DNA from: Hyphochytrium catenoides
Lineage: Eukaryota; Protista; Hyphochytriomycota
Direction: 5' to 3'
NCBI GenBank assembly: GCA_900088475.1
Contig: FLMG01004613.1
Span: 1 to 49,124, forward strand
Length of the DNA: 49,124 bases
The position numbers were made by a program, and so were the translations under genes. Of this stretch, positions 1 through 49,124 are shown one piece after another (position 1 is the stretch's first letter; the number at the start of each line of letters is the position of its first letter). The notes under the pieces were generated by a model. That model was given only the letters and a program-made list of their open reading frames with translations. It made no database searches and was not told the origin of the DNA.

Positions 1-400
1 TTTGTCTCTCTCTCTGTCTATTCTCCTCTTTCTCTCTGTGTCTTTCCGTGTATCTCTGTTATAGGTCCTGGTTAGAGGATAGAGTGTAGGGTAGGTGAAG
101 CTGGGTGACGATGACTCTTCGTCGTCTCTGTCGCAGTTCAGTTTCTTCGCTAACTCCTTTAACCAAAAAAGAAGTGAAAAGTCAGCAGCCTCCTCTCACG
201 CAGCAGCAGCTCTGGGCGGCAATAGCCTCTGACTCCTTGCTTCTGCTTACACTGTTACCGTGTGGTTCTCTCTCCTTCTGCCTGTATCTCTCTATCTTTT
301 CTCCCTCTCCCTCTCTCTCTCTCCCTCTCTCTCTCCCCCTCTCTCTCTCCTCTCTTTCTCTTCCTTTTGTCCCTTGTCTCTCTTCTCTACAAGTACCAGG
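1..400. repeat. CT-rich low-complexity/microsatellite region
   Basis: Runs of (CT)n/(CCT)n at 1-60 and ~265-390. The overlapping Ser/Leu-rich ORFs are artefacts of this composition. Confidence 0.8.
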
Positions 401-882
401 TATCCAAAAGCCTCAAGTATTGTAAGGATGATTCTGATCTGTCACAAGGGACCGCCATTTCCCACGTGGACAATCAATGGCCCACTGGTCCACCGTACAG
501 GTGACTGGCTTAGCAAGGGATTTATTATCCTTCAAGAACCCAGAGCTCCTCCTGGAGTTTAGGGTGGATGATGATAGGGTGGAATAGGATTGAGTAACAA
601 GGGCGTTGTGTAAACCACACATCCTTGCTGGAGGCGGCATACCTTAGGACTGAGGGAAGCATAACTCTTTGGCACTCTGTCTCTCCTCTGGCTTTCCTCT
701 CTTTCGCTGTAATCCTCTCAACGATGACCGAATCTGTCTCTCAGAGATCATTTCTTAGTTGTCTCTAGTCCTCTCTCTTCTTCGATTGAAGCCTCATTAT
801 ATCTGTCTGTCACTCTGTCTTGCGATTTTCCCGTGTTCTCACCTCTTCCGACGATCTATCTCTTTCCTGCATCTGTTGACTA

Positions 883-903
883 CAGCAGCAGCAGCAGCAG
901 CAG
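883..903 (+). repeat. (CAG)7 trinucleotide microsatellite
   Basis: cagcagcagcagcagcagcag seen directly. Confidence 0.85.
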
Positions 904-1512
904 AGACCAGCGCAGCATCCTCAGAGCATCATCAGAATCTTTGTTGCCTGCCGTCCTCGTTGCTTCTTTGTCTCCAGAGCCGCGAGCGGGAACCCTAGGA
1001 AAGACGCTGCGGCGCCAAGGAGACAACATACGCCATTGGCAGAGCGAGAGACAGAGAGAGAGTGTGAGGGCGAGAGCAGGTGAGGGAGGAGGCTACGCAC
1101 GGAGCTAGCTAAGAGAAAAGGCATTCTAAGAGTTCGTTGTCAAGGTAAGAGAACGTCTATAAAGAGACGCAGAAGAGAGGTGCAGGGAGAGCAGCGCGGG
1201 ATAAGGAATATAAGAAGGACAGGTGACTTGTCTAGCCGCGAGAGGGAGTACAAGAGGGGCAGACCACTACTTATATGAGAAAGAAGAGCCATTACAAAGC
1301 ATGAGAGTGTCAGTGTATCAAGCGGCGAGGGGCTGCTGATACTCTGCATACGCATCCATAGTATCTCCCGCCTTCCAACCATCTTGTACCCGCTGTCTTC
1401 TGTGCATACTCGCCATTCTAACCTAGCTCAATTCTTTTCTCCCGACCAGCAGGTCTCTCTTCTGGATGAAAGTTCTCACTCTTCTCTTTGACTGGCAAGC
1501 AGAGGTGCCTCA

Positions 1513-4220
1513 ATGATCCGCACCACTTTAGCTAGAGCAAGGAGGGAGAGCTCCTCTCTTTGGAATAGAAGGGACCCTCTGGCTCTCGTAGCTCGTATGT
1601 GTTGCCTAATCTTCCCTTCTGTCCGCTATAGTTCCGTCTACAAGTTTGCCCTTTCGACTCCACCAAGCTCATTCTTCTGTTGCTATTTCCTTCTGTTGCT
1701 ATTTCCTTCTGTTGCTGCTATCTGCCAGTGGATCCTTGCTTCGGCTAACTCCTCTCCCCGTATTTCTTCTGAAGAATTAGTCGTTTGGAGCTGACCCCAT
1801 TTCTATATGTAGGCCTCCCTAAGGAGCGCTTCGTCTGTCGTCACGTGGTTAGTCTTTCACGAGATGATCAAGAAAGGCGACAACGTCTACGTAGAACCAC
1901 TGAGCAGTTGATCAAGGGAGTGTTGGAGGGACACAGAGCCTCCTTGAGCCGCGCGATCACACTCGGTAAGGGACATGTCAGGCATCAGCGCTACCTTAGT
2001 CACCCTACAGCACAGCCTGAATGACATCTTGTTTGGTCTTTTCGATGGCTTACCTAGTATTCTGTTTGTATGGGCTTACTCTTCAAACTATCTCTCTTGC
2101 CCCTGTCATCCTTTGGGTCTGGCCTCCAGTGGAGTCCACCCGTTCAGATCACAAGGATGAGGCAGAGGTACTCTTGAATACAGTTCTAAAGAAAAGAAGG
2201 GAAACTGGCGCCCAGCGGAGCTTCAGACTGGGCATTGCAGGTCCACCAGGAGCTGGGAAGTCAACCTTTATTGAGGCGATCGGGCTAAAGCTAGCGGATA
2301 GTGGGCACAGGGTGGCCGTGTTGGCAATAGGTGGGCTATGGCTTTTTATAAGTCCCATTCATTTGTAGTAGGCATTTCTCTGCTTTTCCCGTGCTAGCTC
2401 AGTCTCGTTGGACGCTTTGCTTTCTCCTCTCTGCCCCTTGCTGGATGTCTAGATTGTGATTTCTGTTCGCCTAGCGTCTTCGCTTCTCAGCAGTGCCACT
2501 TGCCATATAGGGTTTTCTCATCCTCATCTCTTCGGCCTAGTACGCGGAAGTAAACTTCCTGACGGTTCTCTACTCCGAATCCCGCCCTTCTGCTAAAGAG
2601 GCCATCGTATTCTAGACCTTTCTCGTCTATGCCGGCTATATGTTCCTGTTCGTTCTTAGCCGTCCTATTTCTGTTAATGTGAGCGTTGAACTAACCTATA
2701 CTGTTTCTAATACAGATCCATCGTCAACCGTAACTGGTGGATCCATCCTGGGCGACAAAACTCGGATGGAGAAGCTCTCCAATCATCGGCAGGCCTTTGT
2801 TCGTCCATCGCCTACTGCAGGAGCATTAGGTAGAGTACCTCTCTGTGTCGTCGTCATTGTGCCTTTAAGCTCAGTCAATTATTGCGACACCCTCTTGGTC
2901 AGTCTTCCCATCCTTATATAAAACATCAATCTCTTCTCCTAGCATATCTGTTTATTGCCCGGAAGCCTCTGCAATGACCACACTCTCATTCACGTCTACT
3001 CTTTCTTCAGGAGGTGTGGCCCGAACGACGAACGACACAGTACTTCTCTGTGAAGGTGCCGGCTATGACATTGTCTTAGTAGAGACAGTAGGGCTGGGCC
3101 AGTCTGAGGTGGTCGTAGACGACACTGTGGACATGCTGATGCTACTCCTCCCTCCAGCGGCGGGAGACGATCTCCAAGGAGTAAAGAAAGGGATTATGGA
3201 GCATGCTGATATCGTTGTCGTGAACAAGGCTGACGGAGACCTATTAAGGTGCGAAACACGAAGAACGCGGGGGCGGAGACTTCTCTGCCTATCACAGAGA
3301 ACTATACAAAGCCTAAAAATTGTCAGTGGGCTCGCAGTGACTCAGTAGCCTTACTTGACGGGTTGAGCTTAGCGGATAATGCGAGACCTTAGAAATACTC
3401 ACGAGGGTCTCTTGATCACACAGAGCTGCCAGGGACACCGCAACGGACTATATGCATGCGCTGCAACTGACCCGAAGAAAAAGTCTGTCATGGAAGCCAA
3501 TGGTGCCCCAAACCAACATTTTCGTCGTCTCGGCATACACAGCCAAGTCTAATACTAGCTTACTTCTAGGTCCGCATGGTGTCAGCTAGAGAGCAAAAAG
3601 GTCTGGACAAGGTCTGGGAGGAAGTGGAGAACTTTCAGAAGGTGATGTGGGCTTCGGGAGAGGTAAGTGGCCATACGCGCAGGGGTTAGACAGAAAGAGG
3701 TTTTGAGAGGCTAGGAGCAGCAGAGATTGCATTGTATTCACCCCGCTCCTGTTGCGGTCTGTTCCATTCGTTCTTAACTTGCAGCTTGAAAGGAAGCGAA
3801 TCCACCAGAATAGAGTGTGGATGTGGTCACAGTTGCAAGAGATGGTAGCGATATCTCATTGAACCCTATCTTCTTGTCTCCCCTATGCGTCTAGCAAAAC
3901 CTAACGCTCTTTGTCTGGCTCAAATGTATTGGTCGCTTAGTGAGGACCTTGGCTGTCTTTTCGACTCTCTCGTCTTTTCGTACCTAAACCCTATCACTCA
4001 CTCCATATTCCTGCCCAACACTGAAGTCTTGACATTTGTCTCTTCTCTGATTTTCTAATGACAGCTGATGGACCGCGCCAAGCATGACTCAGAGTTACAA
4101 AGTACAGCTTCCCGGTTAGAGAGAGATCTGGCTGCAGGGCGCATGACACCAAGAAAAGCTGCGCACTTCCTTGTTGACCGTATTTATCCATCTCAAAGCC
4201 CCAGCCACTCCTCTTCTTAG
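1513..4220 (+). CDS. MMAA: Methylmalonic aciduria type A / MeaB (ArgK-family) GTPase, chaperone of methylmalonyl-CoA mutase; probably mitochondrial; 9 exons
   Basis: Exons 1513-1594, 1813-1965, 2130-2330, 2716-2829, 3011-3248, 3424-3502, 3570-3662, 3785-3844 and 4065-4220 join in frame over GT-AG introns. Motifs: [22 protein letters not shown] (P-loop), [56 protein letters not shown]. The N-terminus is Arg/Ser-rich. Confidence 0.95.
1675..1717 (+). repeat. 16-bp tandem repeat (ttctgttgctatttcc) x~2.7 in MMAA intron 1
   Basis: ttctgttgctatttcc ttctgttgctatttcc ttctgttgct seen directly. Confidence 0.85.
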
Positions 4221-4487
4221 GGCCGTTTCTATGCCTCTTCTAACAACGGAAGTAAAGGACTGCCCTACCAATTTTCCATTCAGCCCTTGGCCGTCCTTGC
4301 CGCTCAGAATCATCTCACCGACCCTATCAACTTTGCTTGACTTCGATAAGTTATCTACGAGATCTTAGTCTCGTTTGAGACACTGTCCACGATGTTGCCA
4401 TTCTGATTTGTGGAACGACATTGAGTACTCTGGCCTGTTACCACGCTTTGACCCCGAATCGTGCAACATATGTTGCTTGACCAAGTG

Positions 4488-6502
4488 CTAGAGAGTAGAC
4501 AAGCTCGTCTCTCTCTCCGAGCCTGATCCCCTATCGTCCCGAGGTACAATCAGCTTGTACCGTATGTTCTGGAGCCAACCTCTATCGAACCGATTGACAA
4601 TTCTGCCAGCCCGGTCTCTCATATACTCATACTTCCTAAAGTTGATCATCTCGTTGGTGGTCACGCCTGAGAGCATGAGATACAGATGGAAGCCCAGCAT
4701 GTTCGCAACAAAGAGAACAAAGATCAGGTAGTTCACCCAGAGTATTATCATAGACCACGTCCAGCCATACTCTCTCATGTAGAGAAAAAGAGAGAAGTCC
4801 AGTTGGCATAGAGAGAAAATTGCGAAGAAGAGATAGCCAAAAAAGAACGGATAGTTCTTCCTCCCGACGCAGTTATCTATGTATGGACAATGGTGGTCGA
4901 ACTCGAAGACACAGCGCTTGCACATGCGACAGTGCTTGCTTCGCAATGGTCTCTGCACGTGACAGGTGTGACACAGAGGTCTCGATATGTCAACCTCCGC
5001 TAGTACGGCCGCGTCCTCCCCGGAAGAAGCCTCTCCAATGCGGCCAATGGCGTACTCATATTCTCTACGATGTTCTCCGGTTTTGGAGACGTACCCAGCT
5101 TCTGAATAGTGAGCCTTATAGAGAAAGCCATTCATCCCTAGGTTGGCGATAGCCACACAGAGCCAGTTGAAGACAGAGTATTCCAGTCCAGTGCTTAGAA
5201 GAGTCCAGTACAGATAGTAAGCAAAGATGGTCTCTGATATAACGATGTAGAAAGGCAAACGGCTGGTCTCCCACCAGCCCAGAGGATTCCACCGCTGCAC
5301 AGTAGCCTTTGAGCTCAAAAAGCGAGCTACTTCCCTACGTCCCGCTACCTTGGCAAGCTCTAAAGGAGTCCTCCCTTTTGCGTCCTTTACGCTGAGGTCC
5401 GAATCCACCTCGTTAACCAGATATTTCACGGTATCAACGTTGCCTCTCATCGCTGCAAGATGTAGAGGTGTCTGGCCAAAGTTATCGGGTGCATCTATTT
5501 TCAGTCCTAGGTACTGGAAGATAGAGACAACCTGCTCGTTGCCCTTGTAAGCCGCCCAATGAAGGGCCGTATCCCCGTCCGCGTCCACGAGCTTGACGTC
5601 AGCGCCTTTTTTTATGAGATAAAGAACTAGCAACGGGTGGCCATACTGGGCAGCAACCAAGGTCGGGCTCCTTCGTTTGACTGGATCCACCCTAGTGAAT
5701 GACAGATCACCCAAGAAAAGGGCCACCGAAGAGGAAGATCAGAGACGAGATGGAAAGTAGTCAAGCCTCTTACGGCACGAGTCGGCCCTAGAGATGCGGA
5801 GGAAAAAGAGAAAAACGAAGAGAGAAAGACGGAGATAGAATGAAAGAGAGACACAAGGAGAGAGAAAGCAAAAGAGGACAACGGGAAAAGTTCAAGGACA
5901 GTTATGACAGTAAATTTTAGAGAGATCTGGAAGACGGCGGAGCACCAAGTAGTCGCGAGGCGCGCAAGATAGCAGAAGAGGCTTAGAGCGCTGCTCAAAG
6001 CAAGAGAGAAGAAGTGATATGATGACGGGAGTGGAGAACGGGCCTACCGATTGGCATCTATTCCAGCAACAGAAACTAGAAAATGCAGGGCATTGAGACT
6101 GCCGCTGGCACAGGCCCAATGTATCGGATGCATGCCGACCTCATCCGGTGTGGGCTGGTCCACTTCTACCTTTTGCTCCCAGAGGATCCGAAGTACCGGT
6201 ACATTATCAGCCTGAGCAGCCCAGTGAGCCAGCGTATAGCCCTGTCTGTCGGTAGAGTGAAGAATTGCGGGCCCGCCAAGGTCTAGGAACTCCTTGAAGC
6301 GGGCGTGATCTCTCTGCTTCGTGGCTTCGAAAATGTCCATAGGAATTGGGGTCGCAGGCACTGGAGGGCAACAACTGCCATTTGCACCATTTGTCTGATG
6401 AGAGTGAGAGTGACGGGTGTGATGCTCTGGATGGTTTTGGTGGAAGTTGCTGCCCTCGGAATGTGAGCATTGAGAGCTGTGCTGGTGGCTGTGACCCAAC
6501 AT
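4488..6502 (-). CDS. Ankyrin-repeat DHHC protein S-acyltransferase (Akr1/ZDHHC17-like architecture); 2 exons
   Basis: Exons 6502-6048 and 5691-4488, phase-compatible GT-AG intron. Ankyrin motifs GYTLAHWAA, GMHPIHWAC, GDTALHWAA, GQTPLHLAA. Cys-rich domain [34 protein letters not shown]. TM helices and the TTNE motif follow. Confidence 0.95.
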
Positions 6503-7120
6503 GCTGTCACCACCGTCCGCGCTCAGTTTGCGCCTCTATTGCCCACAATAGTGGCAGAAACCCCAGAAATCAAGCGATTCTAGCAGAGATAGACGACAAG
6601 GACTTTCAATCGATGCACAGCGTTCCTCCAGTTGACGAGTATGAGGCGCTATCACTGACTCTGCCGTCTCCCTTATCGATAGTGTTCCCATTAACGCCTG
6701 AACCGGCCTGCTTTGTCTGCCAGAGGCCAGAGCGTGACAGACAGCATCACCAGCTGGTCTATCTCTGTCGATGTGGCGGCGATGGTCAGCAAGTCGCTCA
6801 GTAGTATCATCTTATCATCTTTATCATCCTCTGCTTGCGATCCGACCGACCCTGGAAGGGGAAACGGTTTGTCACAACGTGTGAAGCTGCACTCCTGGAG
6901 GCGATCTGAAAAGATGATGTAGATGATGATGATCAATTATTGGAGAATCTTCAAAAAGTAAAAGTCTACGAGACGATAGTGAGAAGGTAATGAAGGAGAC
7001 CAGAGCTACGGAGTCTCAATGTTATACTCTCTCCCGTCGAACGTCATCATTATCAGAGAAGGAAGAGTTATTATGTCGAATTCCTGAGCAATAACAATGG
7101 CAGGAGGATTAAGGAAAGAA

Positions 7121-7433
7121 AGACACCAGGACCATCATCACTTTCTGCCAGAAGGAGAGGAGAGAACGATCCAGCTGCCAGAGACTACATTGAGAGAAAG
7201 AAAGGACAATATTGAAGGGGAAGAAGAGAAGAGATACACCAGGACCATCATCACCTTCTGCCAGAAGCAGAGGAGAGAACGATCAAGCTGCTAGAGTCTG
7301 CATTAAGAGAAAGAAAGGACAATAGTGGAGAACAAGAGAAGAGAGACACCAGGACCATCATCACTTTCTGCCAGAAGCAGAGGAGAGAACGATCAAGCTG
7401 CTAGAGTCTGTATTAAGAAAGAGAAAGAAAGGA
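7121..7433. repeat. Intergenic tandem repeat, ~110-113-bp unit, ~3 copies
   Basis: The unit acaccaggaccatcatcac(t/c)ttctgccagaag(g/c)agaggagagaacgatc.agctgc.agag.ct..att.aga starts at ~7121, ~7234 and ~7344. Confidence 0.92.
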
Positions 7434-7719
7434 AAATGAAATTGATGGAATATAAAGAAGGTAGAATAGAAAAGAAGAAGCTAAGAAACGACGGCCAAGG
7501 TTACTTGGACCCTCCACTCGCTCTCCATCACCAGGAGTCAAAGTTGATTTGTAGTCATTAGGCTTATTCTTTATCGAGACCGAGAGCCCATGCTATGAGA
7601 GCCAATGAAGCCAGAAGCAAAGACTCGGAGGAAGGGCCAGGAGCGCCTGGCGAGCTCAGCTATGGGTCGCGACGGCATTTATCCTTCTAACGGTTTACTT
7701 GCTTGCAATTGCAAAACTT

Positions 7720-10627
7720 TCATTGTAATGCCTGCAGATGGTTGGGCGACTGCTCGTATAAGGTCTTTAGGATAAAGGCTTGAGACAGCAACACCTCAAC
7801 CTCCTTCAAGCCCCAATCCTGCGTAGGTAGACTCTGAATGAACAGCAGAAGCTCCGAGAAGGCCATTTTCTGTTAGACAGAGGAAAGAATATAGGATTAA
7901 TTCAACTGACAAGGTATTTGCATCTTCTATAAGGAGAAGGAAAAGGGTTCACGGTGTAAAGTTTGACGACTGTGGTGGAAGGGATCGCTGGTATGCCCAG
8001 ACCGAATTGGCGTACTGACCTTAAGTCTCGCAGACCAAGTGAGCAGGAAAGCAGCGCAGACATAGACATGGAAGTTCTCGAATCCGTTTGGCTCCGATAA
8101 ATAAGTGTCCCACAGCCGTACAATGCAGTCCAGACTAAGCTCGCGCATCAGCAAGCAGTTCATCCATCTGAATAGGAGGATTTTGGCATTAGCGGGCCGG
8201 AAGGGAGGCTTAAGAGCCGAGAGAGAGCCAGAAATATAAGTCGTTCAGCGTCAGCAACAGCAGAAGGAGGAGAGTGCGAACAAGGTCGCGCAGCGTCTTC
8301 AATTCGTAGGACGTAGTCTTCTGTCAGCAGAGAAAACCTAAAGAATGGTTTACAGTCCTCACCTAAACGCAAACTGAATGAATTGCAGTCCTTCGTTGAG
8401 CAAATGTTCGTGAAGTTTCGCTGTCAACCATAAGCAGTCAGGAATAAGAAACATGCATAAGCAGTACGGAACAAGAGGCCATGAGAGTCAGACTTACGTT
8501 ATAAGATACATCAGGAGATCCGAAGCAGATGGTGGAAGACGAATGGAGAGGGGTCCATAACTTACCGTCCACTCTTTGAATAAGCTCCTCTAGCCTCTGT
8601 ACCATCCTTTGTAATCCTGGCTGGGAAAAGGTGTAATGGTCTTGGATCCCGTCAAGCAACTTGGTAAGACACCAATAGCAATCAGCCTCTACGCTTTCAA
8701 GGATCCGCGAATCCAGCTTGGCAACATCGCATGACTTGGCGTCACCCTCTTCAAGTCAACACGATATCAGGCCAGGCAAACGGTGGAATATAAGCATATG
8801 ACTTGGAAAAAAGGCATAAATGTGCAGTAAGAACGATAGAATGGAGAAATAGCTGCTAGAACAGCTCCTGGCGGAGGAGAGCTCCCCCCATGGCCCAATG
8901 CCAACGCATTAAGACCAGGAAAGCAATCACATAGTCGGGAACGTATAGAACGCCTAACGCAAAAGGTATACGCAGCCAGATTGTTCAAGTCGAGGGACAC
9001 CAAGCGATAATCTCTGACTTACGGACGTGCAGGGAGAGGAAGACCAAGAAGAGCGGTGTTGCCAAGTCATTGATGCCCTGAACGTAGCCCGAGGCCGGGT
9101 GTCGTACTGCCCATATGTACAGAATTCGTTCTAAAGACTTTAGACGGCGTTAGATTTCAGTTGTATCGCGAGACGGCGCCGAGACACGTTAGCAGAGGCC
9201 ATCTCTCCTATTCCACCCTGCAAAAGTTGCCTTGCTGTCCTCACCCTTTGGACTAGTTCTTGATGGAACAGCGGGATATCCGGATGAGTCCTAGGTATGT
9301 CTACTAAAATCTGTCACAGACACGATCAGACGCTTTATCACCGCATCAAAGGAAGGAGGAGCTATGAGAGGCATACAAGTGCAGCCACACGAGTGGGAGT
9401 CAAGGGAAAGGTACAGACGGTAGAAAAACTGTGCGTAAGACATGCGCACAAATCTGCGATCAGAGCAGTCTAGAAACCTGTCTTAGGATGTTTTGCTCCT
9501 GCACCGTACGCTCGCTTTCTGATATGTTGAAGTACTGAGGAACAGCACCGGCGTACTCTGCTCTCTTCCGCTTCACTGTAACCTGTCGTCGGTCCTTGTT
9601 TACCGGCTGATAACCCTAAGAATATGACCAGGGGTCAATACGACTAGACACAGACAAGTGCCACACGAACCGTGTACCTCCCCTTTCCCTTATGGAGAAT
9701 ATGGTGAAAAATGCCGAGACGCTTACCAACAAGAGCTGCCAGGTCATGGGCCTTGCCTGCGGAACGACCCCATTCCAAGCTAGCTCACGCAGTTGATCTG
9801 AGCATGTGTAGAGGAGGTTAGCAGCCGTCCACAAGGGCATGTGGGAGACAGAAGTTATGCCGACAACTGACCAATCTCAATCATGTCGTTTGAAAGAACC
9901 TGATGGAACTTGAGCTCCCTGTACCGTTGAGAGCCCTCGCTGGTCGCAGAAGGAGCTGGCGGGGGTCCAGGTATGAACTCATCGTCTGCGCTCGAGAGTA
10001 AGCTACTTGCTCGTTGCCGTTGATCCGCCAGCTCAAGGTCTGACATGGCCTCCTGCGCTTTTGTCACTTGTTCCTCATCGTGCTCACGGCCAACCATATT
10101 AGCACTCGCTGTTGTCTCGTTCCCACTCGCAGGCGGGGCCGCAGGAGGAAAGGGATTTGCGGCGGCCGCGGCCGCCGTCGCGGAATTTGGAGCGCTGCGG
10201 AATGGTTGACGACGGGTTAGAGATTAAGCCATATAATGAGCTAGGCTCAAAAGCTAGCATAGTGAGAAGCAGCTAGGAATAACATAACCTTAACCTAGCT
10301 TTCGAAATAGCAGCTCATTATTAACAGGTGAGGTTTTATGTTGGCTCACCTAGAAGGCGGACTCGGGGAAGTGTACCATGGCATTTGATCACCTCGAATG
10401 GGCTTGACAGACCCTGGCAGCTTAGACTTGCCCTTGCTAAAGAACGTTGAGGACTGAGACCCAATAGAGTCCTTTGACTTTGAGCTCTTGAAGACCTTAA
10501 GTGCCTGTTTGAAGGGATTACTGCTGCCGCCTGATTTGTCCCCAGTAGATGAGACTTCTGACGACTGTTCGTCAAACTCCTCCTCATGGTCTTCTGATGG
10601 GAGACCGTGCTCTGTGGATGGCTGCAT
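7720..10627 (-). CDS. TBC1D22: TBC-domain Rab GTPase-activating protein, TBC1D22/Gyp1-like; multi-exon
   Basis: Spliced exons give LRELAWNGV-ARPMTWQLLLGY, ILRQILVDIPRTHP (IxxDxxR Arg finger), LERILYIWAVRHPASGYVQGINDL (YxQ Gln finger), VEADCYWCLTKLLDGIQDHY, WMNCLLMREL-RLWDTYLSE, FHVYVCAAFL and LLSQAFILK. Stop TGA at 7720-7722. The start ATG at 10627 is less certain. Confidence 0.92.
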
Positions 10628-11656
10628 ATTCCTGGCGCTTCCTATTCACCTACCTAACGTGACTGTGCCTCCTCGGCCGAACCGTTCAGCAGAAGGTGGA
10701 CTCATCCATTCCGCACCAATACGCTCCTGGCTGACCTAGTTCTATGGCTTATGGCTCTTCTGATACTCCGGCTCTGGTTCTGGACTACGCAACGCGGCGC
10801 AGGCTAGCAAAAGGCTGCTTGTTGCCAGAGAAGATGCTTCTCCAGCGAGAACCAAAGGAGTGCGATGGCCTGGGGCCTGAAGGCAGCAGCAGGATGGGCC
10901 GATACTCACGCAGATCGGTCATCGAATCTGAAAGAGCTAGGATTTTACTGCATTTCCCTAGGAAACGACCACAGATTGAAGACAACAAACCGCCAGAGGC
11001 ACCCTTGAAGGCAGAGGGAGGTAGATTCGGAATAGCTAAGCTCGGAGGCCTTAGATAAGGGCATATATGCAGTCTTTATCCGGAATTACAGCAACGGTGC
11101 CCTTACCCTAAGGTTTTTTCTTGTTTAGCCTTGCGTTTGATGATGTTTTTGCTTTATCGGTTGATTATATTAGGAAAATCAAAGGCTTAGAGTCTCTTCA
11201 AGGGTATGTTTTCTATTGTTCACAGAGACGGAGGAAGCTCTCTTCTTCATTGCTGCGCGCTCGATGATGCTGACTATTTCTCTCTATCCTTCTGCCGATG
11301 TGTCGGTCTCATCACAGCGCGTCCAAGTAATCATGCTGATCTACAGCTCTAGCAGCCAGATATTCGACCTTAGTTCATGCTCAGTTCTATCTATAGCTTC
11401 CTCTATACGCTATCATCAAGCAGTCTGGCCGTAGTGGCCCATAGAGCCAGCGGAAGTGGACCTATATAGACAAGAATATTGTTCTCCGGTCAGTGCGCAA
11501 TCTACTTCTTTGCTGGCGTTGCTTTCGAGGGTGTACGTTGAGAATACTACCCTGACACATTTGATGGTTAACCTTCTCTTGCGTTCTGATGTCCAGTCTT
11601 CTGACGGATGTACTATAAATAAGACTGTGAGAGCCCTTATGGCCCTTTAATAAGGC

Positions 11657-14458
11657 CTACAGAATAGATCTGAATTTGTCCGCAAGACTCTTAGGAGGCA
11701 TCGGTGGTGCGGCAAGTCGACGAAGGCGTGGAACTTCCATGTCAATGATATTCCGCAGCTGGTCAATCTCTGTCCTTCGAACTTTTTGCATTTGGCTTAG
11801 CCCAATCGTCTTCATCGCCACCTATACAAAAGATAACCAGCGCTCACTTCACTGTAGTCTTGATAATGACTTTAGTCGGAGAGTTACTTACCATAAGCTG
11901 TGGCAATACTCTCTTCCAGAGGGAGAAGACGAACTCGTCGTTCTCTACAATTTGAGTGCTATAGTGTTGCCTGAACAAGTCCGTCAGGCCTGACTCGCTC
12001 GTCAGATGCTGGCATGATTCGGTAAGGATACCCAATGAGCGATTTTTCCACCAGCGCGTAAAAAGACGAGCAATAGCGTCATACCTCGATGAACTCATCC
12101 AGCGACTTTTTACTAAAGTAGTGCACAACTCCATAGGAAGAGAGAGAGAAGGCTCCCGCTGTTATTGAAAATTCTATGGGCACACCAATGAAGAAGGAGG
12201 CTGCCGTCAACGATGCCCCACCCAGGAACACGCTGCCTGAGATCAGTCTTCTCTTCCATAGCTCGCTTGAATAGCCTTGGCGTACAGCTTCAAAGAGCTT
12301 CATAAAAAATGACAGGCAGGAACATCTGAGATTAGTTTACCTCGTCAGATAGAGAAGCACTATCAAGATAGAGGTCTCAGATGATAATAGTAGAACGGTG
12401 CCCCATGCAAAACAGCTTATTGTAAGTTCTGCTGCAGCAAAAAACGTCACTACCAGTTCACTTTAGGAGCTGAATGGTGGGTACGTGATGATCTCAACTG
12501 GGAAGCAAGAAGAAAGAAGCAACAACTCTGACGTACGGTGGCATGCATTTGAACTAGGCATGTAGAGTCATAGAGCCTGGTAATGACGTTATCAATACGT
12601 CGGTCTGGAGCTTTCAGAACTTCGTTGATAACCTACAATCCAACACTCACCCGTTAGAGATGCAGCTCAGCCACTGACATTTTTAGTCTCACTTGATCAT
12701 TTGTCTCGCGCTTCTCCTTACCTCATCCCTAACGCCGTCTAAGTCCTCCAGAGCTTTAGCTATTCCTGAATCCTTGGGGACTGGGTCCTGGCCCGGAATG
12801 TACATGGTATAGATTCTAGAAACGTGTAACAATAGGTTGAGCACACTTTTTCAGGAGGAACAACGAATGTCCCAGACTTGAGGGCTGAGCAGGAAGCCAC
12901 AAGCAAAAAAAAAGGAGCCACAAGCTTAAGACAAGAGACTTCTCACGCTCTTGAAGAGAGGGAAATGAACCAGCGTACTCCACTGTTTGCAAATCAGCTA
13001 CGTATTACTAACCTTACCTTGGCAAGTCCTTTCTAGGAATGACCTTGGATAGGTTCCAACAAAGGGACCCATAAGCCCTGGCGAAGTCATGAATACGCCT
13101 AAATTGATCCACTTTATTCATAACAATGTGCAGCTTATGGTCCATGCCTGCAATCGTAGACCTTAGTAAGCGCCCCATTATAAGCCAACAAGGAAGATGG
13201 ATTTTGATGAATGAATTGGCGAGGACTTACCGACAAGAGAGGACGTCAGGATCTCCAGTGTTTCTCCTGTTGTTCCCTTGGAAGAAAACAATGAGCATAC
13301 CCTAGCCTCTAGGTCCCCTTTCTCAAATCTCTTACCGGCTTGTCCGGATCGAAGAATAGCAGGATCACGTCTGCTCTCTCTGCAAACCACCGGGTGACTC
13401 CCACAAAGTCATAACCTCTGTCCGACACGTCCTGTTGGCTCACAATCTGCCCACCCTCGCCATGCCTTCTCAGTGCTCTTCTCTGGCTGGTGGGGCTGTC
13501 AATCATGCCTGGGCTGTCCACAAGCATGAAGTCAAGCTTTAGGTCTTTCCGCACTTTGAGAGCAGAGTGATGGATGAGGGCTGGCCCGAATTGCCTGAGC
13601 CCTGCAAATCCCAGATCTGGATCTCCTACCATGGTGGGGCCATCCTGGTCCACGTCCACATCGCCTGACGAGGACACCAAGTAATATATGAGTGTGAATA
13701 GCCGGAGACGTTACAACTGGCTTTAGTGATGAGGCTAGAACTCGACAGATGGCAAGGGATTTAAGGGCTGCAAGGAGGGGGAGAGGCGGTAATAAGGAGC
13801 CATAAAGTGAAGAATAGTTGGCACCTGGAGCGATGATCGTGAAGCTATCGTCTGTAGGGGCAACGCCTGTGGCTTGAACATTTCTGCCCAGCACCGAGTT
13901 GATGAAGCTACTTTTACCCGAAGAGTGGTTACCCAGCAAGAACACAAAGGGCAGAGACGTCATTTGGTCATTGTAGCGCTCCAGGGGACCTATAAACGTA
14001 TTAAGTAGAGAGAGAGATGAAACAATATTAGGTGAAAGTGGTAGCCCAAGAACTAGCCAATGGAGGGCGGCGCAATGCCCACAGACGGTAGGAGATAAGC
14101 CTAGGAAAGAGGAAGTTCTCTCAAGACTTCGGCCTGGCTGAAGTATGCTCTCAGGTCGATTGGAACCCACCCATGAGCCTCTTGTTCAGTGGTCCTAGAA
14201 AGTCCATGGTGATAGCATCCGTCTTCTTAACAATCTCTACTTGGGACTCCGCCGCCATAAACCTCTCTCGGTTGACACTCCCGATCGTATAGGCTCTGGT
14301 GAGGTACACACATCTTGCGGCGGGCCGCAGAGCTAGAAAGTGATCACAAAGAAGTGTAAAGAGACTATGGAACCCGATGTTAGAACATAGCATACGCTCA
14401 ACCTACCCAGACTGCTGCTCTGCAGCTTGCTGACCCGAAGGGCGGACGTCAGCATCAT
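11657..14458 (-). CDS. Dynamin-superfamily GTPase (EHD/sarcalumenin-related G domain) with putative mitochondrial presequence and C-terminal TM hairpin; MidX/MfnL-like
   Basis: Spliced product has G1 GNHSSGKSSFIN, G2 TGVAPTDD, G3 DSPGMID, FFDPDKPGTTGETL, G4 NKVD and DFARAYGSLCWNLSKVIPRKDLPRIYTM. A hydrophobic segment LISGSVFLGGASLTAASFFIGVPIEFSITAGAFSLSSYGVVHYF lies near the C-terminus. There is no EH domain. Stop TAG at 11657-11659. Confidence 0.85.
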
Positions 14459-15020
14459 CTTGCCAAAGGGCTGCCTTCCGCAACTTCCACTGTTTGGAGA
14501 AGTAGCTAGACGGGACAAACTCTAGTCTCTCACTGTTATCTGCACCTCTGGTGGCGCCAATAGCTGCGCCAATAGCCAACTGAAGTCTGCCGGCTTGGGT
14601 CTACTCCCGCTGTGTCCAACAGGGGAAGGAGCGGCGGAATCCGAGAGAACGATTTCTTCTCCGGACGGCTGTGAACAATCTGCGAGAGAGGAGAGAATTA
14701 AGATAATGGTATTTAGGGTAGACCTTTGTCTATTCACGGGTATCCTCGGACTAGGGTGTTACCTTCGAGGTACATAATACGGCTAACTCAGGTTTTGGTT
14801 GTGGGTCAGAATCTGGGCAATCATCTGATCACTTTTCCCAAGCATGATCGTCCGGCCTTCCCTTTCTGATCCTGTTCTTTGGCGTCGCCGCCGTTGCCCA
14901 TCTTGACTAGTCTGGCTCAGAGGATCGAAGGGAGCCCTACGATAGAGGCATTGACATTGTTACAAGGAAGAGTCGCCGCGGACCAAAGATTTGTCTTCAA
15001 GTTGCAGAGACACTCGAGCA

Positions 15021-15634
15021 ATGAAGGCGACGGCGTTATCTAGGGCGTATCTTCGCCTAGCCTCAAGAGGAAGGCATAGTGAAGAGACACTCAAGCGCGT
15101 TGGTTCGAAGCAAAGGCTTCATCGGGGTATGAGTTCGTTTACCCATCTCACTGAAGATCAAAAGCTACCAACGATGGTCGACATATCTCACAAGATTGCG
15201 ACGGAACGGACTGCTACCGCCCAGGCAGTTATATGGGTAAGGCTGAAAGGTGTACCAAATTGAACGCGTACTAACTGCGCTTAAAGTTGCCTGAGGAGGT
15301 GATGAAGCAGCTTCAAGCAAAGCAGCAAAATGGTGACATCATAGGGCCCAAGGGGCCAATCTTCTCAACTGCCATTGTTGCCGGGGTTCAAGGTGCCAAG
15401 AGGACGAGTGATCTCATTCCATTCTGTCACCCGCTCCCTATCGACAACTGCAATGTCAATGTCTCTATAGACGGACCCAACACGGTTAAAGTCCAATGTA
15501 CCGTCAAAGTCACTCATAAGACGGGAGTTGAGATGGAAGCTCTAACAGGAGCGTCAATTGCTGCTCTCTGTATCTATGACATGTGCAAAGGACTCTCCCA
15601 TGACATTGTACTGAAGGAGACAATGCTTCTCAAA
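15021..15634 (+). CDS. moaC: Cyclic pyranopterin monophosphate synthase MoaC (MOCS1B/CNX3-like), stand-alone; 3' end lost in assembly gap
   Basis: Exon 15021-15236, 50-nt GT-AG intron, then exon 15287 to the gap. Motifs FTHL-MVDISHK-TERTATA, KGPIFSTAIVAGVQGAKRTSDLIPFCHPL, KTGVEMEALTG, IYDMCK. Basic N-terminal extension. Confidence 0.95.
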
Positions 15635-15699
15635 NNNNNNNNNNNNNNNNNNNNNNNNNNNNNNNNNNNNNNNNNNNNNNNNNNNNNNNNNNNNNNNNN
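15635..15699. other. Assembly gap (N run)
   Basis: Run of N. It should contain the last few MoaC codons and the stop. Confidence 0.99.
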
Positions 15700-15755
15700 A
15701 ATAAATACAAAGAGTAGGATAGCTCTGCCGCGAACAGAGAGAGAGCTTCAGTCCT

Positions 15756-17488
15756 TTACGATAGAGCTCCCAGGTCATCATAGTTCTCTGGGAGGAGTTT
15801 CAGGAGCTCAGGCGGCAGCATATTCTTGAGATTTTCTCGACTAGTCCTATGCAGTCCCATGCGCTTGAGGATCTCGTTGTCATCATTAATCTCAAATGGC
15901 GCACTGAAGTTATAGAAAACGTTCTGCCGGTCTTCAGGCATTTCACACTGGATAATGGTCTGTGCGTCAGTGTTTATGGTGATGAATGGCAGTTGAATGC
16001 GTGTAGACTCGTCGTCAAGGTCTGGCGGCTGCTGTTGAGTACGAGCTTGATTTCGGATAATAAGGTTCTGGAACGCGATGTGCTGCATGGCAGGATGTGA
16101 GAGAAGTAAGAGTGAAATAGCTGTTGTAAGTACAGGGGAGGGGTCTCTGACACGAGAGAAGCTGATTACCTGCACCATCAACTCCCTCAGATGCTGCTGC
16201 TTCTTTTCGATGCTCTTTAACCGGGCCGTCTTCTCTCTCTACGTGGTTCCATTAGAGACGTAGCGTAAGCCCAGACGGATCTAACGGCAATGACAAGTAC
16301 GTGGTCTCACCTGCATGACCTCCAAGTCATGCTTCACATTAGAGGGTAACCCTTTCCACTTTATCTCTTTCTTCTCCTTAGAGATTATGTCCATTGCCAT
16401 CAAGACGTTTAACGCGTCGTATACTCGCCGTCGGATGTTCTTTTCGTCATATGTCTAGACAGGCAGTCTAATGAGTGCGATGGGCGGACCACAGATAACT
16501 TAAAGAGGAAAGTCCGCGTTGAAAGCATCAAGAACGCTCAAAATCCAATGAGTCCGAAGGGCCTCGATGATGTTAAGGCCTTTCGGGGCGATTATCTACT
16601 AACACATACTCTCACCTGATCCTGCGGCCTAAGAGACGCATTCTCCGACAGCTCCTTTACCAGATCGTCCGCAACTTCGTTGTAAGTCGTGGTCTGTTTC
16701 TCCTCCACCTTTTGACAGACCTTCATGCTGAAGTGTCGGAGGCCTTTGTTGGACTTGTCTGCCATTGTCTGCCGTGAGGCTTTCTTCTTCTTTCCTTGCC
16801 CGCTGAGGTGTATCGAGATGTATTGTATGCGATGACTGGTGAGCGAGAAGGAAGAGCATAAGACGTAGGAGCGACACACCTTTCCATAGAGAAATTGGAG
16901 ACAGAATCATCTTCCTGAAATAACTCATTCGCTTTGCGTTTTCTCGTTGAGTTCAAAACTTCTGCACCATCGTTCAGAGAGGATGTATCGGATACTCGCT
17001 TTGGACTTGTTGCGAGAGGAGCAGGCCCTGCTAACGTAACATAAATAAGAATGAAGGGTGAGGGCTGCCTGCTGACTCTCTCCCTTTTTAATTAGACCCT
17101 ACACCTTACCTGCCGAAGCCGTGCTCGTTCTTAGGTTCAGGACCTTGCCATCGCGGAGCATCCCCGAGCCCTTCGCGAGCTTTTCTAGCTCTGGATCTGA
17201 CCGTAGATCATTCAGGAAGTCCTCGTTCATATCATACTTACCCTCCCCCATCCCGGCCGATCTGTTGTCACTGGCAGGAGTCGCTCTAGTGCTAGAGTTC
17301 ACAGTCTTAGCTGCCTCCTCCTCCGCAGCCTTTCTCTGTTGCTCCTGCAATCTTTGAAGCTCTCTTTTTGTTAGCCTTGGAGTTGGAAGTGTCGAGGCAG
17401 AGCCACTTCCATTGTTGGTCCCAAGGCGTGCAGCAGCGCTTGCCGTTGCTGCTTTAGCCACGGCTGAGCCTTGTCTCCTGGTCGCCAT
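15756..17488 (-). CDS. TFDP: Transcription factor DP (E2F dimerisation partner); multi-exon
   Basis: [66 protein letters not shown] (DEF box), [10 protein letters not shown] and FNFSAPF-like [25 protein letters not shown] at 17486-17488. Confidence 0.96.
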
Positions 17489-18542
17489 GTAGAAGTTCTC
17501 CCGACAAATCGGCAAATCCTGGCTTGAGCCGCCGACGATAAGGCTGCTCTGCACTTCTCAAGAGTGCAGTACTAAGTCACAATATAGCTTCTCATCAGGC
17601 CCTGAAGACCGCTTTAGCTACAATGGTACTTGTAGAGCTTATATACTCCTTCGGTTATGGACACTTGACGTGAGGGGGACTCAAACGGCCGTCAAAGCGA
17701 GGACTCTGTCATACAGCTCTCATAGTCCTGTGCTGTGAGATAGACAGAGCCAAGAGTCCACTCTTTCCCAGCTCAGATGAAGGCAGCGAGGCTGAGAGCG
17801 GGTCTGCTATCTAGCACATAAATGCAGATGCCAATCTTTTGCTTGTGGATCTTCGTTCACCTCTGTGCATCCCATCCAGCAGGCCCCTGACAGACAGCAG
17901 CAAGGGGTGGCACCTCTCAACTCAGCTTCGTTCCGTACAGTAAGAAGATCAACAGTCCAATCTCTGTCTCTTGTCTCTGTTGTCTCTTCTACCAGCCTGC
18001 TTGGTGATGGCAGCCGACTACACAGAGACCTTCTTCCATCTTCAGGGGGGCGGCAGGACCGCTAACGGTTGGTATTATTCCGATTTTTGGTAAAGCTGAT
18101 TATCACGCGGTAGTAACTAAATAGTAACTGGGTAATACTATTGGGAATGAGAAGATACGGATGAGGGATATTAACCTATCTATAACTGATCGGTATAGTG
18201 GGTGAAGCGTTACAGCGGCTGCTGTGATGGACGAGCTCAAGAATGTCGTTTGCGGGCGGCTGGCAGACCGAGGTCATCACCTGGAAGGCGCAGTTCTTTA
18301 CTCAGAGATGAAGCTTCTTCCGGCCTTATGAATGGTAGATGGACATAGCCAACTTGCCAAGAGAAATGCAGGAGAGCTGATCGAGGCTGTGCTCCATTAT
18401 TGGGAGCGCAGGTGGGGTGTGGGCGCTGAGAACAAGAGAGCCAAAGCAACATAACATGGGCAGAACCTAAGTATCAGTGGACCGTTCGGAGGCCTTCGGT
18501 AGGTTCCACCAGCAGAAGGCACCTTCCTAAACTCTCAGGACC

Positions 18543-21500
18543 ATGGCGAAAGTCTTGGAAACCCTCATTGCCAAAGGGCGGCGTGTAAAGCGTCCAAAGG
18601 ACCAGAGAGAAGTAGCCTTTGGTCTGGCCGACCTCTCGACACATGGAGAGCTTCACCTGAAAATAGTACAGAAAGGAGGCGTGAGTGCTCTCGTCAAACT
18701 GTTGGAAGGCTCAGAAGATCTTGAGGCCCAACGTTTTGCAGCTGTGGCACTAGGCAACATTTGCTCTACCCCGACTACTCGTCTGCCCGTAGCAGAGGAG
18801 GGCGTCATCCGGTAAATGGACTCTCACTTAGCTGTACACACTTTGTCTAATGCTGACATCAACCCAGCTCTCTGGTGAAGTTTATAAATGGCGATGGAAG
18901 TGATGCCATTGCGCGGCAGTATGCAGCGATGTGTCTAGGAAACTTAGCGGCAGAACCCGAGAATCACGAGGAACTGGTGAAACTGGGAACCATTACGACG
19001 ATGATAGCTCTACTGAAAGGTAGACTGCATAAACTTGCTTCCAGCAACATTCTGATCTGCGAAGTCTTTGAGGGTTTCTTGCATCTTGTCCACTGATGGA
19101 TTCTCTTTCTTTATTCCCCTATGGATCTATTCTCTCCTTCCCTTAATAAGACTGGCTTCCGCTTCAACTAATTATCTTCTCTTGCTCCCTCGAAGGCGAG
19201 GATGTGCAGGGCGGACGGTACGCCGCGTTTACACTTAGCAATCTAGCTGTGAACAAGAATCATCGGCAGCAGCTGGTGACAGAAGGCGTAGTTCCTCCTC
19301 TTGTTGCTCTTGCATGCTCAGAAGAGGTTAATGCTCAGAGACAAGCCCTCTACGCCTTAAGAGGTCCGTTGGCACACTACGCCACTTTTCACTCTTCCGT
19401 CTTGTTGAGGCTCCTAATAAGCTATCTTCTCCTCTGTATCGCCAAGACTGATACCCTCTCTAGTTATAGGGCGTGGAGCTCTCTGAAGCATCTGTCTCTT
19501 TCCTCTCTTGCTCTCACTCTTAATCTGGGGTCTGACTACTGATATCCCATTCCCCATAATAGGAATCGCTTTGAGCCCGGAAAACAGAGAATTGCTTGTC
19601 AAGGAAAGCATTTTGGATCCTCTCATTCTCATGGCAAGGACTGAGAACGTTGAAGTTCTAAGAGAAGTCACGGCAGCGCTTTGCAACCTCTCTTCTGTAC
19701 CCCAGAACAAAGCAGAAATTGCGGACCGATCCATATCAACCATTCTCACCCTTCTTCTCTCTGGAGATCCCGAGGTAAGCTCAACCAAGTGCATTGCTCT
19801 TCTAAGAGCGAACATCTGGTTCGAACAGTCCGTTGACATCAGGAAGCCTGTTGTTTTGCTTTGGAGACCACTTTCTTGCTTGTCATCATACCTGCCACGT
19901 GTCACAACTAGTTCATATCACACTGAGGCTTGTGAAAAGGTCATATGACATCGAGCGTTGGAACTTCTCCTATTCAACCTTTGTAAGTGGCTTAGCTCCC
20001 TGTTGTTATCGCTGGTGTAGGTGGAGCGTCTGGCATGCTCGACAGTGGCTAACCTGATGGAGATGGTGGAGCTTCATGCCAAGCTTCTGCAAGAGCAAGG
20101 ATTGCCCGCGCTTATCGCCCTTGCCTCGGGCAAAGATGCGATATCGAAGGGAGAGGCTTGCAGAGCACTAGCCAACCTAGCCGCCAATACTGAAGTCCAG
20201 CAACAGATACTGAAAGAGGGCGGTCTACAACCTCTGGCATCTTCTATCATGACTGACGACCCAATCTGTGAGCGCTTTGCAGCACTCGCTATCGCGAATC
20301 TATCTACTACCGTCTCAAATCAGGTTAAGATTGTCCAGATTGGGGCGGTTGGCCCGCTCATCAAGTTGGCACAGGGCTATGATAAGGAGTTGGAGGCGAG
20401 ACGATATGCCACTCTCGCCATTGCCAATCTAGCTGCCACAATTGCCAATCATCCTACTATAATCGAGGAAGATGGTGGGAAGAGCTCTTGGTTACTTGCT
20501 TATATCAGCATCACATCACTGGCTCCTCCTATTTATATAGAAGCGTAAAGCTCTGTCTTTATTCTCCTGCGTTAAGTACCTGTCTCTCATCTGCGCAGCG
20601 TAGGGATTCACCTTGTCACCATATCACTGTGATTTCTGAAACTGCTGGACCCGTGCTCCGTTCCTTCTGATGAGCTGCGGCTTTGAATTCTAACCCTGGA
20701 ATTCTCCTTTGGCGCTAATCGGGTCAATTTTATGGATTACAGGTCTTCGAGCTCTCTTTTCCCTCTCGAACACATCGGATCCGCTGTCCCAATACTACGT
20801 GGCGTATGCTCTAGCTAATCTGTCCAGTAACCCTCTCAACCATCGACGGATCGTTGAAGAAGGAGGGTTGCAGCCTATGATCTCCCTCACCCATTCTAAA
20901 GATCCTGACGTACATCATCAGGCTGCCGCAGCACTGAGAGGGTTAGCTGTCTCAGGTGAATGGCATAGTATTGAGAGGCCAACTGCCTAGGACGCCAAGA
21001 GTTAAAGCGAACCCATACACTTCTCTGTCTTACATTTGTTATGTCAGTCTGTCCTGATCTTTGGGTCGGGAAGGGTCTATAGGCCATCAGTGCGCTCGTT
21101 GTCTTTGCACATTGAACTCTAACGGTAGGATCACTCTATTCTCTCCCTCGCTCTAGATGAAAACAAGATGAAGATAGTTCAGGAAGGCGGGTTAGAGCCA
21201 CTTGCTCTCCTTCTTCGGTCTGAGGAGATCGAGGTCCTCAGAGAAGTGTGCGGAGCCCTGACCAATCTCTCTCTTTGTGACGAGAATAAGTATGAAATAG
21301 CCAAGTGCGGCGCCATTCCTCCACTTATATTCCACGCACAGTCAGAGGATATGGTTGTGGCTGAACAGGTGAGCCTCTCTTCCCATGCATTGCTAGGCTT
21401 GGCCGCTGCGTCTTTCAAGTTGTAGCGGCGCCGGGTCCCTGTTACATCTAGCTCACCTGCATGTCTTAAGCTTGGTCCATTGGTTGATAATCATCACCAT

Positions 21501-24500
21501 CAACAACCCTCTTATGTTCTAATCCAAAGCACACTGATTTGGGCTATCCTAGGCTTCTGCTACCCTTGCCAACTTGGCTGAAGTACCGGAGAACCAAGTT
21601 AAGATACATTTTGAAGGTGGAATACAGCCTCTCATCACAGTTATGAGAAGCCAATATGTTGAGGTGCAGAGAGAGGCAGGGAGGGCTCTGGCTAATCTCG
21701 CAGCTAATGAAGGAAACCACCAACCCATCATGCAAAGAGGAGGCCATCAGCTGCTTGTCTCTTATCTTCTCTCGCCGGACACTGCCAGTCAAAGGGTTGG
21801 CGCCCTTGGCATTCGAAACCTGTCGACCAATTTGAAGAACCACGTGACCCTAATGGAGTCTGGCGCTATGGAACCTCTAATGACGTTGGCGCGGTCAGAG
21901 GACATTGAGCTTGAGATACAACGGTAAGAGGATTCGACAGAGGACATACTTTCTCCTGTCCTGTGGGTCGACGTCCCCTTCTGACGAAGCGGCCGAGATT
22001 CTCTGCTAATGCTGCTGGCTTGTGTCAGGCTTCCATGAGAGCTCACATTTGTACGTTCTCTCCTCGTGATAGGTATGCCATACTGGCCATTGCAAACCTG
22101 GCTTCTACAGTGGAGAACCACAAAGCTCTCCTTGACGAAGGAACTCTTCCGCTCCTTATCTCTCTCTCCAACGCTCCTGACGAGCTTGTCCGCCAATACG
22201 CGGCCTTCGCATTAGTCAGGGTTGCGCATAATGCCGACCTACGCAAAGTGAGACTTCTTGCTACCTCTACAGGCCTTTGCTCCTTGCTCTGGCAGATTCT
22301 TGCAGATGCTAACTCTTTCTCAGGTCATCACCGAGGAAGGCGGGTTGGACGCTGTCCTCTACTTGGCTAGGACCGAAGATGAAGAGATCCAGAAGGAAGT
22401 CTTGCCCGCCCTATGCACTCTCTCATTCTCAGGTAACTAGATCACAACTATCGCTCACAGACGTTAGCACTTGAAGCAGTGGTTTGCTAGGTTTAATCTC
22501 CAAATCAAACCCAAGCAGTCCATTGTATTCAAATCACTTGCCTCCCTGCTACCTTTGTCCAGCTTTAGATACATGCGTCACTCCTCGTTTGCTCCTGTTT
22601 CCTTATTTCTTTACAATTTGTCCCTTAACTCTGGAGTACTCATCACTCTCATGCCTAGATCCCAACAAGTCAGAAATCTGCAAGAATGGTGGCCTGCCTC
22701 CTCTGATAGCCTCTTTGACTCGATCAAATGTTGGCAGTGAGAGGCAGAGGCAAGCCTGCTGCGCTCTAGCCAACCTGGCTGAGACAGTGGAGAACCAGCA
22801 CAGGATAGTCGCAGCGGGAGCTATTCCTTCGCTGGTGAGAGAACAGCATGGCTCAATTTCGTCCCTTACATTTGCCTGCTGATACTGAGCTCCCAGCGTG
22901 CTAATGACCTGTCCGTCGGCAGGTTGAGATTACTGGGAAGGGCTCATTGGAAGTGCAGAGAGAAGCTGCTCGAGCTCTTGGAAACCTTGCTGCCAATTGT
23001 GACTATGGCGACATCATCATGCGAAAGGTAATATACAGCTCAATCGCCTACGGGAATGGAGCTTCCCACAATCAACGAAAACAGGGCACTAACGCCTCAC
23101 TTTCCAATTTGGTCTGGGTACTAGGGTGCTGTTCCCTATCTGTTGAAGCTCTACAAGTCTGAAGTGGTAGAATGCCAACAGGTGCGCCCCTCTTCTTCCA
23201 TGTTGGTAGTGGTCGGCTTTAAGGCAGAGTCTTCTTCAACTTGTAGCCCTTGCCAGCTTGGTCCCCTACTTTGATCACTTTCTTCTGGCCTCTGTCCGTT
23301 TCTTCCCTTACTGCCGTAGGGGAAGTGCCAAGAACCCAGGTCTTCTGCACACTTCTCATCTGCTTCTCTACGCTCTTCCCGGACAGATGGCGGCAATGGC
23401 GCTGTGTAATATCGCAACCAACGTAAAGAATCAGCAAAAGATGTTGGCAGATGATCTCGGAGTCCTTGAGGCAGTGGTTGCGCTCGTCAAGACCGCGTTA
23501 GATCCCAGAGAGAAGATTGACTATGAAACTGTCCGTTATTCCCTTCTTCTCATCGCCAATCTGGCTGTGTCAGCTTCAAACCACAAGCAGATTGTTACCA
23601 CGGCGCTGCCAACACTCGTCGGTGAGACGGCATGAGCTTCGTAAGCGCATCTTTCGCTCACAATCCAGCTGACCCTATCTCTTCTTCGTCTTGATGCTCC
23701 AGGCTTCAGCAAGCATCACGACCTTAAGTGCCGACAGCACTCCGTTTTTGCTATCGGCAATCTCTGCTCCAACACGGCCTACATCGAGGAGATAGTTGCC
23801 CTGGACTGTGTGAAGCCCTTAATATCATTTGCTTTCCCTGGCGACCTGAATGTTCAGTTTCAAGCCATAGCAGCGCTGAGAGGGTTGGCAGTACATCCGA
23901 ATGTCAGACAACAGATCGTCCGAATGGGAGCCATGGAGCCTTTGATCCTGGCAGTTAGCAGTGAAAGCATTGAGGTGAGGTTGAGAAAGGATGGCTAATG
24001 TAAAGATATAGCACCATAATCTGGGGCCGGTGTGCGCTCCTCTGTCTGTACTGAAGGTCTTAGGCTTACGTCCTGGTTGATCTTTCTTTCTCCAAAATAT
24101 CCACATCTGCGAAGAGAAAGCTAGCATGACGATCCTGCCCTTGTTTCCTCGTTTCCCCACTAGGTACAAAGAGAAGCCGCAGCCGCCTTCTGCAACCTTT
24201 CTCTTAACGAGGAGAATAAGGTGACAATGGTCCGTAGCGGCTGTCTTCCAGCTCTCCTCTCTCTTGCCAACAGTGAAGACCAAGAGAGAGAAAGGTTTGC
24301 AGTGATGACCATCGGGAATCTGGCAGAGATGATAGACGGAAGGACACAGAGAAAGATGCTTGACGAAGGTAGCCCTTGTCTCAACACAATATCTCAAGTT
24401 TTGGCCTATCCAGTGACCACGCACACACCAGCTATTGCATTTCTGTCAGCAATTAAATCGTCTGTGCAGCAGTCCGAGCTGCATCTGCGTTCCATCTCCG

Positions 24501-27500
24501 CTTTAAATCTCTGTCCTGGTCACCAATTGTTCCTGTGAGCCTTTGAGCGAGTTCTTCGTACGGAGTGTCTCAAGAACGCCCACTGTTAGCGGGCTGATCT
24601 CTCCCTTTCCTCCCTCTCTCTTTGCTTGTTCGATTTCTCTTCCTTCTGTGATCTCTTTTCTCTCTGTTTGCTCCCTAGGCGTTTTACCACCGCTCTTGAA
24701 GTTAGCGACATCGCCATCATCAGAGATTAGGGGTGAAGTCGCCCGGTCTCTTGCTCTGTTCGCATCTAAGGCCGACAGTCAAAGCTCGCTGATAAGAAGC
24801 GGGGCCGTCCAACAGCTTATAAACTTCGCGAGGAGTAGCGATATCAAGTGCCAGCGATTTGGTTTGTTCACTCTGTCCTCTCCAGACCCTTCTTCTTACT
24901 CTTACAGCAAGTGTGGCGCCATCTCTGTTGCTTTAACTTCTACTTTCATTTTTCACCTGTCTTTTTTAGCCTCGAAGGCACCACCACTTATGATGCACCG
25001 TTTGCCTTGACTTGGTGGTGACATGTATATTCCCGTTCACCCCTTGGCTTCCTCTGCTTCTCGTTGGCCCCGGATCGCTCTACCTTCTTGCTCCAGTAAT
25101 ATTATGCTAGTATGGTCCTCTGTTGAATGCTCTTTTCTTCCTTGTCTACTTTCGTCCCTAACTGGCTTTTCGTGCAAATTGTCGACATGCAGCCGTCCTC
25201 GGCATCGGTAACCTAGCCGTTACTACGTCGAACCACGAGGATCTTTTCAATTTAGGCGCCATTGCCGCCATTCTGTCCCTTGCCGCTTCCGAGGACTTGG
25301 AGACGCGGCGGTGTGTAGCGTTTTGCCTGAACAATGTTAGTGTCAATGAGAAGAACCATCCCACATGCGGACGCCTCGGCATTCTTCGGCCCCTTGTCAG
25401 TCTCCTGAAGCAGGATGATAAGGACACACATCTACAGGTTTGAAGCACACACTTCCTCCTCTTGCTGGTCCATTCTCCTCAAGAAAGTCCAAACCCAGTT
25501 GTTCCATTAGTATACCGACAATGTGGACGTCAGAGGTGCTTGAAGTGCTTAGTATCCTATTGATTCTTGATTAACTGTAGGCGGCAGTCGCAGTCCGGCA
25601 TCTCTCTCTCGATAGCAAGAACCGAACTCAATTTATCCAAATCGGGGGATTGGAACCCCTTCTCCGCCTCTCACGCTCAGAAAGTGTGGAAGTACAGAGG
25701 GAAGTAGCAGCTTCTTTAAGGAACTTATCCTTGTCTGAAGATAATAAGGCAGCGATTCTTGCCGCTGGAGCACTGAAGCCTTTACTGGACTACGCACATG
25801 CTCCTGATGTAGAGGTAAGACAAGAGGAGACGGTTAAAGGGTCAGTGTAAGAGAGAAAGAGATGGAAAGCAGTCCTTTTGCTGTTGCTTTTTACGCTGAT
25901 GCCCTTTTGCTTTTACTTCTTCACGGCCTTCTTTCACTGACTTTACCCCTAACTCGCTCGTCATGCGTTGTCCTTCTCTTGCGGGGTTTAGAGTTATTTC
26001 TCTTGCGGGGTTTAGAGTTATTTATCTCCTCGTCTACCTTCATGGTCGTGCTCAATCTTTTGATGTCTTGTCCCGTCATCGGTATAGGTCGCGCATCAAG
26101 CCTGTGGCGTGCTGGCTAATCTGGCAGAAGTAGTTGAGAATCAGGGCCGAATGGTCGAGGAGGGAGTGCTGCAGCATCTGAAGTTCGTACTGCGATCTAA
26201 GAGTATTGACGTACAAAGAGAGGCCGTCAGAACGCTGGCCAACATGTCCGCAGGTACGGAGTAGATTCTATTTTAGCTGGACATTGTGCAACGCAATTGA
26301 CATCTCTGTATACCCTGTCGCCTTCGAGGATCTTCTTCTAATGCTTGCTTGTCCTCTAATGACTCTCTCCCTTTTCAGAGTATGCACACACGGCGGAGAT
26401 AGTCTCTGGTGGAGCATTGCCTCCACTTATTGCTACTCTCTCCGCACCTGATTTCCTATGTCAGCGTTATGCGGCCATGGGAGTGGGAAATTTAGCCACC
26501 AACCTTGGGAACCAGGTATAATCATTGTCCCTGTTGGCGCTTTTCCCGGCAAGCTCAATCTCACAGATTGCAGTAGTCCTTGGTTTATTTGTCGTTGTCA
26601 ATGGCAGCTATCTTCTTGGCCCCTATCTCAGTAGCCCTCAGCCCTACCGTTGTCCATAGAATTGCAATTGAATCTACTGTCGTTGAGTCGAGTCCCAACT
26701 CTTGACGACGTCCCTCTCTTGCTCAATCAGGAAAAGATTATGCAGGATGGTGCATTGCAGCCTCTGCTCTCTCTGGCACGGGGAGAGAATGGAGATCTTG
26801 ACAGCAAGCGTTACGCCGTTCTGGCGTTGACTAACCTCTCCTGCGCGGCCAAGAATCATCCACAGCTCATTGAAAGCAATATTTTGAACCTCTTTTCGAA
26901 GATCCTCCATCAAGAGGCAGAAGTTACAGATCGAGAGTTGAGAAACAGCGTCGCCCTTGCCTATGCGAACTTTGCTAGCGTGCCGGCGAACCATGGACTT
27001 ATCATGCAGGTATCAGGAGAAAAACTTCCTGAGCTAACATTGCCTAGGAAACTACCTTAGTTAGCTAGGCTTGCCTAGGGGGGATTTCAATGAAAGAAGA
27101 GGAAGCGGGTCAAAAGTATCAGAATACGCAGCCATTTTATATGTGAGAAGAGAGAGAAAGCCTGACTGGGTGACGGCAGAGATTGGGCTAGTGATCAGAA
27201 TTCGCGATAGGATCGCTACAGGAAGCGTAAAGGAAGAGAGAGAAAAAGCTGAAAAAGGCACACAAAGGGGGCGCTGACCGTCGAAACCGAGAGCAGGCTT
27301 AACGACTTCATTGTCCCCTTGAACCTCATCCTCTTCCCTTCTAATGGCCGTTTCCACTGTTGCTAATATAGGAGAACGCACTGGGACCCTTGATTGCCCT
27401 CCTAGCATCAGACGACCCACAAGCTCAACTTCATGCCGTTTCAGCCCTAAGAGGACTTAGCTGTAACGAGGAGCTAAGAAGAGAGATTATTCAAAAGGGA

Positions 27501-30500
27501 GGATTGCAGCCTCTTTTAGCCCTGGCACATTCGGAGGATGTGGAAGTCCAGCAGGTGAGACAAGAAACATGTACTGACGAGATGCGACTGGATAGGCGAT
27601 GCCATACTTTGACGTGTTTCATGGCCCATGATGCTTTCTTTCGTCTTAGTTGGAGATGATGGCAATGTTGAACGCCCGTGGTTGTCACTAGGATCTAACT
27701 CCCTGTTCACGCTGCAGGAAGTTCTTTCGTGTCTATGCAACTTGTCTCTGTCCGGATGCATTGCTAACAATGCCTCGGACTTCATAGAGATCTGTAACAT
27801 CAGGTCGCTCATCAGCTTCCTCTGCTCAGCTGATACCACCTACAGACTCTTCGGAGCGGTAACACTTGGCAACTTAGCCGCTAACTTTGCCTATCATAAG
27901 AGGATCGTAGGTAAGGGAGTGTGGTAGGACACAAGGGGCAAAATAAAGGCGCTGACGCTACTATGGGACGGCAGGTCTAGCCTCTTACTCTCGTTCCGCC
28001 CGTTCACCACCATCCGCCTCTGTATCGTCTGTTGGCTCTTTCGAACAGGTGACGGAGCCATCGCTCCGCTCGTTACCATAGCAAACTCTGCGGACTTGGA
28101 GACCCAACGTGCTATAGCCTTTTCTCTCTGTAACTTGGCTGCCAATGAAGAACAACGCCCGTCAATAGTAGAGGAGGGAGGGCTCCCTACTCTCATCTCT
28201 CTGGCCTGTTCAGAGACGGCAGAGGACCAGAGGATCGCCATTTCTACATTGAGAGCCCTATCTGCTTGTAAGTGGGGTCTCACGTGCGCTGTATCAAAAG
28301 CCACTTCTGTTGCGCATTCCCTAGATCGCTACGTCAGAGGCCCCTGCGTTCTAGATCGACAGTTGAAAGTCTAAGAAGAAAGTTTGGTTTATACTTCCGG
28401 GATATCTTTCTCGAGTTGTTGCGCCTAAAGCAACTGCTTTGTGTGTCTCTCTATTTCCCTTAATGTAAACTTTGTACTTCTCTTTTGGCTGACCTTTATG
28501 CCGTCGTGCTCACGGCTGGCCGTCTCTCCATTCTCTCTCAAGCCCAAGAGGTTCGGCGACGTCTCGTATCGGAAGGCGTTCTTGAGGCGCTGATACTCGG
28601 AGCGGCTTGCCCTGAATTAGAAGTGAGAAGAGAAGTGGCATCTGCCTTGTACAATTTGTCCCTCAACGAGGCGAACAAGCTAGATATAGCGAATAATAGT
28701 TCGATGATAGCAGAGGTAGGGAAAGTACTTGCGTTTCAGGTTTCAGCTCATACGTCAACTCACCTGTCTTTATGTGACTTCCTATTCGCAGTTGATTAAC
28801 CTCTGCCTCACTGGAGACGTTGCAACTACGAGAGCGGCTGTAGGGGCCCTAGCAAATCTTTCGGAGAACTTTGATGCTCATGAGGCGATTGTTCTTCCTC
28901 GGGGGCTGAGGTTCTTGCAAGAGCTGGAGAGGGAAGAGGATATTTTGCTTAGAAGAGAGACTTTGAGGGCACTGGCTAATATGACGGGGAATATGAACTC
29001 GCAGGTAGAACTATCTTCTTGGCAAAAGAAACTTGTCACAGACGTACCACCTAACGTTTACACTTTCGAAGCACCATTCTGCTCTGTGGCTTCCTCGTCT
29101 CTCACGGTGTCATTGTCTACTTTCCTTGACGTTGGACTTCGGCATGCTCTAGATTTTGTCATATAATGGTTTAGCCATTGCTTACTAGGCGTCCTCTCTT
29201 TAGAGCTTTCATTTTCTCCCCTTAACACCGGTTATCCTCCTCAATGTAGGCCAGGGTCTTCAACGAGGAACTCCATAAGCTCCTCGTTTCCGCTTTAGCA
29301 CAGCCCGACGCTGTCTTAAGGCGCTTTGCGGCGGTTGGCGTATTCAATCTCTCTATTAACCGTGGAAACCATCATTTCCTAGCCCAGATCCCTCCTGTGG
29401 CTGGTGCTGGAGATGCAGTGCAAAGGCTGTGCAGACAGGTCAGGACAGGACCATTGATAGAACTGGATTAGGAACGCTTGCTTTGCCGATCTGCCGAACT
29501 ACTACATACGCTTTTGCCTCTCGCTCTCTTTATTTTCTCCTGCCCGTTCGGGTTGTGCTTCTTCGCACTCGGTCTGATGATTGTAAACTTTTCTCTGCCC
29601 TTAGAGGCAGTCTCATCCTCTCTCTCTCTCTCTCTCCCTCTCTCACAGTCTCACTCACATCTCATCCTCTCTTCTTTCTCTCTCGCTCTCAATTCCCGCC
29701 TTAAATATTTATCTCTATCAAACTCACACACCTTCTGTCCTCCCTCGCAAACAACATTACGTTAAGGTGGAGACGGAGACCGATTTGGAAGCTCTCAGAT
29801 ACGGGGTCCTTGCTCTAGGCTGCCTGGCAGTTACGCATGAGTATCACCCAGTTATGATGACCTTGGGGCTTCTTCCCTCCATCGGCCGAGCCATGACGTT
29901 TAAAGCAAGCGATGCCTCTCTGGAAGAGGCAACAGGCGCGGTAGATACGGATATGGTCGCTAAGCACAAGAAAGAAGGAGAAGGGACGGACCTCGAGTTA
30001 AAGTTCTATTGTGCCTACCTCCTCACAAAGCTCGCTATGGCGCCGTCTAATCATGAGGTGATAGGAAAAAGTGGTATCATGAGGGAGCTGATACTACTCG
30101 TGAATAAGGAAGAGAGGCTATCTCCCCGCTCTCAGGCGGTTGCGGCCCTTCGATGGCTAGCAGAGTACCCACCTAATCGATTGATTATGGTAGGGGAGGG
30201 GATCTTGGGAGCCCTCTCCTCTGCAGCAGTGGCTGCATCTCAGTCTTTGCACTCGGTTGCGAAGGACCCAGGAGGTCGAGAGATAGAAATCCAGAGAGAG
30301 ATAGCCGCGTGTCTCTGTTATATCACTCTCAGTCCTGAGAACAAAGCCCTCACCGCACAGAGTGAGATCATGGCTCCGCTTCTCGCTCTTTGCCAACATG
30401 ATGATGTAGAGGTTGCTCGTCAAGCATGTGGAGCTATTGCGAATATTTCAGAGGACTCATTGACGCACGTTAAGCTGGAAAAAGGGCTTCAGCTGCTGCA

Positions 30501-33500
30501 TAACTTCGTCTTCCTTATGCGTTCGAAGCATCTTCCCGTCTTTAGAGAGGCTTCTCGGCTTGTTTCCAACATGCTAACGACAGAGGAGTTGCATTCCATC
30601 TTTCTGAAGGAAGATGGCCTGCGATCCTTGCATAGAGTGACCAAAGTGGATGATGAGGAGTGCCAATATAACTGCTCCCTATCCTACCACAAACTCTCAG
30701 TCAATTCTGAAACCCACGGTGCGATAGTAACGGGTCTGTTGGAAGGTGCAGAGATGGAGGGAGAAAAGGCAGGAGGAGCAGGCGAGATCACAGGGACCAT
30801 GAGCTCATCGCTCTCGCCTAGCATCTCTTTGGTCTCTATTTATTCCCTTCTTTCTAAAAGCGACCCGCGGACTCAGCGCAATGCCGCCGCTGCTTTGCGT
30901 AACATATGCGCTAACCCTAGCTTTAAGCCTCATATTGCTTCTCACGGGGCACTTCAGGCAGTTATTGCTCTGGCAAGAGCCTCCGAGGTGGAACTGAAGT
31001 GTCTCGCCATTGCCGCTCTTCGGCATCTGGCGTTGAACCATAAGGTGCGGTCTAGGGGTGGTGAGAGAGCCCGAGATGAGCTTCTTACCTTCTGCAGTCT
31101 CGCCAACACGAGGATAGGATTCCTCTGTTCCCTCAAATGCTTGTCTGCAGATCACAAGTGCTAACACCTAATTCTGCATTTGTCATACTTCTTTTTCTGT
31201 TGTCTAGGTGAAACATCCGATTGTGGAAGCAGGTGGCCTAGATGTTCTCTTTGATTGCTCTTCGAATAGCAACCCGGACTTGCAAGCGCAATGTGCAGGA
31301 GCCATTGCTGCCTTGGCAGAGGAGACGAGAAACCAGGTCCAAATGGCACGGATGGAAAGAAGAGGCCTCGCGTCACTTCTTTCTCTGAGCCAGTCATCTA
31401 GTATTACCACTAGGGAGGATGTAACCCGTGCTTATGCCTCGCTCTCCTCCAACCCTGAGAACCAGATGGATGTGTTCCTTCCCACCGATTACGGGGCAAT
31501 CTTCTCTCTCTGCTCCACGAAGGAGAAGTATCTTAAGAGGGAAGAGGAAGGTGGTGCCCGAGAGGAGGCAGAGAGATTGAATGAGAGGTGTGGGACAGAC
31601 GGATCGATTGCCATCGGGAATCTGGCTGTGATAAGCAAGAACCAGTTGCAGCTTGTTAAGCATGGAGCACTAGAGGCTCTAGCTTTCCCTCTTCGCTCTA
31701 CATTTGCCTCCTGTCAACTTTATGCAGCTAGGGCCCTGTACCGTTTGGCCGCTCAGATTGACAATCACGACGCTATTCTAAAGGCCAAAGCCTTGCAGCC
31801 CCTCGTGGTTCTTCTAGGCAATAAGGCAAGTGGGAGTAAGGCGTAGCTGGGGCACAAAGCGGCACATCTCTTATGGCAGCTCTGTGTCAATAGATGATGT
31901 TTTTCTACGAATTGCGCTCAGCCTCATCTTCCAACATGTTTCTTTTGCGAACATTCGTACTTCCTGCCGTTCATTGTTTGGGCGTGCTTCTTATTAGGCG
32001 TCGACATGCTAAATAAGCCCGTTCTCATTTGGACTCGTGTCGCTTCAATCGCAGGATATCGAAGTGCAAAAGGCGGCCGTGATGGCTATCTGTAACCTCT
32101 CTACGTCTGTTGATACTCAGCTCCAAATAATGGAGTGCAGAGGGATCAGGTAGGTCTGCCTCATATCTCTCAGTTTTTTGGAGGAAGCTAAGCTATCCAC
32201 TGCTAACATTTCACGTTGTCCTCCCCTCCTTAGGCCCTTGATAGATATGACGAGAAGTAAGAGCCTCGAATGCAAGCGTTATGCAGCAATGACGCTTTGC
32301 AACCTCTCGACAAGTGTCTCCAACCAGGTAATAGCGCTAAGAGAACAAAGTACAGAGGGCGATGTAGTATCTGCGCTATAACACCTCAACGGTCTGCGCT
32401 AACATCTTACCTCTTTACTGTTGGGCAGGCGCATATAGTGACCGAAGGTGGACTTAAGGCGTTGATTTACCTCTCTCAGTCAACGGACCCCGACTGTCAG
32501 CGGTACGCCAGCATGACGCTGAGCAATGTTGCTGCCAACCGGCAAAATAGAGTTCCTGTTGTGGAAGCAGGAGGTGGGACCATCAAACTTACTCTTGAGA
32601 TAGATAGGAAATGGTGGCGAAGTGAAGAGGATGTATACTGGGAAAAATCCACTTCATTCCCTCTCTATCATCGCTGCTGCGTTTCGTAATCTTACTGAGG
32701 AGTGGTCTCACTTTCTCTTCATGCTTACCAGCACTGGAACCGTTAAGGGTGATGGCTGAGAGCAACGTTCTCGAGTGCAAGCGCTCGGCAGCGCTGGCTA
32801 TCTATAACATATCGTGCGCAGCAGCCAACCAGGTGTCCCTCGTATCTTCAGGTACTCCATTCTATCATGAGTTGTTTTTAGTCTGTCTAGCTACCTCCAT
32901 GGCCGATAAAATTTGTGTCCAGATGTGTCTGCTTCCTTGATCTTCAATGACCTTATACCGTTGTTCTTTAATGTTGTTGCTGTTGTAGGGGTTTCGAATG
33001 CCGTAATCGGCCTTGCAACATGCAAGGATGTGGACGCGAAGCGCTATGCGATCATGACCTTAGCCAACCTAGCTGGTAAGAAGCCTGCTGCGTCAACGAT
33101 CCCATTCTGGCATCCCCTAACTGTGCCTTTTGACGGTAGCGAACGAGGAAACACGGGCAGCAGCCACACGTAGCGGCGGGTTGCACTCCCTTATCACTGC
33201 ATGCAGAGATCCAGACATGGAATGCAGAAGATACGCAACAATTGCACTCTGCAACATTGCATGCAGTCCACAGACTCAGGTAAAGTAGCTAAGCTTCTCA
33301 GAGATATGGACTATATAAAAAAGTAGAGACTTGCGCGAGTGAGTGAAGCCCACCGCAAAGCAAGAGCATACGCGTCCTTTTGTTGAACCCTTGAACAAAT
33401 AAATGATTTCAGATGTTCTTGTCGTAGTGCTTGCTTTCTTGCTTTCCCAATGTAACCCCAAATGGCAGCCCATGGCCGGCTGGCCCAATCATATCGTTGT

Positions 33501-36500
33501 TCATGGCTCTTCACTGATCTTCCTCTTCCTCTATATTAGGTCCAAATCGTAGCCCATGGTGGGCTGGCACCTCTGAGTGCAATGGCGGAATCTTCGGACT
33601 TAGACAGTCAGCGGCACGCCATTATGGCTATCAGCAACCTCGCAGCAAATGAGATGAACCACCCTGCGCTTGTACAGAGGGGTAAGAGATGGGATGACAA
33701 GAAAAGGCGATACATGAGGTTATAAGGTTAAGTTAGGGCCATGGCTCTCGGAGGAGGTAGAGTTGGTCATTTCAGTGAGGAGAGCAGACAACCTACAGTG
33801 ATCCTTGTCACACCCTCTTTCTCGATTCTGGTCTCTCTTATACGTTTGTGCCCTCAACGTATACTGCTTCTGCAGGTATGCTCAAGACCATTATGGATCT
33901 AAGCCAGAGCAACGAGCCGGACATCAGGCAGTATGCTGCCTTCGCCCTTGCCAACTTCGCATCCAATCCTCAGTACTGCTCATCTGTGGGCAAAGAGGGA
34001 GGATTGTTGCCCTTGATAACTCTGGGTAAGAAGAGCATCTCGCTATATAGGTTTCGGCATCAGTCCGTGCCCCTATACCATTATCCCAATTACATACATT
34101 GCTTGCTTTCGTGCTCTTTCAGTACCTTTATCTGCCCACTTGCTGACAACAACTCATTCCTTATAGCGTTCAGCCGAGATATCAGTGCCAAAACTCTGGC
34201 CATTGCCGCGCTTCGTCGTCTCTGCCAAGAAAACGACGCTAATCGTGGGAGAGTGGTGCACGGTGGCGGGCTGCGTGCTCTAGCTATTGCTGCAGTGTCT
34301 TCTGAGGTGGAGACTCAGAGAGAAGTTGCAGCCACGCTTTGCAATCTTTCGTTGGGAGAGGAGTTTAAGCTGGAGATTATGAAGAGTGGCGTCATCTCTT
34401 CCCTTATAACAATGGTGATGCCATCCGCTATCTCGTGACCTTCAGATCCTCCTCTAACTTGTTTCTATATCAATCTCAATTATGAGTATTCTGGTGCTCT
34501 ACTTTCCGTTATCTGACTATCATTGCCATGAGATTCAGGCTTACCTTGATCTGAGTGCCCTACTCATAACGGGAAGCCGCTAGTCTAAAGACATCTAACG
34601 TCTAACTTCAAGGCTCAATCCCCGGATGCTGAGGTCTCGCGTCAAGCCACAGGAGCCATTGCGAACTTGGTAGAAAGGGTAGAGACTCACGAGATTATTG
34701 CCAGTCAGAGAGGGTGCAGGTCAGGCTACGATGTAAAGAGACACTTCATGAGAGACCTTGGCTTAAAAGGCCCCTTGGATGCTCTTCCCAATTTATTTGG
34801 CACCACAGATTCCTCGTAGGCCTCTTGCATCATAAAGAGAGGGACATACATCGAGAAGCCTCCCGAGCAATTGCCAACTTGCTCGCGTCCTTCCTAATGC
34901 ATGAGGAGATAATCAACGACGGGCTTCCTGGGCTTCTCTCACTGGGTCTCTCATCTGATCCGGAATGCCAATATAATGCAGCCTTAGCTCTACGAAAGCT
35001 CAGCCCCAATCTAAAGAGCCATTTTAAAATTTTCAATCTTGGAGGCTTGAAGACTCTATTCACCCTGATCCAAGTTGATGACCTAAAGACAAGGAGACAA
35101 GCAGGTGAGAAGGAACTCCATCCTCTCTGCGTTGTCATCTATATCAATGCATGCCCTGGGGAGCCTGAGCATCACAGTCTTCTTTGCTTTTAGTGATTGT
35201 ATCCGTGGCAAAAGATTCATGCCATTCTAGCCGCCTTCTCCACCGCTATGTGCCTCTCCTCGACTACGCGTGTAATCTCCTAGCTCCGTAGTTTTGGTTC
35301 GAGCTTGTTCTTATCACTTTTACCCCAGCTACTGCGCTACGTGACTTGGCTGCCAATGAGGAGCACAAAATTAAGTATGCTGACAGCGGAGGTATCAAGG
35401 CTCTCGTCGACCTTGCTAGAGATGGTAAGAGCAGATTGGTGATTTTTTTGGCTCCATAAAGTGTTGGATAGTCGCTATGTCTGTTCCGTCTATTTTGTCT
35501 CTCCCATATGTTGCTTGAACCGCTGATTACTGATTGCTATTCCATTAGGCGACGTCGCTCTTCAGTGCCTCGCAATTGCCGGTCTTCGACATTTGTCAGT
35601 CGACGATCAGCTTAAACGGAGAATCGTTGTAGCCGGTGGGGCACTTCCGGTCGTGATCAGTGCAGCTCGGAGAAGCAATGTCCTTGACTTGCAGTGCCAG
35701 GTGCACCAGGCGTTTGCTCTACGCTTTTCCGCTTTGGGTGCTCTGCCTATATCTCTCACCTTTTCTTCTTCTCCCGGCATTAGATGCCTCTCAATCCCAT
35801 TTTAAAGGAGACTTCCAATTTAATCCGCACTTCACGCTTGATTACCTTTCTGTCTGGCTTGGTGTTCCGTCGAAAGGCTATTCTAACTCTCTTCTCAGGT
35901 GGCCGGACTTCTAGCGAATCTTTCTGAGAATCTAGAGAATATGATAACCATCGTGGAAGCGGAGGGGACATCTCTCCTTGTAGAACTGGGTGGGGTCAAC
36001 CATATTGAGGTCCAACAGGATGTCTCTAGAGCACTTGCCAACCTGGCCTCCAATGAGGAAAATCACACCATAATGTTCCACCAAGGAGGTAAGCCCCATT
36101 TGTCTTCACCAAGCCCTAGATGCTTCTATTTCTTAGTCTCGTTTGCTTCACTGGTGTCTCGTCGGCCCTGTACTGGCATTGTACGGCACCAGTCTTGATA
36201 AAACCATCACCAGCTGCTGACACACGGTGTGCCTCATTGTAACACTACAGCGCTGCGGCGTATGATTGCCCTTACGGAGTCTCCGCAAGATATTACCCAA
36301 CGTTATGCGGCAATGGGCCTTCGCTTCTTGGCGTCCAACCCTGAGGTGAGGGTAGAAATCATTCGGCAAAATCTGCAGCCTGCTTTCATTGCCCTAGCCC
36401 AGAGTCCTATCTTGGACTTTCAGCGCACCGCTGCGGGTAAGAGATGAAACCATCTACCACGAGACAGAAGTGGTTACTAACCGGCTTTCAACTTCAATTG

Positions 36501-38369
36501 CCCATGCATGCTACGTCTCTAGCTGCTTTTGCATCTTTCTCTTTGAATGAGGAAAACAAAATGAAGCTTGTGCGCAACGGAGGCTTAGCTCAGATCATTA
36601 AGTCTACGTCACATCCTGACCTTGAGGTCAAAAGGGACTGCACCTTTGCCCTTGCCAACATCAGCGATAGTCCGGAGTTCCAAAATGACGTTGCTCGAGA
36701 GGGAGGGTTACAGACCCTTCTTGTCCTAGGCTGCCACGATGATGCCAGAGTTCAGAGGGATGCAGCAAGAGCACTTGCGTCGCTCTCTGTCTCGGAAGAG
36801 ATAAGACAGGTACTGACGTCAGAATAGCATTGGGGTATCTTTCCGTGCCTAGAACATTACCATTAATTTTACTGATTCTCGTTCATACGGTGCAGTTGAT
36901 GCTTGCAGCAGGTATCCTGCAGACCTTACTGAAGCTAGCTCGCTCTTTGGACGTCGCCAGCCAACGGTACTCAACTTTGGCTCTTTGTAATCTGGCATCT
37001 GGAGAGAACAAGAGGAAAATGATCGAAGAAGGTTTGGCGCCTCACCTAATCAACCTTACATGGCTCTCATGTACAGCATCTGTCCTCCAGTTAACTCTCT
37101 AGCAGTATCTGGTATGGGCCGATATATTCCGATTACTAAAGTCACGCTTCCTTGCAGGAGCCATACGTCCTCTAATGTTCCTTGCGAGGTTTCCGGATAC
37201 CGAGATCCAGCGATTCGCCTCCCTCGCCATTGGTGGGCTGAGTTTGGGAAATCACGGAGATAATAAGATGAAGATGGTTGAGGAAGGGGCTATTCGACCA
37301 CTGATTGAGCTTATTCGGTTCCCCAACTTTGATGTTCAACGCTGCGCGTCTTTGGCTCTAAATGCAATAGCTTTGGGACGGCTACAACCAACAAAGGTCA
37401 ACATCATGCAAGAAGATGGTAAGCTTTGAGTGCATAGATCAGAGCGCGGACACTAAAAACACCTTACCCAGTCCGAGGAGGGAGAAGGCAAAGAGACTGC
37501 TAGAGGGATGAATACAATCTTGCTAACCCATGATCCTTTTCCCTGCGCAGGCCTATTACCCTTGTTGGGTCTAGCCGCTGCGGAAGACGTGGAGTGCTCT
37601 CGGGCCGCACTCTATTGCCTGGGGTCGTTGGCGGAGAATACCGCCTGCAGAGCTAAGCTGGTAGAGCTAGGCGCGCTGATCACAGTTATTACTAAGGGCA
37701 ATTCGTGTTCAGATGTTGAAATCCAACGCAGCGTTGGTTATTTCCTTGCGCTTGTGGCACAACAGCAGGAGTATCATGATGACTTCGCCCGGGAGGGTGG
37801 CATCGAGCTCCTCGTATCGTTAGCGTCAATGGAAGATGTTGAATGTCAAGAGTATGCGACCTTTTCGCTCGCTCATCTTGCGAGCAACAGAGACTATCAA
37901 AGCAAGCTTGCCCAGGCCGGGGCATTGAGACCTATTATTGCTATAATGTCCGTCAATTCTGAACCTCGCCACTACGCTGGTCTGGCGCTACTGAAGTTGG
38001 CCGACAATTACGAGAACCATCTGAAGATATTAGAAGAAGGTCAGTTCGAAGAACCATCGATTATTTGTCAAAAGGGGACTTTTTCTAACACTTTGATTCT
38101 ACTCTTCAGGTGGAATCCAAGCTCTTTTGCGACTGGCGCGAGCTCGATCAACAGACGAAGAGATGCAGTACAAAGCAGCAATGAGCGTGGGTAACCTGGC
38201 TGCGAATGCAGTGAAGCTTCTACCCAAACAGACACTATCTGGTCCTGGCGCCGCCGATATTGGCGCCGGTGCAGCGCGAATGAGCCGGTTAGCAGCTCCC
38301 CAAGGCTTGAAGCGTGGCAAGGAGCGCGCTGCCGAGTATGTAGACAAGAATGCGCCCAAAGAAGTTTAG
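18543..38369 (+). CDS. Giant armadillo-repeat protein ('Vac8-like' class), ~50 exons, roughly 3,700 aa by estimate
   Basis: Continuous series of ARM repeats (e.g. IVEEGGLQPMISL-S-D-DVHHQAAAALRGLA, EVQREAGRALANLAAN) running from MAKVLETLIAKGRR (18543) to DKNAPKEV* (38369). I counted 49 splice donors by hand, and the junctions I checked were phase-compatible. Confidence 0.9.
25975..26023 (+). repeat. 24-bp direct tandem duplication in an intron
   Basis: tctcttgcggggtttagagttatt occurs twice consecutively. Confidence 0.85.
31826..32054 (+). other. GC-AG intron in the giant ARM gene
   Basis: AAG|GCAAGT ... GCAG|GAT ATC GAA GTG restores LLGNK-DIEVQK. The nearby GT donors are out of phase. Confidence 0.8.
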
Positions 38370-38807
38370 AAAATGAAGAGCGGCAAGTTTATTTAATTGT
38401 GAGACTTGGGTCGTCCCTCCCGGTACCCGGACTCTCGACACCTTATAACACAAAGCTCTAGACTAGACATGATGAATGCTATTTTCTAAATTAAAGTTTG
38501 GGCCGAACGCAATTTAGAAGCGTTCAAAATGCTATTCGCGCCAGTTGATATTGATTTGCGCGCTGCAGTCTCCAGCTAAATTTTCTATTGTACGTGTGAA
38601 TCGCAATAGAAAGTTCTCATGACGACAGGACTTTTGCCAAGATTCTGACGTTTGGTTAGCCCGCATGGCTTTTAAGTCTCCAAGGTCTGTGGAGCGGAAT
38701 TCAGAGCCTCCAGATTTTTCGGTGCCATTTTTACTTTTACAGTCGCCGCTGTTCTTCGTTATAGAGACATCTTTGCGCGTTGAGGCTGTCCTCAACTTGT
38801 GCCAAAG

Positions 38808-39292
38808 ATGTCCTCTTTTCCCATGCGGGACGCTCACGTAACGAATAGGGGATGGGTGCCCTCCATCGAACAAGACAGGAGATATGAACACGGCTTTAGA
38901 GATCCTGAGCCAGTTATGGCATCTGAGACAGACTACTACCAGGACAACTCGACACGGGGCAATAGTAGGATACAACAAGGTGGATCGCATCAGATGCAGG
39001 GAAACGACAACAGTTCGGGGACATCTACAAACCTAAGCTTTGCATTCGCTAAGAGATCGAAGGTCGTCCGCAGAAACCGTAACGGGTTGGTGATTGTTGA
39101 AGGCCAGGACTCCGTATTAGCTTCGAACAACCGTGATGGAGAAGAGGCGATATTTGAAGCACCAGTGGTAGGCGTTACTCGGACTTACGCCCTAGAGTGA
39201 CTAACTAGACTATGGCGGACCTTGCTTGCTGCCTTGTCTTAATTAGCGCGCTGGCTGTGTTGCTGGAGATGACACAGCGTTCAACGTCTTGA
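38808..39292 (+). CDS. Hypothetical orphan protein (possible 41-nt intron 39168-39208; hydrophobic C-terminus)
   Basis: Open frame from ATG 38808 with hydrophilic, coding-like composition. Candidate intron GTG|GTAGGC...CTAACTAG|. No recognisable domain. Confidence 0.3.
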
Positions 39293-40239
39293 CTAGCAAT
39301 TGCACTTCTAGTCGCACAACTCAAAGGAAACACGAGCTGTACTGGGATCGTGCAAGACCGAGTGATGGACAATCTCAAGGTAGGATTGAGCCAAGCTCTC
39401 TCTTCACCATCTGCAAGTATAGTCGAGACCAAAGTACCGTACAGGTTCCTGCGAGGTTTGGCCGATTATAAGCTAACTTCACCACGCTACCTCTTAGCTA
39501 TTAAAAGGTTCAAAGAGAACTTCACAGCAAAGTTTAAGGACTCATTTTCAGTCCCCCAACAAGCCGCTACCCAGCCAACTGCCATCGCTCCTGGGCTGAG
39601 AAGCTATCTGGACCGGGCTGGCGTGAGTAGAGGCAACGCTACGCGGCTTGGTCCTTGGAACTCCGGTGGCACCACTTTTCCTCAACAGCTTCCAGGCCAC
39701 TTCAAGCAATCGTCGCTGTTCCTCCATTGATGCGAGACTGCGAGAAAGACGATCTATTCAACGTTCGTACGGACCAGAAGAGGGGAGGACTGGCTGGAAC
39801 AACATGCCAATGTTTTTGTATAAAGCCCTTTACTTCTTACTACTACTGTACTAGAATTTACATTTCTACCTGTCCAGAAGAGCCAATTTCATTATCTCAC
39901 AATTTTGAAATTCTGTGGTTGGCGCCAACAACAATGACAGAGTTTACCCCAATTGTGAGGATGTTTAGCTGATGATGATCCAAGAATTCAGATATCGCAT
40001 AAACCTTCTAGTACTAGTAGCCCCAAGAAGCTTTCATGAGTCGACAGAAGAAGGACAGCACGATTGGTACTTGGATGAAGCGCAACCGTGTAATTTGTGG
40101 CCTTCACTGATGCTTCTCCACCCTTATTGCTGATAAACGGTGGACGTATCTAGCTTGCATTTGCCATGAGAGCAACATAGTGGCGCACACAGGTGCAGGA
40201 GCTTCCTTGCAGAAACAGCCTGACAGTGAGTACGGGACG

Positions 40240-43079
40240 ATGGAGGTCGGGAGGCTGGCTGATCTGTCCTCCCTCTACGAGCAAGTCAAGAATTTGTGCC
40301 AGGCAGAGGTACGGATGGCTTTTCTAGCCTTTCTCGCTGATTCTATCACCGCCTAGTGAGGGCCATATATGTGTATGGCCCTTGCTGCACTGACCACCCC
40401 TCCTGTCTAGCTCTATCAGTCAGCAGTCACAGTAGGAGGAATCCTGGTGAGCAAGGCCCAGAATCTGGTCAGTCAGGGGATCCAGACCTCGCCACCCATC
40501 TATACCTGTACAATAGCTTTTGCGGACGCACTCTATGGAAAGCGGGAGTACCGGCGTTCCCTGGTAGGACCCTGCATATCATTTCACTTCATCGGAAGGA
40601 CAAGTCGTTGGCTGATACACGTTTCCGCAGCATTTCTACCAGCAGGGCCAAGAACAGCTGCGGTTGATTGACTCGACTTCTCTAGAAGAGCGATCTTCAC
40701 GGCGAGAGCTGGAGATCCGGCTAAACTTTAGGCAGGCACAATGTCATGAAAAGCTCAACGAGCAATCAAAGGCTTTACCTCTGGTAAGGAATGTGTAAAG
40801 CGGAAAGGGAGCTGCGTATAGCTCCGCGTGCTTTATTATGTCTGAACCCTCAAATAGTTAGACAAAATACCTCGCAAGGCCAGAACCCTCGAGATGCATG
40901 TCGCCTCCGGACGAATATCTGCGAAGCTTGGGCTAAAAAAGTATGTGACCTCGTGATAAGAAGACATAGTTATCTGTAACGGGCTGAGTGAGATGGGTCT
41001 ACTCTGTTTCTGTCTGGCTTTCTCCCGGTAGGACTGCGATTATTGGCTATAAAGATGCGCTAAGGTGAGCGTCTAGTGGAGCTGGTCTTGCTTGACCGCA
41101 TAACCCTTCACACTTAATCGTCACCACCACCCTGTCAGATTAAACCCTTACGCCTTAGAATGCGTCGAGGCCCTTCTTACTCTCGGTTACCCGCCTGCTG
41201 AACTTCGTGATCTGCTGGCTGATTGTACCGTTCCCAATCGCGAAGACGGGACCTTATTGAGGTCCTTTGGGCACAGTCACGCCCTAGCGGCCGAGGGCCA
41301 GATCAGACGTAAGTAACAAGGGGTCAGACTGGCACGATACCTGATTACGTTTGCTGATTTTCATACAAGCTGCGTGGATGTTTGATGCTTCAAAAACTTT
41401 TTTCGATGTTTGCCTCTACTTTTCTCAGCCTAACCAACTTTCTCCCTAGAGTCCATACAAGCCTTCTCCGAATTGGAGCAGAGGTTACCACGACATGTGT
41501 ACTCTTTGCTCCAAATTGGACGCCTCCATTATGAGGCAGGCGATACCGATGAGTGTCTTTATATCTTCAAGAAGGTAGATACTTCCTAGAGAACTTTCAT
41601 TTCACCTGGTGATAAGTCTTAGCTGTCTGAGTAGGCAAGAGAGCTGGACCCCTTCAATCTTGACCACATGGATTTCTACGCCGCAGCCCTGAAAGAAACG
41701 AAGCCGGAGTCTGTCTTCCATTTGCACAGGTGTGTAGCATATGTCATCCTGGATATTGGCACACAGTTCTCCTGGCCAGAGCCGTACCCCATCCTGCCCT
41801 ACAATCTTTCCCAAGAGTTCTGCCGTCTACTACTTTAAATATGTATGACCGATTCAATGATGATCTTCTGCTAGCACTGTAGAGACGTTCTTGTCCATAG
41901 ATGAGCGCAGACCAGAGTCGTGGTTGGCAGCAGCCCACTTCAGTCATGGTAAAGGAGAACTTGAACGCGCAATATACTTTGCTGAGAAGGTGAGTTGTGA
42001 AACCGCAACGTCACGTTCACAGCGATGGTTGCGACCTTCCTTGCTTCTATGTTCGGGCATACAAATGAACCCCTAACTCTCCTTGGTGATAGGCTATTTC
42101 TCTGGATAGTCTTTATGCGGCTGCTTATGACTTGAAGGGCAAGCTCCTCCTTGCCCTGGGAAGAATACATGAAGCAGTTAACCCATTTTTTCAAGCAAAC
42201 TCCCTGAAGAAAGACTTAAGCACTTTCAAAGGCAAGTCTCAATTTTTTCACTTCCAACCCTTCTGTGGTGCTCACTGAGGTTTCTAGGCTTGGTCGAGGC
42301 TTATCTCGCTATTCCCAAGTATAAGGAAGCTCTTACGGTGGCTAAAGAAGCTCTTCAAATGCTTCCAAAGAGCCCTAAGGCAATCGCTCTCGTGGGGAGG
42401 GTGTTGGTGAAGGCTCCGGAAGGAAGAGAGAAGGTACTTTGGACCACCTCGATCATGATCATATCCTTCGGCTCTTCTCTCAACCATACAAACAGGCAAA
42501 GCGTGCGTTCAACAAGGCTTTAGCTTTGGACCCAAGCAATCTGGACGTCCTTGTCTCGCTGGTTGACGTCTATGTGGCCGAAAAGAACTACATGGAGCCT
42601 GAAAAATTGTGCGTCTTGGATCTTTAACTTTGCTCTCCTGCCGGTCCCTGCGACTTCCCCATGTCTCTCAGTCTTTATAAAGACCTCCTCACTATACTAA
42701 TCTGCTTCTCTTAATGCCTCACGTTGCCATCTTTTACCCCAAATTACTAATAGACTTAGGGGCTCCCTGGAAAAGCATGGCGATAATGCTCTTCTGCTAA
42801 CAGAGCTCGGCCATGTCCTAGCTCTGAAAAAGGAGTACGGCGAAGCTCTAGGATGTTACCATATGGCGCTCACGGTAGACCCGAACTATGTTAGCGCTAA
42901 TATGGGGCTAGAGAGAGTTGAAAAGTTGATGCGAGGAGTAGATCCCGATGCACCGACTGAAGATGAACAGCTTGAGGATGCTCCTCTAGAGGTGAGGACC
43001 CTAACCTTGTGAGTCTATGGTTGTCCCCACTGACAAGACTGTTCAACAGGGAGATGCAGACGGTGACTACGGCGATTAG
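40240..43079 (+). CDS. ANAPC7: Anaphase-promoting complex subunit 7 (TPR protein); multi-exon
   Basis: Spliced product: [91 protein letters not shown], and [18 protein letters not shown] near the C-terminus. Stop TAG at 43077-43079. Confidence 0.88.
42232..42287 (+). other. GC-AG intron in APC7
   Basis: AAAG|GCAAGT ... TTCTAG|GC TTG restores STFKGLVEAYL. Confidence 0.8.
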
Positions 43080-43228
43080 GGATCGGATAAACGACACATG
43101 ATGCTAGTTCTACGCTGTGGGCCATCTGTCAGTCATAGCCTTTGGAAAGGGGATGACACAGCATAGCATGATGATAACCGGGTGTGCATGGGGGTAGGAG
43201 AGAAAGAGATGCTTGTCACTTTGTCTCG

Positions 43229-44085
43229 CTATGCTGCAGCGTTTGGCTGCATTCGGTGATTATGTGAGGCCGCCTCTTCAATCATAGCGTTCGAGATGCT
43301 CCCATTCTGCCGAGGATCATGTTCTTGGTTGTTGTCCTCCTTCAAGGGAGGACTCTTGGGGACCATCCTCGCTTCCTTTCTAATCTCTCTTAAAAGATCA
43401 TCCAGTTCTTGGTCCATGTTCGCAATATCACTATCAAGACGAGACATCTCTTTCTTCATCCGATGAATGCGCTGGGGATGGCCCCTATCTCCAGCTCCGC
43501 AGCATTGCCATAGGACTTGGACCAACACGTGGAGTACGACTATAGTTCCGCATAGCAGGAACATAGAGACCACCGGGTTCGAGCTGCCTAAGAGTTTGAG
43601 CATTTCTGCAACCTGTTAAACGGGGGAAAGGGTATGGTACGTGTCAAGTGGAAGCTGCTTACGGAACATGATGCGAAGATGGACTAGAGTTGACGAGAGA
43701 GATGCAAGAATGTTGCCTTTCAACGAGCTGAAGGGATTAATGCCCGTCAGGTTCTAGGCGAGATAATAAAAAAAAGCAGAGATACGTCAAGGCAGCCGTA
43801 CCTTGCCATCTTCGACACCTTGCACAGACCTAATGAAGGCATCTATAACCCGCCAGACCGTTGGCTCCAACGGTTCTCGGACGTGTGCAAGCCAGCTTGC
43901 TCCCCAAGGCAGCAGGCAATGTCGCCAGAATAGCGCTAACGGCACACATCCAACGAGAGAACAGAGAATGTCCCTCCGCTCGAGGCCCCATGGCCCCATC
44001 TGTACGTTGTGCAGAGAACTAAGAAGTCTCTCCAAGGGATAGAAGATCTCCTGCTTGATGATAAACTCACTCCCACGAAGTGCTT
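43229..44085 (-). CDS. Hypothetical membrane protein with C-terminal coiled coil; 5' exon not resolved
   Basis: Two ORF blocks join in phase (EDGK|GTACGG...AACAG|VAEMLKL). TM-like VVSMFLLCGTIVVLHVLVQVLW is followed by heptad-like MKKEMSRLDSDIANMDQELDDLLREI. Confidence 0.55.
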
Positions 44086-44160
44086 CTACCCCACGCAAGG
44101 AGGAAAGAAAGAGATTGCCCGGCAGCGACTCTCAGTTTGGTTTGCAGCAGAACAAGAGTG

Positions 44161-44212
44161 GAGAGAGATAGAAAGAGAACGAGAGAGAGATAGAAAGAAA
44201 GGGAGAGAGAGA

Positions 44213-44244
<32 letters not shown>

Positions 44245-44245
44245 C
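44161..44245. repeat. (GA)n microsatellite
   Basis: Long imperfect GA run seen directly. Confidence 0.9.
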
Positions 44246-44383
44246 AACAATCATAAGAACAGACAATCATCTTCAACAATGACCGAGCTACACGACATTG
44301 CCTCGGTACCAAGGGCCTCAGTTCTGTGCTCATCGAAAGGACACAAGACCAACTTTCGTGGACATGCCAGGCTCTATGGAAGG

Positions 44384-44390
44384 AAAAAAA
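44384..44390 (-). terminator. RNA polymerase III oligo-dT terminator of the tRNA gene
   Basis: T7 on the minus strand, 4 nt downstream of the discriminator base. Confidence 0.85.
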
Positions 44391-44394
44391 GTCA

Positions 44395-44467
44395 TGTTCA
44401 TGCCCGGAATTGAACCGGGGACCTACCGTACGTCAAACGGTCGTGATAACCACTACACCACACGAAC
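44395..44467 (-). tRNA. trnV-GAC: tRNA-Val, anticodon GAC, intronless, 73 nt
   Basis: Reverse complement: GTTCGTG TG GTGTAGTGGTTATCAC G ACCGT TTGACGT ACGGT AGGTC CCCGG TTCAATT CCGGG CATGAAC A. It has a 7-bp acceptor stem (one G-U), perfect anticodon and T stems, A-box/B-box, discriminator A73 and no encoded CCA. Confidence 0.95.
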
Positions 44468-44999
44468 ATTGAAGCTGATAGAACCGATATAATACTCTAA
44501 CATAAACCAAGCCGCAATAAAGCAGGTGTCCAACTGTTGACGATTGAAGTTGATGGATCAGCGCATCAGCGCTTGTGGAGGAGGGGTCTTTCTTCTTAGA
44601 GATCTCACAGCTTGGCAGGCACGTCTGCTGAGCAAGTCTGCCGTACTTGGGGAGCTAGCTGAGGATGGGAGCCCTAGATCTCACGTATAGCTATCACATA
44701 CACTCTCTCACTCAGATCTCCGTTGTCTCGGATACGGCAAAGATGCGGTTCAAGAAGCAGACTCATCCCCAGTCAGGGAAAGTCTTACTCGAGTCTCAAC
44801 CGGTAACAAGGGTCTATGAGAGTTATTCTTCCCGTCACCCTGGGCTGTCTGTTCATATTCTAGCTCCTCGCGCAGCGCTGAGATATTTGAGGCCCAAGGG
44901 ACAGTCTAGGATACTTTCAAGGAGCAATCGGCAAGGCGAGAGAGAGTTTCTAAAGAACCATTCAGTTAGAGGATATGTACAAGCTAAAGCTATCTATCA

Positions 45000-47900
45000 T
45001 CAGACGGAAATCTGCCTCCGAACACTTTTCCCTGCGGCAGATCCTGCCGGTCCTGCCGTCTTTTTAGCGGCCCAGGACTGAGCTAAGCTCTCTCCATGCA
45101 CCATCCTCAGATGATTGGAAAGAATCGAAGCTATCTCAGCGTTCTGGGCCACTTTGAGCGCCTTCTCCACCGTCCAATTATCCACGTTCTGCAGAAGGAA
45201 AATGACCACCTGCTTTGCTCCCGCCGCGACGGCTATCTTGAAGGACCCGGCGATGACCTCACGACTAACACAACTACAAAGATGGTCCAGCTGTGGAGAG
45301 GGGCAGCAAACAAAGCAAGAGAAATGATGGCCAGAGAGGTCAGACCCATGAGCATAGTCATTTGTCTCCAGTTAGCAGAGAATCAGTCAAATAAGAGAGG
45401 CTGCGCTACAGAGAGTGTGCAAGTGTCACGTAATCCTAGGTATTAAGATGTAGCCCTGGAGAGAGAGGTACAGAGGTTCTCCAATAACGGGCTCTAGACT
45501 GGGCTCAAGCCACTAACCACTCACCACTTCTAAGTGACCTCCCAGCACTGCCGCGTCCATCACTTGCTTTTGCTGACATGAGAAGGGTAACAAGAGAATG
45601 TCATAAGTTTGTCAACTACCACTCTGGACGACTTGTCATCCTTTGTCCGGTCCTCTCTGACTCTGCTGCGGCCTTTTGTCTATCAGCCCATTTGCTTGGA
45701 TCTTTGACTCTATTGAACACCTTCCATTATTTTGCTCCATTCTCACCTCTGATACGTCCATGTGGGGAGTTAGCAACCTCGTGGCCTCAAGATGGCCTCG
45801 ATTGACAGCGATTTCTAGAAGATCCTCAACATGGAAATCCTCAATATCACAGACTGCCATGAATTCCCGGAGAATCTGCAAGTAAAGAGATGTTTTCAGG
45901 GTGAAAATCAGTTGGCAAAAAGACCGCCAGAGATAGGGAAAGCCAGGATGAGGACCGAGCAGAGAGCCACTTGGAAGGCTAGCGCTCAGAAGGTGAAAGC
46001 CAGATGTTGGCCGTTTACAAGGATCCAGACAATATTTGCGAGAGAACTTAAGATCTTGATAGCAGGAAGAGCAGGACACGATATATGCAAGAGCTATAAG
46101 AAGGCAAGAGTACTCCGTACATTTACATGTCCATGAGTCACAGCGATGTGCATGCCTTCATTAAGGACATCGTGGTCGCAGTCCAGCCGCTGCAGAATCA
46201 CATTAAAGCCAACCGGATCGCCCGTAGTGCATGCTCGGTAGTACGCTTCTAAGATTTCCTTATAATTCATTCCTCGCTTGTCCTCAGCATTGTTGGAGAC
46301 GGGTGCAGAGCCTAGGTTGGGCCCCGCTGTTCTTCCGCTTCGCGTCCTACCCGATAGGCTTCCTAGTCCCAGGCTGGCATTGTCTTCGTCGGATCTGACA
46401 CTGGTCATGCCGCTTCTTGGAGCTTTTTGTCCTCTTTCTCTTTCATCTTCCTCCAAGTCCTCGGCAGGTAGAGCATGCCCCTCACTGGCAAAGAAAGCTC
46501 GTCGTCTTCTTCCTGGTGAGGGAACAGCGGATGGGTCTGCTGAAGGAGCAGTCGGTCTTGAGCGCCGGAAGAGGGCAGATATAGCCACGTGCGGCTTGAA
46601 CCATTCTTTTCCCTTAGAATGCCATCCTTTTGGGCTTCTTGCAGCTCCGGCACCTGCGCTTGCTCTTCGGACGGCTGAAGGGTTCGCATTTGAGTTGCTA
46701 TCCTTGTCTTTATCGGCGTGCACCCGATCTCTCTCTTCCAGAAGTGCAGTGAGCTGATCTAGTTTCTTTTGCATGCCTAATAAGACCTCAGCATCAACCT
46801 CTGTCTTTCTCCGTCCTCTCTTTTTCTTCTGAGAGGAAGTGGAGTCTTGTCTTGTGAGCCGCGATGGTGCGGTCTTCGTGCTTCTAACGCTATTGCTGCT
46901 CTTTTGCTTTCGCAACGCTCGCTTGGAGTCTGCTGTGACCCCTCCTGTCTCTATTTTTCCCTTAGAGGACAACCCAAAAAGGCTTCTAGCAATCTTAGCC
47001 AAAGAAAGGGAGCGCTTCTGCCTTGCTGGTGGTATCCTTCTCTTCTCAGGACCCTGCAAGAGCGAACGAAGTGTCCCCAGAGAGTTTTGACGTTAGCTGC
47101 AAGAGTAACGCTAGCGAAGGACTGTGGAGCGTGAAGGGAAGTAAAGTGCGACATAGAACGATTCCTACCTCTTCTATCTCCTCCTCCTCGTCACCACTTG
47201 TACCGACGCTATCATTATCCCTGGCTGAGGCTAGGCCAGAATGACTCTCGCCCCGATCGGTTTCATCGTACTCGTCTCTAGTGCTTTCATCCTCTGGCTC
47301 TTCCGGTGCATTGTTAGGGCTTGTCATCTTTACGGCCCTTCTACTCTCTTCTGAACCTCCCACCGTATGCCGTCTCTTGCCATCTGTCTGGTTAGAGAAA
47401 GAAGATGAGGGGGAAGTGCTTCCATGTATGGCGAGTCCCAAGAGAGAATCTTTCATTCTGCTAAAGCCATTCATTTCCTTCGCCGTGAGACCTGAAGAGT
47501 TCTTTATGCTATAGTTAGCTCCTGCCTGCAAGAGACAGTCGGCCACCTCTGGATGGTTGTACAGGTAGCAATAATGGAGTGCAGTGTTCCCTCGACGCTG
47601 GCAGGGAGCCGAAGGGCAGCAGGAAGAAGAACAGGAAGCAGCAGGGACAGTGTGGGAGACATTAAGGACCGAGAAAAGCCATGGTATCAGGAGTGCCGTG
47701 CGTGTGTATGATGAGAGAGAGGAGAGTACACAGATGAGAGAGAGTAAGAAAGAGGGGAAGTCAGTGTGGCTCCATAGAGGAAGCTAAGTAGATTGGTGAG
47801 CCTGAAGAAGAAGTGATACTGGAAGAAAAGGTACCGCAGTGGGAAGAGTGACGCATAATCCGAAGGAGCGTGCGGCATTGGGAAGGGTCAGACTTGAGCG

Positions 47901-48240
47901 GAAGGGGACACAATGAAAAAGCGAAGCACTTCGTGGAAGAGGAAGTTGTTCAGAAGATTGTCTAGGAAGTACCGACGGATGAGAATAGAGAGAAAGAGCG
48001 AGCAGATCGATCAGCGAAGAAATGTTTATAGTTGCTCACGTTCTGGTAGTCAATGTTGGTGCCTCTTTTGATGAGCAGCTTCGCCAGGCTCTTATGTCCA
48101 TTCTGAGCAGCGATTATAAGCAAAGAGTTTCCGAACTCGTCAGTGACATTCAAGTCAAAAGACGGATCCTCCAGATGCTTTTGAAGGAGTGGCAGGCGGT
48201 TGTGCCGTGCCAGACTGAAGACTTCGGAGCTCATCGTCAT
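45000..48240 (-). CDS. Ankyrin-repeat protein: N-terminal ANK cluster, long disordered middle, degenerate C-terminal ANK cluster
   Basis: VFSLARHNR-DEFGNSLLIIAAQNGHKSLAKLLIKRG-QN|RRGNTALHYCYLYNH. Then acidic and Ser/Arg/Lys-rich linkers, followed by MHIAVTHGHVN, LEIAVNRGHLE and MDAAVLGGHLEV. Junctions are phase-compatible. Confidence 0.82.
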
Positions 48241-48599
48241 TGTCTTTAACTGTCAACACTCTTTCCGGTGCTTTTTATCGTCTTCCACGTCGCCCTCTAC
48301 CTGATCGTCACTCTCAAAACTCCTCCAAAGAAATAGAGCTGTGAGAGGCTAGATCAACCATTTTCTCTCTCCACTGCTGCTAATAGCTCAGAGCCATGAA
48401 GGACAACAGCAGATAAGCAATCCCTTATGACCAATGAGTGACTAGCAGACAGCCTTCTTTAGTCCTTTCTGTCTCTATTAGACCCTATAAGAGGCGACAG
48501 AACAGTGCGGAAGGCATCGCTGAGGGCTTCTGATAGATTGTGCTTACGAACTTTGGACTTAGCGGCTGACTACCGCCGGTTCTTGCTCGGTCCTCATGA

Positions 48600-49080
48600 G
48601 CTTCCTTGGGTCTCTCTCCTTTCTTATCTCTCAACCATTTCTTCACTCCATCTTCTCTTCTCTTTTTCCTGTGTGTCTCTCTCGCCATTCTGCTTGTCTG
48701 TCAATATATCTGGCTTTCCATGTATCTCTTTCTCTATCATCTATTTTCCTTTTCCAAAATTTTCCTCTCAAAAAAGGCAAGCCTTCTCTTTTGGCTTGTC
48801 CTGTCTTCTCCCTCTCCTCTCTCAATCTGTCTCTCTCTTCGCTCGTCTTTCTCGATCTGTCTCTCTCTTTTTCTCTCTCTCTCTCTTGATCTGTCCTCTC
48901 TGTCTCTCTGTCCGCTTACTTCTCTCTCCCTCTCGGTCCATCTCTTCTCTCGATGTCGTTCATTCGTCTCTTTCTCTGCTTTCCTCTGTCTCCCACCTTA
49001 ATCTTCCTCTTAGCTCATCTCTGTCTATCATCCGCACTCTTCTTATGTGCTCTCTCTCCTCCTCTTCTCTTGATGGCTTG
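48600..49080. repeat. CT-rich low-complexity region
   Basis: Pyrimidine-rich (CT)n-like tracts. The overlapping Ser/Leu ORFs are artefacts. Confidence 0.8.
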
Positions 49081-49124
49081 AAACCGACCTCGGTCCGAGG
49101 GGCGTTCTGAAATACCTCTGATTA

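Follow-up and report, generated by a model that had tools for sequence, protein, structure and literature searches.

Does the nuclear genome of a hyphochytrid keep a working valine tRNA with G34 at the wobble position, and does this tRNA take the place of the inosine-based decoder used by most eukaryotes? That I34 tRNAs have taken over from G34 tRNAs in eight codon boxes counts as a nearly universal, unexplained hallmark of eukaryotes, and engineered G34 tRNAs have been described as toxic miscoders. A sequence-only reading of the window, by which we mean the whole 49,124-nt stretch of DNA analyzed here, had singled out a tRNA-Val with anticodon GAC and stated that eukaryotes avoid G34 in the Val box. 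The statement holds as a rule, but there are published exceptions in Entamoeba, Trichomonas and, for leucine, Saccharomyces.

In the whole window ARAGORN found exactly one tRNA, which it placed on the minus strand at 44394-44468 and called tRNA-Val (GAC). Rfam RF00005 matched the same locus (44467..44395) across model positions 1-71 of 71, scoring 62.8 bits against a gathering score of 29 (E = 2.3e-11), which is far beyond chance. The span originally given for the gene, 44384-44467, does cover the tRNA, its 4-nt trailer and the T7 run, but the strand, which is minus, was not named. The features of the gene and its surroundings are collected in Table 1.

Table 1. Coordinates of the tRNA-Val(GAC) gene, its predicted elements, and other features of the window.
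Feature	Position	Strand	Basis
tRNA-Val(GAC) gene, 73 nt, without intron, without encoded CCA	44395..44467	-	ARAGORN, Rfam, sequence, unitig in two runs
Anticodon G34 A35 C36 (G34 = window 44434)	44432..44434	-	Sequence and ARAGORN
7-nt anticodon loop, U32-U38	44430-44436	-	Sequence
A-box-like segment TGGTGTAGTGG, tRNA positions 8-18	44450..44460	-	Predicted from the Pol III type-2 promoter consensus
B-box-like segment GGTTCAATTCC, tRNA positions 52-62	44406..44416	-	Predicted from the consensus GGTTCRANNCC
T7 run, Pol III terminator, 4 nt past A73	44384..44390	-	Sequence; T6-T8 at other copies
TATA-like TATTATAT, -27 to -20 upstream of the tRNA	44487..44494	-	Sequence; putative
Flank segment with a second version (29 substitutions and 8 gaps; the other version equals the window)	44469-44629		Source contigs, similar depth
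Flank segment with two versions, 6 substitutions apart	44798-44900		Source contigs, similar depth
Imperfect (GA)n microsatellite, ~84 nt	44161-44244
Ankyrin-repeat DHHC palmitoyltransferase exon and armadillo-repeat ORFs	4488-5726; 29767-31846; 37508-38194	-; +; +

The acceptor stem (GTTCGTG/CATGAAC) includes one G.U pair, the D arm reads GTGT/AGTGGTTA/TCAC, and an anticodon stem of ACCGT/ACGGT encloses the loop TTGACGT, that is, U32 U33 G34 A35 C36 G37 U38, exactly as had been claimed. These are joined by the variable loop AGGTC, a T arm of CCCGG-TTCAATT-CCGGG and the discriminator A73. In the D stem, 13-22 is the lone non-standard pair, and it recurs in the other eukaryote-type Val tRNAs that were aligned. 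Beyond A73 the minus strand continues with TGAC and then seven T, and no CCA is encoded. The intact cloverleaf, eukaryotic Val scaffold, A73, lack of CCA and T7 run described in the earlier reading were all borne out by the sequence, Rfam and ARAGORN. Minimum free energy folding of the tRNA was not distinctive (z = -1.1). This is usual for tRNAs, for which the covariance model is the relevant test.

The sequence also contains A35, C36 and A73, which together form the identity set of valyl-tRNA synthetase (ValRS). The layout fits that of a Pol III gene, with internal A and B boxes, no encoded CCA and an oligo-T terminator. Upstream of the gene, the TATA-like TATTATAT is a putative promoter element that would be weak and optional, and its base 44493 is altered in the second version of the flank seen in the contigs. 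Long ORFs are few in the window, whose G+C content is about 50%. The best matches to an ankyrin-repeat DHHC palmitoyltransferase exon are oomycete proteins at only 43-45% identity, several armadillo-repeat ORFs may be paralogous neighbours, and the (GA)n microsatellite lies ~150 nt downstream of the tRNA terminator.

We aligned the window tRNA with E. coli valV and valW (NC_000913.3) and with eukaryote-type Val tRNAs from metagenome contigs. It was 71-80% identical to the eukaryote-type environmental tRNAs, compared with 48-51% to valV and valW. The D arm GTGTAGTGGTTATCAC and the variable/T-stem segment AGGTC-CCCGG-TTC were the same in the eukaryote-type environmental tRNAs. A pattern combining this body with GAC had no match among 185,579 bacterial and archaeal genomes (one per species) and none in IMG/VR. 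The same pattern matched six contigs in JGI metagenomes, and G37 or U38 occurred in none of them. Given the lack of prokaryotic and IMG/VR matches and the low identity to E. coli, we rejected a bacterial, organellar or viral origin. An organellar or bacterial tRNA-Val is at odds with a body unlike that of valV/valW, a different D arm, the missing CCA and the 0 of 185,579 genomes matched, while a giant-virus origin is unsupported by the search of IMG/VR.

According to the published genome of H. catenoides, the organism is diploid, was sequenced in two GAIIx runs plus HiSeq at 312-610x coverage and has 3.6 introns per gene. The runs in which the stretch occurs, two from 2011 and one from 2017, agree with that data set, so the source is very probably this species; none of the runs listed as containing the stretch is recorded as RNA. 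No plastid genome was found, and the genome is described as having 'a full set of tRNAs', with Val(GAC) unmentioned. The reported lack of a plastid genome and the null result across prokaryotic genomes both uphold the view that the gene has a eukaryotic Val body and is not an organellar insertion.

We compared assembled Logan contigs and unitigs of four runs over window positions 44250-44900. Two of these runs (X1 and X2) are from the source organism, and two (X6 and X10) are from two other labelled organisms, here B and D. In both X1 and X2, a single unbranched unitig of 75 nt covered positions 44394-44468 without any difference. In X1 it had a depth of 1176, against about 290-415 for single-locus flanks, and in X2 it was 116 against 30-46. 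A tRNA depth about three times that of its flanks in both runs implies about three identical loci. The G34 call itself was confirmed insofar as the contigs of X1 and X2 held no other letter at the anticodon, although rare variants are possible behind assembled contigs.

The flanks of these copies differ sharply. On the 3' side, a second unitig of the source organism departs at once into unrelated sequence, which again includes a T-run. The 5' flank exists in a second version (depth 199 against 215), with 29 substitutions and 8 gaps in ~160 nt. This second upstream flank is only ~81% alike, and its differences set in at base -2, although the tRNA next to it is unchanged. If 18% of sites had diverged, 73 sites would all stay unchanged with a probability of ~5e-7. 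An identical tRNA beside diverged flanks speaks for purifying selection or gene conversion. Furthermore, organisms B and D carry the same tRNA (73/73 nt identical) in three different, unrelated flanks, each followed by T6-T8. The sequence common to the copies is just the 75 nt at 44394-44468, beyond which the flanks are unlike. This is the pattern of a tRNA-Val(GAC) kept by purifying selection, possibly aided by gene conversion within the genome. A lone mutated copy was rejected on the basis of the threefold depth and the identity across flanks and organisms.

Hence, the locus is an intact, selectively kept nuclear tRNA-Val(GAC) gene on a eukaryote-type cytosolic body. The earlier argument that it is not a point-mutated pseudogene proved sound, given the intact cloverleaf, about three identical loci and 73/73 identity in two other organisms. 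Its phrase 'selected, retuned' G34 decoder on a eukaryotic body can be kept as far as it describes a maintained gene, for which the copies, the diverged flanks and the other organisms speak.

Some further observations concern the flanks and the distribution of the tRNA. The two versions of each variable flank segment in Table 1 may be strongly diverged diploid alleles or a duplicated segment, and two haplotype-like unitigs in the source runs have a summed depth near 400. Further, 5-8% of the query words recur in 15 metagenome runs and in X9, another labelled run. The 15 metagenomes came from soil, rhizosphere, sludge, freshwater, phyllosphere and air. In X6 and X10, both with only the identical tRNA, the share of query words was 0.07. 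The metagenome runs and X9 probably hold the same tRNA alone and, since their share equals that of X6 and X10, the clade that owns this tRNA may be environmentally widespread.

The anticodon loop sets the gene apart. E. coli valV and valW both have the loop UUGACAU, as the earlier comparison had it (UU-GAC-AU), and the window loop UUGACGU differs from it only at position 37. Loops of eukaryote-type environmental Val(GAC) tRNAs read CUGACAC or UUGACAC. G37 had been called atypical for Val, and we agree: U38 together with G37 was unusual among the eukaryote-type examples compared, and G37 was rare in the prokaryotic and environmental samples checked. When prokaryotes were searched with UUGACGU plus a T-arm motif, four of the first 120 matches listed were real Val(GAC) tRNAs and the rest were mostly chance. 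These four (L020, L105, L121 and L125) are bacterial Val(GAC) tRNAs with the loop UUGACGU, including G37, on bacterial bodies; their owners are a gammaproteobacterial MAG, a member of Patescibacteria, a member of Saccharibacteria and Yeguia hominis.

The six JGI metagenome contigs carry eukaryote-type Val(GAC) genes with other loops. Four of them (L001, L002, L005 and L006; JAAUX*/JAAUY*) have the ordinary loop CU-GAC-AC and are 93-97% alike over 0.4-1.6 kb, so they represent either a single locus shared by related organisms or a long repeat. The same loop occurs in a eukaryote-type Val(GAC) on an unrelated 12-kb contig (L004:8586-8658). A further contig (L003:1-1433, Ga0302320_10518477) is from an environmental eukaryote, has 39% G+C, and consists of tandem ~160-bp units with one Val tRNA each. 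The anticodon in these units is TAC, CAC or GAC on one common body with the loop UU-NAC-AC, and some units are visibly decayed. Because U32 is found in the Val(CAC) and Val(UAC) units of this array as well, U32 need not be tied to G34. The joint change of positions 32 and 38 with 34 that the earlier reading put forward is a conjecture.

Bases 32 and 38 have been linked to the tolerance of G34. Pernod et al. (PMC7293025) found G34 tRNAs of four-codon boxes to be nearly absent from eukaryotes and showed that engineered human G34 versions of Ala, Pro, Thr and Leu tRNAs are toxic, with a Watson-Crick 32-38 pair relieving toxicity for Ala, Pro and Leu. Val was not among the tRNAs tested in that study, and its survey flagged the anticodons GGN and GAG. 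The U32/U38 of the hyphochytrid tRNA is a U.U juxtaposition, not a Watson-Crick pair, so the gene departs from the simple 32-38 rule of Pernod et al.

How might such a tRNA work? RNA polymerase III would transcribe the gene from its internal A and B boxes and terminate at T7, and valyl-tRNA synthetase would charge the product by way of A35, C36 and A73. The charged tRNA would form Watson-Crick pairs with GUC and decode GUU through a G.U wobble. Because G34 would read both codons, A34-to-I34 editing by ADAT2/3 would not be needed. G37 is a probable target of Trm5, which would turn it into m1G37, while U32 and U38, as in E. coli tRNA-Val(GAC), may tune the strength with which the loop binds its codons. 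We give slightly better than even chances to the full reading, in which the locus is a functional nuclear Pol III gene for a cytosolic elongator tRNA-Val(GAC), present at about three identical loci in a diploid stramenopile and acting as its sole purine-34 Val tRNA.

The last part of this reading depends on Val(AAC). According to a rule restated by Ehrlich et al. (PMC8007984), a given amino acid has either A34 or G34 isoacceptors but not both, across phylogeny. This rule makes us lean towards an absence of Val(AAC), with GAC as the only purine-34 Val tRNA of the organism, and for the Val box we consider that absence somewhat more probable than its opposite. Entamoeba, with Val(GAC), and Saccharomyces, with Leu(GAG), would then be parallel cases. 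Among the source unitigs, no sequence shared a 30-mer with the tRNA and then diverged, and no contig was 80-99% alike on the tRNA. The unbranched unitig therefore leaves no room for a same-body AAC twin, but a more diverged Val(AAC) would escape such a comparison. Phytophthora infestans, from the sister group, has been reported with 85 Val(AAC) genes, from which it follows that the common ancestor probably used A34 for Val. Genes for Ile(AAU), Leu(AAG) and Ser(AGA) are also reported from P. infestans, and A34 genes in several boxes make a broad loss of inosine decoding unlikely. Codon use in five ORFs of the window showed no lean to GUC (GUU 0.33, GUC 0.21) and was uninformative.

A functional gene could also be a redundant one. 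Val(GAC) would then operate alongside Val(AAC) with I34 as an extra decoder of GUY, for example by boosting GUC, and inosine decoding would remain intact. Abundant Val(AAC) genes reported in oomycetes, the closest sequenced relatives (43-45% protein identity), are in keeping with redundancy, as are the modest number of three loci and the L003 array, whose Val(CAC) and Val(UAC) units show how readily a point change yields GAC. We nevertheless judge redundancy unlikely, if with appreciable probability, given the reported mutual exclusion of A34 and G34 isoacceptors (PMC8007984) and the exclusion of a same-body AAC twin by the unitigs, which still allows a diverged Val(AAC).

Readings in which the tRNA has no ordinary role in translation fare worse. 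Most predicted Val-GAC genes of rust fungi lie within LTR elements, as parts of Helenus elements, and by analogy the hyphochytrid locus might be a silent or decaying copy that takes no part in translation, whether as a pseudogene or as a tRNA-like module within a mobile element (SINE or LTR). The hyphochytrid gene is unlike those of rust fungi: its copies cease to resemble each other 1 nt beyond either end of the gene, which means that it does not sit inside a larger repeat, and each copy has its own oligo-T terminator. A cloverleaf intact in all arms at 62.8 bits and 73/73 identity across diverged flanks and organisms also argue against decay, making a silent copy very improbable. We assign still lower probability to a specialised tRNA, whether imported into mitochondria to fill a gap in their tRNA set or used outside translation, for example as a retroelement primer. 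In favor of this, U32 and U38 are loop bases of a bacterial Val(GAC), but a GAC tRNA alone would be unable to read all four Val codons of an organelle. Imported tRNAs are normally ordinary cytosolic species, which also counts against a specialised imported tRNA.

The reading that we favor, a working decoder of the Val box, can be compared with known systems. In Entamoeba histolytica and E. dispar, VF arrays hold Val-GAC with Phe-GAA and WI arrays hold Ile-AAT. As in the hyphochytrid, Val G34 genes in Entamoeba are nuclear and multi-copy, and A34 is kept there in another box (Ile-AAT). However, Entamoeba belongs to Amoebozoa rather than to stramenopiles, and its Val-GAC genes stand in long tandem arrays, whereas the hyphochytrid genes are dispersed singly among unrelated flanks. 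In Trichomonas vaginalis, Val-GAC and Ile-GAT are listed as parents of sequenced small tRNA fragments. Trichomonas likewise has G34 tRNAs where most eukaryotes rely on inosine, and its Val-GAC is known at the RNA level, whereas the hyphochytrid Val(GAC) is known from the gene alone.

Saccharomyces has Leu(GAG) and lacks Leu(AAG), and its Leu(GAG) is dispensable with a debated role (PMC8007984). The tRNA-Leu(GAG) of Saccharomyces and Candida glabrata resembles the proposed hyphochytrid case in that one box switched from A34 to G34 and other boxes keep inosine. It differs in its amino acid and its dispensability, and it contrasts with the hyphochytrid gene, whose copy number and conservation point to a working decoder. 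The anticodon, U32, U33 and U38 of the hyphochytrid tRNA recur in E. coli valV and valW, but the E. coli genes differ in their bacterial D arm, their A37 and the CCA that they encode, whereas the hyphochytrid tRNA has G37 and no encoded CCA. Judged from these sequences, the likeness is one of function and not of family membership. The tRNAs of Pernod et al. also place G34 in a four-codon-box tRNA with a eukaryotic body and tie bases 32 and 38 to tolerance. Those were engineered Ala, Pro, Thr, Ser and Leu tRNAs rescued by a Watson-Crick 32-38 pair, whereas here a natural, conserved Val tRNA has U32/U38 and G37. Our search found no report of Val(GAC) in hyphochytrids or other stramenopiles; the A34/G34 surveys by Rafels-Ybern et al. 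lay outside that search.

Single-box G34 is already documented in Entamoeba, Trichomonas and Saccharomyces, so the gene changes no principle. We tentatively propose, at clearly less than even probability, that the Val box alone is without inosine in hyphochytrids and the other carriers of this tRNA, and that the U32/m1G37/U38 loop is a natural alternative to a Watson-Crick 32-38 pair. What sequence context makes G34 tolerable can be learned from every natural lineage in which a G34 tRNA of such a box is conserved. The hyphochytrid gene extends these lineages to the stramenopiles, with U32, G37 and U38 as its unusual loop bases.
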